Shown one piece after another: positions 1 to 64,000 of a DNA stretch of 64,000 nucleotides (position 1 is its first letter; each line of letters begins with the position of its first letter). The notes below the pieces were generated by a model. That model was given only the letters and a program-made list of their open reading frames with translations. It was not told the origin of the DNA and did no database searches. A program made the position numbers and the translations under genes. Origin of the DNA: a virus. Taxonomy: Duplodnaviria > Heunggongvirae > Uroviricota > Caudoviricetes. Where the stretch lies: IMG/VR virus record IMGVR_UViG_3300042256_000013, positions 192,001-256,000 of that record; one strand, given 5' to 3'.

Positions 1-703
<703 letters not shown>

Positions 704-710
704 TTACTTC

Positions 711-739
711 ATTATACCACATTTTTATATGTGGTTCCA
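711..739 (-). promoter_or_regulatory. TGGAAC-N17-TATAAT promoter (extended -10 TGn)
   Basis: gttcca 734-739 and attata 711-716, upstream of rnh. One of 7 copies with identical spacing. Confidence 0.75.
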
Positions 740-814
740 TTTAAGAAATAAATAGTTGCATATAAACATTTTATTTGAATTTTTTACGTTATTAATAGTA
801 ACGAAAAGGATTTG

Positions 815-821
815 ATAAATA
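815..821 (+). promoter_or_regulatory. late promoter ATAAATA (T4 TATAAATA-like)
   Basis: Upstream of the structural gene at 870. The same motif precedes most structural genes. Confidence 0.55.
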
Positions 822-869
822 ACATTAAGCAGGTATTAAGCCTGCACCAAATTAACAAGGAGATTTCTA

Positions 870-1430
870 ATGAGTCTTAATTCTTTTGATCGTAACTATG
901 GTATGTCTGCTAATAGTCGCGAATTTTGGGGTGGTGATAACGGTTTCGTAACTGTAGTTATTACTCTACCAGTTGATGTAGAAATTGGTGTTTCTGCTGT
1001 AGCATTCGATGGTACTGAAGCTGGCGATAACGCTGCTCAAACTGCACTATCTGCTGCTGAAAAAAATCAATTCATCATCGCTCAAGCTCTTGCACAACGT
1101 GCAGTTCTAGTAACCACTTCTGCATTGTCAACTGATGTTGATCCTACTGCTGCTGGTTTCGCAACTGTTGGTGGAAACGTAATTGCTTTCGGTTCTGCTG
1201 GTACTCTTGCAGACGGTTCTTTCGGTATTACTTATATCGTTGAACGCCAAGATGTGTTTACTAAACAAGATGGCAAACCTGGTTCTACTTATGCACTAGT
1301 TGTTGATCCAACAACTGAAATTGCTACCAATCTAGCACAAGCTGGTGTATTCCAGAAGAAAGACGGTACTCCTGCTCTTGCTGCTGCTGTTGGTATCAAA
1401 GTGTTCAAAGCACTTCCAGTACTACTATAA
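870..1430 (+). CDS. putative virion structural protein (paralog of 1449..2105)
   Basis: Strong AAGGAG RBS, highly biased codons, Ala/Val-rich. Shares motifs with the next ORF. Confidence 0.55.
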   Translation: MSLNSFDRNYGMSANSREFWGGDNGFVTVVITLPVDVEIGVSAVAFDGTEAGDNAAQTALSAAEKNQFIIAQALAQRAVLVTTSALSTDVDPTAAGFATVGGNVIAFGSAGTLADGSFGITYIVERQDVFTKQDGKPGSTYALVVDPTTEIATNLAQAGVFQKKDGTPALAAAVGIKVFKALPVLL

Positions 1431-1448
1431 TTTCAAGGAGAATAAAAT

Positions 1449-2105
1449 ATGTTAGAACGTATTAATGGTTTCTCCGAATCTGGAGTACTAGGTTATTTCT
1501 ATGGTAAGAACGCTCTCGTTTCTATCGCTATCGGCGGTGCTTCAAACGTAGTTGTTAAAGTTACTGGTGCTGTTGCATCTTTCGCTGAACTACAACGTTT
1601 CCTAAACACTGAAGATGTTGATGCTATCGTAGAATTCCTAAACGACAAAGGTGTTGTTCGTGTTGATGGAACTGCTTTCGTAGCTGTTTCCCTTGAAGCT
1701 GACTATACCGCTGCTTATGCTGCTCAAACTAACGTTAAACGTGTTATTGACATTGTTCAACAACGTGCAGTAGTACTAAGTACTTCTCTAACTGCTCAAG
1801 CTGTAGCTGTTTCTGGCTTCCGTAATGCACCATCAGGTGTTACTGCGGCTGCTTCTGTTGCTGCTGCTAACGTTATTACCTTCTTGGTAGAACGTGCGAA
1901 CGTGTTTGATAAAGACCTAGTAACCTTCCAAGGTGTACCAGCTAACCAAATCGATGAAGGCCGTCTACTTATTGATGACCTAACAGGTGTACCAATGCTT
2001 GCTGCTAATGGTTCAGAAGTTATTCTAGCTTCTTCCGCTACCGCTGCTACCGCTGGTAACTTCGCGATTAAAGTTTACAAAGCTATTCCAGCATTGTCTA
2101 TCTAA
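1449..2105 (+). CDS. putative virion structural protein (paralog of 870..1430)
   Basis: AAGGAG RBS. QRAVVLSTS, ITFLVER and IKVYKAIP match the upstream ORF. Confidence 0.55.
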   Translation: MLERINGFSESGVLGYFYGKNALVSIAIGGASNVVVKVTGAVASFAELQRFLNTEDVDAIVEFLNDKGVVRVDGTAFVAVSLEADYTAAYAAQTNVKRVIDIVQQRAVVLSTSLTAQAVAVSGFRNAPSGVTAAASVAAANVITFLVERANVFDKDLVTFQGVPANQIDEGRLLIDDLTGVPMLAANGSEVILASSATAATAGNFAIKVYKAIPALSI

Positions 2106-2117
2106 TAAATCCAAACG

Positions 2118-2147
2118 AAAAAAGGACGCAACATGCGTCCTTTTTTT
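2118..2147. terminator. bidirectional intrinsic terminator
   Basis: A6-ggacgc-aacat-gcgtcc-T7 between convergent genes. Confidence 0.85.
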
Positions 2148-2871
2148 ATTCATAAATTTTGAAATTCGGATCAATAGAACCAGTCTGTTGATTCATCTCG
2201 TCGTTTACGCTTGTTAGCTTTGTGTCATAGTCACCGCTATAATCTTCTGTTGCTAACTTTCGACCCCAATCTTTAATAAAGTTATCGATAATTTCTGCTT
2301 CGTCAACACCAGGATGACCTTCAGCACGTAACTTTTTCCAGAAATATTCGTTGTAATCGAATATCATACTGATTTCATTACTTTCCTCATCGAATTCCAC
2401 ATCAAATGCAAACCAAGGCTTACGATTAAATGTTGCTAATTCTTTTTCGTACTCGTTCTCAGTAATTTCTTCGTATTTTAAAGAATATTTTAAAGCTGCA
2501 ATGTATTTCTTATCTTCATCTTTGATGAGTTCAATGAATTGTTTATCATATTCCTTTTCATCAATTTTATGGAATTTAAGATCTAATTCCAACTTATCAA
2601 GTACTACAGTGTCTTTTCCAATAACTGCATGTTTGAATTGCAAATCAACTTTATTCACTTCGAATTCATATTCAGTAAATTCTCCGTGTTTGTATCGAAT
2701 TTCATTTTTAGCTACATCGCGTTCATGAAGTGTTAGATATAAAATATCTGCACGTTTCAAGTCAGCGTCTAAGCCCTCAAAGTTAAAATCGATTAATGCA
2801 AGCTCTTTAGCTTGTCCTTTTAGACCCCAATGTGAAGGGTACATCCAGAATGGTATAATTCTCTTAGCCAT
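2146..2871 (-). CDS. hypothetical protein
   Basis: Long ORF. The likely start MAKRII at 2871 overlaps the groES stop. Confidence 0.7.
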   Translation of the reverse strand: MAKRIIPFWMYPSHWGLKGQAKELALIDFNFEGLDADLKRADILYLTLHERDVAKNEIRYKHGEFTEYEFEVNKVDLQFKHAVIGKDTVVLDKLELDLKFHKIDEKEYDKQFIELIKDEDKKYIAALKYSLKYEEITENEYEKELATFNRKPWFAFDVEFDEESNEISMIFDYNEYFWKKLRAEGHPGVDEAEIIDNFIKDWGRKLATEDYSGDYDTKLTSVNDEMNQQTGSIDPNFKIYE

Positions 2872-3151
2872 TTTTCTTCCCAAATATATCACCAATTTTC
2901 ATAACATAATAATTTTTGCTATCTTCTTCTAATGGGATATTTAGTGAAGATTTACCAAAAACGATCACATCCCCAGGATTTAGATTATGTTCTTCACGAG
3001 AACCATCATTAAGTACTCGTCCTGGGCCGACTGATATGATAGTACCAGTACATGGCGGTTCAACTTTAGTCAAAATTAGACCACCTGAACTCTTTGTTAC
3101 GCTCTCTAGTAATTCAACGATAACATAATCATTAATTGCTTTTAAACTCAT
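2864..3151 (-). CDS. groES: GroES-family co-chaperonin
   Basis: LKAINDYVIV...KSSGGLIL...GTIISVGPG...GDVIVF is the cpn10 pattern. GGAG RBS before the ATG at 3151. Confidence 0.9.
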   Translation of the reverse strand: MSLKAINDYVIVELLESVTKSSGGLILTKVEPPCTGTIISVGPGRVLNDGSREEHNLNPGDVIVFGKSSLNIPLEEDSKNYYVMKIGDIFGKKNG

Positions 3152-3169
3152 ATTTGACTCCATTCAAAT

Positions 3170-3379
3170 TTAGTATCGTCCAGTAGTATTGAACCAATTT
3201 CCTTTAAAATTAAAGGCAGTTCCTTTATTACCGGGTGTAAACATTTCAAATTTCATGCACTTTTCAGTACCGCATTGTTCACAATCATATGCTTTATTTT
3301 CACGTTCATCATACTTGACAATCTTTTCGATACTATGATGACAATCTTCTTTTTCACAACGGTAAGTATAAAGTGGCAT
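3170..3379 (-). CDS. FmdB-family zinc-ribbon protein
   Basis: MPLYTYRC..C...CEQCG...FKGNWF pattern. Confidence 0.75.
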   Translation of the reverse strand: MPLYTYRCEKEDCHHSIEKIVKYDERENKAYDCEQCGTEKCMKFEMFTPGNKGTAFNFKGNWFNTTGRY

Positions 3380-3390
3380 GTTCTATCCTT

Positions 3391-4005
3391 TTAAACAGTA
3401 ATTTTTCTTGATTCTTCCAGTGCTTTGTAATACGCTGCTTTTGCTATCGGATTAGATTCAATAACACTGAGTGCATCCGAATTAGGAACACCAGCGAAGA
3501 TTTGTTGTGTACTATTTACTGTTTCAAAACCTTGACGAACTTCATGAAGGGTACGAGGGAAGAAATTCATGAAAGAACTATCCACTGATACGTTCATATA
3601 TTCTAATCCACTTACTGATTCAGTATGAACATGTCCATGAATATTCTTTTTTCCACGCAATTCTTCAGGATGAATAGGTGCATGTGATAACCAAAACTCT
3701 TTATACTTCATGAGTGCGTGAACTTCATCGAATGTTTCACAAAGTTTCTTAGTACTGATATATTCTGAACAGTGATTGCCAAGAATCAGAATTTTTGTAC
3801 CAGGAAGTTCTTTGAAGAACGGAAGATATTTTTCATCAAAGACTGCATCTCCTAAGATAAACATCGTATCACGTTTTTTGCAAGTTTCTGCAAGGATGTA
3901 TTGAAAGTACAAGTCATTATGTAAAGTACTTTCAAAGACTGGACGGTATTTCCAGATATTTTTGTGACCCATATGGGTATCAGCGATAAAACGAGGGGTA
4001 CTCAT
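3391..4005 (-). CDS. calcineurin-like metallophosphoesterase
   Basis: DTH, LGD, GNH, SHAP and HGHVH motifs. Start trimmed to MSTPRF. Confidence 0.85.
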   Translation of the reverse strand: MSTPRFIADTHMGHKNIWKYRPVFESTLHNDLYFQYILAETCKKRDTMFILGDAVFDEKYLPFFKELPGTKILILGNHCSEYISTKKLCETFDEVHALMKYKEFWLSHAPIHPEELRGKKNIHGHVHTESVSGLEYMNVSVDSSFMNFFPRTLHEVRQGFETVNSTQQIFAGVPNSDALSVIESNPIAKAAYYKALEESRKITV

Positions 4006-4024
4006 AATAACTTTCCAAATAAGA

Positions 4025-4045
4025 AAAGGGAACCTAAGTTCCCTT
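4025..4045 (-). terminator. intrinsic terminator
   Basis: aagggaac-ttag-gttccctt followed by a U-rich tract on the minus strand, just after the 4053 stop. Confidence 0.6.
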
Positions 4046-4052
4046 ATATAAA

Positions 4053-4784
4053 TTAGCAACCACTTACATAGATGCTATAAACAGCAATACCAGTATCAAC
4101 AGTTACGTTCATCATACCAGTTTTAGTGAATCCCATTGACTTAGTTTCAGCACTGGATACGCGGTTCAATGCTTGGAACACACGGTCAATTGGATAACCA
4201 TAACCTTTTGTTAGTTCACCTTCAGTTTTAGAGAACTGAATAGTACCTGTATGGTTGTTTTTATCTTTTTCACCAACGTAGAAATGTAAGCTGTCATCCT
4301 CAGTGTAGGGAGTGACTAAAGCAGAGAAAGATTTAAACACACCTGAGAAGCTTTTTAGTTCATTGACCTTAGCGGCACTAGGTGTAACCTGTACATCGTA
4401 TGGTTGGTCAGTGAATCGTGGTTGGGTTGGGATATATTTTTCCGCAACTACAAGATAGTTGGTATTAGCTTCGTCGGAATTGAAAGTTAGGCTTTTAACA
4501 ACACCATCTTTCGCATTCACGCCGATTTTAGTACTTTCAGTCTTATAGACGTTTAGGTTCAATAGACCTTGAAGCATTCCAAGATTACCAATACCGAAAC
4601 GACCAATAACTTCAGGTACGTTTTCTTTAGTATGTGCTCGCATAACTAAATTTTTGTCAGAAGTATAAGCTTCCATATAAACACGTTGGCCTTCGCCGCG
4701 ATCTTCGCTTGAAATAGCGATACAATCAAAATCAATTCCAGCGGTGGTGTTTACCAGGTCGCGTAGTACGTCACGTAATTCCAT
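4053..4784 (-). CDS. putative sliding clamp (gp45-like)
   Basis: 243 aa, alpha/beta pattern with an FGIGNL motif. Size and position near the DNA polymerase fit. No strong motif. Confidence 0.5.
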   Translation of the reverse strand: MELRDVLRDLVNTTAGIDFDCIAISSEDRGEGQRVYMEAYTSDKNLVMRAHTKENVPEVIGRFGIGNLGMLQGLLNLNVYKTESTKIGVNAKDGVVKSLTFNSDEANTNYLVVAEKYIPTQPRFTDQPYDVQVTPSAAKVNELKSFSGVFKSFSALVTPYTEDDSLHFYVGEKDKNNHTGTIQFSKTEGELTKGYGYPIDRVFQALNRVSSAETKSMGFTKTGMMNVTVDTGIAVYSIYVSGC

Positions 4785-4814
4785 TTGTTAATTCTCCATG
4801 TTGTTAACGGGTAC

Positions 4815-4843
4815 ATTATACCATATAATTTCTACCCGTTCCA
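4815..4843 (-). promoter_or_regulatory. TGGAAC-N17-TATAAT promoter
   Basis: gttcca 4838-4843, attata 4815-4820. Confidence 0.75.
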
Positions 4844-4848
4844 TATTT

Positions 4849-5409
4849 TTAAATATTTCTTGGTGATTCAGTATTTTTAGCAATTTGGTTTAGTATATTA
4901 GTCATACCTGATAATTTTTCATCGGTTTTGTCATTTGCAATATTACAACGATCAATAAACGATTGATAAAGGTCAATACTATAACTATAATCTAAATCAG
5001 CAGTATTGTTTGTATAGAATCCTTTACCTGAATATGAATTACCAGCATCACTTACTGTTTTACCTGTATACTTTGTCCAATCTGGATCTCCAGTACTGGT
5101 TCCATAAGTATATAATGGGTTATGGTCGTTATAATACCAAATTCCAGGGTCAGGTTTACGGAAAGGGTTTTGTTCATTATAAGGCCACTGTTTTTCTTTC
5201 GTTGGCACTTCAACAACCTTGATTACTTCTTTTGTTTTTTGTTCGATCTTAAACAGGGCGACGACTTTATCGCCCTCTTTGATAGATCCAACCTTTGTAA
5301 AGCCTGCTTTAGTTAGTACATCTTCTTCATGTTTGTTTTCAGCACGAATAATATCGTGCTTACCGTTAGAAAGAAGTGCTTCACCAATGCGTTCATAAAT
5401 GTTAGACAT
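4849..5409 (-). CDS. hypothetical protein
   Basis: 186-aa ORF with AAGGA RBS. Confidence 0.7.
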   Translation of the reverse strand: MSNIYERIGEALLSNGKHDIIRAENKHEEDVLTKAGFTKVGSIKEGDKVVALFKIEQKTKEVIKVVEVPTKEKQWPYNEQNPFRKPDPGIWYYNDHNPLYTYGTSTGDPDWTKYTGKTVSDAGNSYSGKGFYTNNTADLDYSYSIDLYQSFIDRCNIANDKTDEKLSGMTNILNQIAKNTESPRNI

Positions 5410-5421
5410 ATTTTATTCCTT

Positions 5422-8400
5422 TTAATCCCAATGAATCATGCCAGTGTTTAATTCAATGGAGCTTTTTTCTTCTATTGCTATATCCATATCCAGAATACCG
5501 AAGATATTACCCAATTTTTTTGTTAGTACTGCTAATTCCATAGCATCATCATCGAACGGAAGTTCTAGATACCATTCAGGTAAGTAATCTACGCAGTCAA
5601 TTGGATAACCAATCTTCTTAATACCAAGTGGATTAGGTTTTAGATCACAAACAATTACTTTAGTACCATCTGTTGCTTCTGGAACTGATTTATCATCGTT
5701 CAAATCACGAAGTTTGTTCCATTGAATAGCGGCTAGTACGTGTCCAACCTTACATTTACCTGTATCCTGGTATTCTTTCTCTTTATTGGTATAGTTTTTC
5801 ACTGTTTTTGGTGAACCTTTCTCAATACTTGGCTTGTCTTTGAATTGTTTCTTGAAAGTACGAACACGAGTACGTAGTTCTTCTTCAGTCTCACCAACCA
5901 ATAATGCAACTAGAGTCTCTTCTAAGAAGTTCTGGATGTATTTCGGTGTGTCTGAACGTTTAATTTCAAGACCCATAGCTTTGATTTTACCAGGTTTACC
6001 ATCCACATCTAAACGGAACCCATCTTCCCAATATTTTAAAATAGCATAACGCTTCTTCTTCAAGAATAAACCACGAGAACCAACCATTTCTAAGTCAGCA
6101 CCAACGATTTTACCCTTTTCAATACCAGTATTAAAGGTTTCGTCCATAAATTCAGGGAATGATGCACCTACAGTGTCACCAATCATTTGATAAAGTTCTA
6201 CAACTTCATCTTTAGACATTTCAAATGGAATGTCGTTCTCTTTATAGTAGTGTGCTACACTGAAATACACGGAATCGGTATCACCGTATACTACTACACC
6301 ACCACTATGATCGTATGTCTCAGTACATACTTCATTAATCTTACTCGCCATGTGTTTAGTCATGCTACGACCAGTTAATGTAACTGATTGTCCAAGACGT
6401 TTGTCGAAGAAACGAGAACCTTTGTTCAACAACGCACCATATAGGGAGTTTAGAAGAATTTTACGTATCTGTTGGTTCTGTTTCCAGAACGCAGACTGAG
6501 TTTTACAGTACTTCTTATCAGAATCCATCACAAATACATGACCATTCTCAAGACGCATACCGTTATCCGCAATAATCTTAGCAAGTTCAGCATAATTCTT
6601 GTCTGCAAGAGCTAAACGCATAAGATATACTGGATCACCTTCGTGTAAGTTCGTTTTATGAATACCAGAACCAATTTCTAACGATTTTAGTACTTCTTCC
6701 AGTTCATGTAAAGCAGTTTCTGGCATTTCCCATCCATCTGTTGCCAAATGTTTGTAGTCAATAACCATTTTCTGTTGTGCTTTACGTTCAGAGTACCACA
6801 TAGTAAGGATTTCTGGAATTACACCGTACTTAGTCTTATCAAATAGAGTACCATTCGCACTTAGAACAATAGAACTATCTTCTCCAAAGATAATATCATG
6901 CAATTCTGCACCTGTAGCTTGGAAACTTGTTCCATCTTCGAGATCTACAGTAATAATTTCGTTAGATTTCTCACGAACCATTGTAAATTCGATACTTGCG
7001 AACAAACCATGCCATGCTTCAGTATATTTCGGCTCAAATCGACCTTTTCCACGATAACGCTGACGTTGTTCTTCAATACGTGCTGCAAGATACGCTTCTG
7101 TATACGTTTGACGTAACTGTCCAAGAATACATTCAGTACTCATACCTAATGCACGAAGAACTGTTGGATATAGTGAGTTAAAGTCAGTACATCCTAACCA
7201 ATCAATCAATCCTAGTACTGGATCTTGTACCCAAGCACCAGCAGCTTTAGAACCTTTTGGTTGTTCGTCTTCATCATCTTCATCATCATCAAAATCCATT
7301 TCATAATCTTGATAATCATAACCTTCTTCTTCTTCATCAAGTTTACGCTTATTGAATACTACTTCACCACGTTGGTGAGCCAAGTTGATGATTGCTGTAT
7401 CAATTAGAGCTACTGAACCCATTGTAGTACTGATAAGTACGCATTCTTTATGTGCTAATCGGTTATGCAGGTTAATGAAGTCCATTTTCTCGTCGATTTT
7501 CTTCAACAAGATACTATCCTGTTTAGAATAACGCAAGAATGTCATGTAATCTTCACGATATAACTTATCCAAAGACCCTTCATAGGATACTTTGTTCTCA
7601 CCAGTTACTTTCTCGGCAATATAATCGAGTTTATATGACTGTTCTACTTGTCCAGCATGTTTCTTATAAAGAGCTAGATAGTCTAGGTGAACACGTCCAA
7701 CTAAATCATAGGTTACAATGGTTTTACCGAACATATCTGCTTCGCGAGCATTAGGTTTCTTGTTCCATAAGCACCAGCGAGCAAGAGTAGCTTCATTAAA
7801 GAGCTTTCTTGTGCGGTTTACCATGTATGGAATATCAAAAAACTCACTATTCCAACCAGATAGAATGTCACCATCTTCAATTAATTCAAAGAAAGTTTCA
7901 AACATCTCAGATTCTTCAGTATAAAGGATTACTGTACTGTTTGGATCGTTTGTTTCCGCATTTAGGCGGTTAATAATGTCCTGAGCTTCATGAATTTCCA
8001 TATCAGAAGGTGCCATTGTAAGAACATAATCCTTACCTGTCCAACTTTGATATAAAGAAATAGCTGTTACTCGGTTGAATGGATCGCTCGGCTGAGCATA
8101 TCCGAATTTAGGGTGAAAGTCTGTTTCAATATCGAAGAATGCGATATTAAGATCAGGAGATGACTTACCCATGTAGTGTTTTGCAAGGGTTTTAAATGTA
8201 ACATTACAATCTGCTTCATAAATCTTCACAGAAAGCGGCAATGATTCCATTTGTTTTTTCATATCTGAATAGCGGGAGAATTCAAACTTCTCGGCAAGAG
8301 TACCGTTGATAGTTTTATGTTCACCACGTGGAGATTCTACATAATACTCGTATACTGGCTCAATTTCTCGTAGGACACGACGACCATTAATACGTTCAGC

Positions 8401-8454
8401 AACATGCAGTACTTCTCCAGTACGCTTTCTATCCATATATCCATCTATATACAT
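5422..8454 (-). CDS. gp43: family B DNA polymerase (T4 gp43-like)
   Basis: DIET, GWNSEFFDIPY, DFNSLYP, KILLNSLYG, YGDTDS and KKRYA motifs. Confidence 0.97.
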   Translation of the reverse strand: MYIDGYMDRKRTGEVLHVAERINGRRVLREIEPVYEYYVESPRGEHKTINGTLAEKFEFSRYSDMKKQMESLPLSVKIYEADCNVTFKTLAKHYMGKSSPDLNIAFFDIETDFHPKFGYAQPSDPFNRVTAISLYQSWTGKDYVLTMAPSDMEIHEAQDIINRLNAETNDPNSTVILYTEESEMFETFFELIEDGDILSGWNSEFFDIPYMVNRTRKLFNEATLARWCLWNKKPNAREADMFGKTIVTYDLVGRVHLDYLALYKKHAGQVEQSYKLDYIAEKVTGENKVSYEGSLDKLYREDYMTFLRYSKQDSILLKKIDEKMDFINLHNRLAHKECVLISTTMGSVALIDTAIINLAHQRGEVVFNKRKLDEEEEGYDYQDYEMDFDDDEDDEDEQPKGSKAAGAWVQDPVLGLIDWLGCTDFNSLYPTVLRALGMSTECILGQLRQTYTEAYLAARIEEQRQRYRGKGRFEPKYTEAWHGLFASIEFTMVREKSNEIITVDLEDGTSFQATGAELHDIIFGEDSSIVLSANGTLFDKTKYGVIPEILTMWYSERKAQQKMVIDYKHLATDGWEMPETALHELEEVLKSLEIGSGIHKTNLHEGDPVYLMRLALADKNYAELAKIIADNGMRLENGHVFVMDSDKKYCKTQSAFWKQNQQIRKILLNSLYGALLNKGSRFFDKRLGQSVTLTGRSMTKHMASKINEVCTETYDHSGGVVVYGDTDSVYFSVAHYYKENDIPFEMSKDEVVELYQMIGDTVGASFPEFMDETFNTGIEKGKIVGADLEMVGSRGLFLKKKRYAILKYWEDGFRLDVDGKPGKIKAMGLEIKRSDTPKYIQNFLEETLVALLVGETEEELRTRVRTFKKQFKDKPSIEKGSPKTVKNYTNKEKEYQDTGKCKVGHVLAAIQWNKLRDLNDDKSVPEATDGTKVIVCDLKPNPLGIKKIGYPIDCVDYLPEWYLELPFDDDAMELAVLTKKLGNIFGILDMDIAIEEKSSIELNTGMIHWD

Positions 8455-8484
8455 CTTATCTCCTTATAATTACGTACTTAAAAC

Positions 8485-8509
8485 TAAAGCCCCATCCATT
8501 GGGGCTTTA
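8485..8509 (-). terminator. hairpin (terminator or operator) upstream of polymerase
   Basis: taaagcccca / tggggcttta 10-bp stem. Confidence 0.5.
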
Positions 8510-8513
8510 TTTA

Positions 8514-8819
8514 TTACTCGTCTTCGTCTTCCATTGCAGCCAAGTTACCAGAAACGGTAAGAATGGTTTCAACTTCGTCCTGATCACGAACTTTATCGAA
8601 GAAGTCTTGCTTATAGATACGCATCGCAGCAGATTTCAATTTAGACTTGTCAAGCCCTAATTCATCTGCTAAAGTATCCATGAAATCAGCATACGATTCT
8701 TTAATCGTATCAAGGTGCGTCAACTGTACTACCGCAGAATTCAAGCCATCTTTGAGTTTTTTGCGTTGTGCGTCATTTAACTCATGAGCTTCAATTTTAG
8801 ATTCGGTTTTCTTAGTCAT
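8514..8819 (-). CDS. T4 DsbA-like double-stranded DNA-binding protein
   Basis: 101 aa, helical. The ADELGLDKSKL..AAMRIYKQD pattern resembles T4 DsbA. Confidence 0.6.
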   Translation of the reverse strand: MTKKTESKIEAHELNDAQRKKLKDGLNSAVVQLTHLDTIKESYADFMDTLADELGLDKSKLKSAAMRIYKQDFFDKVRDQDEVETILTVSGNLAAMEDEDE

Positions 8820-8839
8820 TTGTGTATTTCTCCATGTAT

Positions 8840-8871
8840 AAAAAAAGCACCCTAACTCTCCGTTAGGATGC
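8840..8871 (-). terminator. intrinsic terminator after the tail-fibre cassette
   Basis: Minus strand reads gcatcctaac-ggaga-gttagggtgc-T7. Confidence 0.7.
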
Positions 8872-8875
8872 CTAC

Positions 8876-8904
8876 ATTATAGCACAGGAATTTTCCCCGT
8901 TTCA
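8876..8904 (-). promoter_or_regulatory. TGAAAC-N17-TATAAT promoter
   Basis: gtttca 8899-8904, attata 8876-8881. Confidence 0.7.
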
Positions 8905-9348
8905 CATATTTTTCATTTTTTCGTAAATCGAAATGTATCTTTCTTTCAATTCAGATAGCATTTTGGTGTTTTTTACCAAGGTATAGTACTGAATATCAAG
9001 AGATAGCTTATACAACTGATTTTCGTAATTCTCAACTACATGTTCAACAATTCTTCCATCAATAAAATTCCAAGACCAAACTCCTTTTTCAAAGAAATCA
9101 GTTGGTATTTCATTTAATTGCATTTCATAAAAATAAAAATTAGATGGACTCAACATACTTACATCAAATGATGCTTGTGAAATATAGTTATTTGAATCTA
9201 CCATGATTTTTAAAGTTTCAGGTCTTACGGTCTTCATGAACTCAGTCCAATCTACGCCATCTTCGTTTCTATAATGATGAACCTTATATGAATTATTACC
9301 ATCAATGATAATTTCAGGAACATCAAGTTCGTATTCATAGAACAACAT
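8902..9348 (-). CDS. tail fibre assembly protein
   Basis: EDGVDW...LKIMVDS...DVSML.P...W.F.DG.IV pattern of Tfa-like chaperones, directly after a fibre gene. Confidence 0.6.
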   Translation of the reverse strand: MLFYEYELDVPEIIIDGNNSYKVHHYRNEDGVDWTEFMKTVRPETLKIMVDSNNYISQASFDVSMLSPSNFYFYEMQLNEIPTDFFEKGVWSWNFIDGRIVEHVVENYENQLYKLSLDIQYYTLVKNTKMLSELKERYISIYEKMKNM

Positions 9349-9358
9349 AAAAAAATCC

Positions 9359-10939
9359 TTATAGTTTAGTTACAGTTTGCCAGATTCCACTAACAAGCTT
9401 TTGTAATGGTGCAGATAGTAATACTTGGTTTGAATCGCTTGCAAAACCACCACCAACCATAACATTACCATCAGGTACAGAGAATACACCCTCACCGTGA
9501 CGTTCATTAAGTGTAGCACCTAATCTAACATCTTGTACAGCCCCAACTACTAACGTTACATTACCGTTAGAATCTGCTAATGTATTGTTTACTGAACGGA
9601 CAATGTTTCTTCCAGCTACAGTAGCACTAGTACCAGATACTGATAATCCAACACTGGTTAATATACCTGCACTGGTTACAGTAACTTCTGGACCGCCTGC
9701 CGCACGTAATCTTAATGTATTATTTGTTGAATTATGATATATAGCGGCACGTTCTCCGCCGGAACCATCTCTAAACCATAGTAATAAGTTAGTATCATTT
9801 GCTTGAATTGTAGCACTGTTAGCAATTGTCAATGAACCGGACATTACATCACCCGATTTTAATACATAACGAGCATCACCAGCACTTTGATTTAATGCAA
9901 GGCTTGGTTCTGCAATATTATATAAAAAGGCTACATTAAAATGATTAACATCAATTCCAGATAATGTATGAGTATGTGTTGTTGTATTACCATTAGGATA
10001 AATTGGATAAGTAGTACTTAAAGCTGTTCTTGAATCTGATCCATTTACAGAAGAAGTTCTTCTTGATTGTATATTACCAGATATTTGAACTCCTTGATAA
10101 GAAATTCCGTCATTCCAAGTTTTTCCACTTATGAATATACCATCATCACCTTCACTACCAGATAGACCTAACATCATACCAGTACCATGATAATGCAAAG
10201 GCATATCTATGCTGGTTGAATTGATGCTACCTGAACCAGTAATAACTGCATCAATTTTTGTTACTCCGCTGGTAGTTATGCTTTTTAAATAAGCTTCCTG
10301 ATTCAAATTAGGAACTATTTTAGTTACAGGAGTAGTCCCATTCCATGTCCACCATAAACCATCAGCAAAACACCATCCAGTTTTTGTAACATATGGATTG
10401 GCTTGAGTACCATTTCTTCCGGTTTGACCACCAGTTACTCCACTCAATTGTTCACGAATACTGGCAACCGATTGTCCAGACATTAAAGCATATTGCATTA
10501 TACTACCTGGAGGTGATGAAGTAAACAACCCCGGAATAGCAGGATCTACCCCACCAGAATCACTAGGAAATATAATATTCAAATTAGTTCCGCTTATACT
10601 TGCACTTGCAATAGTATTTGAACTATATGTTACTGTACTTACACGTTCATCTAATTGGTTATAAATGTCAGTCAATGAAATATTAACTGGAGCTAAAATA
10701 TCTGCTTGAGATAGTAATTCTATCCATGAAATTCCATCATGATATTTTAATGTTTTTGAAGTAGTATCGAAAACTACTGCACCAGCCTCACCGATTGGAA
10801 GAATCTTATTAGGAAAAACTACTGATGAAGCATTAAGTCTTAAAGGACGTGGAACTGTCGGGGTTCCACCTTCAACAACAAAACTAGCTGTATCAGTACT
10901 CGTCATAGTGTTACTGGCGTGATTAAATCTTATACTCAT
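9359..10939 (-). CDS. tail fibre protein
   Basis: HYHG/HTHT motifs, YVLKSGDVMSGSL repeat, and a C-terminal VRLG...PLQKLVSGIWQTV fibre tip. Confidence 0.75.
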   Translation of the reverse strand: MSIRFNHASNTMTSTDTASFVVEGGTPTVPRPLRLNASSVVFPNKILPIGEAGAVVFDTTSKTLKYHDGISWIELLSQADILAPVNISLTDIYNQLDERVSTVTYSSNTIASASISGTNLNIIFPSDSGGVDPAIPGLFTSSPPGSIMQYALMSGQSVASIREQLSGVTGGQTGRNGTQANPYVTKTGWCFADGLWWTWNGTTPVTKIVPNLNQEAYLKSITTSGVTKIDAVITGSGSINSTSIDMPLHYHGTGMMLGLSGSEGDDGIFISGKTWNDGISYQGVQISGNIQSRRTSSVNGSDSRTALSTTYPIYPNGNTTTHTHTLSGIDVNHFNVAFLYNIAEPSLALNQSAGDARYVLKSGDVMSGSLTIANSATIQANDTNLLLWFRDGSGGERAAIYHNSTNNTLRLRAAGGPEVTVTSAGILTSVGLSVSGTSATVAGRNIVRSVNNTLADSNGNVTLVVGAVQDVRLGATLNERHGEGVFSVPDGNVMVGGGFASDSNQVLLSAPLQKLVSGIWQTVTKL

Positions 10940-10981
10940 ATAAATCAGTCCTCACGTTTATATTATAGAGATATTTATGAA

Positions 10982-11293
10982 TTATTCTTGAGCTTCATCA
11001 AGATCATCCTTAACACCATCTATCATATTAGCAGCAAGCTTCTTAGGCATCTTATACCACTCTTTACCAGTACCTTGTTTTGCATTCATCTGCTTCAATC
11101 GTTTATTAACTTCTTTTTCGGCAGCTTTAGCATCTTCAAATTGTACTTCATGATAGACTTCATAATCTCTAAATGGAGAACCAGTCTGATAAGTACTTAA
11201 TCGTGTCTTCATTTCTTCTTTTGATGTAAATCCAATCTTAACCCATTCAGGCCATGCTTGATTCACTATTACGTAACAGATTTGATTTGCCAT
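10982..11293 (-). CDS. T5orf172/GIY-YIG-family protein
   Basis: CYVI...VKIGFT...RL..YQTGSP...E...L...EWY pattern. Confidence 0.75.
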   Translation of the reverse strand: MANQICYVIVNQAWPEWVKIGFTSKEEMKTRLSTYQTGSPFRDYEVYHEVQFEDAKAAEKEVNKRLKQMNAKQGTGKEWYKMPKKLAANMIDGVKDDLDEAQE

Positions 11294-11322
11294 GTTGGTT
11301 CCCCTCTAATTTAGTGGGGTAT

Positions 11323-11751
11323 TTATCCACGCAGAATCTGTACTTTTACACCATGATTATTTAAATTTTGTAGTACTGGATTCGAATTCAACATTTCTCG
11401 TACAGGTACGGGAGTGTTAATCTCATTTACTTGAGATGAACCAAAAGTTATTCCAGGTGCATCGTTCAACATAGGAGCACCTGGATTATCACGAGCAAGT
11501 TTACCTTGATAGTACTGAATATATTGTTCATATGTCATTTCTTGAATATCTGAACTCATAACGTCATTGACATAACGGTTCATATCGTAGTATACTGTTT
11601 CAAACCCACAACAAAGTACTCCTAAATCCTCAATGTATCCAACCATTTTGTATTCTTGGAATAATACTTCAAATCTACTGTACACACTACGATGATATTC
11701 TTGTTTAGTGTTAAGATACACTACGACTATTGAATCTGGCTTAATGATCAT
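11323..11751 (-). CDS. hypothetical protein
   Basis: GGAG RBS before the ATG at 11751. The track's longer start overlaps the promoter. Confidence 0.65.
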   Translation of the reverse strand: MIIKPDSIVVVYLNTKQEYHRSVYSRFEVLFQEYKMVGYIEDLGVLCCGFETVYYDMNRYVNDVMSSDIQEMTYEQYIQYYQGKLARDNPGAPMLNDAPGITFGSSQVNEINTPVPVREMLNSNPVLQNLNNHGVKVQILRG

Positions 11752-11766
11752 ATTATTGTCTCCATG

Positions 11767-11795
11767 ATTATAGCACAAAATGTGCCATCGTTTCA
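11767..11795 (-). promoter_or_regulatory. TGAAAC-N17-TATAAT promoter
   Basis: gtttca 11790-11795, attata 11767-11772. Confidence 0.7.
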
Positions 11796-11831
11796 CCATA
11801 ATGCTATTTACTTTCTAACTTTCAGAAACGC

Positions 11832-11859
11832 AAAAAGGACGCATAAGCGTCCTTTTTTT
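11832..11859 (-). terminator. intrinsic terminator after major capsid gene
   Basis: ggacgc-ataa-gcgtcc flanked by A5 and T7. Confidence 0.85.
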
Positions 11860-11901
11860 GTTTTAAACATCAGATTTATTTAAATCTAAATGGTCACTTC
11901 A

Positions 11902-13077
11902 TTACATGAAGGTTACGTTGCGGATTGCAATTTTGCTGTAGTAGTCAGCAGCGTTACCAAGAGATGAAGTACTGTCAGTTAGTTGTACATAGCCATAACG
12001 AGTTAGGAAGCTAGTTACTAGTTCACCAGTGTTAGGGTCCATTACAGTACCAGATGCCATCAATGGGATGTATGGGCAGTAGAATGCACCAGCATCAGTT
12101 TCTTGAGAACCTTTGTAACCGATTAGTACATCAGTACTGTCATCAGCATAGGTATCTACATAAACACGCATTGTGGAGTTTAGTACACCAACGAATTTAA
12201 CGTTAGTTGGAGCTTCGAATACACCTTCAGTAGTACGAGCAAAACTAGAAGTAGTTGCAGACTGAAGAATAGTTAGAGCAGTTGGAGAAACAACGGCCCA
12301 GTTTGCAGCACCACGTTTAGTACGGCGAGCAACTTCGTTAGCTTGACGGTTGATTAGGGTAGCTAGAGCAGCATGTTCATCACCAACGAATGTAGCAACA
12401 CCAGTTACTTTAGATTGGTCATAAACAACAGCAGCAGCACCTGGTAGAGCACGTAGACGAGCCAATAGTTCTTGGTCGATCTCAGTAGTGATTTCTTGTG
12501 CGATTGCAGCCATTAGTTCAGCTTCAACGTCAATGCCGTGTTGTGCTTGTGCATCTTGTGCAGATTCAACAGTCCAACGAGCAGATAGACGACGAGATTG
12601 AGCTTCTACGGTTTCACGTAGAATACGGATGTTTACGCGACGACCCATAACACCTTCTAGTTGAGAAGTAGGTGCAGCACGTGGTGCAGTGTTATCAGAG
12701 TTGATTTCACCAGTATAAGATTTTGCAATCTTGTATGGAGAAAGTGCTTCTTCACCAGCAACAACGCCTGGAGCATTATCAGCATATTGTACACGTAGAG
12801 TGTGGATTTGACCAACTGGACCAGTCATTGGTTGAACACCAATAATTTCGTTAGCAATAACGGTTGGCATAACACGACGGATAATTGGTAGAATTACTTT
12901 GTTTAGTGTTGCAATGTTACCAGCAGAAGTTGCACCAGCGGTAGCAGATTCGCGTAGCATTACTTTACGTTGGTTATCAAGAACTGCTTCCATAACAGTT
13001 TTACGATTACCATTTAGACCTTCAACAAGCTTATCTTTTACAGCAGCCCATTTAGATTCAGTTAATAGTTGTGACAT
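11902..13077 (-). CDS. gp23: major capsid protein (gp23-like)
   Basis: IRRVMP...GVQPMTGPVGQI, SRRLSARWTVE.AQD, EIT.EIDQE, FYCPYIPL and TRYG motifs. Start MSQLL with AAGGAG RBS. Confidence 0.95.
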   Translation of the reverse strand: MSQLLTESKWAAVKDKLVEGLNGNRKTVMEAVLDNQRKVMLRESATAGATSAGNIATLNKVILPIIRRVMPTVIANEIIGVQPMTGPVGQIHTLRVQYADNAPGVVAGEEALSPYKIAKSYTGEINSDNTAPRAAPTSQLEGVMGRRVNIRILRETVEAQSRRLSARWTVESAQDAQAQHGIDVEAELMAAIAQEITTEIDQELLARLRALPGAAAVVYDQSKVTGVATFVGDEHAALATLINRQANEVARRTKRGAANWAVVSPTALTILQSATTSSFARTTEGVFEAPTNVKFVGVLNSTMRVYVDTYADDSTDVLIGYKGSQETDAGAFYCPYIPLMASGTVMDPNTGELVTSFLTRYGYVQLTDSTSSLGNAADYYSKIAIRNVTFM

Positions 13078-13154
13078 TATAATCTCCTTAAAAGATATTT
13101 TTTTGCTTTTCTGTATGCTTTTATTTATCACTCAGAAAAATTAGCATTTAATAA

Positions 13155-14279
13155 TTAACGTTTTTTATCCATTCCTGATAATTTTGTAATTTCGTTTAGG
13201 AAATCCAAGTCATCAGACGATAATTCTTCGTTTTTAATGAAATTACTTTCACGGTTTCCGGTAATAACCTTACTTTCCGTTAAAGCATTTTTAGCCTTTG
13301 TATTAACTGCTGGACGGCTATGATTAGCAGCAGATTCATTTACAGTACCTTTCAGTACGGACTTGTGGTACTTACTGAAATCATCTTTTAGTTTATCAGT
13401 AGGTGTTACTGCTAATAGAGATTCCATAATTTGTTTTTGTTGATTAGTAAGAGGTTTTGTTAGTTCAGCAATGATAGCAGTACGAGCCTGAGTATCTTCC
13501 ATAATACTAACTTGACGTTTAGCAGCAGCAGCTTGTTCTTTAGCTTCTTTTAGAGCTACTTTAGCAGCAATTGCTTCTTCTTCAGCTTCTTTTACTGATT
13601 CATTCAACTCACGTAGAATAGAACTTTCGTTATATTGTTTTGAGTAGAATTCATTAGCAAACGCTTCAAAAATCTTACGACCAAACATGTTTTGTTTAGC
13701 TTCAACTAGTTCACCTTTAAGAGCTTGTAAGTTCTTAGCGGTAGTTTCGGTAATATAAGATGCAGCAGATTCAGCAGTACGTTTAATGAAATTCTGACGA
13801 GCTTCATTAATTTGTTTTGCACCTTCTGCAATTAGTTTTACACGAGTTTCGACTAATTGACGTTTTTCATCATGGAAATCTTTAAGTTCTTCAGCCATAA
13901 TATGGTTACTGAATTGCATGAACTTGCCAAGACTTTCATTGATGTGTTTGCGTTCTTTACGCATTGATTTAACTTCTTCAGCTAATACTGTATTAGCGAA
14001 ATTAGAGAAATTACCTAGTGTTTTACGTAGCTTAACACGGTCTTCAACAAGTTTACGTTTTTCTGCATAAACATCTGACATTTGTTCGCTGATTACTTCA
14101 GCCATCATTTTGTCTAAACCTTCAGTTAATTTTGCTAAGTCTTCTTGGTAACGTTCTTTCATTTCTTCACGCATTTCAGCAGCTACATTAGCTTTTTCTT
14201 CATTCCATGCTTCCTGGATAAGCTTTTTAGCTTCGTCAGAAAGAGATGATTCGTTCAGAAACTGATCCAATTTTGACAT
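13155..14279 (-). CDS. gp22: prohead core scaffold protein (gp22-like)
   Basis: Coiled-coil, Glu/Lys-rich, located between protease and capsid genes. Confidence 0.8.
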   Translation of the reverse strand: MSKLDQFLNESSLSDEAKKLIQEAWNEEKANVAAEMREEMKERYQEDLAKLTEGLDKMMAEVISEQMSDVYAEKRKLVEDRVKLRKTLGNFSNFANTVLAEEVKSMRKERKHINESLGKFMQFSNHIMAEELKDFHDEKRQLVETRVKLIAEGAKQINEARQNFIKRTAESAASYITETTAKNLQALKGELVEAKQNMFGRKIFEAFANEFYSKQYNESSILRELNESVKEAEEEAIAAKVALKEAKEQAAAAKRQVSIMEDTQARTAIIAELTKPLTNQQKQIMESLLAVTPTDKLKDDFSKYHKSVLKGTVNESAANHSRPAVNTKAKNALTESKVITGNRESNFIKNEELSSDDLDFLNEITKLSGMDKKR

Positions 14280-14351
14280 TCGTTTTCTCCTTTAAAGTAC
14301 TGAGATAATATCTTGTACTCTTGATGTACAGATATTTATAAATTTATTTTA

Positions 14352-14984
14352 TTAAGCTTTTAAATTCTTAAAAAATTGATGAATTTCATCATCAATTGAG
14401 TTATTACGACCTTTTTGTGACTCAAATACACGATTTGTGCCAGCTACAGGTGCTCCGTACTTACTATTCAGAGATTCAAATACCGCTTTTGGATATGCAT
14501 CTGGAGCACTTGGTTGTGCTACAATATCAATAGTTACAATTTCGAAATCAGATACAATACCGTTATGGTCAACGTTGCCTGAACCACGAGAACTTACACC
14601 AAGCTTAACACCACTTTCAATCATAGTACGAATATCCTTACCATGAGTAGTATCAAGCAACATAATGGTAGCCATACCATTTGGTCCTTCCATCCAAACC
14701 TGAGTAATCATTCCAACTACACGGTCCAAATTTACAGTTAAAGTTTCAGGGTGATCACATTCACAAAGAATGCTTTCACCACGTGAAATACGTTCTGCCA
14801 TATTCTTAACAGCATTCGCAATTTCAGCGAATGGGTATACACGTTCATTTAAGTTACGTTGATCTGCTTGAATTGCTATCCCTTTAAGATAGCAATTCTT
14901 ACGACCAGTCATCTGATCTTCTTTGTACTCTAAAACTATTTTAGAATCATTGAATGAAGACCATTCACGAATCATATTACTCAT
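14352..14984 (-). CDS. gp21: prohead protease (gp21-like)
   Basis: N.NERVYP, ECDHP, LGVSSRGSG and DIVAQPSAPDA motifs. Confidence 0.93.
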   Translation of the reverse strand: MSNMIREWSSFNDSKIVLEYKEDQMTGRKNCYLKGIAIQADQRNLNERVYPFAEIANAVKNMAERISRGESILCECDHPETLTVNLDRVVGMITQVWMEGPNGMATIMLLDTTHGKDIRTMIESGVKLGVSSRGSGNVDHNGIVSDFEIVTIDIVAQPSAPDAYPKAVFESLNSKYGAPVAGTNRVFESQKGRNNSIDDEIHQFFKNLKA

Positions 14985-15004
14985 TTATGATCTTCCTTCT
15001 CTAA

Positions 15005-15856
15005 TTATTTTTGTTTTGGTAGTACTGACTTAGATTTTTCAGCAGTGTTGGTTGGAGTTTTAGCAGGTTTCATAACGTGTTTACCGTTATCCATAACGTT
15101 GTTATTATCTTCAACTTTAACGCTCATAGCATCTGAGTTATCGAATTTGTCATCAGTTGCATCTACAGAACCATCTTTAATAGTTACTGGTTTAACACCT
15201 TCTACTGGAGATTTAGCGTTTTTAGCAACTACAGATTTCTTGTTTACACCAGATTTTTCTGATTTTTCTGGTTCAGAAACTTTCTTCATTTGGAAAGATT
15301 CACCCATGTGTTCATCACCGAAATCAACATCACCGAATTCGTCACCCTGATCTTCTTCATCGCTGGAGAATTCATTATCACCAAAATCAGCATCACCACT
15401 TTCGATTTCATCGAACATACGTTCTAGAGCATCAAAAGCATCCTTGATTCCTTCCCATTGGTCAGCATCAGGAGCGGCACCGCCAGCTTCATGACCTTCA
15501 TCACCAAATTCCGAACCAGCATCATCAGAAGGATCTTCATCTTCTTCAGCTAGACCAGAAGCAGAACCACCACCGATGTTTACTGCGTTACCGCTAACAT
15601 CTGCACCGAACATTCCTTCTTCAAGGTCTTCTTCTTCATTTAGTTTATAACCAACGTCTTCTTCCATGTCGTCTGCTTCACCAGTATCAACATCTTCACA
15701 CATTTCTTCTTCTTCAGAATCCATTTCTTCAGAAAGATTCTTATTAATTTCTTGTGCGGTTTCAACAAAGTACTTACGCATTTTACGATCTGCTACTTCA
15801 CTGTCGCCATTAGCAAAAGCCTGGATAGCTTCTTGCAATAGTTTAATATTTGCCAT
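15005..15856 (-). CDS. acidic prohead core/internal protein
   Basis: Very Asp/Glu-rich with a Lys-rich tail, in the head cluster. GGAGG RBS before MANIK. Confidence 0.55.
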   Translation of the reverse strand: MANIKLLQEAIQAFANGDSEVADRKMRKYFVETAQEINKNLSEEMDSEEEEMCEDVDTGEADDMEEDVGYKLNEEEDLEEGMFGADVSGNAVNIGGGSASGLAEEDEDPSDDAGSEFGDEGHEAGGAAPDADQWEGIKDAFDALERMFDEIESGDADFGDNEFSSDEEDQGDEFGDVDFGDEHMGESFQMKKVSEPEKSEKSGVNKKSVVAKNAKSPVEGVKPVTIKDGSVDATDDKFDNSDAMSVKVEDNNNVMDNGKHVMKPAKTPTNTAEKSKSVLPKQK

Positions 15857-15963
15857 TATATCCTCCAAAAGATATACAAAAATTTATTTTGGTATGTCCT
15901 TATTTATAGCCTTAAAAAATACCATTTTAGAAAAAGCTCAAAAATGGTACTTTTTGCCATAAA

Positions 15964-16197
15964 TTACATCATCCCACCACCAGATTGATCATCAGAAGGT
16001 GCAGCGGCATAAACCACTGCTACTACTGCGTCTCTTTTAGCAGCTTCGTTCTTTTTAAATTCTCTGTACTTTCTCAAGTTGTTGAGAATTTGTAATGTCA
16101 ATTTAGGTTTACGAGTATCGGTAATTTTATATACGGTCTGATCATCTTCAGGGTCGTACATAGAATCATCTTTAGCTTCAAAAATTTCGTCCAACAT
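15964..16197 (-). CDS. small head-cluster protein
   Basis: 77-aa ORF between the portal and core genes. Confidence 0.6.
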   Translation of the reverse strand: MLDEIFEAKDDSMYDPEDDQTVYKITDTRKPKLTLQILNNLRKYREFKKNEAAKRDAVVAVVYAAAPSDDQSGGGMM

Positions 16198-16257
16198 AAC
16201 CTATATTCCTTAATTATTTAATCGTTCAAATGAACGAATCATAACTATTTATTACTG

Positions 16258-17994
16258 TTAAAATGAATTGCCTAAACTATTTGGGTCAAAACTACCACCT
16301 CCCTGAGAATCTTGATATTCTGAATCAGCACTATCTAAGTTACCTTCTTCATCTATACCTAAATCTTGTTCAGGATTATTAGGGGATTCAATACCTACTG
16401 ATTGTAATCCAGCATCTGCACCTGGTGCATCTGGACCACCTGCGGCTGCCGCTTCAGGATTTTCTTGTAGCCAAAGTTTTTCATTTTCTACAATATCATC
16501 TTGTTCAAAGCCCATTTTTTTCATAATGAACTGTTTAGAGAAGTATTTGAGATCATTCAATGGCATATATGTTTGAATTAATTTAGCATCCATTTCTGCT
16601 TTACGATTTGCCGCAAAGTTCATTGGTGGATTAAATGTTACTTCAAATGAAGATGCACTTACGTTATATCCATTCTTTAGCATATAACGTTTGAATTCAT
16701 CATCAAAAATTCTGGAAATAATACGTTGATAACGCATACATTCGTTATTAAAACGTAATTCACTTGCCATTGCTTGAGTAGCACCATCACCGAATAATGC
16801 AACACCACCATCATCTGGACCCATAGGTAGATATGATGCTGGAATTTGTAGACCACGAATCAATTTGTTATTGAAGTAACGCAAGTCGTCAATTTGTCCA
16901 AGATTATCACCACCAGGTAAAGTTTCTACTGAAGAACCTCGTCCTTCCGCTGTTTGAGGGAAGAAATAGTCCTCAAGAATACTTAATGGGTTATATGCTG
17001 CATCCATTAGCGAAGTACTGCCACCTTTATTTGATGGAATACGTCTCTGGTGAATATCATTCTTAACTCTTTCAACAAATGCCATTGCCTGATGCGGTTG
17101 CATGTCACCTACGTCAATTTTAAATACGCGGCGTTCAGGAGCACGTTGAACACGATAGATAATAATACTATCTTCAAGAAGTTCTTTTTGTTTATATACT
17201 TTGAAAATGTTTTCAAGAATACTTGTACCGAAAGGCCAGAAAGGATCTTGTCCAGTATTCAAAGATAAGTGGATAACATGTTCTGCTGCTACAGGAAGAA
17301 CATCTAACTGTCCACCAGTACCGAATTGTCCTGAACTATCAGAACCAGAACCACCAGCACTACCCAATGAACCATAATTATTACCTGAACTCGCTAATGA
17401 GTTAGGCATTGTTCCAGGATAAGCTTGTTTATCAAAACCTATTTGTAAATTGCTCATTACTTTATCATGTAAATTCAAATGAACATCACGCATAAAGTAA
17501 ACAATTGGGGTTTTACCAGTTGCATTGTTAACCAGTACTTTATCTACGTTCATTGGGTTCACCCAATACCAAACAAAGGTTTCTGGATCACGAATAAAGA
17601 ACTGATCACCGTATTTTAGAATTCCACGAATAATATCGTAGATTCTCATTTTAAATTCATTTAAATCAGACCAAGATTCAAGGCGATCTTCTAAAGTAGT
17701 GACTTCAGTATCACCCATAGTATCTTTGTACTGAATTTGGAATGGTAGACCGAAATCTTTAGTACTTTGAGTACAGAAATCCGCAATAATGTTTAAAGCG
17801 GTTCTAATTTCAGGGTCTTGATCCATTTGGTCGTATTGACGATAACGGTCAACACGGTTCGATAAGCCAGTATATACAGCAGGAAGGTAAGATGAGAAAT
17901 TCGTCTTTGACCCTCCTGGCTGTTCCATAGCATTTCGTTGAGGAACGGTCGATAATTTAGAACGTCCTAATGTCATATGTTGTTGCCAACTCAT
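16258..17994 (-). CDS. gp20: portal protein (gp20-like)
   Basis: LLEDSIIIYRVQRAPERRVFKIDVG, EDYFFP...GRGSSVETLPGG and DDLRYF motifs. Confidence 0.95.
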   Translation of the reverse strand: MSWQQHMTLGRSKLSTVPQRNAMEQPGGSKTNFSSYLPAVYTGLSNRVDRYRQYDQMDQDPEIRTALNIIADFCTQSTKDFGLPFQIQYKDTMGDTEVTTLEDRLESWSDLNEFKMRIYDIIRGILKYGDQFFIRDPETFVWYWVNPMNVDKVLVNNATGKTPIVYFMRDVHLNLHDKVMSNLQIGFDKQAYPGTMPNSLASSGNNYGSLGSAGGSGSDSSGQFGTGGQLDVLPVAAEHVIHLSLNTGQDPFWPFGTSILENIFKVYKQKELLEDSIIIYRVQRAPERRVFKIDVGDMQPHQAMAFVERVKNDIHQRRIPSNKGGSTSLMDAAYNPLSILEDYFFPQTAEGRGSSVETLPGGDNLGQIDDLRYFNNKLIRGLQIPASYLPMGPDDGGVALFGDGATQAMASELRFNNECMRYQRIISRIFDDEFKRYMLKNGYNVSASSFEVTFNPPMNFAANRKAEMDAKLIQTYMPLNDLKYFSKQFIMKKMGFEQDDIVENEKLWLQENPEAAAAGGPDAPGADAGLQSVGIESPNNPEQDLGIDEEGNLDSADSEYQDSQGGGSFDPNSLGNSF

Positions 17995-18011
17995 ATTTTA
18001 TATAACTCCAT

Positions 18012-20174
18012 TTATACATTTCGAGGTGGTTCAGTATTTTCAGCAATCTGACGCAATATCAGAGCAGTTTGTCCTGCATTTGAATTTTGAGACTGTATAC
18101 TATTTAGTATCTCATTTAATACCTTATTCATGTCTTCTTGACCATTTGAAGCTGTTTGTTGTTCAACTAATGGTGAAGATTGATCAGCCTGTTCAATTTT
18201 TACAGGTTTAGTAATTTCAGTTTTTGCTGTTACTGTTTGATTACCTACATTTGTTGGTTGTGATGCAGTAGGCGGTACTGGTGGTAATGGTTTTGGTGGT
18301 TCAGTTGTAGTTTCTTCAGGTTCTTCAGAATCACTCCACCATCCTTTTACTCTATCCCACATACTTGATAACTTGCTTTTTAATGAATCGAACGCATCTA
18401 AGAATTTAGTTTTTACATCATCAACATTAATGCTCAAATTTGCTATATTAGTGAATACACCGATAACATCAGAAAATACTTTCTTAATTGAACCCATCAT
18501 TTCTTTACCAGCTTGGTCTATATCACCTTCTGAACCAGTAAACATAGTCCAAATTAATTTACCAATTCTAATTGGTATTTGAACTACGTCTCCAACTAAT
18601 TTAGTAAATGCTTCAGATACAGCATTCCATGAATCACCGAAAATCATTTCCATTATCATTCCAGGAATTTCAAGTATTTTACTTACCATACCAATATTTG
18701 CTAAATTAACTTTTGTAAGTCCATCAGAAAATAGTTTAGAAGCAAAATCCCATGCATCAGTACTGTTATCTGCTAAATTCATTAGATATGTAGCTGCCGA
18801 TTCAGCAGTCTTAGCATAAAAAGTATTAAATGGTTCAGTAAATGTTTTACCAATCCAGTTATTAAATCTTTGAGTCATATTTTCAAAGATAGGTGTTGGA
18901 TTATTTTTTGGATCATTCAGTAATTGGTCTTGAGTCTTTAATTGTTTCAAGAAAGCTGCCGCTGCTGAGTTACGAAGCAACTGTTGATTACCAATTTCTG
19001 AATCTAACATTCCTTGGTGTTCTTGAATCCATTGATGCATACGTTGTTTAGCTTCTTTAGAATCAGTTATACCAGCAGCATGTAATGCTTCCACTTGTTG
19101 AGCAAATAATTGTGTAAAGTTGTTATTAAATTCTTCTGGTAATGCACCTTCAAACATTTTACTGGACATAATCTTTTGTAAAGATTCACCAGATTTACCC
19201 ATACTGGCATAAACTGAATTGAATGTTTTGTTAACTTGAGCAGCCTTGTCATCACTAAAACCAAAACGATTTTTTAACGCTTGTTCAGTAACTTCAGAAT
19301 CTACAGTATCTGACATTCCATCAAATGTTTTTAATAAATCATCAACACTCTTACCTACAGCTTTACTTAAGTATGTCATAGACCCAACGAACTTTTCAGT
19401 ACTTTGAGCTTCAGACATGCTACGCAATCCTTGTTCACCAGCATACATTTTTTCAAATTTATAGTTCTTTGCGGTAATATCAGCTAATTGCTGTTGTGAT
19501 ACACCGTAAAGACCCATTTTATCTTGTGCAAGTTGAACGGTATTTAGTAATTTACCAAAGTGTTCTACACCATCGCCGTACTGACCTTCCATAGCAGCCA
19601 ATTCTTGACTATTACGTTTAATTGCTCCGCTAAAATCATTAATACTCATGAAAGCACCAGCGGCACCTTTACGAACAGTGAGCATACCATCTGATAATGT
19701 AAGACCTGCTGAATTTAATTCATTATACATGTTCAATTGTTCGTTCATGTATTCATAAACCATTCCGGCAACTTGAACTACTTGTAAAAATGCAGTAGCA
19801 GCCATTCCAATTGGACCAGGTAGTTTTCCTAATGAGTTTTGTAGTACTTTAGCTCCAGTAGTAAATGAGCTAACAGTGTTTTGTATAGATCCACTATTAC
19901 CTAACATTGTTTTACCAATGTTCTTTGCTTCTCCGAATAAATCTTTAAATGCGTTCTTAAAAGCTCCACCTGAACTGCCAGAACCACCTGGCCCCGGTCC
20001 ACCATTGCCAGAATCATTATTACCACCGCCAGAACCACCTGAACCAGAACCTTTATTTGTGTTCTTCTTAATATCAAGTAGTACTGAACGCATCGCACTT
20101 AAATTATCATTCATAGCGGTACTTTGATCCAACAATTGCTGTTGAATATAGTCGTTGTTGCCAATGCCAGCCAT
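18012..20174 (-). CDS. putative tape measure / baseplate hub protein
   Basis: 720 aa, helical Ala/Gly-rich with Trp-spaced repeats. Divergent from the gp26-like gene. Confidence 0.55.
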   Translation of the reverse strand: MAGIGNNDYIQQQLLDQSTAMNDNLSAMRSVLLDIKKNTNKGSGSGGSGGGNNDSGNGGPGPGGSGSSGGAFKNAFKDLFGEAKNIGKTMLGNSGSIQNTVSSFTTGAKVLQNSLGKLPGPIGMAATAFLQVVQVAGMVYEYMNEQLNMYNELNSAGLTLSDGMLTVRKGAAGAFMSINDFSGAIKRNSQELAAMEGQYGDGVEHFGKLLNTVQLAQDKMGLYGVSQQQLADITAKNYKFEKMYAGEQGLRSMSEAQSTEKFVGSMTYLSKAVGKSVDDLLKTFDGMSDTVDSEVTEQALKNRFGFSDDKAAQVNKTFNSVYASMGKSGESLQKIMSSKMFEGALPEEFNNNFTQLFAQQVEALHAAGITDSKEAKQRMHQWIQEHQGMLDSEIGNQQLLRNSAAAAFLKQLKTQDQLLNDPKNNPTPIFENMTQRFNNWIGKTFTEPFNTFYAKTAESAATYLMNLADNSTDAWDFASKLFSDGLTKVNLANIGMVSKILEIPGMIMEMIFGDSWNAVSEAFTKLVGDVVQIPIRIGKLIWTMFTGSEGDIDQAGKEMMGSIKKVFSDVIGVFTNIANLSINVDDVKTKFLDAFDSLKSKLSSMWDRVKGWWSDSEEPEETTTEPPKPLPPVPPTASQPTNVGNQTVTAKTEITKPVKIEQADQSSPLVEQQTASNGQEDMNKVLNEILNSIQSQNSNAGQTALILRQIAENTEPPRNV

Positions 20175-20237
20175 GTGATTTTCCTTATAAATATTGTATA
20201 CAAATTCATGTATAGTCGTATTTATTATGGAGTCAAT

Positions 20238-21092
20238 ATGAATAAGATGAACCCTTTATCCAAGTATACTAAAGTAGAAGTACTTTACACTAAGCTTGTG
20301 AGTAATAATGTAATTCCTTACCCATCTGGAGTATTGAATAATGAAACAGTTGAATGTGGTATTTGTGCTCGTTCAGCACGTGATGAACTTATGTTTAACA
20401 ATCCAGATGCATTGATTAATGGTGAAGCAGTATCCAGCGTTATTGAAAATTGTGTTCCAAATATTGCTGATGCCCGGAAACTTTATGTACCAGATGTAGA
20501 ATTACTATTGATTGGTATTAAAATTGCAACAAAAGAAACTTCATACAATATTGAAGTTGAATGCCCTAATTGTGGTTATCATGGTGCATTTGAACGTAAT
20601 CTTGAAGCACTACTTGCAAGTGCTGAATTACTGGAAGAACAACCAGAATTGCTTCTTGAAGAAGTTGGTGGTTTACTATTGAAATTTAAACCGCATACAT
20701 GGGAAGAACATTCTGCATTTAGTCAGAAAATGTTTATTGAACAAAAGAAAGCTCGTGGTCTTGAGCAAGCAGAATTATCTGATGAAGAAAAAATGAAGCA
20801 CTTCAGTGCTATTTTCGAAATTATGACTCAATTGAGTTTTGATATGACAGTCGCTAATATCGACTATATTGAAACTGCTGATGGGATTAAAGTATCTGAC
20901 CGTTCATTTATTGCAGAATGGCTTGGACAACAACCAGCATTTGTACTTCGTCAAATTCGTGACAAAGCTGACTTTATTAACAATACTGGTATTAGTCATG
21001 AAATGGATGTTGGATGTTCTGAATGTGGTCATGAATGGACACTGGAGAATCTTCAATTCGATCCTAGCAGTTTTTTCGTACAAGGCTTCTAA
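20238..21092 (+). CDS. baseplate hub assembly / tail chaperone (gp26-like)
   Basis: ARDEL.F.NPDAL..G...VIENCVP, D...LLIGIKIAT, two CxxC motifs and a C-terminal SFF. GGAG RBS before 20238. Confidence 0.75.
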   Translation: MNKMNPLSKYTKVEVLYTKLVSNNVIPYPSGVLNNETVECGICARSARDELMFNNPDALINGEAVSSVIENCVPNIADARKLYVPDVELLLIGIKIATKETSYNIEVECPNCGYHGAFERNLEALLASAELLEEQPELLLEEVGGLLLKFKPHTWEEHSAFSQKMFIEQKKARGLEQAELSDEEKMKHFSAIFEIMTQLSFDMTVANIDYIETADGIKVSDRSFIAEWLGQQPAFVLRQIRDKADFINNTGISHEMDVGCSECGHEWTLENLQFDPSSFFVQGF

Positions 21093-21289
21093 TGGCTGAT
21101 GCTCAAGAAACTAAGCAAGAAATAGCAGACCTACACTTTAATTGTGAAGAGATAAAGAATGGATTATTGGAGGTTTCTGTATATATCTCCAATACGAGCT
21201 ATGAAATGCTCTTGAATATGCCTGTAACAGATCGTGATCTGCTGGTGAAGCAATACAATAAAAAGGTCAAAAAAGAAAACAAGCAATAA
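21092..21289 (+). CDS. gp51-like small baseplate assembly protein (possible frameshift extension)
   Basis: SYEMLLNMPVTDR.LL pattern. TAATG overlap with the upstream stop. Confidence 0.6.
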   Translation: MADAQETKQEIADLHFNCEEIKNGLLEVSVYISNTSYEMLLNMPVTDRDLLVKQYNKKVKKENKQ

Positions 21290-21294
21290 AAATT

Positions 21295-21318
21295 AACCAG
21301 CCTTTGTGCTGGTTTTTT
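21295..21318. terminator. intrinsic terminator, probably bidirectional
   Basis: aaccagc-ctttgt-gctggtt with a T-tract on + and aattttt on -. Confidence 0.75.
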
Positions 21319-21977
21319 GTGTTCTAATTTTCTGTACTGTTTGAGATTTGCCATACTTCGTATGTCAAAGAATTTTCGTTGTTCTGTACTTGCTTTGCTG
21401 CGTACTGATCAACTCAATTCACTAATCTATCTGTACGTTTAACACGATTTATACTGACGAGATTTGGGGAGTTTATCATCCCCCGCTGGGGGAAGGATAT
21501 AAAAAAGTACTAATTAAAGTACTCAATTCTGACGATGATAGTCGTCGTTTATTCGCATCGTAAATTTCTATTTTTCAATAGAACGCAAGCGGGTTGCTCT
21601 GTTTCTCACTATTACGGTCTTATGCAACGGTCATGGGCTTACCATACTCAGTACTAAGTCTATGCGAACAAACTCAGTACCTATTCTTCTGGAATTTTGG
21701 ACGGATCAATATTGTATAAAATATGACCGCAAAATTCTTCTTCAGAAAAATTCCCTTAGCTATTTGGTAGGGGGCGATTCCTATATATCTATCGAGGAAG
21801 TTCTATCAGCTTAGTGAACTTCTTTATAGTGCCGTATTGCCGTGGGTGGTACAAACTATGCCATCTCCTAACGGGTGTCTTCTGCACTTCGAACTGCTTG
21901 AACTTCTCATTGTGCCAATTACATTTTCATCGGCGACTGTTTTTTGTCTACGTGTTCACGCAGCCAAGCAGGGTTGT
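21295..21977 (-). ncRNA. candidate large structured non-coding RNA (~680 nt), family unknown
   Basis: No credible ORF. Own promoter at 21984-22012, a terminator at the far end, and at least 8 hairpins. Confidence 0.6.
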
Positions 21978-21983
21978 CCTATC

Positions 21984-22012
21984 ATTATACCAGATTTTTT
22001 AGAATCGTTCCA
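21984..22012 (-). promoter_or_regulatory. TGGAAC-N17-TATAAT promoter driving the non-coding region
   Basis: gttcca 22007-22012, attata 21984-21989. Confidence 0.75.
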
Positions 22013-22055
22013 CGATAATTGTAAATACTATAGAAGAACTTTTTGAGGAACTATA

Positions 22056-22538
22056 ATGAAAAGGGAAAGGTTAAAAAATTCGGTTGAGGCTGCCAAATAT
22101 AGGCAGGAATTACTTAAAAAACAAAAAGGATTAGATCCAATCACTAAAGAGAAAGTAACTGATCCAGTACTTGATCATAATCACAAAGGTGAACAAGAGT
22201 GTCGTGCAGTTCTTGATAGAACAGTTAACTCATTTGAAGGTAAAGTACAAAATGCGTTCGATAGATACATTAAGCATTTAACAACTAAAGATTTACCTAC
22301 TGTTTTACGAAATTTAGCAGATTATTATGAACAAGATTATTCTGAGACTAAAATTCATCATACAGCATTAACAATTGATGTTAAAAAGTTCAAAGCATTA
22401 CCGGCTGCACAACAAACTTCAATTCTTGAATCATTTAATGTTGTACCTGAGTCAAATAGTGCTAAACGAGCTAATCAAGCACGTAAATTAATTAAAAGTG
22501 GTCAATTAGATATGACACAAATAAAAAAAGGAGCCTAA
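22056..22538 (+). CDS. recombination endonuclease VII-like (His-Me finger) nuclease
   Basis: Q.G.DPIT...VLDHNH...RAVL...NSFEGKV aligns by eye with T4 gp49 LDHDH...RGLLC..CN..EG. Confidence 0.8.
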   Translation: MKRERLKNSVEAAKYRQELLKKQKGLDPITKEKVTDPVLDHNHKGEQECRAVLDRTVNSFEGKVQNAFDRYIKHLTTKDLPTVLRNLADYYEQDYSETKIHHTALTIDVKKFKALPAAQQTSILESFNVVPESNSAKRANQARKLIKSGQLDMTQIKKGA

Positions 22539-22550
22539 TGGCTCCTTTTT
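22523..22550. terminator. bidirectional intrinsic terminator
   Basis: A7-ggagcc-taat-ggctcc-T5. Confidence 0.85.
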
Positions 22551-22552
22551 GT

Positions 22553-24694
22553 TTATAGGTCTAATACATCACAAAATTCTATAGTACTGAAACTATCTTC
22601 TTTAACTACACGCAATATTGAGTTAGCACGTCCAATCAATTCTTCACGGTGCGATACCACAAAGATGTTCTTGCCACGTATTGCACTCAAATCTTGAAGC
22701 ATATGCCATGAACTTTCAATACCTCCAGTGTCTAAACCGTTATCCAGTAGTTCATCTACCAATAATAAGTTAATACCTTGGAATAATGACTCGTATGTAT
22801 CACGGAATGCAAGGTTCAACGCAATAATAACGCGAGTACGTTCACCACGAGATAACTGTTTGAAGTCATATGACTGACCATTCAAATCAATATCAACACT
22901 TAAGTCATTTAGGAACTCTACTGTATGTAATGAACCTGATTTTTCAATCCAGTACTGAAGTCTATTGTTCAAGAATGAAATATTCTGATCAATAATACGA
23001 CGACGAACGAATGAATCCTTGTTCATTAGAAGTTTTGCCAAATAATCTTGGTGATCAGCGAGCTTAACTAATTTATTGTATTCATCATAGTCCACATGTT
23101 GGAGTGAGTTCGTTTGTAACGTCTCAATCTGTTCAAAGAAAGGATTTTGAGAGGATTTTTCACGTTCTAATGAAGAAACTAACGTATCGAATGATCGTTG
23201 AAGGTCTTTCACTTCATTAGTACTGAATGTTTCAGTATATTCTTTGATTTCAGTACTTTCTAACTCTCCAAAGAGTGTCATTAGTTCTTCATCATAGATA
23301 TTAACATCTTCTTCAGTACTTTTCTTCTTCAATTCTTCCAATTTATGCTCATGTAGCTTAGCTTCTGATAATGAAGAATAATATGTTACTGGTTTAGCAG
23401 GCATATCAAATATTTCAATATCATTTAACTCAGTTTGAAGTGTATCAAGTTCTACATTCATATTATCTACGATAATTTGAATTTTTGCAATGGTTTCTTC
23501 TGATGTTTGTTTCATATCAGTGTGAGAATCATCATGTGCCAATGAATTCTTACACAACGGGCAGGTACTGTTCAGAATATCAGCTAACTTTAGCTTTTCA
23601 TCTGATAATGTACGTGTCTGTAGAGTTAACTTCTCTTTTGTTGATTTAACTTGCTGCTCTTTAAATCGTTTTGTGCTTTGAATCTCTTTCAACATCTGAT
23701 CAAGTGTATTCCAAGTATTCAATTCTTCATGTAATTCAAGTTCAGCAGCAATATCAAACTTAGATAGGTCATCAATGCTCTTTAGTACTGAAGCTTTCTT
23801 CTGGATTAGTGATTCTGAGTATTCTTCATGTTTCACTGCTATCTGAGCTAAGCGATTTTCCAGTACAGTACGAGCATTGTTGTGTTTGATTGCTTCTTCC
23901 ATCTTTGATGCTAGATCAAATAGAGATGTAAAGTCAATGTCTTCATAATCTGATAGTTGTTGAACCAGAGATTCGATAGTACTTGTCTTCTTTTGTTCAA
24001 ATTCGTTTGCACGAAGTTGTAAAGATTCTATACTTTGAAGAATACGCTTGTTTGAAGCAGTAACAGTCTCTATTTTGAACTTCTCTTGATCTGCTTGGTT
24101 CTTCGTTTCTCTATACATGTCTTTTAGAAGGTTAGCTTTCTCTGTAAGTTGAGTAATACAAAGGAGTTCTTCAATCATTTCACGTTGTTTTTGCTGCGAT
24201 AGAGATAGAAATGGTTCTACGTTAGCATTCATTACAACAATATGTTCAAATAGAAGTTGTGAAATACCAAGAATCTCATTCAAGTCTTCTTGAGTATCTT
24301 TTTTCTCACCTCTGGATTCATCAATTACTTCGTTATCCTCACTTAGAGTAAGAAAAGTAAAATACGTGGGGCTACGCCCACGCTCAACACGATATTCAAC
24401 ACCATTTTTTTCAAAATCAATAACAACTTCGCAGTTTTTAGAATTAATCTTGTTTACCAAGTTCGGAATCTTAATATCGTTACCGATACTCTTACCGTAT
24501 AAGCCAAAAACAATCCCCTGAATGATTGCAGACTTACCTACACCATTTCTACGACCAGCATTGTCGTCTCCAACAGATGCATCGTTGTTTTGACCAAGTA
24601 CTAACGCAAGGTCAGTACTGTCAAGCTCCAGAACTTGTGGTGCATTACCAAAAGAAAAGAAGTTACGCATTGTAATGCGTTTAATATTAAGCAT
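22553..24694 (-). CDS. gp46: recombination ATPase gp46 (Rad50/SbcC-like)
   Basis: Walker A NGVGKS, CPLC zinc hook, LSRGE signature, LLVDE Walker B and SH motif. Confidence 0.93.
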   Translation of the reverse strand: MLNIKRITMRNFFSFGNAPQVLELDSTDLALVLGQNNDASVGDDNAGRRNGVGKSAIIQGIVFGLYGKSIGNDIKIPNLVNKINSKNCEVVIDFEKNGVEYRVERGRSPTYFTFLTLSEDNEVIDESRGEKKDTQEDLNEILGISQLLFEHIVVMNANVEPFLSLSQQKQREMIEELLCITQLTEKANLLKDMYRETKNQADQEKFKIETVTASNKRILQSIESLQLRANEFEQKKTSTIESLVQQLSDYEDIDFTSLFDLASKMEEAIKHNNARTVLENRLAQIAVKHEEYSESLIQKKASVLKSIDDLSKFDIAAELELHEELNTWNTLDQMLKEIQSTKRFKEQQVKSTKEKLTLQTRTLSDEKLKLADILNSTCPLCKNSLAHDDSHTDMKQTSEETIAKIQIIVDNMNVELDTLQTELNDIEIFDMPAKPVTYYSSLSEAKLHEHKLEELKKKSTEEDVNIYDEELMTLFGELESTEIKEYTETFSTNEVKDLQRSFDTLVSSLEREKSSQNPFFEQIETLQTNSLQHVDYDEYNKLVKLADHQDYLAKLLMNKDSFVRRRIIDQNISFLNNRLQYWIEKSGSLHTVEFLNDLSVDIDLNGQSYDFKQLSRGERTRVIIALNLAFRDTYESLFQGINLLLVDELLDNGLDTGGIESSWHMLQDLSAIRGKNIFVVSHREELIGRANSILRVVKEDSFSTIEFCDVLDL

Positions 24695-24706
24695 CCTTGC
24701 CCCCAA

Positions 24707-25738
24707 TTATAGTGAAAGATAAAGTTGAATCAATAATTCATTGTCAATTACGTTGGATTTGTTTTCTTTTATCTGAGCTATTACAATTTCATCAACAGAT
24801 TCAGTGTTTCCAGCGAAATCATCTGAACCGAAGTTGCTTTCAACTGTTTTCTTCCCAGGTATGATGTTAAATTCACGAATTTTATACATCTTACAAAATG
24901 TTTCGCGAATAAACCCTATTTCATCCATAGTAACTGGAATATCTACTTGAACTTTAGCTATTACGTTATCTTCAAGGTAATAAGTTGGTTCAGATAGAAG
25001 TTCTGATAATGTAAAGGTTCTGTATCGTGGTGCACCAGGCCACATTTTGAATTCTGGTTCACCACCATGATCTAGAAACATGATTCCTCTTGCATCATCC
25101 CATGTATCTGAGAAGTTATGCGGGAAACAGTTACCAGTGTACAGGATTTTAGTACCTTTTGATGTAACTTTAGCTTGTCTTTTGTGGAAATGTCCACTAA
25201 AGACATATTCACATCCACTAAACGAATCTTCAGTCTCTTTTCCATGATCTGGCATCTCAACCATCTTATTAAGAAGGTATCCTGGCAGTTCTAAGTGACC
25301 AAAAACATACTTACTACGCAATGAAGGTAGTTGTTTGTATTCATCGTCAATCATAAACGGAATAAATGAACAGTCATCAATTGATTCGATCTGATTAATG
25401 AAGTGTATATGTTCAAAAGCAGATGCCATATTGATGCTGGTCACATCACGTTTATTTTTATGATACATATCATGATTACCAACAAGAAAATACGTAATAT
25501 CGAAGTTCTCATTAAGTAGATTCATGATTTGAAGACCATAATCAAGTGTATTGATGTTAATATTACTACGATTGTGGAAGAAGTCTCCCATAAAGATACA
25601 AGTTCTAATATCTCTTTCTTTTGCTTCGTCGATCATGAACTTTACAAAGTTCACACAATCAACATTATGTTCTTTACTGTTATTCTTTAGACCCAAATGA
25701 ATATCAGTAAACACAATAGACTTATCAAATAGTGCCAT
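24707..25738 (-). CDS. gp47: recombination nuclease gp47 (Mre11/SbcD-like)
   Basis: DIHLG, GDFFH, GNHD, GHLE and SGHFH motifs. Confidence 0.93.
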   Translation of the reverse strand: MALFDKSIVFTDIHLGLKNNSKEHNVDCVNFVKFMIDEAKERDIRTCIFMGDFFHNRSNININTLDYGLQIMNLLNENFDITYFLVGNHDMYHKNKRDVTSINMASAFEHIHFINQIESIDDCSFIPFMIDDEYKQLPSLRSKYVFGHLELPGYLLNKMVEMPDHGKETEDSFSGCEYVFSGHFHKRQAKVTSKGTKILYTGNCFPHNFSDTWDDARGIMFLDHGGEPEFKMWPGAPRYRTFTLSELLSEPTYYLEDNVIAKVQVDIPVTMDEIGFIRETFCKMYKIREFNIIPGKKTVESNFGSDDFAGNTESVDEIVIAQIKENKSNVIDNELLIQLYLSL

Positions 25739-26585
25739 TTTGCTTCCTTTCTAGCATTTTCATCTCAATTTCAATTTGTCGTGTATGACTAGGGTTAAAC
25801 CCTTGAAGTTCTAAGAGATCATCACGAATGTTACGTACATTCTTTTCTGAATTAAGTACAGAACGGAATGCGTTGTTAACAAATGAGGTGTAATATGCGA
25901 AAGGATTAAGTTGTACGGCTGGTTTTACCTTCTTGTACAGAATACTTTCATTGAATAATAGTGCATTCTTAACTAATTGAATGCGAGCATCACCCATCAT
26001 CTCATCTAAGTACGTATAATTACGATAGTTAGGTTTATGAGATATTTCTTCTGCCAATTTAATGAACATTTTTCCAAGTTCATTAGTTTGACGACCATGA
26101 GTTAGGCTGAAACTGCCATCTTCAAGATCGCCTTTCCAATGCGAACGAGCAACTTCATACAATTCACCAGTATTATCAGCGATGTAATGTTTAAAGGGTT
26201 CAAAATTGGTACGAACTTTCTTTTCATTTTCAGTATTTTCAATGAATGGTATATGTTCATTCGTGATTACACGAATAACAACTTCATCAATCTGAATATC
26301 ATGAAGGAGTAAGTTCTTTTCGTCAGCGTACTCTTTTGCTTTCTTGGCAGTGAAAGCATGTTCAGCACGTATTTTGTCTATCGTACTCGAATTTATACGT
26401 TTAATTCGCTCAGCCGTAGCCAGTTCAAGTAATTCTTCAGTAATTTCGGACTCGTCGAAGACGATATAATCGTACATATTGTAAGCATCGTCTAGCACCC
26501 AACAATATGACATTTTACTGATATGAATTTCTCTTAGCAAATCCGCATTATTCAAGTACTTCTTGCGTTTTGGTTTAATTGCCAT
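25725..26585 (-). CDS. gp55: late sigma factor (gp55-like)
   Basis: YLNNADLL, NYRNYTYLDEM and NPFAYYT motifs, adjacent to gp47 as in T4. Confidence 0.85.
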   Translation of the reverse strand: MAIKPKRKKYLNNADLLREIHISKMSYCWVLDDAYNMYDYIVFDESEITEELLELATAERIKRINSSTIDKIRAEHAFTAKKAKEYADEKNLLLHDIQIDEVVIRVITNEHIPFIENTENEKKVRTNFEPFKHYIADNTGELYEVARSHWKGDLEDGSFSLTHGRQTNELGKMFIKLAEEISHKPNYRNYTYLDEMMGDARIQLVKNALLFNESILYKKVKPAVQLNPFAYYTSFVNNAFRSVLNSEKNVRNIRDDLLELQGFNPSHTRQIEIEMKMLERKQNGTI

Positions 26586-26632
26586 AAAAATCTCCATGTT
26601 TTTATATAAAACGATCCTTGTTTTACAGATAC

Positions 26633-26661
26633 ATTATACCACATTTTTATTTTTCGTTCCA
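26633..26661 (-). promoter_or_regulatory. TGGAAC-N17-TATAAT promoter
   Basis: gttcca 26656-26661, attata 26633-26638, upstream of the gp55-gp47-gp46 operon. Confidence 0.75.
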
Positions 26662-26700
26662 CCTAATAAATACAGGATAGTAATTTCCCGGAGAACATTT

Positions 26701-27438
26701 ATGATAGATCGCAGAATCAGACTAAGACCAAAAGATGCCGCAGCAAACTATGTTTATGGTGATAGAAGCCAAACTGGTAGCACACAATCATCCATATTGT
26801 CTTTTTTACGTGTCACTAACGGTATGGTATGGAACTATACACCTATCATATCTGAACAACGTACAGTCAACTATGAATCAGAACAACCTATTCATACGAA
26901 TAGTGGTTATAACAACTACAAAAACACATCAAACACAACAATAACCATACAAGGTTCATTTTATGCAAGTACTGGCATGGAAGCTATGTATACATTAGCA
27001 TGTATGCATTTTCTTCGTTCAGTAACTCAAATGGATTTTGGTAGACAAGCAGCATTATCAAGTAATCCAGATTTTGCAGTTGTTGGTGCTCCACCACCAA
27101 TTTTATTGTTAAGTGGATATGGACGATACATTTATAATGACATACCAGTTATTATCAAATCATATCAGTTCAGTTATGCTGATGATGTTCCTTATATTCA
27201 AGTTCCAGTAAATTCATCAGTTGATGGGTATGACTATTCAGACTCAGCAACTCGTGCTTATTTTGAAAACTTACGTAACACTGGAACAACAAATCCAGAA
27301 AATGAAGTTTGGGTTCCTCAAAAAATGAATATCACTATTCAATTAGAAGAACAACCAACACCTAATTTTATGACTACTAAATTTAATTTAAATTCATTTA
27401 AACGTGGTGAAATGCTTCGTAAAGGAGGATACATTTAA
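26701..27438 (+). CDS. baseplate/tail-tube initiator-like protein
   Basis: YTP.I, HFLRSVT, GAPPP...L.GYG...N.IPVII motifs. GGAG RBS before 26701. Confidence 0.55.
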   Translation: MIDRRIRLRPKDAAANYVYGDRSQTGSTQSSILSFLRVTNGMVWNYTPIISEQRTVNYESEQPIHTNSGYNNYKNTSNTTITIQGSFYASTGMEAMYTLACMHFLRSVTQMDFGRQAALSSNPDFAVVGAPPPILLLSGYGRYIYNDIPVIIKSYQFSYADDVPYIQVPVNSSVDGYDYSDSATRAYFENLRNTGTTNPENEVWVPQKMNITIQLEEQPTPNFMTTKFNLNSFKRGEMLRKGGYI

Positions 27439-27752
27439 TGGCATCACAATACAGTACTTACTCACCTTATGCAAAGGTTAAACAAACTTGGTATCTTGAA
27501 TACAATTTACCACAAACTTTAGTACGAGCAGATAGTGATATTGAATATGAAATTCCACCTCAATACAATGAACAACCTTGGCGTTTAGCTAAGGACTTGT
27601 ACGGAAATGAACGTTTATATTACATTTTCTCTTTACTTAATCCAGATATTCTCGTAGATCCAATTTATGATTTTGCGGCTGGAAAAACTATTTTTATTCC
27701 ATCATTACAACGTGTACAAGTTTGGTTAAACGGTTCACGTAACGTTAAGTAA
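27438..27752 (+). CDS. baseplate wedge protein (gp53/LysM-like)
   Basis: P..LAKDLYG...LYYIF...NPD...DP..DF..G..I.IP pattern. Confidence 0.7.
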   Translation: MASQYSTYSPYAKVKQTWYLEYNLPQTLVRADSDIEYEIPPQYNEQPWRLAKDLYGNERLYYIFSLLNPDILVDPIYDFAAGKTIFIPSLQRVQVWLNGSRNVK

Positions 27753-27763
27753 GGATTTTCAAC

Positions 27764-30169
27764 ATGGCGTCAATTAACGAAATAGTTAATAAAATACAAA
27801 CTGGTAGTGTTAATATTCCAGAACCAAATATGGAAGGTATTAACGATCAGATTTCATCAACCGTTGACAGTTTAAATCAAACTGCACAAAATGCACAAAA
27901 CGCGGTTAAGAATAGTGCACAAGCAGCAAGTAATGCTGCTGTATCAGCCGCAAAAAATGGAATTGATAAAGCAAGTTCTAGTGTTAAAGGTATGATTCCC
28001 GGTGAAGCAAATGCTTATGTTGCCAGAACTGCACAAGAAAAACAAAAATCATATGATGCAAGTACTGACTTATATTCAAATGTAGATTTGAATGCTCTCG
28101 TACTTCCATATGACAATCCATTGCTTGCTTACCATAACTATACATGGAATTTCTCTCTATACACAATGTCACCATCTGAATATGAATTATTTTTAGATAA
28201 TGATAATGCAGATGTTAACAAATATGTTATTGCTCAAAGTGGTGTAACTGGAAGATATAGTATTGAAAGTGTTAAGATTACACAAGCTGGTCCAGCAACA
28301 CCTGGTATTACTTCAAACTATTCCATGAATACTGCTATTATGGAAATTAAAGAAAATGGTGGTCAACACTTGTTCGATGACCTTGTAGTACTGTCAAACA
28401 CTCTTGGTTATAAAAAATTCATGGATGTTCCATTTGTAATGGAATTAAATTTTGTAGGGTATGATGAAAATACTGGTGCACCTACTACAATGAAACCATT
28501 AAACCGTAAATGGGGTGTTAGACTTAATACTATTCAGGGTACAGCATCACAAAGTGGTGGAGCAATCACATATTCATTATCATTAAGTAGTACACGTGGT
28601 GGCATGATGGAAAATAAAGATTGGACACTAAAAGAACCTTATACTTGTACTACAGGTACTTTTGGAACATTTATCCAATCTCTACAAGATCATATGAACA
28701 AAGTAGCTACGGATCAATATGGTTATCTACGTTTTCGTTATGATCAATTTGCTAATGATGAATATTTTAAAATGATTCTACCTACTGAACTTGCTAATAT
28801 GACTATCAACTATGATACAAAGCAAAGTCCAGAAGTTAACCAAACATCTTCAGGTGCAAGTGGAGCTAAAGACTTTACATGGGGTGCTGATGTTCCAATT
28901 TCTCGTGTAATTGATGACGTATTGGACTGTTGTATGCCTTTACATGAAAGTACTGATAAGCGTCGTAATTTTGTTAATATTATTCCAGTTTCTCGTTATG
29001 TTGGATATGATCCTATCCGAGATACCAGTGCTTATAAAAACTTCTTCTATATATTGAAGTATAAAATTGGTGATGTAACTTCTAAAGATGATCTATTACC
29101 TGATTCATTTAATCTTCAATATTTTTATGACAATGCAGATAAGATCAATGATGAAACTGATCCTAATAAAAAACCAAAAATTAATGGTAAACGTTATGAT
29201 TATCAATTTAGTGGTTTAAACAATGAAATATTAAACTTGGATATAAAATTTGACCAAGGATTTAATATTGCGGTAACTCGTAACCCACAATCTCAAATTG
29301 ATACACAAAATACATCAGGTACACACGTTGCTGAAACGTTAGAATTTGCTGGTCAAGAATATAGTACTGCAACTAAAGAAGATACACAAGTTTTATGGGC
29401 TAAATCTCAAGAATTAGTTAATAAACAAAATTCTGGTCAAGAATTAACGGATGAAGAAAAACAATTTATTCGTGATGCACAAGGTGCGTCACAATCTCGT
29501 TTAATGCCAACAGACGGTGAAACTGATCAAACTAATCTTAATTTATCTATGTCTCCAGGTCTTCCATCGTATATAGAAGATTTTAGAAATACAATAGATG
29601 TTGGTGTTGAAGGTACTAATGGTATTGGTATTCCTCGCGTTGATAGTATTCCTACTGAACCTACTAACATTGGTAAAACGAACTCAGGTTCTAAAGGTGA
29701 TAACAGTTCTGATGATGAATTACAACGTAGATTGATTAGAGATAACTATTATAACCGTTCATTCTTAGGAAAACTTGATATTAAAGTAGTTGGCGATCCA
29801 TTCTGGTTAGGATGGGGTGATTATTCTTACATAAGGTATCTAGATAATGCTGCACGTGGTGAAGATATTAATCCAAGTCCTGAAGATATTCATTTTGCTA
29901 ACTATATGACAACGGAAACTTATTTGTTACTAAATTTAAAACCTATTGTAGCTATTAGTGATGATACTGGTATTTTAGAAGTTAATCAAAGTTCAGTATT
30001 CAATCAAAGCTTCTATCGTGTTAACAAAGTTGTTAGCGAATTTAATAGCAATGGTGGATTTACTCAGCAATTAACTGCTGGTTTAGTAATTCGTTCATTA
30101 AGAAATAAAGATCAACAAACAACTGGTACACAATCAGCGGAATCAATTAAAAAGGATGGTAAACAATAA
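27764..30169 (+). CDS. baseplate hub protein (gp27-like position)
   Basis: Sits between gp53-like and gp5-like genes. Carries IKVVGDPFWL and YRV.KV.S.F..G.FTQ.L motifs. Confidence 0.55.
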   Translation: MASINEIVNKIQTGSVNIPEPNMEGINDQISSTVDSLNQTAQNAQNAVKNSAQAASNAAVSAAKNGIDKASSSVKGMIPGEANAYVARTAQEKQKSYDASTDLYSNVDLNALVLPYDNPLLAYHNYTWNFSLYTMSPSEYELFLDNDNADVNKYVIAQSGVTGRYSIESVKITQAGPATPGITSNYSMNTAIMEIKENGGQHLFDDLVVLSNTLGYKKFMDVPFVMELNFVGYDENTGAPTTMKPLNRKWGVRLNTIQGTASQSGGAITYSLSLSSTRGGMMENKDWTLKEPYTCTTGTFGTFIQSLQDHMNKVATDQYGYLRFRYDQFANDEYFKMILPTELANMTINYDTKQSPEVNQTSSGASGAKDFTWGADVPISRVIDDVLDCCMPLHESTDKRRNFVNIIPVSRYVGYDPIRDTSAYKNFFYILKYKIGDVTSKDDLLPDSFNLQYFYDNADKINDETDPNKKPKINGKRYDYQFSGLNNEILNLDIKFDQGFNIAVTRNPQSQIDTQNTSGTHVAETLEFAGQEYSTATKEDTQVLWAKSQELVNKQNSGQELTDEEKQFIRDAQGASQSRLMPTDGETDQTNLNLSMSPGLPSYIEDFRNTIDVGVEGTNGIGIPRVDSIPTEPTNIGKTNSGSKGDNSSDDELQRRLIRDNYYNRSFLGKLDIKVVGDPFWLGWGDYSYIRYLDNAARGEDINPSPEDIHFANYMTTETYLLLNLKPIVAISDDTGILEVNQSSVFNQSFYRVNKVVSEFNSNGGFTQQLTAGLVIRSLRNKDQQTTGTQSAESIKKDGKQ

Positions 30170-32868
30170 TGGCATCGCAACAACCTAATGGTTCAGGAAC
30201 CAGTAATAGCATGGCTTATGCTAAGAACCAGGCTGCACGTTTCAATCCACAATTCGTACAATTAGCTACAGTTATGGATAATCGTGATCCTACAAGAACT
30301 GGTAAATTAAAAGTTTGGGTTCAGAATTCACAATCAGATTCTGATTCTAAAGGTTCATGGTTAACAGCATCGTATCTATCACCATTCGCTGGTAGAACAA
30401 CTGGTACACCTGGTGCTGAATCTTATTCACAATTCCCTAAAGGATATGGTTTTTGGGCAGTTCCACCAGATGTTGGAACAACCGTTGCTATATTCTTTGC
30501 AAATGGTAATATTCATGATTGTTGGTGGTTCGCATGTGGTTATGATGACCGCATGAACACAATGGTTCCAGGTAGTGCAACTCAGTTGATGCCAAATAGT
30601 GGATATGACATGGCAGTACCTATTACTGACTATGACCGTAATACAATACAAACTGAAATGGATCAAAAATACGTTAACGTTCCATTGGTAGCAGGCTTAA
30701 CTAAGCAAAATCTTCTTTATGACCAACAAAAAGGTGCAGCGAACCGTTCAAGTACTCGTCAAACTACAAGTACTGTATATGGTATGTCATCACCTCGTGG
30801 TAATAGTTTTATTATTGATGATGGATATACAGATGCGGAATTAACTGCACCAAATTGGGATGAAGACCCTGATTCGTATCAAAACACACAATTAGGTAAT
30901 GCAGTTAACGATACAGCGGTTGGTCAGCGTACCAATGAAGGTATTGTTTTGCGTACACGTAGTGGTGCACAATTCTTACTTTCAGAAGATAAAGGTAACG
31001 TATTTTTAATTAACCGTGATGGTACTGCACGTTTTGAAATGACTCCTGATGGACAAATTACCGTTCACTCAGATAAAAGTATTACAATTCGTACTGACGA
31101 AGATTTTAATCTAACAGTTGCTAAAGATATGAACGTTGAAATTGGTGGAAACTTAAACGTACAAACTCAAGGTAATACTAAATTAAATCTTGTAGGTAAT
31201 CTTGATGCTATTGTTAATGGACAAGTAGTTATTAACACTGGTGCTGATTTACGTTTAGTAGCAGCAGCAAGTATTCGTATACAAAGCGGTTCCAGTACTA
31301 ATATAACTTCGGGTGACAATACTGCAATAAAAACTGGTTCAACATTTGATGTAACTGCACCTTCTTCAGCTAATATAACTGCTGGTGGAACAAACTTTAC
31401 TATTGCTGGTACAGTTGATAGTAGTTCACAAATTAATGCTCCAGATTTCGTATCACCTGCTGTTGGTTTAAACAGTCATATTCACTTGCATGAATCATTC
31501 TCGTCACCAGACAACCATAGTAACGCAATGGCACCGCCAGTGCAAGGTGGCGGTAGAAATAATGCACAAGCAGCCTCTGCACCGCAGCCTGCGAACGATG
31601 TTGCTCCAGTGACTCCTACCGTTACACAACAAGATAACGTACAACATATTAACAGCACGACCGAAGTTGGTCAAGCCCTAACGCAAGATTTAGTCGTGTC
31701 AGATGGCGGTGAGGATAACACAACCGTTGAATCTTACACAACAACATATGAAGGATTACAACTATTCATGCCAGTGACTGGAACTATTCGTGAGTTCGGA
31801 TATTGGGGTAAAGGCGTTCCGACTCAAAGTGGTGGAACTACTAATAGAAATGGTTGGATTATTCAAGCTAAAGGCGATGTAGTTGCTCCAGATGGTGGTT
31901 TAATTACTAAGATGGGTAATGGTGGAGTTATTATTACACATCCAATTGGTTACAAGAGTATTTTCTATGATATTGACGTAACTGTAATGAATAGAGATAC
32001 AGTTACTAAAGGACAAAAGATTGGTACTGCAAATGGTGTATTCACCTTTGAAATAAGATTAGGTAGTGCAAACATTTATGGTTGGGGTGGAACAGTTGAT
32101 CCTGGTTTATTCTACAGTACTGTAACTGGTAAAGGTGCAGATTGTGCAAATAAAAGTTTAACAGGTGGAAAACCTTCTAACCCTAATCCTAAACCTGCAA
32201 CTTCATATTCTGAGAATAGTACAGATTTAGTAGTTATCACAACAGTTGGTAGCATTGGTTCTGGATATTCACAACGTGGTTCATTGCATGTTCCTAAACG
32301 AACAAGCACCACTAAACGTAATTCTAATACGTCTGCAAGTGCACCAGCAGAGGATTTGTCAAACATTGATAAAACCGCAATTGGTTGGAAAGTATCTGCA
32401 ACTGATTCTAAGTTACTTGAAGAAGTAAAAGAATTTGAAGGTACTATTCAATATCAAACTTCTGTTGGATATTACCGTAGTGGAAGATTCTGGATATATA
32501 AAGATAGCTTAGGTTATCCAACAATTGGATATGGACATTTAATAACTGCTGCTGATAATTTCGCTGGTGGTATTGATGAAGCTCAAGCTGATGCATTATT
32601 ACAGAAAGATTTAGCTCGTACTGTAAATGATGCGGCATCATTATATGCTCAATATAAGATGCAAACTCCTTATATATGCCAGATAGTACTTACCGAAATG
32701 TGTTTCCAAATGGGTAAAGGAAAAGTTGCTAAATTTAAAAATACATTAGCAGCAATGGCAAGTGGTGATTATAGAGGTGCAGCCGCAGGTATTAGAAACT
32801 CTGCATGGTATAGACAAACAACTCGTCGTGCTGAAATTATGGCACGTAGAGTCGAGTCCTGTCAATAA
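30169..32868 (+). CDS. baseplate spike / tail lysozyme (gp5-like)
   Basis: OB-fold DPTRTGKLKVW and PPDVGTTV, beta-helix repeats, HIH, and a C-terminal T4-type lysozyme (YKDSLGYPTIGYGHL). Confidence 0.85.
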   Translation: MASQQPNGSGTSNSMAYAKNQAARFNPQFVQLATVMDNRDPTRTGKLKVWVQNSQSDSDSKGSWLTASYLSPFAGRTTGTPGAESYSQFPKGYGFWAVPPDVGTTVAIFFANGNIHDCWWFACGYDDRMNTMVPGSATQLMPNSGYDMAVPITDYDRNTIQTEMDQKYVNVPLVAGLTKQNLLYDQQKGAANRSSTRQTTSTVYGMSSPRGNSFIIDDGYTDAELTAPNWDEDPDSYQNTQLGNAVNDTAVGQRTNEGIVLRTRSGAQFLLSEDKGNVFLINRDGTARFEMTPDGQITVHSDKSITIRTDEDFNLTVAKDMNVEIGGNLNVQTQGNTKLNLVGNLDAIVNGQVVINTGADLRLVAAASIRIQSGSSTNITSGDNTAIKTGSTFDVTAPSSANITAGGTNFTIAGTVDSSSQINAPDFVSPAVGLNSHIHLHESFSSPDNHSNAMAPPVQGGGRNNAQAASAPQPANDVAPVTPTVTQQDNVQHINSTTEVGQALTQDLVVSDGGEDNTTVESYTTTYEGLQLFMPVTGTIREFGYWGKGVPTQSGGTTNRNGWIIQAKGDVVAPDGGLITKMGNGGVIITHPIGYKSIFYDIDVTVMNRDTVTKGQKIGTANGVFTFEIRLGSANIYGWGGTVDPGLFYSTVTGKGADCANKSLTGGKPSNPNPKPATSYSENSTDLVVITTVGSIGSGYSQRGSLHVPKRTSTTKRNSNTSASAPAEDLSNIDKTAIGWKVSATDSKLLEEVKEFEGTIQYQTSVGYYRSGRFWIYKDSLGYPTIGYGHLITAADNFAGGIDEAQADALLQKDLARTVNDAASLYAQYKMQTPYICQIVLTEMCFQMGKGKVAKFKNTLAAMASGDYRGAAAGIRNSAWYRQTTRRAEIMARRVESCQ

Positions 32869-32900
32869 ATACTTGTACTGATTAATTCAGGAGGTATTAA

Positions 32901-33389
32901 ATGAGTAATTGGGTATTAACAAGTACAAATTCTAGCCTTTTAAATGATATTAAAAACTTCGAAGGTACAATTGCGTATCAAACTAAAGTTGGATATTATA
33001 AAGATGGTAAGTTTTGGACTTATAAAGATAGCTTAGGCTATCCAACAATTGGGTATGGTCATTTGATTTTATCTGGTGAGAACTTTAAACAAGGTCTTAA
33101 CGAAAGTCAAGCTAATGACCTTCTATCAAAGGATCTCGCATCTACCGTAGCTGATGCTAAATCTCTCTACGAACAATATAACATGAAAGGTGGAATTGAA
33201 CTACAGAAAGTTCTAACTCAAATGGTATTCCAAATGGGTAAAACTAAAGTATCTGCATTCAAAAACACTTTATCTGCTATGGGTCGTGCTGATTATAAAG
33301 CTGCTGCTAAAGGTATGCGTGATTCTGCTTGGTATAAACAAACAACTTCTCGTGCTGAATTGTTAGCACGTATTGTTGAATCGCTATAA
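32901..33389 (+). CDS. T4-type lysozyme (GH24)
   Basis: FEG...YKDSLGYPTIGYGHL, MVFQMG and SAWYKQT..RA motifs. Confidence 0.9.
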   Translation: MSNWVLTSTNSSLLNDIKNFEGTIAYQTKVGYYKDGKFWTYKDSLGYPTIGYGHLILSGENFKQGLNESQANDLLSKDLASTVADAKSLYEQYNMKGGIELQKVLTQMVFQMGKTKVSAFKNTLSAMGRADYKAAAKGMRDSAWYKQTTSRAELLARIVESL

Positions 33390-33399
33390 GGAATAACAG

Positions 33400-33789
33400 A
33401 TGGCAGTTATATTCAAAGGGTTTTCTTCTCCTGTAGTGGGAAAAACCGCAGTACTATATGATGTTGACATTGTTCGTCAAGATTTACTAAATCACTTTAA
33501 CACACGTAAAGGTGAAAGAGTAATGGATGTTGAGTACGGTTTTATTGGTTGGGATTTGCTTTTCGAAATAGATAGACCTGGGAACTCTCAACTTCTTGAA
33601 GCTGATGTTCGTCGTATAGTAGCACTTGATCCTCGATTGCAATTGCTATCTGTAACCGTATCAAGTGTAGAGTACGGTTATCGTATTGACCTATCTCTCT
33701 ATTACGTTCAATTAGAAAGTGTAGAAGATTTAGAATTAGTATTTGATAATCGTTCACAACAAAGAATGGCGTTCGTAAACGCTGCTTAA
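33400..33789 (+). CDS. gp25: baseplate wedge gp25-like
   Basis: DLLNHFNTRKGERVM...G...DLLFE and DPR motifs. Confidence 0.85.
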   Translation: MAVIFKGFSSPVVGKTAVLYDVDIVRQDLLNHFNTRKGERVMDVEYGFIGWDLLFEIDRPGNSQLLEADVRRIVALDPRLQLLSVTVSSVEYGYRIDLSLYYVQLESVEDLELVFDNRSQQRMAFVNAA

Positions 33790-33796
33790 CTTAATT

Positions 33797-33826
33797 AAAG
33801 GCTGACTTGGTTCAGCCTTTTCTTTT
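33797..33826 (+). terminator. intrinsic terminator
   Basis: aaaggctga-cttggt-tcagccttt followed by a T tract. Confidence 0.75.
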
Positions 33827-33867
33827 GGATAAATATTTCTATATTATTATATGAGGTGTATATAAAC

Positions 33868-36800
33868 ATGGCACAACAAAAACGACAATCTAATTTGTAT
33901 GCTGCTGAAGACTGGCAACAAGTATATGAGTCATTTGCTCAAATTAACTTGACTGCGTATGACTTCGATACAATTCGTGAAAGTATGGTTAACTATCTTC
34001 GTCTAACATATCCAGATTCTTTCAATGACTGGATTGAAAACGATGAGTTCATTTTTATTCTTGATACAATCGCATTGATTGGTCAGAACTTAGCATTTCG
34101 TATGGACTTGAACAGCCGTGAGAACTTTCTCGATACAGCAGAGCGTAGAGCTTCAGTACTAAAATTAGCTAAGATGATTTCTTATGCACCTAAACGTGCA
34201 TACCCTGGACGTGGAATGGCAAAAGTTATGACCGTTAAAACTAACCAGGATATTAAAAATAGTTTTGGTCAATCACTAAAAAACCAACTTGTACGTTGGA
34301 ATGACCCAAGTGATAATAACTGGTACGAGAATTTTATTCTTGTAATGAACAGTGTTTTAATTGATACAAACCAATTTGGTGATCCAATTAAAAAAGTTAC
34401 AATTAATGGTGTTTCTAACCAACTATATCAAATGAATACTATTCCAATGAGTGCACCAAATATTCCATTCACCGTGAATATTAATGGTGAGTCAATGCCA
34501 TTTGAAGTTGTTAATCCTGATATTACAAGTACTGGTACTGTATCTGAACGTCATCCACAACCACAAGAACAAAAACATATCATCTATAGAAATGATGGTA
34601 ATGGATTTGATTCACCATATACTGGATTCTTCGTATATTTCAAACAAGGTAATTTATCATTTACTGATTTTGAATATGAACAACGCATTGAAAGCCGTGT
34701 TCAAGAATTGAATACAAATAATATTAATGAAATTGATGTATGGGTACAAGAAATTACTGATGATGGTTTAGTCCGTACTAAATGGACACGTGTACCAGCA
34801 ATTGAATCTATTTCTTATAACTCAGTAGACCGTAAACAGAAAAATATTTTCTCAGTAACTACTCGTGATAACGACCAAATTACAATTAAATTCCCTGATG
34901 CTCGTTCAGGTCAAGTTCCTCGTGGATCTTATCGTTTTTGGTACAGAGTTAGTAATGGTGAAACTTATACAATCAAAACAACAGATATTCAAAATAAACC
35001 AATTAAGTACACATATCGTACTAATACACAATCAGAATATGAATCAAGTACGTTAGATATTCAATTTAGTTTACAGTTCCAATCATCACTTGCTCAGTCT
35101 CGTGAAACTATTGAACAAATTAAAGAACGTGCACCACAATTATATTACACTCAGAACCGTTTCGTCAATGGTGAAGATTATAATATTGCACCGTTAATGT
35201 TAGGAAACACCGTACTAAAAGCTAAAGCAATTAACCGTATATACAGTGGACAATCCAGATTTATTGATATTAATGATCCAACTGGTAAGTATCAAAACAC
35301 CGATGTATTCACTGATGATGGTGCAATATACCGCGATACTACTCAGGCAAGTAATTCAGTACTTCTACCATCAACTAAATCTAATACTGCAATAGTTATT
35401 GATAGTATTCAACCGTTGATTGGAGATAACTCTGTTATTCAGTTGTATCAAGATTTTCCATCAAACACCGTTGTTATAAGTAACAACCAGCAATGGACTC
35501 CAGAATTTAACTCAAGTTATTCTTCAAATACTTATGGTAAAATTATGGTAGGGGCAACAGCCGTTGATTATGATATTGGTACAATAATTAATTTCCCATC
35601 TTCAACTGGTGTTGATGTTTGGACTTCAGTTGTTGATAAAACTGATGATGGTTATCTTATTCTTTCTATGCCAATAGATAATAAACAATCAGCATCTGAA
35701 TTTATTAAACCATTCCGTGTTAAATTTTCTAATGTTGAAGTTCAAACAATTGCTGCTGAATTAGATAAGAAAACTGATTTTGTTATGATCTATGACCCTA
35801 ATACATTGACCTGGATTCCGATTGAAGGAACATATACTGGAACTACCGTTACGTATAACAATAATTCATATCCAATTCTTATTAATATTTCTTATACATC
35901 AGAATCTTGGGAATTTGTTAGTAATGGCATTGATTATATATTTGTTGGTGGTGAAAAGGTTCGATTCTACTTTGTTAGTACAGAAAATATCAGTGATATA
36001 AGTACTGGTACTGTTCAATCCGATAAAATTGATATTTTATCGTATAATACTAATTATACAAATAATAATGGATATACAAGTGATGAATCACTTCAAATTA
36101 TTGAAACTGTTAATCAGGAAAATGGATATATTGATGGTTCACGTGTTATAGTAACAAGTTCATCAAGAGATACTAATGGAATTCCATTAAATCCAAATCA
36201 ATTTAGAAATATTGTTCCATCTTTATCTGGAACAAATAAAACTAAGTATGAACAGTGGCTAGTGTTTCATGAAAATACAGATTTCACTATTGATCTAGTT
36301 AATACTGTATCAGATGACTTTACATTACTAGATAGTTCTTGGATATATACATTAACTCAAGCAAATGCTGAAACTATAGCATACAGAAAAGCTTCGTTAA
36401 CTCGTAATGTTCAAATGCGTACTACTTCAGTTGCAGGATTGCTTAATAAGGGTTCTGGCTTTGTTATTGGGTTCGAATTAAATGGTTCAGACTATTTTAT
36501 TGAGCAAACAGTTGGTAATAACAATGATCGTATGAATAATTTCTTATCCAATATGACATTGAGTACTGATACTAATCCAATCACTCCTGAACAAGCATTT
36601 AAACGTGCAATTGACAACATGAGTTCAGATACTGCGAATGAATCTGTAAAACTTGATTATTACGGATACAAAGATGTAAGTACTGATTACTTTATCAAGA
36701 AAGATGCTCGTGTAGACATTAATTATCACTGGAAACATTATGCACCTGATGATAATCGCATTGATCCAAGTAGAACTAACTTGATTGATATGTATGTTTT

Positions 36801-37332
36801 GACCAGTTCTTATAAAGATGAAGTTGATATTTGGCTTAAACAAGATAATGGTTCAGAATTCCCTAAACCACCAACCAGTACTGAACTATCAGAGATGTTT
36901 GCGGATGTTGAAAATAGAATAGTAGTTAGTGATAGTATGATTTGGCACAGTGCAACGTACTTAAAACTCTTTGGTGATACGGCTGATGCTGATTATCGTG
37001 CAGATTTTAAAGTTATTAAGCTACCTAATAGTACTTTGAGTGATGATGAAATTCGTCAGAAGGTAATTTCACTAACAAATGATTTCTTTAGTGTAGATAA
37101 TTGGGATTTCGGTGAAAGCTTCTACTATACTGAACTTGCAACATACATACACATCAACTTAAGTACTGAAATAGCATCAGTTGTTATCGTACCTCAAAAT
37201 CCAAGTTCTAAATTTGGTGAATTGTTTGAGATACCAAGTGCATCTGACCAACTATTCGTTAGTACTGCAACCGTTGATAATGTTATTATCGTTAACTCTC
37301 TTGCGAAAAGTAACATAAACATTGGAAAATAA
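33868..37332 (+). CDS. gp6: baseplate wedge gp6-like
   Basis: DFDTIR..M..YL, ENFLDTAERRASV..LAK.I.Y.P, and ETIEQIK.RAP..Y.TQNR.V..EDY motifs. Confidence 0.85.
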   Translation: MAQQKRQSNLYAAEDWQQVYESFAQINLTAYDFDTIRESMVNYLRLTYPDSFNDWIENDEFIFILDTIALIGQNLAFRMDLNSRENFLDTAERRASVLKLAKMISYAPKRAYPGRGMAKVMTVKTNQDIKNSFGQSLKNQLVRWNDPSDNNWYENFILVMNSVLIDTNQFGDPIKKVTINGVSNQLYQMNTIPMSAPNIPFTVNINGESMPFEVVNPDITSTGTVSERHPQPQEQKHIIYRNDGNGFDSPYTGFFVYFKQGNLSFTDFEYEQRIESRVQELNTNNINEIDVWVQEITDDGLVRTKWTRVPAIESISYNSVDRKQKNIFSVTTRDNDQITIKFPDARSGQVPRGSYRFWYRVSNGETYTIKTTDIQNKPIKYTYRTNTQSEYESSTLDIQFSLQFQSSLAQSRETIEQIKERAPQLYYTQNRFVNGEDYNIAPLMLGNTVLKAKAINRIYSGQSRFIDINDPTGKYQNTDVFTDDGAIYRDTTQASNSVLLPSTKSNTAIVIDSIQPLIGDNSVIQLYQDFPSNTVVISNNQQWTPEFNSSYSSNTYGKIMVGATAVDYDIGTIINFPSSTGVDVWTSVVDKTDDGYLILSMPIDNKQSASEFIKPFRVKFSNVEVQTIAAELDKKTDFVMIYDPNTLTWIPIEGTYTGTTVTYNNNSYPILINISYTSESWEFVSNGIDYIFVGGEKVRFYFVSTENISDISTGTVQSDKIDILSYNTNYTNNNGYTSDESLQIIETVNQENGYIDGSRVIVTSSSRDTNGIPLNPNQFRNIVPSLSGTNKTKYEQWLVFHENTDFTIDLVNTVSDDFTLLDSSWIYTLTQANAETIAYRKASLTRNVQMRTTSVAGLLNKGSGFVIGFELNGSDYFIEQTVGNNNDRMNNFLSNMTLSTDTNPITPEQAFKRAIDNMSSDTANESVKLDYYGYKDVSTDYFIKKDARVDINYHWKHYAPDDNRIDPSRTNLIDMYVLTSSYKDEVDIWLKQDNGSEFPKPPTSTELSEMFADVENRIVVSDSMIWHSATYLKLFGDTADADYRADFKVIKLPNSTLSDDEIRQKVISLTNDFFSVDNWDFGESFYYTELATYIHINLSTEIASVVIVPQNPSSKFGELFEIPSASDQLFVSTATVDNVIIVNSLAKSNINIGK

Positions 37333-37333
37333 T

Positions 37334-37360
37334 AAAAGGGCATCTTCGGATGCCCTTTAT
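37334..37360 (+). terminator. hairpin with UUCG tetraloop, probable terminator
   Basis: aaagggcatc-ttcg-gatgcccttt. Confidence 0.75.
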
Positions 37361-37410
37361 ATTGCCATAAATAAAACAAATGAGAAAAAGAATTTTTATT
37401 GGAGAATAAA

Positions 37411-40400
37411 ATGGCGAACGAATTTAAATTTCAAGCTTCTAAAGTAGCTGAAGCAGTGAATCAAAAATTGTTCATTAAAAGATTACCAGAATGGATGCAA
37501 GGTCTAGAACAAATTCAAATGTTCTGCGACGATATTATCCAACAATGGTTTAATCCAGCAGATGAAGAAATCGTAGACGGTTATATCGGTGATCGCGGTA
37601 CACCTGCGGCTGCTGGAAAGATCTTCCTTAATGAATTAGACCTTCAACGTCAAGATTATCAGTTCAGTCCTGCATATGTATCCAGAAATGATGATACGAG
37701 TGTTCGTTCTCTTCAATTTTACCCTGATTTAGTAGGTTATTTGGAGCATTACGGTGCATTAACTGAGAATCAAGCACGTCTCTTAAGTGGGAAGTACTAT
37801 TCGTGGACGCCACCAATTAACCCAAACAAATTACAAAACTTTAGTTCCTATTTGTGGGATACAGAGAACGAATATGGTATTTCTCCAGACTATATCGTGA
37901 TGGAACGTGGTGCTTTAAACGGAAACACATGGTCATTACAGAACTTCTGGTATACTATTGGTCAAACTCTTCCAGATGGTACTATTGTAACTGAACAAAT
38001 GGCACAAGGAACACGTTTTAGTCGTGCTCAAGCTCCAATTATTGAATTTAACAAGAATATTGAACTAATCAACTACGGTACTAAGTATCGTGGTGAAGTT
38101 GATTATCTTTCTGATTCAATTAAGCCTGAAGATATCGTACAAAAGAACGTTAGTAACAACGTTCGTGTTGATGGATATATTCTACAAGCTGGTGATCGTA
38201 TTCTATTCACAAGTATTGGTAATTCTGGTGAAAATAACCGTATCTATAAAGTTTATATTAAACAAATGGCTGATGGTTCACGTGTTTATGGTCTTGTTCT
38301 TGATGAAGATGAAGAAACTATTGAACGCCCAACCGGAGAACCACTTGTAGGTGATGTAATTCTTGTTCGTAGTGGTAATACCTATGGAAATACCGCTGTT
38401 TATTGGAATGGTCGTGAATGGACAGAAGCACAAGCTAAAACGGGTACTAATGTATTCCCAATATTCCAATTATATGATAAAAATGGCATCAAACTGGATA
38501 ATAGTACTGTTTATCCTAATAGTACCTTTGCTGGTTCAAACTTATTCGGCCTAAAAATCAATTACAACTATGGAATGGATAAGATTTATCAAAAACATGT
38601 TGAATTGAGTGACTATAACTACTATATTTTTGAGAATTTCCTACAAACTATCCGTTATACATATTCAAAAGCTGGTGCATTAACAGAAATCCCTGGATTA
38701 TACTTCTATAATGTTATTTCTGTAGATTCAAATGGTGAAACTGTTCAAAACCTACATTCAGATTGGGTTCGTAGTACTGAAGAATCAAAACAAACTGTTC
38801 GTCAGGTTCCTGAAGTAACTAAATCATCAATGTATCGTGTTTTTAACACTGTTACAGAAATGACTTTGTTCAAAAATCCAGTAGAAAATATGTACGCATA
38901 TGTTATTGAGAATGATAATACCTATAAGTACTTTAAACCAGACAATAGTACGTTTATGAAATGGAATTTCATTACTGATGTTGCTATTCAATCTGATATG
39001 TACAAAACTACATATGAACTTGCTCAAAAAATTGATCCTAACAATACCGAAGAAACAATTGAAGTGTTCTTTAATGGTACAAAAACTTTTGATTATACAA
39101 CTAAGCTAACGTCAACTGGTTTAATTGACAGTATAGTCTTTAACAGTACTACAACTATTGTTGAAGATAGTATTATTGAAATTGTAACTTATAGTCCAAC
39201 TAAAGTTCCTGATTTAGAACTAGGTTCATATCAGATACCAATTAACTTACAGAATAATCCATACAATGATTTTGTTGATTATATTCATCAAGGTGAATAC
39301 ACTCCACATTTCTTAGATATTATTGGTAAAAATATCACAACTGGATCTGTAAATGACTTAAACAACTATGAAATTCGTTTAGAAGCTGGTCTGGTAGACA
39401 ACTCTGTTGGTACTAAAATTATTCAAAACGAAACATCTCTACTACCGTTGATGCTTCATAGTGCAAATGAAAACTTGGACTTGTTCAGTGCTATTATTTT
39501 CACTCAGTACGAATATTTCCGTTTCAAAAATAAATTTAACACTCAGATGATGAAGATGTATACAAATGATCCTGCTTCATTTATGTCTGAGAGTGCTTCT
39601 AACATTGTGGATATGATCTTCTCTGCTATAAACGTAGGTAAAGATAATTCATTTCCATTCTCGTTAGATAATGTAGGTTCTAATACTACAACTAATAAAA
39701 CATTTATACCACCTACTCCACAATTTTTGGGTATCCTTAAAGCGTATACACCAGAAAAAGCTACATACGTACACGTAGGTAGTTCAATTGGTTGCTATAA
39801 TATTGACCATATGGGTGTAATTAGCAAAGCGTACCGAGTAATTAACGGTGTAGATTTAATGGATGATGTTATATATGAATTAGAGAATCGTATTTTCTCA
39901 AGCATTGATAATACATTTAAGGCTATTGATTTCGTTCCAGCAATGGATTCTGAATTCTTGAAACCAACACCTTACTTTGAAAACACTGCATATAGTTCAG
40001 ATGAATATAATTCTCTTGAACTTCGCGGTTATGTGAACTTCATTGCAACTCAAGGTATTGATAACAGTACTCATAGCTATGACCAATCTAACTGGATGAC
40101 TTGGAACTACACCGGAACAACTTATGTTGTTGCCGGGCAACCAACTGACATTCCAGCACGTGGATCATGGAGAGCAATATATACTGACATGTTCGGAACA
40201 TATCGTCCAGCAACCCATCCGTGGGAAATGTTCGGATTTGCACAACGTCCAGACTGGTTTAACCAAGAATACGAACCAACTAAAGTTCGTTTAGGTACTT
40301 CAAGTTCAGAATATGTATATGTATATACCGCATACGTTACTGATGAACAAGGTGATTTAGTTCCAAGTGGACTATGGGATACAACTTCTGGTCAAGGTGA

Positions 40401-43400
40401 TGCAAGTACTGGTACAATCCTTCATGGTAAACGTGCTGGACAGTATAACCAATACAAACGCTTTGGTACACAACCATTTGAATTAGTTAGTACTGGCACA
40501 TTTGCAACTGATGGTGAAGAAATTTTTGAACTTAATCTAATTTCACCTGATGTTTTAGGTCTTGTTAGTGGTTCTCTATCACACATCAGCGAACCTTGGG
40601 CTTATGGTGATATGGGTGAGATGGAATTCACTTATATGAATACCGTAATGTATGCATACGATAAAGTCATGGCACTCCTACGTGCTAAGCCTGGCCAGTT
40701 TGCTAATTACTTCTATGATACAAAGGGAAGTACTGTTCAACAAATTACAAGTGATGGTTATCAATTCTTGTACGGTGATACTAATAAACGTTTGAACTTT
40801 AATTCCAGTACTGTTGTGCATGGAGAAAATAATCAACGTATTCTTGGTTATCAAACTTGGGTAAGTGATTATTTGACTTACCAAAATAAAAATATAACTA
40901 CTAACTATGGTGATGTTCTTCGTTCTTCATATATAAATGTTGGACATAGAATTGGTGGATATACTAAACAAGATCAACTAACATTTAGTTCTGATTCATT
41001 TGGTTTAGTATCTCAAGAAAACCAACACATCGGATTAGTAAAAAGTTCTGCATTCCGTGATGAAGCATTAAGTGCTGTTAAAATTCAATGGACAGGTTCT
41101 GGTTATTCAATTAGTGGTTATGACCTTGTAGGTGCTAAATTAAATTATAAACTACCAAATAAAACTGGTCGTCGTGTATCAGTTACCGTTGGTAAACGTT
41201 CTGTTGTTCATTATAACGAATATCTTGAACAATATGGTTCATATGAATATGGAACCTTACTTAAAACTTTCCAAGAAGTTTATACCTTCTTGTGTGGTTA
41301 TGGTGAATATCTTGAAGATAGAGGATGGATTTTTGAAGATGTTGATGCTGATGGTGTCACTCAAGATTGGTCTGTAATCGGTAAAGATTTTATTTCATGG
41401 AGTGCAACTGCCCCAGCAGTTGGTGAATTTATTTCCGTATCACCAAGTACTAAAAATGCTAAATTCGGTACTGCATTTGGTTCAGTTCAATCAGTAACAC
41501 AATTTAATGGTGGAGTATGGTCATTACTTGATGATGAAAATAGTGGTATTCGTCCATTCGAAATTGATACATCACGTATCGGTAATGTTTTCAGTGTTCG
41601 AATTGAAGATGATATTGATAAGCGTATGGCATTAATTCGTGTTAGTGTTGTTTCATATGAACATGCAGTAATTTTCGATGATAAAACTATTTTTGGTAAC
41701 AACATTTATATGCCTAAGTATGGTGTAATCCATGAAATGCTTAAAATGTATGGTTACATCACTGGTTCATGGAATGGTCGTTTAGAAGCTCCTGGATTCA
41801 TAATCCTCGAAGCTGGAACAATGCCTGATTTTGAAAAATTAGTTGATGATTTCAGAAGTTATTACGATACAGATCACCCTGTAGACAATGTTACACTACG
41901 TAATCTTGCTCGTCACTTGATTGGTTTCCAAACTCGTGATTATATTTCTCAAATGATTACAAGTGATACTTCACAAATTGATTTCTATAAAGGATTCATT
42001 CGTGATAAAGGTACTAATCAAGTATTTGAACGTGTACTTCGTGTATCTAAGTCATACAACACTGATAATTATAAAGCATTGCAAGAATGGGCATTTAAAA
42101 TTGGTGAATATGGTAACATTTATGGTAAAAAACATCTTCAGTTCCAACTAATAAACAATGAATTTGCACAAGAGCCTCAAATGTTTACATTTGATTCTGA
42201 TGTAAGTACTGATAGTACTGAAAATAATATTGTATATTATGGAACACAAGGTGAAGATTCTCGTTGGATCACTCGTCCAAATGGATCATTCTCATTCCCT
42301 GTACGTACAGGAAGAAGTGAACGTATTCATTTGCCAGACATTGGACCAGTAACTCTTGATGAAGTATCTTATAGTACTCGTGATTTTACTACTGCATATG
42401 CAGATCGTCTATCCTTTATTTCCAACACTGATAAAACACCTACTTCGGTATGGGTATTCCGTGATATGGATAATAATTGGAACATTTATGAGTTAGAAAA
42501 TACTGGAATCACTCTTTCTTCTATCACACCAATTGGTGAAGATAGTTATACCGGAAATCATTGTACTTTACAATTAAGTGCAGCACATGGTATGGAAGAT
42601 GGAGACTATTTCTTCTTCGTAGATGAATCTGAATATATGCCTGATTTGCTAAAAGCTGAAACTCAGTACTTTACAACTGGTTCAGACCCAACAAGTTTTG
42701 TAATACCATTAGATGTAACAAATACTATCAACTTCTCTGATAATAATCCAGTACTATACCGTTATATTAATCGTTTTAGTACGGCTGCTGATAAAACAGC
42801 ATATATTACTAAGAAATATTCATATGAAGCACCTGAAAGTACTTTATTTGTTCGTCCAACAACATACAATGATGAAACTAACGTAACTGAATTGTACATG
42901 AACGTATATGACCCAATCAATGGTGTTATTCCAGGTAGTATCATGACAGACATTACTTATGTAAGTCCAGTAGATCCTGCTAAGTATAACAGTGAAGATG
43001 AAACAATACAAGCATGGGGTTCAGAAAAAGTTGGTCTAGTGTGGTGGAACACAACTAATGCATTCTTCATGGACTATACCCGTCCAATTTATGCTGCTGA
43101 TGGTACAGTAGATGAAGAAGCAACTAATAGCTATAAACGTTACAATTGGGGTAAACTATTACCTAATTCTGAAATTAATGTTTTAGAATGGGTTTCTTCA
43201 CCATATCCTCCGTATGAATGGGATAAGTATTGTGAACGTCAAGCTAAGTTGAATAAAGATAATACATCTTGGATTCCAAGTGGTGAAGCTATCGATGATT
43301 TCTTCTCAGTATTCCAAGAATATGATGAAAGTACTAATGCATATAAGACTGTTTACTATTTTTGGGTTAAAAACGCAATCTACGTTCCTAAAGTTAAGAA

Positions 43401-46400
43401 TCGTAACAAGCCATGTAATGAATTGTCTCGTACTATTCAAGACCCATCGCAGCTAAATGCTCCTTGGTTCTCACCAATTAGTCAAAATTCATTCATCATT
43501 AGTGGTCTTCAACAAGAAATTACTGATGATAAGAGCATTCTAAGTATTACATATCAAAATGATGCTACTGAAGTTATTAAACATGAGCAGTATCAATTAT
43601 GTAAAGAAGGAATGGATTATAACTTCAATCCTGTTATTTGGAATTCAATGTGGAATTCTTTGATTTCTCAAGAAACTTTACCTAACGGTACAGTACTTGA
43701 ATTGAATTATCCAACTAATGATACTGGTATTTTACCAGGGGAAACATGGTTCGAAGATGTAATTGAAGCTCGTAGAACATTCGTTGATTCAGCGAATGCA
43801 ATTTACAAAACAATTAACGTAACAACTGATGCTGTAACAATGGCTGATGTGTTTAACGTAAAAACTGTAGAAGATAATCCAAATCTTATCAGTTTTAAAG
43901 TACTAAACTATAATAACGAACTTGTAATTAATCCTACAACGGATGCATTCGTTGAGAATGATGCAGTACTTGTAAGTTCAAATGGTACTCTACCAGAGCC
44001 ATTGAATTCAACAACAGTGTACTTCGTCCACTTCGATGAAAATAATTATATTCGTTTAATGAACTCACCAAGTACTGGTGGAACTGCTGTATATATTACA
44101 TTAGAAAATCGTGGTGAAGGTCAACATAAGATGATTAAACAATCAGATTATATTGAATCACTTGGAACATCACTTGATATGACTCAATACTGGACACTAG
44201 CTGACTGGTATGACATTGGATATAATGAAAATACTACATACACTGATGAAACAAGCATTGATGTAGCTAATACCAAAAATTATCAAGAAGGTGACGTTAT
44301 TCGTATTATCGATGCAGATGGTGTTTGGACATTATATGTTAAAACATTATCAAGACAAGTTGTTATTTGGCAAGCTATCGCACGTCAAAACAGTACAGTA
44401 GCATTGAATAATCAGTTATACAACAACTACGAAAAATATAATTCAGATGGTTCATTGACTAATGTTGAGATTAACGTTCGTAAGGCATTAGCTTTACTCA
44501 AAAATTCTTTCAACACTACTCAAAGTCGTTTAGTATTTGACATGGTTAAGTACGTTCATACTGAACAAACTGTAGTATCATGGGTATTCAAAACATCTTA
44601 TATCTATATTGTTGGTTTAGAGCAATCTTTACAACAAAATAGCAGTACTGATAATTTGATTAATCAAATCGTTGAATATTTTGAAGAAGTTAAACCATAC
44701 AGAACTAAAATTCGTTCTCAGATTGAACAGAAAACCTCTAATACCGACCAAATGACAGGTATCAGTAATGATTTAGATCCTAACGGATATGTCTTTGTAA
44801 ACGGAGCTTGGGTTAAAACTCAACCTGATATTTGGGATTATGAGTATGCTCAATTTAATACAACAACTGGAAAATGGGAAATTGTAGGTTCACTACCAAG
44901 TAATTTCACACCACCGAATCGTCGATTCCAAGAATCGTATGAATTGATGGTTTATGATAATTTCCAATGTACACCAGATGATGATTTAGATGATGCACTT
45001 ACTTTAGAAGCAATTAATAATTCTTACATGAGTAATTCAAATGATATTCTAACTTCAGGCAATCATTATAAACTTCAACGTTATTCATTTACATATCCTG
45101 TAATTGACAACGCAGCAATTGATAATAATGTATTATCTGGAATTAGTGCGATTTATCCTGATATGAATCTTGATTTACCACTTGAAGATGCTATTAAAGC
45201 TAAACTTGTTGAATATAAAGATGATGTACAATTATCTGAACAATTCGATAATGATCTTCAACGTGTATATGAATCTGTAATTGGTTCTGAACCTACTGTT
45301 ACAACAGCAACACAATATGGTCAATATAATACATTAGCTAACCGTCGCAGATTGTATACACAACTAAGTGATAGTACTATTTCTCAAGAAATGAACTGTC
45401 CATTTAAAGGACGTGTATTATCTGACAACTTGAACACTCGTTTACCATTTGGTTACTCCGGTTCTAATGGTGAAACTTATGGATATGCTCTATATAGTCG
45501 TGAACTATATGAGAAATTTGTATCTCTTGTTCAAGAAGCTAACCCAACATTCACTGATGATGAAATCAATAATTACCTCGTGTATGAATATGGTTTATAT
45601 CCTTGGAAATATGACATGGGAAGTACTGATGCTAATACTGGTGAATTGAATGGTAAAAACTATCTTGATACATTATATGTTCTAACAGCAATGTTGAACA
45701 CATATAATCCAGATGCAGTTGATACATTCGAAATTGCTCGTCAAATTTTGGCAAGACCAACGATTGACATGTACTGTATGGTTATGATTCCACGTAAACT
45801 TGCTTTTGTTAAGAATGTTAATACTGATGAATTCTTATCCGTTCCGATGGATATAAGTTTAGATGAATTTATGCAAACTGCATTGATCGTGAATAATGAT
45901 GTAATTGCACTTACTGATATAAATCTAAATGATTTAGAACTTGATATTAATAATCCGTTGTATGATGAAATTCAAGATGTATTAACTGGTTTTAATGGAT
46001 CACAATTCCTTAATGATGCTAATGCATTTGATAGCTTCGGTTTAGATTCTCAAACTAAAAATATTACATATTATGCGTCTGGAACAGTTAACACTACTCA
46101 AGACCCAACATTTGTTGATATTACTGAAATCAATCCTCTTGGCCTTGATTCAGCACAATTGAGATTCACGGTTAATGGATATGGGTACGATACTTCTGGT
46201 AACTTACAACTTAAATCATTTGGTAACTTCCAAATTGAAGGACATGTTCTATTGAACCCTTACAATACTAAGGAAGCTATAGTGAGTATTCCTCGCTATA
46301 ATCAAGCAATTGAATATATGCAAAGAAATTTGATTTCTAGAAATGAAATTCGTTATTCTTATAAAGTACAAGATATTATCAATACTACTGGTACTGTTCG

Positions 46401-47430
46401 TCTTGTTCAGGATAATGACTTCGTTGTTGGTGAGAAAGTGATGGTGTTTACGCCTGAAGCTTTAGATTATGATGTTAATATGGCTGATGGAACTTGGCAA
46501 ACAATTCTACCAGTTGCTAATATCAAAACTGGTACTAGACCGAAGATTTATACTATCAGTTCTGTAAGTAATGATACAATTCGCTTAGGTGGATTTACCA
46601 CTTCCAGCACGTATGATAGTGAATCTGATGCTCTAATGAATCCAGGAAAACCAACAGCAATTACTATTGTTCGTATCACCTCTTTCAACGATGCGTCGTT
46701 TGTTAGTGGTAGTATTGCAAAATACAGTACTGACCGTTCATATCGAATTGATATTCTTGATTATGACTTGTTCTATGATAGAATGCTTAAGAGTGAAACG
46801 TATACTGATAATTACAGTACTGATGATTACGATGATTGGTACGTTTCTAATGAAATAGTTGATGTTAATGGTGTTGAAGTTGACCACGGATATTATCTAC
46901 CAATTTATGGTAAAGGTGTACTAAGTGAACTTGTTCGTACTAAAATGGATGACAGTCTACAAATATTCGTTTACGAATATTCAGATATTAATCCTATTAA
47001 AAGTGGTAACACTTGGACTTACAGTGGAACTTTAGTTGATAATGTTTATATAAGTGATAAAGACTCATCATTAGTTGTTGCAATTTCGGATTCATTACAA
47101 CATCTGGAATATGTATCAGTACCAACACATGTTGAAAGTACTTCTATCACCGATGGTATTTTGACAAGCACAAACTCTGTTCAAGCAGATTTGATCGCAG
47201 TTAATAATGAAGTTGTATTACTACGCAATAACAATAACATGTTAAGATCTATGTATAATACAGTTGAAAACAATTATGAAGCAGGAACAACATATACTAA
47301 ATTAGGTGTTATTCTTGGTAAAGAGGAAAATATGGATGTGTATGCAAACAATTACCCTCAAATACCATTGAGTACATTTAGTAATGGTTATGTAGTGAAT
47401 GGGGCAGTAATTGGACAATTACTACAATAA
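37411..47430 (+). CDS. giant baseplate/virion structural protein (3339 aa, gp7-like position)
   Basis: Uninterrupted ORF after gp6, with a late promoter at 37367 and a GGAG RBS. Confidence 0.65.
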   Translation: MANEFKFQASKVAEAVNQKLFIKRLPEWMQGLEQIQMFCDDIIQQWFNPADEEIVDGYIGDRGTPAAAGKIFLNELDLQRQDYQFSPAYVSRNDDTSVRSLQFYPDLVGYLEHYGALTENQARLLSGKYYSWTPPINPNKLQNFSSYLWDTENEYGISPDYIVMERGALNGNTWSLQNFWYTIGQTLPDGTIVTEQMAQGTRFSRAQAPIIEFNKNIELINYGTKYRGEVDYLSDSIKPEDIVQKNVSNNVRVDGYILQAGDRILFTSIGNSGENNRIYKVYIKQMADGSRVYGLVLDEDEETIERPTGEPLVGDVILVRSGNTYGNTAVYWNGREWTEAQAKTGTNVFPIFQLYDKNGIKLDNSTVYPNSTFAGSNLFGLKINYNYGMDKIYQKHVELSDYNYYIFENFLQTIRYTYSKAGALTEIPGLYFYNVISVDSNGETVQNLHSDWVRSTEESKQTVRQVPEVTKSSMYRVFNTVTEMTLFKNPVENMYAYVIENDNTYKYFKPDNSTFMKWNFITDVAIQSDMYKTTYELAQKIDPNNTEETIEVFFNGTKTFDYTTKLTSTGLIDSIVFNSTTTIVEDSIIEIVTYSPTKVPDLELGSYQIPINLQNNPYNDFVDYIHQGEYTPHFLDIIGKNITTGSVNDLNNYEIRLEAGLVDNSVGTKIIQNETSLLPLMLHSANENLDLFSAIIFTQYEYFRFKNKFNTQMMKMYTNDPASFMSESASNIVDMIFSAINVGKDNSFPFSLDNVGSNTTTNKTFIPPTPQFLGILKAYTPEKATYVHVGSSIGCYNIDHMGVISKAYRVINGVDLMDDVIYELENRIFSSIDNTFKAIDFVPAMDSEFLKPTPYFENTAYSSDEYNSLELRGYVNFIATQGIDNSTHSYDQSNWMTWNYTGTTYVVAGQPTDIPARGSWRAIYTDMFGTYRPATHPWEMFGFAQRPDWFNQEYEPTKVRLGTSSSEYVYVYTAYVTDEQGDLVPSGLWDTTSGQGDASTGTILHGKRAGQYNQYKRFGTQPFELVSTGTFATDGEEIFELNLISPDVLGLVSGSLSHISEPWAYGDMGEMEFTYMNTVMYAYDKVMALLRAKPGQFANYFYDTKGSTVQQITSDGYQFLYGDTNKRLNFNSSTVVHGENNQRILGYQTWVSDYLTYQNKNITTNYGDVLRSSYINVGHRIGGYTKQDQLTFSSDSFGLVSQENQHIGLVKSSAFRDEALSAVKIQWTGSGYSISGYDLVGAKLNYKLPNKTGRRVSVTVGKRSVVHYNEYLEQYGSYEYGTLLKTFQEVYTFLCGYGEYLEDRGWIFEDVDADGVTQDWSVIGKDFISWSATAPAVGEFISVSPSTKNAKFGTAFGSVQSVTQFNGGVWSLLDDENSGIRPFEIDTSRIGNVFSVRIEDDIDKRMALIRVSVVSYEHAVIFDDKTIFGNNIYMPKYGVIHEMLKMYGYITGSWNGRLEAPGFIILEAGTMPDFEKLVDDFRSYYDTDHPVDNVTLRNLARHLIGFQTRDYISQMITSDTSQIDFYKGFIRDKGTNQVFERVLRVSKSYNTDNYKALQEWAFKIGEYGNIYGKKHLQFQLINNEFAQEPQMFTFDSDVSTDSTENNIVYYGTQGEDSRWITRPNGSFSFPVRTGRSERIHLPDIGPVTLDEVSYSTRDFTTAYADRLSFISNTDKTPTSVWVFRDMDNNWNIYELENTGITLSSITPIGEDSYTGNHCTLQLSAAHGMEDGDYFFFVDESEYMPDLLKAETQYFTTGSDPTSFVIPLDVTNTINFSDNNPVLYRYINRFSTAADKTAYITKKYSYEAPESTLFVRPTTYNDETNVTELYMNVYDPINGVIPGSIMTDITYVSPVDPAKYNSEDETIQAWGSEKVGLVWWNTTNAFFMDYTRPIYAADGTVDEEATNSYKRYNWGKLLPNSEINVLEWVSSPYPPYEWDKYCERQAKLNKDNTSWIPSGEAIDDFFSVFQEYDESTNAYKTVYYFWVKNAIYVPKVKNRNKPCNELSRTIQDPSQLNAPWFSPISQNSFIISGLQQEITDDKSILSITYQNDATEVIKHEQYQLCKEGMDYNFNPVIWNSMWNSLISQETLPNGTVLELNYPTNDTGILPGETWFEDVIEARRTFVDSANAIYKTINVTTDAVTMADVFNVKTVEDNPNLISFKVLNYNNELVINPTTDAFVENDAVLVSSNGTLPEPLNSTTVYFVHFDENNYIRLMNSPSTGGTAVYITLENRGEGQHKMIKQSDYIESLGTSLDMTQYWTLADWYDIGYNENTTYTDETSIDVANTKNYQEGDVIRIIDADGVWTLYVKTLSRQVVIWQAIARQNSTVALNNQLYNNYEKYNSDGSLTNVEINVRKALALLKNSFNTTQSRLVFDMVKYVHTEQTVVSWVFKTSYIYIVGLEQSLQQNSSTDNLINQIVEYFEEVKPYRTKIRSQIEQKTSNTDQMTGISNDLDPNGYVFVNGAWVKTQPDIWDYEYAQFNTTTGKWEIVGSLPSNFTPPNRRFQESYELMVYDNFQCTPDDDLDDALTLEAINNSYMSNSNDILTSGNHYKLQRYSFTYPVIDNAAIDNNVLSGISAIYPDMNLDLPLEDAIKAKLVEYKDDVQLSEQFDNDLQRVYESVIGSEPTVTTATQYGQYNTLANRRRLYTQLSDSTISQEMNCPFKGRVLSDNLNTRLPFGYSGSNGETYGYALYSRELYEKFVSLVQEANPTFTDDEINNYLVYEYGLYPWKYDMGSTDANTGELNGKNYLDTLYVLTAMLNTYNPDAVDTFEIARQILARPTIDMYCMVMIPRKLAFVKNVNTDEFLSVPMDISLDEFMQTALIVNNDVIALTDINLNDLELDINNPLYDEIQDVLTGFNGSQFLNDANAFDSFGLDSQTKNITYYASGTVNTTQDPTFVDITEINPLGLDSAQLRFTVNGYGYDTSGNLQLKSFGNFQIEGHVLLNPYNTKEAIVSIPRYNQAIEYMQRNLISRNEIRYSYKVQDIINTTGTVRLVQDNDFVVGEKVMVFTPEALDYDVNMADGTWQTILPVANIKTGTRPKIYTISSVSNDTIRLGGFTTSSTYDSESDALMNPGKPTAITIVRITSFNDASFVSGSIAKYSTDRSYRIDILDYDLFYDRMLKSETYTDNYSTDDYDDWYVSNEIVDVNGVEVDHGYYLPIYGKGVLSELVRTKMDDSLQIFVYEYSDINPIKSGNTWTYSGTLVDNVYISDKDSSLVVAISDSLQHLEYVSVPTHVESTSITDGILTSTNSVQADLIAVNNEVVLLRNNNNMLRSMYNTVENNYEAGTTYTKLGVILGKEENMDVYANNYPQIPLSTFSNGYVVNGAVIGQLLQ

Positions 47431-47431
47431 T

Positions 47432-47459
47432 AAAAAAGGGAGCCAATGGCTCCCTTTTT
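47432..47459. terminator. bidirectional intrinsic terminator
   Basis: A6-gggagcc-aat-ggctccc-T5. Confidence 0.85.
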
Positions 47460-47463
47460 GTTT

Positions 47464-49758
47464 TTAAACTAATTTGATTTCACCGTCTACGAAATCGAAT
47501 GTTGCAGTTCCGCCTTTCTTCAGAGTGCCAATCAGCATCTCTTTAGCAAGTGGTACACGAATCTTATCGTTGATGATACGTTTCATAGGACGTGCACCCA
47601 TTCCTGGAGTTACACCCTTTTCTGCCAGTTCTGCCTTAGCAGATTCAGTCAGAACGATATGAACATTACGGGAAGATGTTTCACCGTTCAGTTCACCAAT
47701 GAACTTATCAACTACGTTCAGAATAACATCTTGTCCAAGTTCGTTGAACTTCACAACACCATCGATGCGGTTCAAGAATTCTGGTGGTAAGTGTTGCTTG
47801 ATAGCAGCATCCATACCATCATCACCTGAACTATCCATACCCAATGACAGTACTGATGCATCACGAGCACCTAAGTTAGTGGTCATAATGATAGTAACAT
47901 TATCGAAGTGTACGGTCTTACCGTGAGAACCAGTCAAGCGTCCTTCATCCATTACCTGGAGGAAAGTAAGAAGTACTTTCTTATTTGCTTTTTCGATCTC
48001 ATCCAGCAATAAGATACAGTTCGGGTTTGCTTCAACTTTATCAAGCAGCATACCATTGCCTGCATCGTGACCTACGTAACCCGGAGGTGAACCAATCAAT
48101 TTAGATACGTTGAACTCTTGTGCGAATTCGGACATATCAAAGCGAATCAGTTCTTGACCCATTGCTTCAGCCAGTGCTTTCGACAATTCAGTTTTACCAG
48201 TACCAGAAGGACCAACAAACATGAATGCACCTTGAATAGTACTTTGACCACGTAGTCCTGCACGAGCAACCATTACGTTCTCTACCAGTTTTTCAACTGC
48301 CTGATCCTGGCCGAATACTTTCTTACGAAGGTTATCACCCAAGTTCAACATACGTTCTGATTCTTCACATGCAACAATTTCCAGTGGAATGTTTGCGATA
48401 CGTGATACTTCACCTTCAATATCAGCACGGACAATAGTCTTAGCTGGTTCAGGTTTAGTACGGTTACGAGCACCAGCAGCATCCATAAGGTCAATTGCCT
48501 TATCAGGGAAGCGTTTGTTCTGAAGGAACTTAGTACTCAATTCCAGTACTGCTTCCATCGCTTCAGGTGTGAATGTAACACTATGGAACTTCTCGTAAGT
48601 GGCTTTTACACCTTCTACGATAAGACGAGTTTCGTCTAGTGTAGGTTCCATAATATCGACTTTCATGAATCGACGTTGTAATGCTGCATCTTTTTCAATG
48701 TGTTTACGATATTCATCGTAAGTAGTTGCCCCGATAACGCGAATCTCACCACGAGACAATGCTGGCTTCAGCATATTGCTCATATCCAAAGAACCGCCAC
48801 CTGTAGCACCAGCACCCATAATAGTATGGATTTCATCGATGAACAGAATAATATCATCACGACCTTTCAGTTCTGATAACAGGTTTTCAACGCGTTCTTC
48901 AAACTCGCCACGGTACTTAGTACCAGCAGTGAATGCACCCATATTCAAAGAAAGGATTTCAACACCTTTCAGATCTTCAGGAACATTATCATTGGCGATC
49001 ATCTGAGCTAAACCATCAATGATTTGTGTTTTACCAACACCAGGTTCACCAACCAATGCACCATTACATTTGGTTTTACGTGACAGAATCTGAATCAAAT
49101 CTGCCAATTCGTTTGTACGACCAATCAGAGGGTCTAGTTTACCGTCTGCCGCAAGCTCAGTAAGGTTAGTTGTGAAACTTTCGATACTACGTTTTTGACC
49201 ATCGCCTTTACGAGAACTACGAGCACCAGAGACAAAAGGTTTATCTTCTTTTTCTGGTTCTTCGTCACGTGTTGCATCACGAAGATCAACATTATAGTTC
49301 CGACTATTGATGTAATTCTGCAATTCACGAGCAACTGCGGTACGACTTAGATCAAGTTCGGTAAGTGCAGTGTCCAATGCAGTGTGTGGGAATGACAGGC
49401 ATTCGAACATAATGAAATACGCCTGAATGGTGTAATCATTTTCTTTGAGTTGTTCGATAACTGCTTTCTTCCGTAATTCAATCATGATTTTAGTCATCAT
49501 TGATGATACTGGAGTCATATCAGCACCAAGTTGTTCTTCAACTGAATGTGGCAGTACTGGTGCTGGTGAGTTCGTCAAGAAATCAACAATACGGTCTTTC
49601 AGTTTTGCAGCGTCAACGTTAATATCATTAAGAAACTCAACGATGCTGGGTACATCAAGGGCAATAGCAGTAAGATGGTCTACAGTCATAATTGAATGAC
49701 CCATAGAACGTGCTAATGATTCACCTTCTTGATAAAAATCTTCAAAGCTATAGCTCAT
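47464..49758 (-). CDS. clpA: ClpA-like AAA+ unfoldase (two NBDs)
   Basis: LDPLIGR, GEPGVGKT, KYRGEFEER, FIDEIH, PDKAIDL, GPSGTGKT, GSPPGYVG, LDEIEKA, PEFLNRID and GARP. Length and lack of a coiled-coil middle domain are ClpA-like. Confidence 0.92.
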   Translation of the reverse strand: MSYSFEDFYQEGESLARSMGHSIMTVDHLTAIALDVPSIVEFLNDINVDAAKLKDRIVDFLTNSPAPVLPHSVEEQLGADMTPVSSMMTKIMIELRKKAVIEQLKENDYTIQAYFIMFECLSFPHTALDTALTELDLSRTAVARELQNYINSRNYNVDLRDATRDEEPEKEDKPFVSGARSSRKGDGQKRSIESFTTNLTELAADGKLDPLIGRTNELADLIQILSRKTKCNGALVGEPGVGKTQIIDGLAQMIANDNVPEDLKGVEILSLNMGAFTAGTKYRGEFEERVENLLSELKGRDDIILFIDEIHTIMGAGATGGGSLDMSNMLKPALSRGEIRVIGATTYDEYRKHIEKDAALQRRFMKVDIMEPTLDETRLIVEGVKATYEKFHSVTFTPEAMEAVLELSTKFLQNKRFPDKAIDLMDAAGARNRTKPEPAKTIVRADIEGEVSRIANIPLEIVACEESERMLNLGDNLRKKVFGQDQAVEKLVENVMVARAGLRGQSTIQGAFMFVGPSGTGKTELSKALAEAMGQELIRFDMSEFAQEFNVSKLIGSPPGYVGHDAGNGMLLDKVEANPNCILLLDEIEKANKKVLLTFLQVMDEGRLTGSHGKTVHFDNVTIIMTTNLGARDASVLSLGMDSSGDDGMDAAIKQHLPPEFLNRIDGVVKFNELGQDVILNVVDKFIGELNGETSSRNVHIVLTESAKAELAEKGVTPGMGARPMKRIINDKIRVPLAKEMLIGTLKKGGTATFDFVDGEIKLV

Positions 49759-49792
49759 GTGCTTCTCCTTGGTTTATTTTGCTCACTTGTAC

Positions 49793-49821
49793 ATTATAGC
49801 ACAAAAATTTTCTTCGTTCCA
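49793..49821 (-). promoter_or_regulatory. TGGAAC-N17-TATAAT promoter
   Basis: gttcca 49816-49821, attata 49793-49798. Confidence 0.75.
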
Positions 49822-49862
49822 AAAATAAATACGATATAAATTTCTTTTTGGAGATTAAGAAT

Positions 49863-51356
49863 ATGGCATATCAAATGTGGAAAAAAGGTCGTAATAGTAA
49901 TGACTACAACTTCTTTGACCGTTCTATTGCAGAGCAATATAGAATGGGTGGTACTGACATGTGGTTATACACGTATCAAGGACCAAAGGGCAATGAAGGT
50001 AGTACTGATGACACTTTACCTGATTTTAGTGATGGTAATGGAACACTTACAGATATTGGGGATATTGTTCTCGGCGAAACCGTTAACCGTTCCTACAGTA
50101 TCCAAGCTATCACACTACCAGTTGTTTATCAAGTTCAGGAAGCCACACCTGATTTAAAAATTAACGGCATAATGTATTTCAACTTCGACACGATGGATAT
50201 TTCATTGCATTATAACACAATGATGCAACGTGTTGGAAGAAAGATTTTGCCAGGCGATGTTATCGAATTACCTAACCTACGTGATTTCGATGTATTAGAC
50301 CGTGATGTAGGTATTAATAAATTTTATGTTGTTCAAGATGCGTTCCGATCTTCAACTGGTTATTCCGCAACTTGGCAGCATCATATATTCATGATTAGGG
50401 TTAAACCATTAACGGATTCTCCTGAATTCTCAGATATTACTGATGCTATTAATGAAGGATTTCCTGATAATCCAAATGATCCTAACAATGGAAATGGGTC
50501 AGGTGGAATCAGTACTGGAAGCTTCGAACTTGATATTATGAATAGAATTATTCAACAAGCAGATTATGAAGTACCATATATTCACTATACAAACGAACAC
50601 ATTTATAATGACTTAACCGACATTAATGAGTTGGCAAGGTATATCATAAGTGGATACGATTTTCCAGCGAATCCATCTAAAAACATGTTTTTCATAAAAG
50701 ACACACTACCTATCCTTTATGAGAAAGATATTGATGGTAATTGGGTTTCTGTAGAAACCAAGTATGGTACTAAGTTACCTTCTAGAGCGAAGGATTTTGC
50801 TTTCTTCTTCAAAGAAGATTCAGCAAGTGTTGCAGGTTATTCTTTGTATCAGTATTACAGTACAGATAAAAAATGGCTTAGCTGTATCCTTCCGTTCACC
50901 GATGAGGACAGTGTACCACAAGACGCTGAGGATTTCTACTGTTTTTACAAAAAACCTCAACTGTATCAGGTTCAGGACGATGGCGTTACATGGGTCATCC
51001 CACCAGAATCACATTCAAACGTACCATTCACTACTAAAGATATTGCTGGTAACAGAACCATTCACGATGATATTCGTTCTGCAATTCCACCAGCACGTGG
51101 TGATGTTGGTGAGGGAGTAGTTTTCCCAACGAATCCATCTGATGGTGAGTACTTCTATCGTACTGATTATGTACCAGTTACATTATGGCAATATAGTGCT
51201 GAAAAGTCAACTTGGTCACAATTCAACTACGGTGGTCGTTTACCTTGGACTGGTGCTAATATAGAACAAACCCGCTTCATCAATAGTCCTGATAGAGTTT
51301 CTATTCAAGATGTGGTTAAGCCAAACATTGTTAACAGACGAAAGGGAACTAACTAA
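49863..51356 (+). CDS. neck / head-closure protein (gp14-like) with C-terminal extension
   Basis: GRKILPGDVIELP motif and position before the gp15-like gene. Confidence 0.55.
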   Translation: MAYQMWKKGRNSNDYNFFDRSIAEQYRMGGTDMWLYTYQGPKGNEGSTDDTLPDFSDGNGTLTDIGDIVLGETVNRSYSIQAITLPVVYQVQEATPDLKINGIMYFNFDTMDISLHYNTMMQRVGRKILPGDVIELPNLRDFDVLDRDVGINKFYVVQDAFRSSTGYSATWQHHIFMIRVKPLTDSPEFSDITDAINEGFPDNPNDPNNGNGSGGISTGSFELDIMNRIIQQADYEVPYIHYTNEHIYNDLTDINELARYIISGYDFPANPSKNMFFIKDTLPILYEKDIDGNWVSVETKYGTKLPSRAKDFAFFFKEDSASVAGYSLYQYYSTDKKWLSCILPFTDEDSVPQDAEDFYCFYKKPQLYQVQDDGVTWVIPPESHSNVPFTTKDIAGNRTIHDDIRSAIPPARGDVGEGVVFPTNPSDGEYFYRTDYVPVTLWQYSAEKSTWSQFNYGGRLPWTGANIEQTRFINSPDRVSIQDVVKPNIVNRRKGTN

Positions 51357-52702
51357 TGAAACTAAATTATTATTATGACGGGCAATTTCGCCGCCTGTTG
51401 AAACATCTTATCAGAGTTTTCGGGGAATTTCAAGTTAAAAATGGCCTCGATGCGAATGGGAATCAAAAATATAAAACGGTTCCCTGCCGTTACGCTGATA
51501 TTTCAAGAATGGCAGCTTATATCATCAGTGGTGGTTCAGAAAACGTTTTACCATCTGCCCCAGGTATTACCATTAATGTACAGTCATTAAAACTTGATCG
51601 TCCAAATCTTCGTGCTCCTGCACAATATACTTCGGTCATGGGAACAAATGTTAGTCCTGAAGAAAATAAGTACATAAGTGAACTTGACAAGCAATATCAA
51701 ATTTCAAGATATAACCCTACTCCGTGGAAATTAGTTTTTAATGTTAATATATGGACAACTAACTTAACAAATAAATTAGAACTATGGGAACAAATAGCAA
51801 CATTATTCAATCCATCTGTTGTGTTGCAAGTAACAGAAAATCCATATGACTGGACTGGTACAGTAGATATTGAACTTACCGATTGTCAATTCAGTACGAG
51901 AGGATTTCCACAAGGTACAGATTCAGATTTAGATGTTATGGTATTAACGTTTGAATGTCCAATTTGGTTGAGTCTACCAGCTAATGTTAAACAAGCTAAA
52001 CTTATTCAACAAATTGTAACAAATATCAATACTGCTAAAGATGAATTAGAAATTGATTTGGGTAATTATTCTGATACTATTACTGATGTATATACTCCTA
52101 AAAATATGTGCATTTTGGTTAATAGATTAGAAACTTCCAATTCTCTTGAAACATATGAAGTAACTTTAGTAAGTTCAAGTTTGAATCCATTATCAAGTAA
52201 TGGCAAAATATATTCATGGGATAGATACCTTAAGTATCTTGATCCAACCTTTGAAGAAAAGGAACTGTATTTGAAATTCCAACAAGGTATTGAAGAAGTT
52301 AATCCTATTCGTGGAGATGTGATTCAAATGCCTACCGAAGAAGTTCCTAACAAACTAATTGTTCAAGTGGATTCATCTTTGTATAGCGGTAAGGGGATCA
52401 GTATAACATCTTTCATTGCAGAAAGCAACCAGTTATCGAAAGCTCTACCTGCTCAGTACTACATCAATATCGCAGAACATAACATTGAATATGGTGAAAC
52501 AACCATTAAACCAAATGATTTGTTCATGATAGGCAATGATCGTAATTCAGCGATTATTACTAATCCAGTTGATGTTGAAGGATACATTTATAATTCAGAT
52601 GATACCTACTATTATAGATATAATGAAGTTGTTGGCTGGCATCAATCAGTTCAAAACAAATACAGACAAGGTTATTGGAGAATTGCGTTCATAGACGCAT
52701 AA
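51356..52702 (+). CDS. tail terminator / sheath stabiliser (gp15-like)
   Basis: YYYDGQFRR...F..F, VP..Y, P.P..L.F...IW, and EQI..LFNPS motifs. Confidence 0.7.
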   Translation: MKLNYYYDGQFRRLLKHLIRVFGEFQVKNGLDANGNQKYKTVPCRYADISRMAAYIISGGSENVLPSAPGITINVQSLKLDRPNLRAPAQYTSVMGTNVSPEENKYISELDKQYQISRYNPTPWKLVFNVNIWTTNLTNKLELWEQIATLFNPSVVLQVTENPYDWTGTVDIELTDCQFSTRGFPQGTDSDLDVMVLTFECPIWLSLPANVKQAKLIQQIVTNINTAKDELEIDLGNYSDTITDVYTPKNMCILVNRLETSNSLETYEVTLVSSSLNPLSSNGKIYSWDRYLKYLDPTFEEKELYLKFQQGIEEVNPIRGDVIQMPTEEVPNKLIVQVDSSLYSGKGISITSFIAESNQLSKALPAQYYINIAEHNIEYGETTIKPNDLFMIGNDRNSAIITNPVDVEGYIYNSDDTYYYRYNEVVGWHQSVQNKYRQGYWRIAFIDA

Positions 52703-52710
52703 GGATTATT

Positions 52711-53178
52711 ATGACTAACGAAGCAGTAGGAGCTATCTTTTTATCAAAACGTACTGGACGTATGATGCTTAACTTGCGTTCCGAAACCGTTACGTACTCA
52801 AACAATTGGGGCTTCGTTGGTGGTAAAATAGAACGTGGAGAATCAGCTATCGAAGCTTTGTATAGAGAGATTGCTGAAGAATTGGGAGAATCTGTACCAC
52901 CAATTGAAGATATAATCCCATTTGATGTGTTTTGTACTAAGAATGAAAAATTTAAGTACTATTCATTTATTGTAGTTGTTCAGGATGAGTTTATTCCTGA
53001 ACTTAACGATGAAAGTGCTGGATATTCTTGGGTTAAAATAGGCAACTGGCCTAAACCACTTCATCCCGGAGCAAAGAGTACTTTATACAATATCAATATT
53101 GTTGAAGATATGAATGGTTTATGGGAATCAATAAAAAATGGCAAACCATTTAAAAATAGTTTACCATATCAAATATAA
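52711..53178 (+). CDS. NUDIX hydrolase
   Basis: Nudix box GGKIERGESAIEALYREIAEELG. Confidence 0.9.
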   Translation: MTNEAVGAIFLSKRTGRMMLNLRSETVTYSNNWGFVGGKIERGESAIEALYREIAEELGESVPPIEDIIPFDVFCTKNEKFKYYSFIVVVQDEFIPELNDESAGYSWVKIGNWPKPLHPGAKSTLYNINIVEDMNGLWESIKNGKPFKNSLPYQI

Positions 53179-53204
53179 AAAGGAGGCATATGCCTCCTTT
53201 TTTT
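53177..53204. terminator. bidirectional intrinsic terminator
   Basis: A5-ggaggca-ta-tgcctcc-T7. Confidence 0.85.
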
Positions 53205-54309
53205 ATACTCCAACAGGTGGAATACCAGTTAAGTTTAGTAACGCTGACCATTGAGTTAAGGTTGTTGCACCCGCATTCAAATCAGATATTGTTGCTTCAA
53301 TTCTGAAACCTAAATGTTTTGTACTGTTCAAAGACGCAGTAACATATGTATTATAATCTGCTTGTGTTGTTCCCAAACGACTTGGAAGAGTTGTATCTTC
53401 TCCGTTAATTACAACATTAATTGACCAGGTTCTATCTAGACTGTCAATAGTATCAACTATTTGAGTCAATGATGCAATTTTACGTGGATCAGGAATCTGA
53501 TTTGCAGTAACTGCACCCGGTACAATTGTACCTTTATTATCTACATAAAACGATCCTTTAACTAACCAAGTACTGTATATACTTGGGAATGGAATAATAG
53601 CACCAGTAGAAACATCAGTATTAACTTGACGACCCATGATTTTTAATTCATAAAAATAGTTCGACCCGAATTGTAACACACTATCACCATTTTGGAAAGT
53701 AACCCATCCATCAGAATCAGTAATGCTTGCCCCACCTAAATTAAAATATGCTATAGTTTTAGTAGCAGTACTTTGAGTAAAAGCAATATATTTGAAACCA
53801 ACATCGTAGTTAATATCTAATAGTGATGAATATTCTTTATTCATTGGTCGTGTGGTTTGAATTTCACGCCATTCTTTATTTTTCATTAAACACATCAAAC
53901 GGTCGCCGTTATTGGTAAGAACCATACGACCCATGATAGAAGTGTCACCGTCTGGAACAGTGTTGAATAAAGTAATCATCGGAATACTTGCCCAATCCAA
54001 TTCAGTACTTGGATTAGTGTTATCTGGTTGTCTAGCACTATCTACAAGAGATATTAATAGTTCACCAGTTCCAGAAGTATTTCTGTACCATAATTGACCA
54101 GGCACCGACCCTAACGGACGTGATTGACCTGCAAAGTTCTCAGCAAGCCACAAGAAGTTTTCATTCAATGCTTGACCGTAACCAACTTTATCACGACCCA
54201 GCAAGTTAATTGGAACAGGGTTTGAATTGGGTTGATTTGGTCCCAAAATTATGTTATTTGCTACTGATGCATAGATTTTCCCATTACTACGCTTGATAAT
54301 ATAGTTCAT
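53203..54309 (-). CDS. virion structural protein (baseplate/fibre associated)
   Basis: N-terminal L.G....GYG..LNENF..L.ENFA...P....GQLWY motif, typical of jumbo-phage structural proteins. Confidence 0.6.
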   Translation of the reverse strand: MNYIIKRSNGKIYASVANNIILGPNQPNSNPVPINLLGRDKVGYGQALNENFLWLAENFAGQSRPLGSVPGQLWYRNTSGTGELLISLVDSARQPDNTNPSTELDWASIPMITLFNTVPDGDTSIMGRMVLTNNGDRLMCLMKNKEWREIQTTRPMNKEYSSLLDINYDVGFKYIAFTQSTATKTIAYFNLGGASITDSDGWVTFQNGDSVLQFGSNYFYELKIMGRQVNTDVSTGAIIPFPSIYSTWLVKGSFYVDNKGTIVPGAVTANQIPDPRKIASLTQIVDTIDSLDRTWSINVVINGEDTTLPSRLGTTQADYNTYVTASLNSTKHLGFRIEATISDLNAGATTLTQWSALLNLTGIPPVGV

Positions 54310-54321
54310 GTATATCTCCTA

Positions 54322-54930
54322 TTATTGTAACTGTACTCGTACTGTATACTTAATTTGAAGAATACGGTTCGCACTTTTTTCAACTGGATGGAAAATAATA
54401 TGAGATAGAGCCATACCAGAATCACCATTAGTATAAAGACCTAATTCATCAAATACATAATTTCCTTCCATATCAGTCGTTGAACTGACATTTTGATCTG
54501 ATGGTTCACCCAATCCAAGAGTACATAAACAAACAATATCAGTATAAACCTGGCCTGGAATATGAACAGTACTTACATTATTATATTCAGATTCTACACC
54601 AGCATTAACATTAGCATTAATTTTTTTCACATATGTCTCTGAATAAAGACCGCCAAAAGAACTAATACGTGGAGTTTTATAAGTTACTCGTCCAGTACTA
54701 AGAACTACAGTACCACCATTACCGAATCTCATTTCTGAAATAGCACCTAAACTAATACCTAATGAATCTTCACTATTAGCAAGAGCATACGCAATAGCTT
54801 GGCTCATATTTTCAGGATGTATTGCGTTAGATTTGTCAACGACAATTGAAACATTTTCAGGATCAGTAATATCGGTAATTAGCACGTGTCCTTTAACAAA
54901 TAGTCTTGGAAGTTCAGTTTTGTTATTCAT
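54322..54930 (-). CDS. virion structural protein
   Basis: M.FGNGG, FDELGL, H.IFHPVEKS.NR...I.YT motifs. Late operon. Confidence 0.55.
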   Translation of the reverse strand: MNNKTELPRLFVKGHVLITDITDPENVSIVVDKSNAIHPENMSQAIAYALANSEDSLGISLGAISEMRFGNGGTVVLSTGRVTYKTPRISSFGGLYSETYVKKINANVNAGVESEYNNVSTVHIPGQVYTDIVCLCTLGLGEPSDQNVSSTTDMEGNYVFDELGLYTNGDSGMALSHIIFHPVEKSANRILQIKYTVRVQLQ

Positions 54931-54940
54931 TTCTAATCCC

Positions 54941-55438
54941 TTAGTAATTAATTTGTACTTCTTCTAACTTACCTGCCATTTGCTTCTGAAGCAATGATGG
55001 TTCACCACTGATATAGTTACGATCTATACCAACACGTAAGTAAGTGAAGTTACCGACAACGTTTTCTGCAAATGTACCAGTTACACCATGTTGATAAATG
55101 GTTATTTCTGAATCAGGATTGTAGATTCGCGTGTCAGTGAATTCTATATAAAAATTGCAACATTCTTGGAATTTGATTGGAAACCAATCTGCTTCAGTAG
55201 GTTCACTCGCTAATGTTGCTTGCACATAAATGCGTCCAATGAAATTACGTAATGTAAATGCGAGTGTATGTAAACCTGAAGTACTGCCATAATAACCACC
55301 AGCAGCAAGTGGTAGTGAAACTTCATTCCAATGGTAATCATTATTAGTGTTGTACCATGAATCTGAATCTTGATAATCAAGTTCTTCACTATCTTTACTT
55401 GTTCTTCTAAAAAGAAAATTCTTTGATCTTAAAGCCAT
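54941..55438 (-). CDS. hypothetical (likely structural) protein
   Basis: ORF behind a late promoter at 55471-55477. Confidence 0.6.
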   Translation of the reverse strand: MALRSKNFLFRRTSKDSEELDYQDSDSWYNTNNDYHWNEVSLPLAAGGYYGSTSGLHTLAFTLRNFIGRIYVQATLASEPTEADWFPIKFQECCNFYIEFTDTRIYNPDSEITIYQHGVTGTFAENVVGNFTYLRVGIDRNYISGEPSLLQKQMAGKLEEVQINY

Positions 55439-55543
55439 TGTCTTGTAGCCCTCTATAATGAACTTTTACTTATTTATGGCATAGCTCTTTCCAGAAAGAG
55501 GATAAATATTTGTAATATGACATAACATAAAAGGAATGAACTT

Positions 55544-56677
55544 ATGACAATTTCATTTAATAATGGGTCTTCAGGTTCTTGTAATTGTTCAGGTATTAAC
55601 AATTTAGTGATCAACAATGCAGGTCATTTGATAGTTACATATGATGACAATACTATTCAAGATTTGGGTCAAGTAGTTGGTGCCGATGGTGCGAACGGAA
55701 CAAACTTTTATCCGAATGAAATAGGATTTGTAATTCCAGACAGTACTTTCGATCTTGACAAAGATATTGGTTGGTCGTACTTAAGTCTGTTGATTAACAG
55801 TACTCAAACTGTACCTACCATCTATTTTAAAACCAATGCAGCTAATTCTCCTACCGCAACGTGGGTGAGTGCACCGTTTGGTCAAGGTGCAAAAGGTGAT
55901 GAAGGTGAACCGTTCCATATTGATTCTCAAGGCACAATTAAACCAACAACTGGATTAACTGATAATTATACATTTTTAGATACAACTGACGGTACTATTT
56001 GGATTTATGATTTAGATACCTTAACCTGGGCTGGTCCATATCAATTCCGTGGTCCACAAGGTCTACAAGGTAGATTCATTATTGATTCCCAAGGAGATAC
56101 TTTCCCTGTAATTACTAACTTAAATCCTGGATATACATTCTATGCAACCGATACTGGTTTCTTGTATTATGTAGTTCAAGATACTATTACACTTCAAAAA
56201 TCTTGGAGTCCAGGAATTTTATTCCGTGGTCCAAAAGGTGAACAAGGTGATAAAGGTATACAAGGCGATGCTGGTTCTGATGCTAATAATATCTATGCAA
56301 TAAAAAACATTATTGACACTTCTTACGAAAACGCATTACTGGTTATTGGTAAAGTACCAGCAGGTTATTTGGTAACACGCATTGAAGTAACAGTACAAAA
56401 TGCTTATGATTTAACTGTTAATGAGTTAACGGTACGTTTCGGTGGTACAGCACAATCTGATGAAGGTAGTACTGATATTGCTCCACCAGATTATTTTGAT
56501 ATTAATACTGCACAACGTTATATAGTTGATGAAGTAAATCATGTAATCAGTAATAATGAAGAAATTCTATCGTGTGTATTCAACGAATCTGTAAACAATA
56601 GTGAAGTAGGTTTAATGACTATTATTTGTACTATTGCTAAACAACTTCCAATTACACCAATCGAAGACAACATTTAA
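55544..56677 (+). CDS. collagen-like repeat structural protein
   Basis: Gly-X-Y runs (GAKGDEGE, GPQGLQG, GPKGEQGDKGIQGDAG). Confidence 0.7.
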   Translation: MTISFNNGSSGSCNCSGINNLVINNAGHLIVTYDDNTIQDLGQVVGADGANGTNFYPNEIGFVIPDSTFDLDKDIGWSYLSLLINSTQTVPTIYFKTNAANSPTATWVSAPFGQGAKGDEGEPFHIDSQGTIKPTTGLTDNYTFLDTTDGTIWIYDLDTLTWAGPYQFRGPQGLQGRFIIDSQGDTFPVITNLNPGYTFYATDTGFLYYVVQDTITLQKSWSPGILFRGPKGEQGDKGIQGDAGSDANNIYAIKNIIDTSYENALLVIGKVPAGYLVTRIEVTVQNAYDLTVNELTVRFGGTAQSDEGSTDIAPPDYFDINTAQRYIVDEVNHVISNNEEILSCVFNESVNNSEVGLMTIICTIAKQLPITPIEDNI

Positions 56678-56684
56678 AAAAAAT

Positions 56685-56710
56685 AAGGGAGATCATATCT
56701 CCCTTTTTTT
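56685..56710 (+). terminator. intrinsic terminator
   Basis: aagggagat-cat-atctccctt followed by a T tract. Confidence 0.8.
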
Positions 56711-56759
56711 ATTGTGTAGATAAATATTATAAACACAAACTCATAGGAGAAAGTAACCG

Positions 56760-57620
56760 ATGGCAGTTTTTTCTAATTTAGAAGGAACCATGAAGAGGTC
56801 GTTTATCCTTGGTAAAAATGGTGCTAAGCTATCTTTTGATAGTGGAGCACTGGTTGTACGTAATTATCAAGATACATCTCTCATTCCAATTAGTGCGGCA
56901 GACCCGACTTCCGGTACTCACCTTGTAACTTTACAGTACTTGAACACTCATGGTGGTGGTTCAGGTAATACTCTACGTGGAACGGTTGATCCTGATCCAA
57001 GTTTGGGTATTGATGGTGATGTATACTACAAAGTTGATGATACCAGTATTTTACAAATTTATATTAAAGATTTAGGAATCTGGAAACCTTTTAGTTCAGC
57101 CCCAGCACAAGACTCAGATTATGTTTCTACAACCGTAGCTACACCTTCTGATTTCCAACAAGTAGGTTCTAATTACGTTTATACCTTACCTGAAACAACA
57201 CATGGTCGTGGTTCAGACATTATAGTACAACTTCAAGGTTCTACTGGTGATGTTCAGAATGCGAACTTAAGTGTAGATTCTTCTGGTAATATTACTGTAA
57301 CTTCAGGAACACTACCTACAGGTAACATTAACGTAGTAATTATAGGAGAAACTACTTTGTCTACACCATTTAGTCGATTAATTAATAAAGCCGATTGGAC
57401 AGTTTCTGGTTCAGAATTTACTCTGTCTATTTCACAGGCTACACATGGTCAGGCTGCTGGGGCAATATTCCTTGCTGTTTATGAAAACAGTATAGATAGT
57501 GCTACAAGTGCATCGCCTTATCAAGTCACTGCTGTACAAACAGCAATTGATGGTTCCGGTAATATCACATTAACTGCATCAGTACGATTCAGTGGGAAAG
57601 TGGTAATCAGCGGAAAATAA
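56760..57620 (+). CDS. virion structural protein
   Basis: Late promoter at 56720. Two related THG...D.SGNIT modules. Confidence 0.6.
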   Translation: MAVFSNLEGTMKRSFILGKNGAKLSFDSGALVVRNYQDTSLIPISAADPTSGTHLVTLQYLNTHGGGSGNTLRGTVDPDPSLGIDGDVYYKVDDTSILQIYIKDLGIWKPFSSAPAQDSDYVSTTVATPSDFQQVGSNYVYTLPETTHGRGSDIIVQLQGSTGDVQNANLSVDSSGNITVTSGTLPTGNINVVIIGETTLSTPFSRLINKADWTVSGSEFTLSISQATHGQAAGAIFLAVYENSIDSATSASPYQVTAVQTAIDGSGNITLTASVRFSGKVVISGK

Positions 57621-57847
57621 CAATTAGTTTGATGTTTAAATCAACTAATACCACAACAGCATGTTTAGGTATGACAATGATAGTTGAAAAACTTGATTAA
57701 TTAAAAAAAATACAAAAAGTTAGAATTTAACGGTTCTGACTTTTTTTTTCTTATTATGGTACTCTTATGGGAGAAGCCATAATAAATACATAAAATAATG
57801 ATTTGGGATAAAAGTTTTTCCATATTCAAATCCAACGGAGGGATTAC

Positions 57848-60800
57848 ATGTATTCTATAAAAACTGATCTTGACGTATCTGGTAATCAAACGATCCAAAA
57901 AGATCTTTTGGTTAACGGTAGTGCAGTCATTACGAATGATTTAACCGTAGGTGGTACAATCAACTTCGCTAATGCTACATTTACTCAGATTACTGTCACT
58001 GGAACAGCGAATCTTAACAACGTAACCTCAACAGGTACAGCTACATTGAATAATGTAAACGTTTCTGGTAATACAGTACTTGGTGATTCCGGCACTGATA
58101 CTGTTACCGTAAATGGCGTTTCAACATTCAATGCTGATATTACTGCTAAAAGCAATGTATCTATTGAAGGAAATACTGTTGTTGGTAACGCAAGTTCCGA
58201 CACTTTAACAGTTAATGCAACAAGCACATTCGTAGCTCCTGCTACATTCAATGGTGATGTTACTATAGGTGACGCTGCTGCTGATGCTTTGACTGTAAAT
58301 TCCACTGCGAATTTAAAAAATAACGTAACTATTGGTGAAAACGCCGCTGACGTTTTAACTGTTAATAGTACCTCTAACTTTGCTAACAATGTTACTCTTG
58401 GTTCGGACGCAACTGATTCACTAACGGTGAATGCTACAACAAATATTAAGAACAACATGATTATTGGTGAGAATGCTACTGATACATTGGTTATCAATAG
58501 TACTACCACTATTGCGGGTCCACTAACTGCTGATGATATAAATGTCGGCGGAACTTTAGTTGTAGCTGGTGGAACTACACTTGAATCACTAACTGTTAAT
58601 GGTTTAACAAACCTTAATGATGATCTAGTAATGGCTTCTGGTACGTCAGCTTCATTTGAAGATGTAATAATTAATGGTACATTAAGTGGTGCTTTTAGTA
58701 TTACTAATGGTAATTTCACTACTTTAAACGTTTCAGGTCAATCAAGCCTACATACTACCACAATTCAAGGTAACTTAACTGGTACAGGATATTCATCTAT
58801 CTTTAATAGCTATGTTGTTAATGGTGCTAGTGGACTAATTAGTTTCAACTATAATGATCCAGCACGTCCAAGTGATATTAAAACAAGTATTGAACCATAT
58901 AAACTTAGTACTAATGAAATTCAAATCAATGTTGGTGATATTCAACGTGCTACTATTGGTGATGTAACTTATTCTGATTATGGTTTAACCGCTCTTGGTA
59001 AAGCAAAAATTGATTACTTGGATATTACAGGTAACAGTACTACTGGTACAGATCGTCCACAACTAACAGTTGCTGGTGAATCAACATTTGCAGGTAATGT
59101 AACTGTTGGTACTGGAACTACAACTACTGTTAATGATTTAGTTATAACTGGTTCCGTAACTGGTATTAGTTTCTCTGATCTTGATATTACTGGTGATTTA
59201 ACAGTTGCTGGAACTTCGGATTTCACTCAGAAAGCAACATTTGTAGATCTTGAAAGTACTAATAAAGCAACATTCAACGATGTTGAAATTAATGGTGATC
59301 TAACTGGTTCATTCACTATCACTAATGGTCAATTTGGTACAATTTCAGTAACTGGTCAAAGTAGTTTAAACTCTGTAGTACTAAGTGGTAACTTAACTGG
59401 TACAACTCAAGCTGCTACATTCCAAACTTACAACGTTGCTGGACAAACTGGTGTAATTCAGTTCCAATACAACGATGGTTCTGGTCATATTCGTTCTTCT
59501 ATTGAACCATATAAAATTAGTTCATACGAATTCCAGGGTGATATTGCTGATTTTAATCGCCTAACAACTGGTGATGTAACATTCGCAACCTATGGACTAA
59601 CAGGTGCTGGTCTAAACAAACTAGATTACTTAGATATTACAGGTAACTCTACCACTGGTACTAACCGTGCACAATTAACAGTTGCTGGTAAAGCAGTGTT
59701 TAATGGTGATGTAGAATTCCACGGTCTAGTAAGTGGACTAACTGTTGATCTAACAGGACAAGATATTACTCCTAAATCAGTAGTTGCAAATGAATCCCTA
59801 GAATCAACAACAACAACTGTTGTCGGTACTGATTTAACTGTTGGTGGATTTGCACATATTACTGGTGATGTTAATGCTGGTTCTCTTGATGTTGACGGTG
59901 CTTCTACTTTCGGTGGAAATATAACTGTTGAAGGTCAAACTGTAACTGTAAAAGATTTAGTTGTAACTGGTACTACTACTGGTGTTACTGCTGTTGCTGA
60001 TGTTGATGGATTGGATATTAAACCTAATTCAGTTGAAGCTACAACTTCAGTTAAAGCTGCTACTCTTGAAAGTACTGGAACACTAACTGTAGCTGGAAAC
60101 ATCACTTCTGGTGCGGCTGCAATTCAATTAGCTAAAGATACTACCGTAACTGGTACATTAAGAGTTTCTGAATCAGTAATTGCTACTGGTAACTTAATTG
60201 GTGCTGGAGCACAATTAACTGGTCCAGGTACTTCTCTTGCAGTTTCATCTAATGCAACTATTGGTGGTAACTTAACTGTAACTGGTAATACAAACTTCGG
60301 TTCAACTACTGGAACAACGACTATCCATGATTTAGTTGTAACAGGTACTACCACTGGTGTTACTGTAACTGCTAACGTAGATGGTTTAGATATTAAACCT
60401 AATTCTGTTGAAGTTGATACTACTTTAGATGTAACTGGAGCTACAACCTTAGCTGGTTTAACTGCTGGTGCAACAACTGTTGGTTCTCTAAGTACTACTG
60501 GTAATGTTCAAGCTGCTACTGCTTCCATAACTGGTGCTCTAACTGCTGGTTCACTTGTAACTGCTTCTATTGGTAATTCAACAAATAATGTAACCGTAAG
60601 TTCTCCATTAATTGCTTCTGATGATTTAACAGTACAAGGTACATTGATCCTTGCTGGTGCATTAGATTTATCTGCTGTTGATGTTGATGCTAAATCAATC
60701 ACAACAACTGAAGGTGCAACTATTGGTGGTAATCTAGTTGTAAGTGGTTCTGTAGACTTATCAAGTTCTAATGTTACTGCTATCAATTATACTGCTACAA

Positions 60801-63010
60801 GCACAACTGTTGCTAACTTACTTCCAGTACTAAGTTCTACAACTGCCACTATTGGTACAGTTAATGCAACTACACTTAGTGCAACTGGTACTACAACTTT
60901 AGCTGGACTAAATGCAGGAAATACCGCAATTACTGGTACTCTAAGTACTACTGGTCTTGCAACATTGAACTCCGCAACTGTAACTGGTGTAGCAACATTT
61001 AATGGTAACATTACTTCTGCTAACGCAACAGTGGCAATTGCTAAAAACACTGCAATTACAGGTAACTTAAATGTTACAGGTACATTAACTGCTGGTGTTA
61101 TTGATTTAAGTACTACTGATGTAACAGTACAATCACTTGTTTCAAGTGGTAATGCTCACATTGAAGGTGATTTAGTAGTTGATGGTGCATTCGATTTAAG
61201 TTCTACTAATATTTCTGCTGCTTCTCTAGCAAGTACAGGCGACACCACTGTTGGTCAAGATTTAATTCTAACGACTGGTTTCATTACAGGTTCACCATCC
61301 ATTTCTGGTAATACCACAATGGCAGGTTCACTAACTGTAACTGGTATAACTTATCTAAGTAGTGTTGAAACAACTGGTACTGCACAATTGAATAGTGCTA
61401 CTGTAGGTACTACATTGGGTGTAACTGGTGCAACTACTTTAAGTACTGTAAGTACTTCAGGTCTTGCAACATTGAACTCTGTAACTGTTTCAGGTGCAGC
61501 AACATTTAATGGTAATACTACTATTGGTGATGCAAGTGCTGATACATTAACAGTTAACGCAACAAGTACATTTGCTAATAACGTGACCGTAAATGGTACA
61601 TTCACTCCAGCAGGTGGATTGAACTTAGGTTCTGCTGCATTGAACGTTGCTTCAGTAACTACTACTGGTGTTGTATCTGTTGGTACTAACGCAACAGTTG
61701 GTGGAACTCTAGGTGTAACTGGTACAAGTACACTAGGTGTATTGAACTCTGGAAATCATGGTATCACTGGTACTCTAACAGTTTCAGGTGCTTCTACATT
61801 AGCTGCTGTAAATGCTACAAGCCTAACTACTACTGGTGTGATTACAGTTAACGGTACTGCGGTATCTAAGATTCAAAATCTACAAGTAGGTACTGGTACT
61901 CCAGATAATACTAAAGTACTAAACGTATTTGGTGATTCAACAATTACTGGTGATTTAGCTGTAACTGGTGTAATTAACGCAGAAATTGACCTAACATCAC
62001 GTGATATTAAACCTCGTAACATTGAAGCTTCTGGTAATATTAAAGTAAGTGATTTCCTAGAAGTAGGTACAACACTAACTGCTGCTGCTGCTGTTCTTGG
62101 GGCTACTGGTTCAACCAATAATAACCTACAAGTTAATGGTAATGCAACTTATACCGGAAACCTAACAGTTGGTGGTGTAATCTTTGGTTCATTCGATCAG
62201 TCAAACTCTGACGTAACTATGAAATCACTACATGTAACCACTTCTGGTGTAATTGATACTTCCCTAACAGTTGGTACTACATTAGGTGTAACTGGTGCTA
62301 CGACTCTAAGTACTTTAAGTACTTCTGGTGCAGCGACTCTGGCTTCTGCTGGTATCACTGGAAACGCAACAGTTGGCGGAACATTAGGTGTAACTGGAGC
62401 AACTACTTTAGCTGGTCTAAGTGCAGGTAATACAGCAATCACTGGTACACTAAGTACTACTGGACTTGCAACTCTTAACAGTCTAACTGTTACAGGTGCA
62501 GTAGCTCTAAATGGTAACTCTGTAATTGGTGATGCAAGTACTGATACTTTAACTGTTAATGCTACAAGTACATTTGCTGGTAACACAACAGTAAATAACC
62601 TAACAGTAAATGGTACTTTAAATTATGACTTGTCAAATGTTAATACTACTTCTGTTACAACTGGTACGTACTATGTTAAACAACATGCTGCTCAAACTGT
62701 AACATCAACTGCTCCTGCAACGCCTTGGACACCAGATGGTACAAGTAATGTGTATAACCTTACAGTATCAGGTACAAGTACTAATACAATTAGTATTCAA
62801 GATATTACTGGTGCAACCACTAAAGGTGCTGGATCATGGTTTATCTATGTAACTCAAGATGCTACTGGTGGATGTGGTGTGAACTTCGGCTCTAATTATA
62901 AAATTATTGGCGGTTCAGTAAGCACCAATGCTAACACTACAAGTATCTGTCAAGTTGTTTACTGCGGTATTGGTTCTATCTTCGATGTGTTCATAGCACA
63001 ACGCCCATAA
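57848..63010 (+). CDS. long repetitive fibre protein (1720 aa)
   Basis: Thr/Gly/Val-rich beta repeats, followed by a chaperone-like gene. Confidence 0.75.
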   Translation: MYSIKTDLDVSGNQTIQKDLLVNGSAVITNDLTVGGTINFANATFTQITVTGTANLNNVTSTGTATLNNVNVSGNTVLGDSGTDTVTVNGVSTFNADITAKSNVSIEGNTVVGNASSDTLTVNATSTFVAPATFNGDVTIGDAAADALTVNSTANLKNNVTIGENAADVLTVNSTSNFANNVTLGSDATDSLTVNATTNIKNNMIIGENATDTLVINSTTTIAGPLTADDINVGGTLVVAGGTTLESLTVNGLTNLNDDLVMASGTSASFEDVIINGTLSGAFSITNGNFTTLNVSGQSSLHTTTIQGNLTGTGYSSIFNSYVVNGASGLISFNYNDPARPSDIKTSIEPYKLSTNEIQINVGDIQRATIGDVTYSDYGLTALGKAKIDYLDITGNSTTGTDRPQLTVAGESTFAGNVTVGTGTTTTVNDLVITGSVTGISFSDLDITGDLTVAGTSDFTQKATFVDLESTNKATFNDVEINGDLTGSFTITNGQFGTISVTGQSSLNSVVLSGNLTGTTQAATFQTYNVAGQTGVIQFQYNDGSGHIRSSIEPYKISSYEFQGDIADFNRLTTGDVTFATYGLTGAGLNKLDYLDITGNSTTGTNRAQLTVAGKAVFNGDVEFHGLVSGLTVDLTGQDITPKSVVANESLESTTTTVVGTDLTVGGFAHITGDVNAGSLDVDGASTFGGNITVEGQTVTVKDLVVTGTTTGVTAVADVDGLDIKPNSVEATTSVKAATLESTGTLTVAGNITSGAAAIQLAKDTTVTGTLRVSESVIATGNLIGAGAQLTGPGTSLAVSSNATIGGNLTVTGNTNFGSTTGTTTIHDLVVTGTTTGVTVTANVDGLDIKPNSVEVDTTLDVTGATTLAGLTAGATTVGSLSTTGNVQAATASITGALTAGSLVTASIGNSTNNVTVSSPLIASDDLTVQGTLILAGALDLSAVDVDAKSITTTEGATIGGNLVVSGSVDLSSSNVTAINYTATSTTVANLLPVLSSTTATIGTVNATTLSATGTTTLAGLNAGNTAITGTLSTTGLATLNSATVTGVATFNGNITSANATVAIAKNTAITGNLNVTGTLTAGVIDLSTTDVTVQSLVSSGNAHIEGDLVVDGAFDLSSTNISAASLASTGDTTVGQDLILTTGFITGSPSISGNTTMAGSLTVTGITYLSSVETTGTAQLNSATVGTTLGVTGATTLSTVSTSGLATLNSVTVSGAATFNGNTTIGDASADTLTVNATSTFANNVTVNGTFTPAGGLNLGSAALNVASVTTTGVVSVGTNATVGGTLGVTGTSTLGVLNSGNHGITGTLTVSGASTLAAVNATSLTTTGVITVNGTAVSKIQNLQVGTGTPDNTKVLNVFGDSTITGDLAVTGVINAEIDLTSRDIKPRNIEASGNIKVSDFLEVGTTLTAAAAVLGATGSTNNNLQVNGNATYTGNLTVGGVIFGSFDQSNSDVTMKSLHVTTSGVIDTSLTVGTTLGVTGATTLSTLSTSGAATLASAGITGNATVGGTLGVTGATTLAGLSAGNTAITGTLSTTGLATLNSLTVTGAVALNGNSVIGDASTDTLTVNATSTFAGNTTVNNLTVNGTLNYDLSNVNTTSVTTGTYYVKQHAAQTVTSTAPATPWTPDGTSNVYNLTVSGTSTNTISIQDITGATTKGAGSWFIYVTQDATGGCGVNFGSNYKIIGGSVSTNANTTSICQVVYCGIGSIFDVFIAQRP

Positions 63011-63025
63011 TCATAAGGAGATAAT

Positions 63026-63664
63026 ATGATTTACTTATCCGTTCTCAAGGACGAGAACGGATCTTGGTATATTGCCAAGGTCCTAACATCTACGATTAAC
63101 GTTCGTGGAAACGCAACCGGAATTACATATGGTAATATTATTGGTCTTGATTTAGCAACCCGTCTAATGGAAGGGTTCTGGACTCAAGAAGATATATATG
63201 AAAATACTGGCGAATTCATGCAATTCAAAGAAAAAGTTACTACTTTTGATGATGTAAATGGTGTTGTTACCAACACTTACATCTATGAATTAATGGATTT
63301 AGATGTAATTAAAACTGATCTCAGAGGTCGTGTTGACTCAAAACGTGATACAGTATATTTCGGTGGTTTTGAATTTAATGGTAAAACATTTTATTCAGGT
63401 ATAAGTAACCGTAGTAATATTCAACTAATGCTTCTATCATCTCTTGTAGATGAAACAAATTTCCCATCTGATCTAGTTTGGGATACAGTTGATGGTGAAA
63501 GAATCCCAATGGATTTAGCAACCTTCAAACTATTTGCAAAAGCATTAACTGATTTTACACGTACTTTGTTTATCACTGCTCGTTCAATTAAAGATGCTAT
63601 TGATGATGCTACAGATTTCGCTACCATTCGTGCAGCCGCTGCATGGAATGGCGAACTTCTATAA
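63026..63664 (+). CDS. DUF4376-like fibre assembly protein
   Basis: KRD....GGF.F.G..F.S...R.NI, W.T.DG...P and IDDA motifs, directly after the fibre gene. Confidence 0.65.
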   Translation: MIYLSVLKDENGSWYIAKVLTSTINVRGNATGITYGNIIGLDLATRLMEGFWTQEDIYENTGEFMQFKEKVTTFDDVNGVVTNTYIYELMDLDVIKTDLRGRVDSKRDTVYFGGFEFNGKTFYSGISNRSNIQLMLLSSLVDETNFPSDLVWDTVDGERIPMDLATFKLFAKALTDFTRTLFITARSIKDAIDDATDFATIRAAAAWNGELL

Positions 63665-63677
63665 TTTAATTAATATT

Positions 63678-63712
63678 AAAAAAGGCTAACTTATGTTGGC
63701 CTTTTGTTTTTT
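63678..63712 (+). terminator. intrinsic terminator
   Basis: aaaaggctaac-ttat-gttggcctttt. Confidence 0.75.
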
Positions 63713-63760
63713 GTACCCTATAATAAATACAGGATACAACCATTATCTGAGGAATTTTTA

Positions 63761-64000
63761 ATGAGTGCATATACTATAAAAGGTGCGGAAGGTGTTGTTA
63801 TAAATAGTACTTACTTTTTAGAACTACCAAAAGCCCCTACAAAACAAACAACCTACGCTGAACGTGCAGGTATGATTCGTTATAACTCAGAATGGAAAGC
63901 ATTTGAAGGTGTAATTGAATTCACTGATGGTTCACTAGATTATCGCCGTTTCGCACAACTTGATGAAAACGGTCAATTACAAACTTCCCAATTACCAGAT
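63761..64000 (+). CDS. structural/fibre protein, truncated by window end
   Basis: MSAYTIKG...LELP...GMIRYN...FEG. Late promoter at 63723 and GAGG RBS. Confidence 0.6.
   Translation, partial: MSAYTIKGAEGVVINSTYFLELPKAPTKQTTYAERAGMIRYNSEWKAFEGVIEFTDGSLDYRRFAQLDENGQLQTSQLPD

Follow-up and report, generated by a model that had tools for sequence, protein, structure and literature searches.

The element analysed here lies in a window of 64,000 nucleotides (bases 192,001–256,000) of a complete phage genome of 371,104 bp, whose nearest records, Kaldavass, XbC2, CBB and GAP32, are Rak2-like (CBB/GAP32-like) jumbo phages. It is flanked by a baseplate hub gene (gp26-like) with a 65-aa gene (phrog_18291) at 20241–21289 and by the gene for endonuclease VII at 22056–22538. 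All of these flanking genes are on the plus strand and the element is on the minus strand, against both neighbours, keeping the direction that holds ∼82% of the long-ORF bases genome-wide. On the plus strand, its 5′ part is overlapped by two short ORFs (62 and 69 aa). The end of the baseplate hub ORF overlaps the next ORF by one base (window 21066–21100). An earlier note on this DNA had described the intergenic region as the only long ORF-free gap, but there are nine gaps of at least 450 nt in the genome, three of them copies of the element. Six gaps, of 600–840 nt and without an ATG-started ORF of at least 55 aa, are found at genome positions 14.7, 17.3, 48.6, 79.0, 110.0 and 283.8 kb and are not family copies.

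A phage middle-type promoter, with TGGAAC, a 17-nt spacer and the extended -10 box TGGTATAAT, is present on the minus strand at 21984–22012, as previously read (TGGAAC-N17-TATAAT), and would be expected to start transcription at ∼21977. The window contains five exact copies of this promoter versus 0.03 expected, and a relaxed pattern finds seven, all on the minus strand. All five copies of the element in the genome are preceded by a promoter of their own; across the family, a -10 box lies 109–156 nt upstream of the conserved anchor in nearly every full copy. In CBB, the same promoter class precedes DNA-synthesis genes (PMC5259590). Some copies (genome 359,560–359,596 and its orthologues) carry a short hairpin and a U-run directly after the promoter, which could attenuate transcription.

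The hairpin at 21295–21314, once thought to close the RNA, does fold, but its T-run is on the plus strand, where it forms the intrinsic terminator of the converging baseplate-hub operon; for the minus-strand transcript it would be a weak backstop at most. A same-strand terminator follows the element in 3 of 49 copies and is absent in the remaining 46. All eight hairpins listed inside the gap also fold, and the one at 21652–21679 pairs on the minus strand as claimed (−10.5 kcal/mol versus −1.4 kcal/mol on the plus strand), although those at 21505–21524, 21531–21546 and 21687–21747 vary among homologues. The conserved, co-varying RNA ends at ∼21454, so that its length is ∼525 nt and not ∼680 nt; positions 21453–21347 belong to a different element. 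A large structured minus-strand RNA with a promoter, representing a new family, is supported by covariation and by the fixed position of the promoter in each full copy; its length and 3′ end had been misread.

The structured core, a putative pre-primer RNA, spans 21454–21977 on the minus strand (∼525 nt, z-score −4.3); for the gap as a whole, the fold z-score versus shuffles is −4.9 on the minus strand and −3.0 on the plus strand. In an alignment of 48 non-redundant copies, RNAalifold predicted 75 pairs, 50 of them with compensatory change. A structure built from this alignment has 85 pairs, including three pseudoknots, with 96.3% of the cells paired; changes on both sides occur in 64 of these 85 pairs. 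Slid controls for the 85-pair structure were 36–43% paired, a contrast that is inflated because the structure was derived from the same alignment that was used to score it. The occurrence of up to three to six pair types per position in paralogues that are 60–70% identical would be hard to explain by kinship alone. The core contains 267 G-U cells versus 40 A-C cells, which identifies the minus strand as the RNA strand. Comparison of the sequences supports the view that the element is a real, non-coding, structured minus-strand RNA.

All parts of the core described here are on the minus strand. In the first pseudoknot (21894–21971), positions 21971–21964 pair with the hairpin loop 21901–21894 (94% paired, two-sided change in five of eight pairs). 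The central domain (21828–21888) consists of a co-varying helix, 21888–21884/21832–21828, around an invariant one, 21874–21871/21843–21840, both of them 100% paired. Covariation also supports the region 21553–21681, where the loop (21667–21662) of the hairpin 21681–21650 pairs with 21558–21553 to form the second pseudoknot (100% paired, with frequent two-sided change at four of six pairs) and where the helix of the third, 21628–21624/21597–21593, crosses two others. A weak hairpin followed by six U residues (21501–21523), found in a subset of copies, may act as a pause site or partial terminator. In the C-run/G-run hairpin at 21480–21492, the G-run is invariant and the C side shows only one-sided, C-to-U variation; this invariant G cluster possibly nucleates an R-loop. 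The core has many invariant unpaired bases, and its conservation ends at the motif CGTCA(G/A), at position 21454.

A search of Rfam at gathering and E-value thresholds gave no match for the gap, including to GOLLD, ROOL, OLE, HEARO and ARRPOF, which makes this an uncatalogued family, and ARAGORN found no tRNA or tmRNA in the gap. Group I and II introns, tmRNA and RNase P RNA, of which the earlier note had likewise seen no hallmarks, were rejected, as no model matched and the element carries its own promoter without splitting any gene. The literature searched contained no description of this RNA family or of the replication origin of Rak2-like jumbo phages.

Family searches used a sequence-only model and nhmmer. 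There are five copies in the genome, all on the minus strand, with starts at ∼43.5, 129.6, 214.0, 297.4 and 359.6 kb; they are 61–74% identical and 55–86 kb apart. The element matches 62 phage records, in most of them at four to five places. There are five copies in CBB, Munch and Hallingskeid, four in XaC1 and three in RaK2, which has no copy at the window locus; copies are co-oriented within each genome, and all follow the direction of bulk transcription. Copies in the five-copy phages are spaced more evenly than expected at random (largest-gap P ≤ 0.001), although these layouts share ancestry and therefore are not independent tests of even spacing. Even spacing does not hold in RaK2 (three copies) and XaC1 (four copies), which have gaps of 160–185 kb. 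GC skew follows the coding strand and is uninformative.

No match to the element was found among 72,556 plasmids. Outside phages, it was seen in a single ∼10.7-kb island at ffs, present in 2 of 5,426 Escherichia coli genomes. This island is bounded by a 14-bp repeat and carries an IS3-broken integrase gene, a gene for a 303-aa protein, the RNA element, a DUF4326/DUF488/dual-OB cluster and a resolvase gene, with no recognised Rep gene; for the 303-aa protein as a Rep there is a sub-threshold Pfam hint, and one of its homologues weakly resembles DUF559 nucleases. A related E. coli-type island has the same integrase and 303-aa genes without the RNA, and in a comparable place, on the opposite strand, contains two CTCGTCAG motifs and pas-like runs. 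Loose pattern scans of genomes, metagenomes and viral contigs returned mostly chance matches, the true ones being in Rak2-like phages where the source was known. Four prophage-like pattern matches proved on inspection to be coding DNA, and no real copy was found in 401 genomes of the order containing the Rouxiella record.

The related phage PA5oct (MK797984) has long non-coding elements of its own, in three co-oriented copies (12.9, 76.0 and 246.1 kb) with sigma-70 promoters. Long non-coding RNAs defined by RNA-seq are described for PA5oct (PMC7318152); one of the copies is ncRNA004, which accounts for 0.02–0.08% of phage reads, and the paralogy of the elements does not appear to be noted in that paper. 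The annotated 3′ end of ncRNA004 is ∼30 nt after a C/G hairpin. Another copy is near the baseplate hub gene and converges on it, as in the window. PA5oct shows a related phage transcribing long RNAs from a similar multicopy element, with no homology detected: these RNAs gave no profile match, were not accepted as family members and are therefore treated as possible analogues only.

Near the 3′ end of the core, two direct repeats of 10–11 nt, 48–101 nt apart, flank the C/G hairpin. Box 1 (ATCATCGTCAG, 21529–21539, minus strand) is proposed to be an RNA toehold for the template strand of box 2 (ATCTCGTCAG, 21454–21463, minus strand), which ends the conserved core and is followed by ∼40 AT-rich bases (mean AT content after box 2, 77%), a putative RNA–DNA switch region. 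The boxes co-vary by identity, not by complementarity, at five positions, one of which has T/T in 39 cases or C/C in 27; joint changes occur at the other four, and two of the joint changes fall on bases that are invariant outside RaK2. The mean match between boxes is 9.33 of 10, versus 7.80 in permuted sets (15 distinct types; 0 of 5000 permutations). At the last position, the boxes differ only by a G in box 1 where box 2 has A (three cases versus none); box-1 RNA bound to the box-2 template would then form a G-T wobble.

Identity covariation of this kind is consistent with an RNA that pairs with its template DNA. Gene conversion is disfavoured as its cause because box 1 always carries an extra A and one position matches only loosely. 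Because different box pairs coexist within one genome, binding by a common protein would not oblige each pair to match. A search of the core for a third RNA segment that would pair with both boxes found none that is conserved. The best-supported box change represents only two to three events on the tree, so the evidence from the boxes is good but not deep.

Downstream of the core lies a tail of hairpins of the single-stranded DNA type (21347–21420, minus strand) that resembles primosome or primase signals; it falls in what had been taken for the last ∼130 nt of the 680-nt element. In the window copy, it consists of a long imperfect hairpin (∼21420–21371) and a hairpin with a C-GAA-G triloop (21369–21347). 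Of 49 tails, each taken as the 140 nt after the core, 36 have C-GNA-G triloop hairpins on the RNA strand, as compared with 1 of 49 on the other strand and 0.3 in shuffles. For the pattern (G/A)A-NN-GNA-NN-GA, the corresponding counts are 26 of the 49 tails, 1 and 2.0. The middle base of the loop varies (GAA 20, GGA 10, GTA 6, GCA 1), as do the stems. On the RNA strand, the frequency of GNA triloops is 0.04 per kb in the core versus 5.4 per kb in the tails, and of the seven minus-strand C-GNA-G hairpins in the 31 kb of non-coding DNA of the genome, four fall in tails. All three RaK2 copies, none of which was used to define the motif, have the tail. In the 2.5 kb of ColE1 examined, the (G/A)A-NN-GNA-NN-GA pattern occurs once, on the RNA II strand, at a position that we take to be the primosome assembly site. 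The very stable DNA mini-hairpin is formed by GNA loops alone and is far weaker as RNA; such mini-hairpins occur at phage and plasmid replication priming sites (PMC13037366).

A detached copy of the last GNA hairpin of the tail is found at genome ∼128,560, ∼400 nt downstream of the 129-kb copy. In two paralogues (genome 128,960 and 296,780), the last tail hairpin contains GGAG and extends over the start codon of the gene that follows, for which the element thus appears to double as a leader. RaK2 (NC_019526) has the exact ColE1 pas core (GAGCGTAGCGA) at ∼65.9 and 230.9 kb on the minus strand, in hairpin-rich non-coding regions that lack the RNA and run against the main direction, with direct repeats near the 65.9-kb site; these could possibly be opposite-strand priming sites or a second type of origin.

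Five evenly spaced copies in the same direction, each followed by signals of the single-stranded DNA type, make it most likely that the element starts phage DNA replication. We estimate a probability of roughly 0.6 that each copy is a one-directional, RNA-primed phage replication origin that works like RNA II of ColE1. The earlier note had offered a transcribed replication origin as the main alternative to a large RNA; initiation is most likely the job of this RNA itself and no competitor to it, and a free GOLLD/ROOL-like RNA is less favoured.

In the proposed mechanism, RNA polymerase would start at the conserved promoter and the first ∼500 nt of the transcript would fold into the pseudoknotted structure indicated by covariation. 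As polymerase passes the G-run and box 2, box 1 of the RNA would pair with the template strand of box 2 and block re-closing of the DNA, and a lasting RNA–DNA hybrid, suggested by the identity covariation, would form in the AT-rich stretch beyond. RNase H of the phage or the host would then trim the hybrid to a primer for extension by DNA polymerase. The displaced strand would fold its GNA mini-hairpins and load a helicase or primase, possibly host PriA, since Rak2-like phages lack the T4 loader gp59. The five same-direction copies would split the 371-kb genome into stretches of 55–86 kb. Genes for RNase HI and a DnaB-like helicase are present in the phage; a Pfam search of it found no Pol A-family enzyme and no PriA 3′ domain. 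In CBB, the replisome is T4-like but gp59 is missing (PMC5259590). Several points count against an origin. To our knowledge, known primer RNAs have not been described as so heavily pseudoknotted, and the lack of a match among plasmids is unfavourable because an origin driven by host proteins ought to have spread. The long gaps in RaK2 and XaC1, the small number of independent box changes, the related island without the RNA and the absence of sequence homology to ColE1 are likewise unfavourable.

The best surviving alternative, which we nevertheless consider unlikely, is a free abundant RNA that acts in trans like GOLLD or ROOL, as a scaffold, cage, decoy or anti-defence agent, and is multicopy for dose. 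It would account for the size, the three pseudoknots, the many invariant unpaired bases and the phage-borne distribution; the weak hairpin and U-run after box 1 could release an RNA of ∼480 nt in some copies, and PA5oct provides a related phage with long non-coding RNAs defined by RNA-seq (PMC7318152). However, it does not account for a DNA-type tail confined to one strand, for boxes that co-vary by identity, for copies that are co-oriented and evenly spaced, or for the lack of terminators, and this anatomy favours a cis-acting primer RNA.

Slightly less probable still is a cis-acting R-loop device that serves recombination, fork restart, packaging or genome entry instead of the start of replication. 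Such a device would explain the boxes, tail, orientation and spacing equally well, and the window copy does lie between endonuclease VII/gp46-47 and tail genes, but the remaining four copies sit elsewhere in the genome and it is chiefly at primosome and primase sites that displaced-strand GNA hairpins are known (PMC13037366).

It is very improbable that the element is a cis-regulatory leader of the gene downstream, such as a riboswitch, antiterminator or translational operator: the last hairpin of two paralogues has GGAG and continues into an ATG, and short hairpins resembling terminators lie near the start of some copies, yet no gene follows the window copy on its strand and the downstream genes differ among copies. 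Equally far-fetched is folding of the whole element, core included, as single-stranded DNA that the promoter merely opens, for although covariation cannot surely separate RNA from single-stranded DNA (PMC5737381) and the tail is DNA-like, the core has its 267 G-U cells, almost no GNA triloops on its strand and a promoter in a constant place at its 5′ boundary.

For most of the large ornate RNAs of bacteria, no function is known. If the RNA-primed origin is true, it supplies mapped candidate origins for these phages and a large RNA with a concrete mechanism, as well as a third design of RNA-primed initiation beside those of ColE1 and T4. We would go further only tentatively, at slightly less than even odds, and see here a new class: a large pseudoknotted RNA whose 10-nt guide (box 1) invades its own template at the matching box, in up to five Rep-free origins with primosome hand-over via DNA mini-hairpins, and which has been picked up by small bacterial islands. 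Should the origin fail, the element would still represent a new RNA family of 525 nt, with strong covariation and three pseudoknots.

Among known systems, GOLLD and ROOL (PMC5737381, PMC12286853) are also large, ornate, pseudoknotted and often phage-borne, but the element is not beside tRNAs, has a DNA-type tail and occurs in dispersed co-oriented copies. ARRPOF, GEBRO and PAGEV (PMC5737381) are structured motifs at Rep-independent or otherwise unexplained replication regions, although they are shorter (223–349 nt) and plasmid-borne, and the element matched none of them in Rfam. Phage T4 oriF and oriG (PMC4412123) have a middle-mode promoter, like the element, and would further share with it, as proposed here, several origins per genome and an RNA–DNA hybrid in an easily unwound stretch that serves as primer; the T4-type features at the element are the middle promoter class and the AT-rich stretch. 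A promoter and an unwinding element make up the T4 origins, for which a large conserved RNA fold has not been described, and T4 depends on gp59, absent from CBB.

The closest parallel is with ColE1, in which a ∼550-nt RNA folds, a stretch of rG pairs with a dC stretch of the template to give a lasting hybrid, RNase H cuts, Pol I extends and the displaced strand exposes a PriA site (PMC5043065, PMC4412123, PMC3167613). ColE1/pMB1 (NC_001371) and the element have the same order and scale of parts: a promoter, a folded RNA (∼550 nt in ColE1) with a G-run close to its end, a segment further upstream in the RNA for which pairing with the template near the origin has been proposed and, downstream, what would be a hairpin of the pas type (n′-pas/ssiA) with the same motif pattern on the displaced strand. 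The distance from the RNA II start to the octamer CTCGTCAG, which stands ∼20 nt before the ColE1 origin and recurs at the end of the core (a post hoc match, possibly due to chance), is 535 nt, as compared with 478–634 nt (median about 540) from the -10 box to box 2 across the family. There are also differences. The family profile finds nothing in ColE1; inside the window copy there is no plus-strand promoter for an antisense RNA I, and any antisense -10 match occurs in 17 of 49 cores. Given this lack of homology and of a conserved RNA I promoter, the element, as judged by its sequence, is not a ColE1-family origin. It has three pseudoknots, would pair through two 10-nt boxes in place of a G/C stretch, carries its tail closer (hairpins 40–120 nt after box 2) and is present three to five times per genome in lytic phages that bring a T4-like replisome of their own. 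What the two probably have in common is the way of working, that of ColE1 RNA II with a pas-like site, carried here by a new RNA family.
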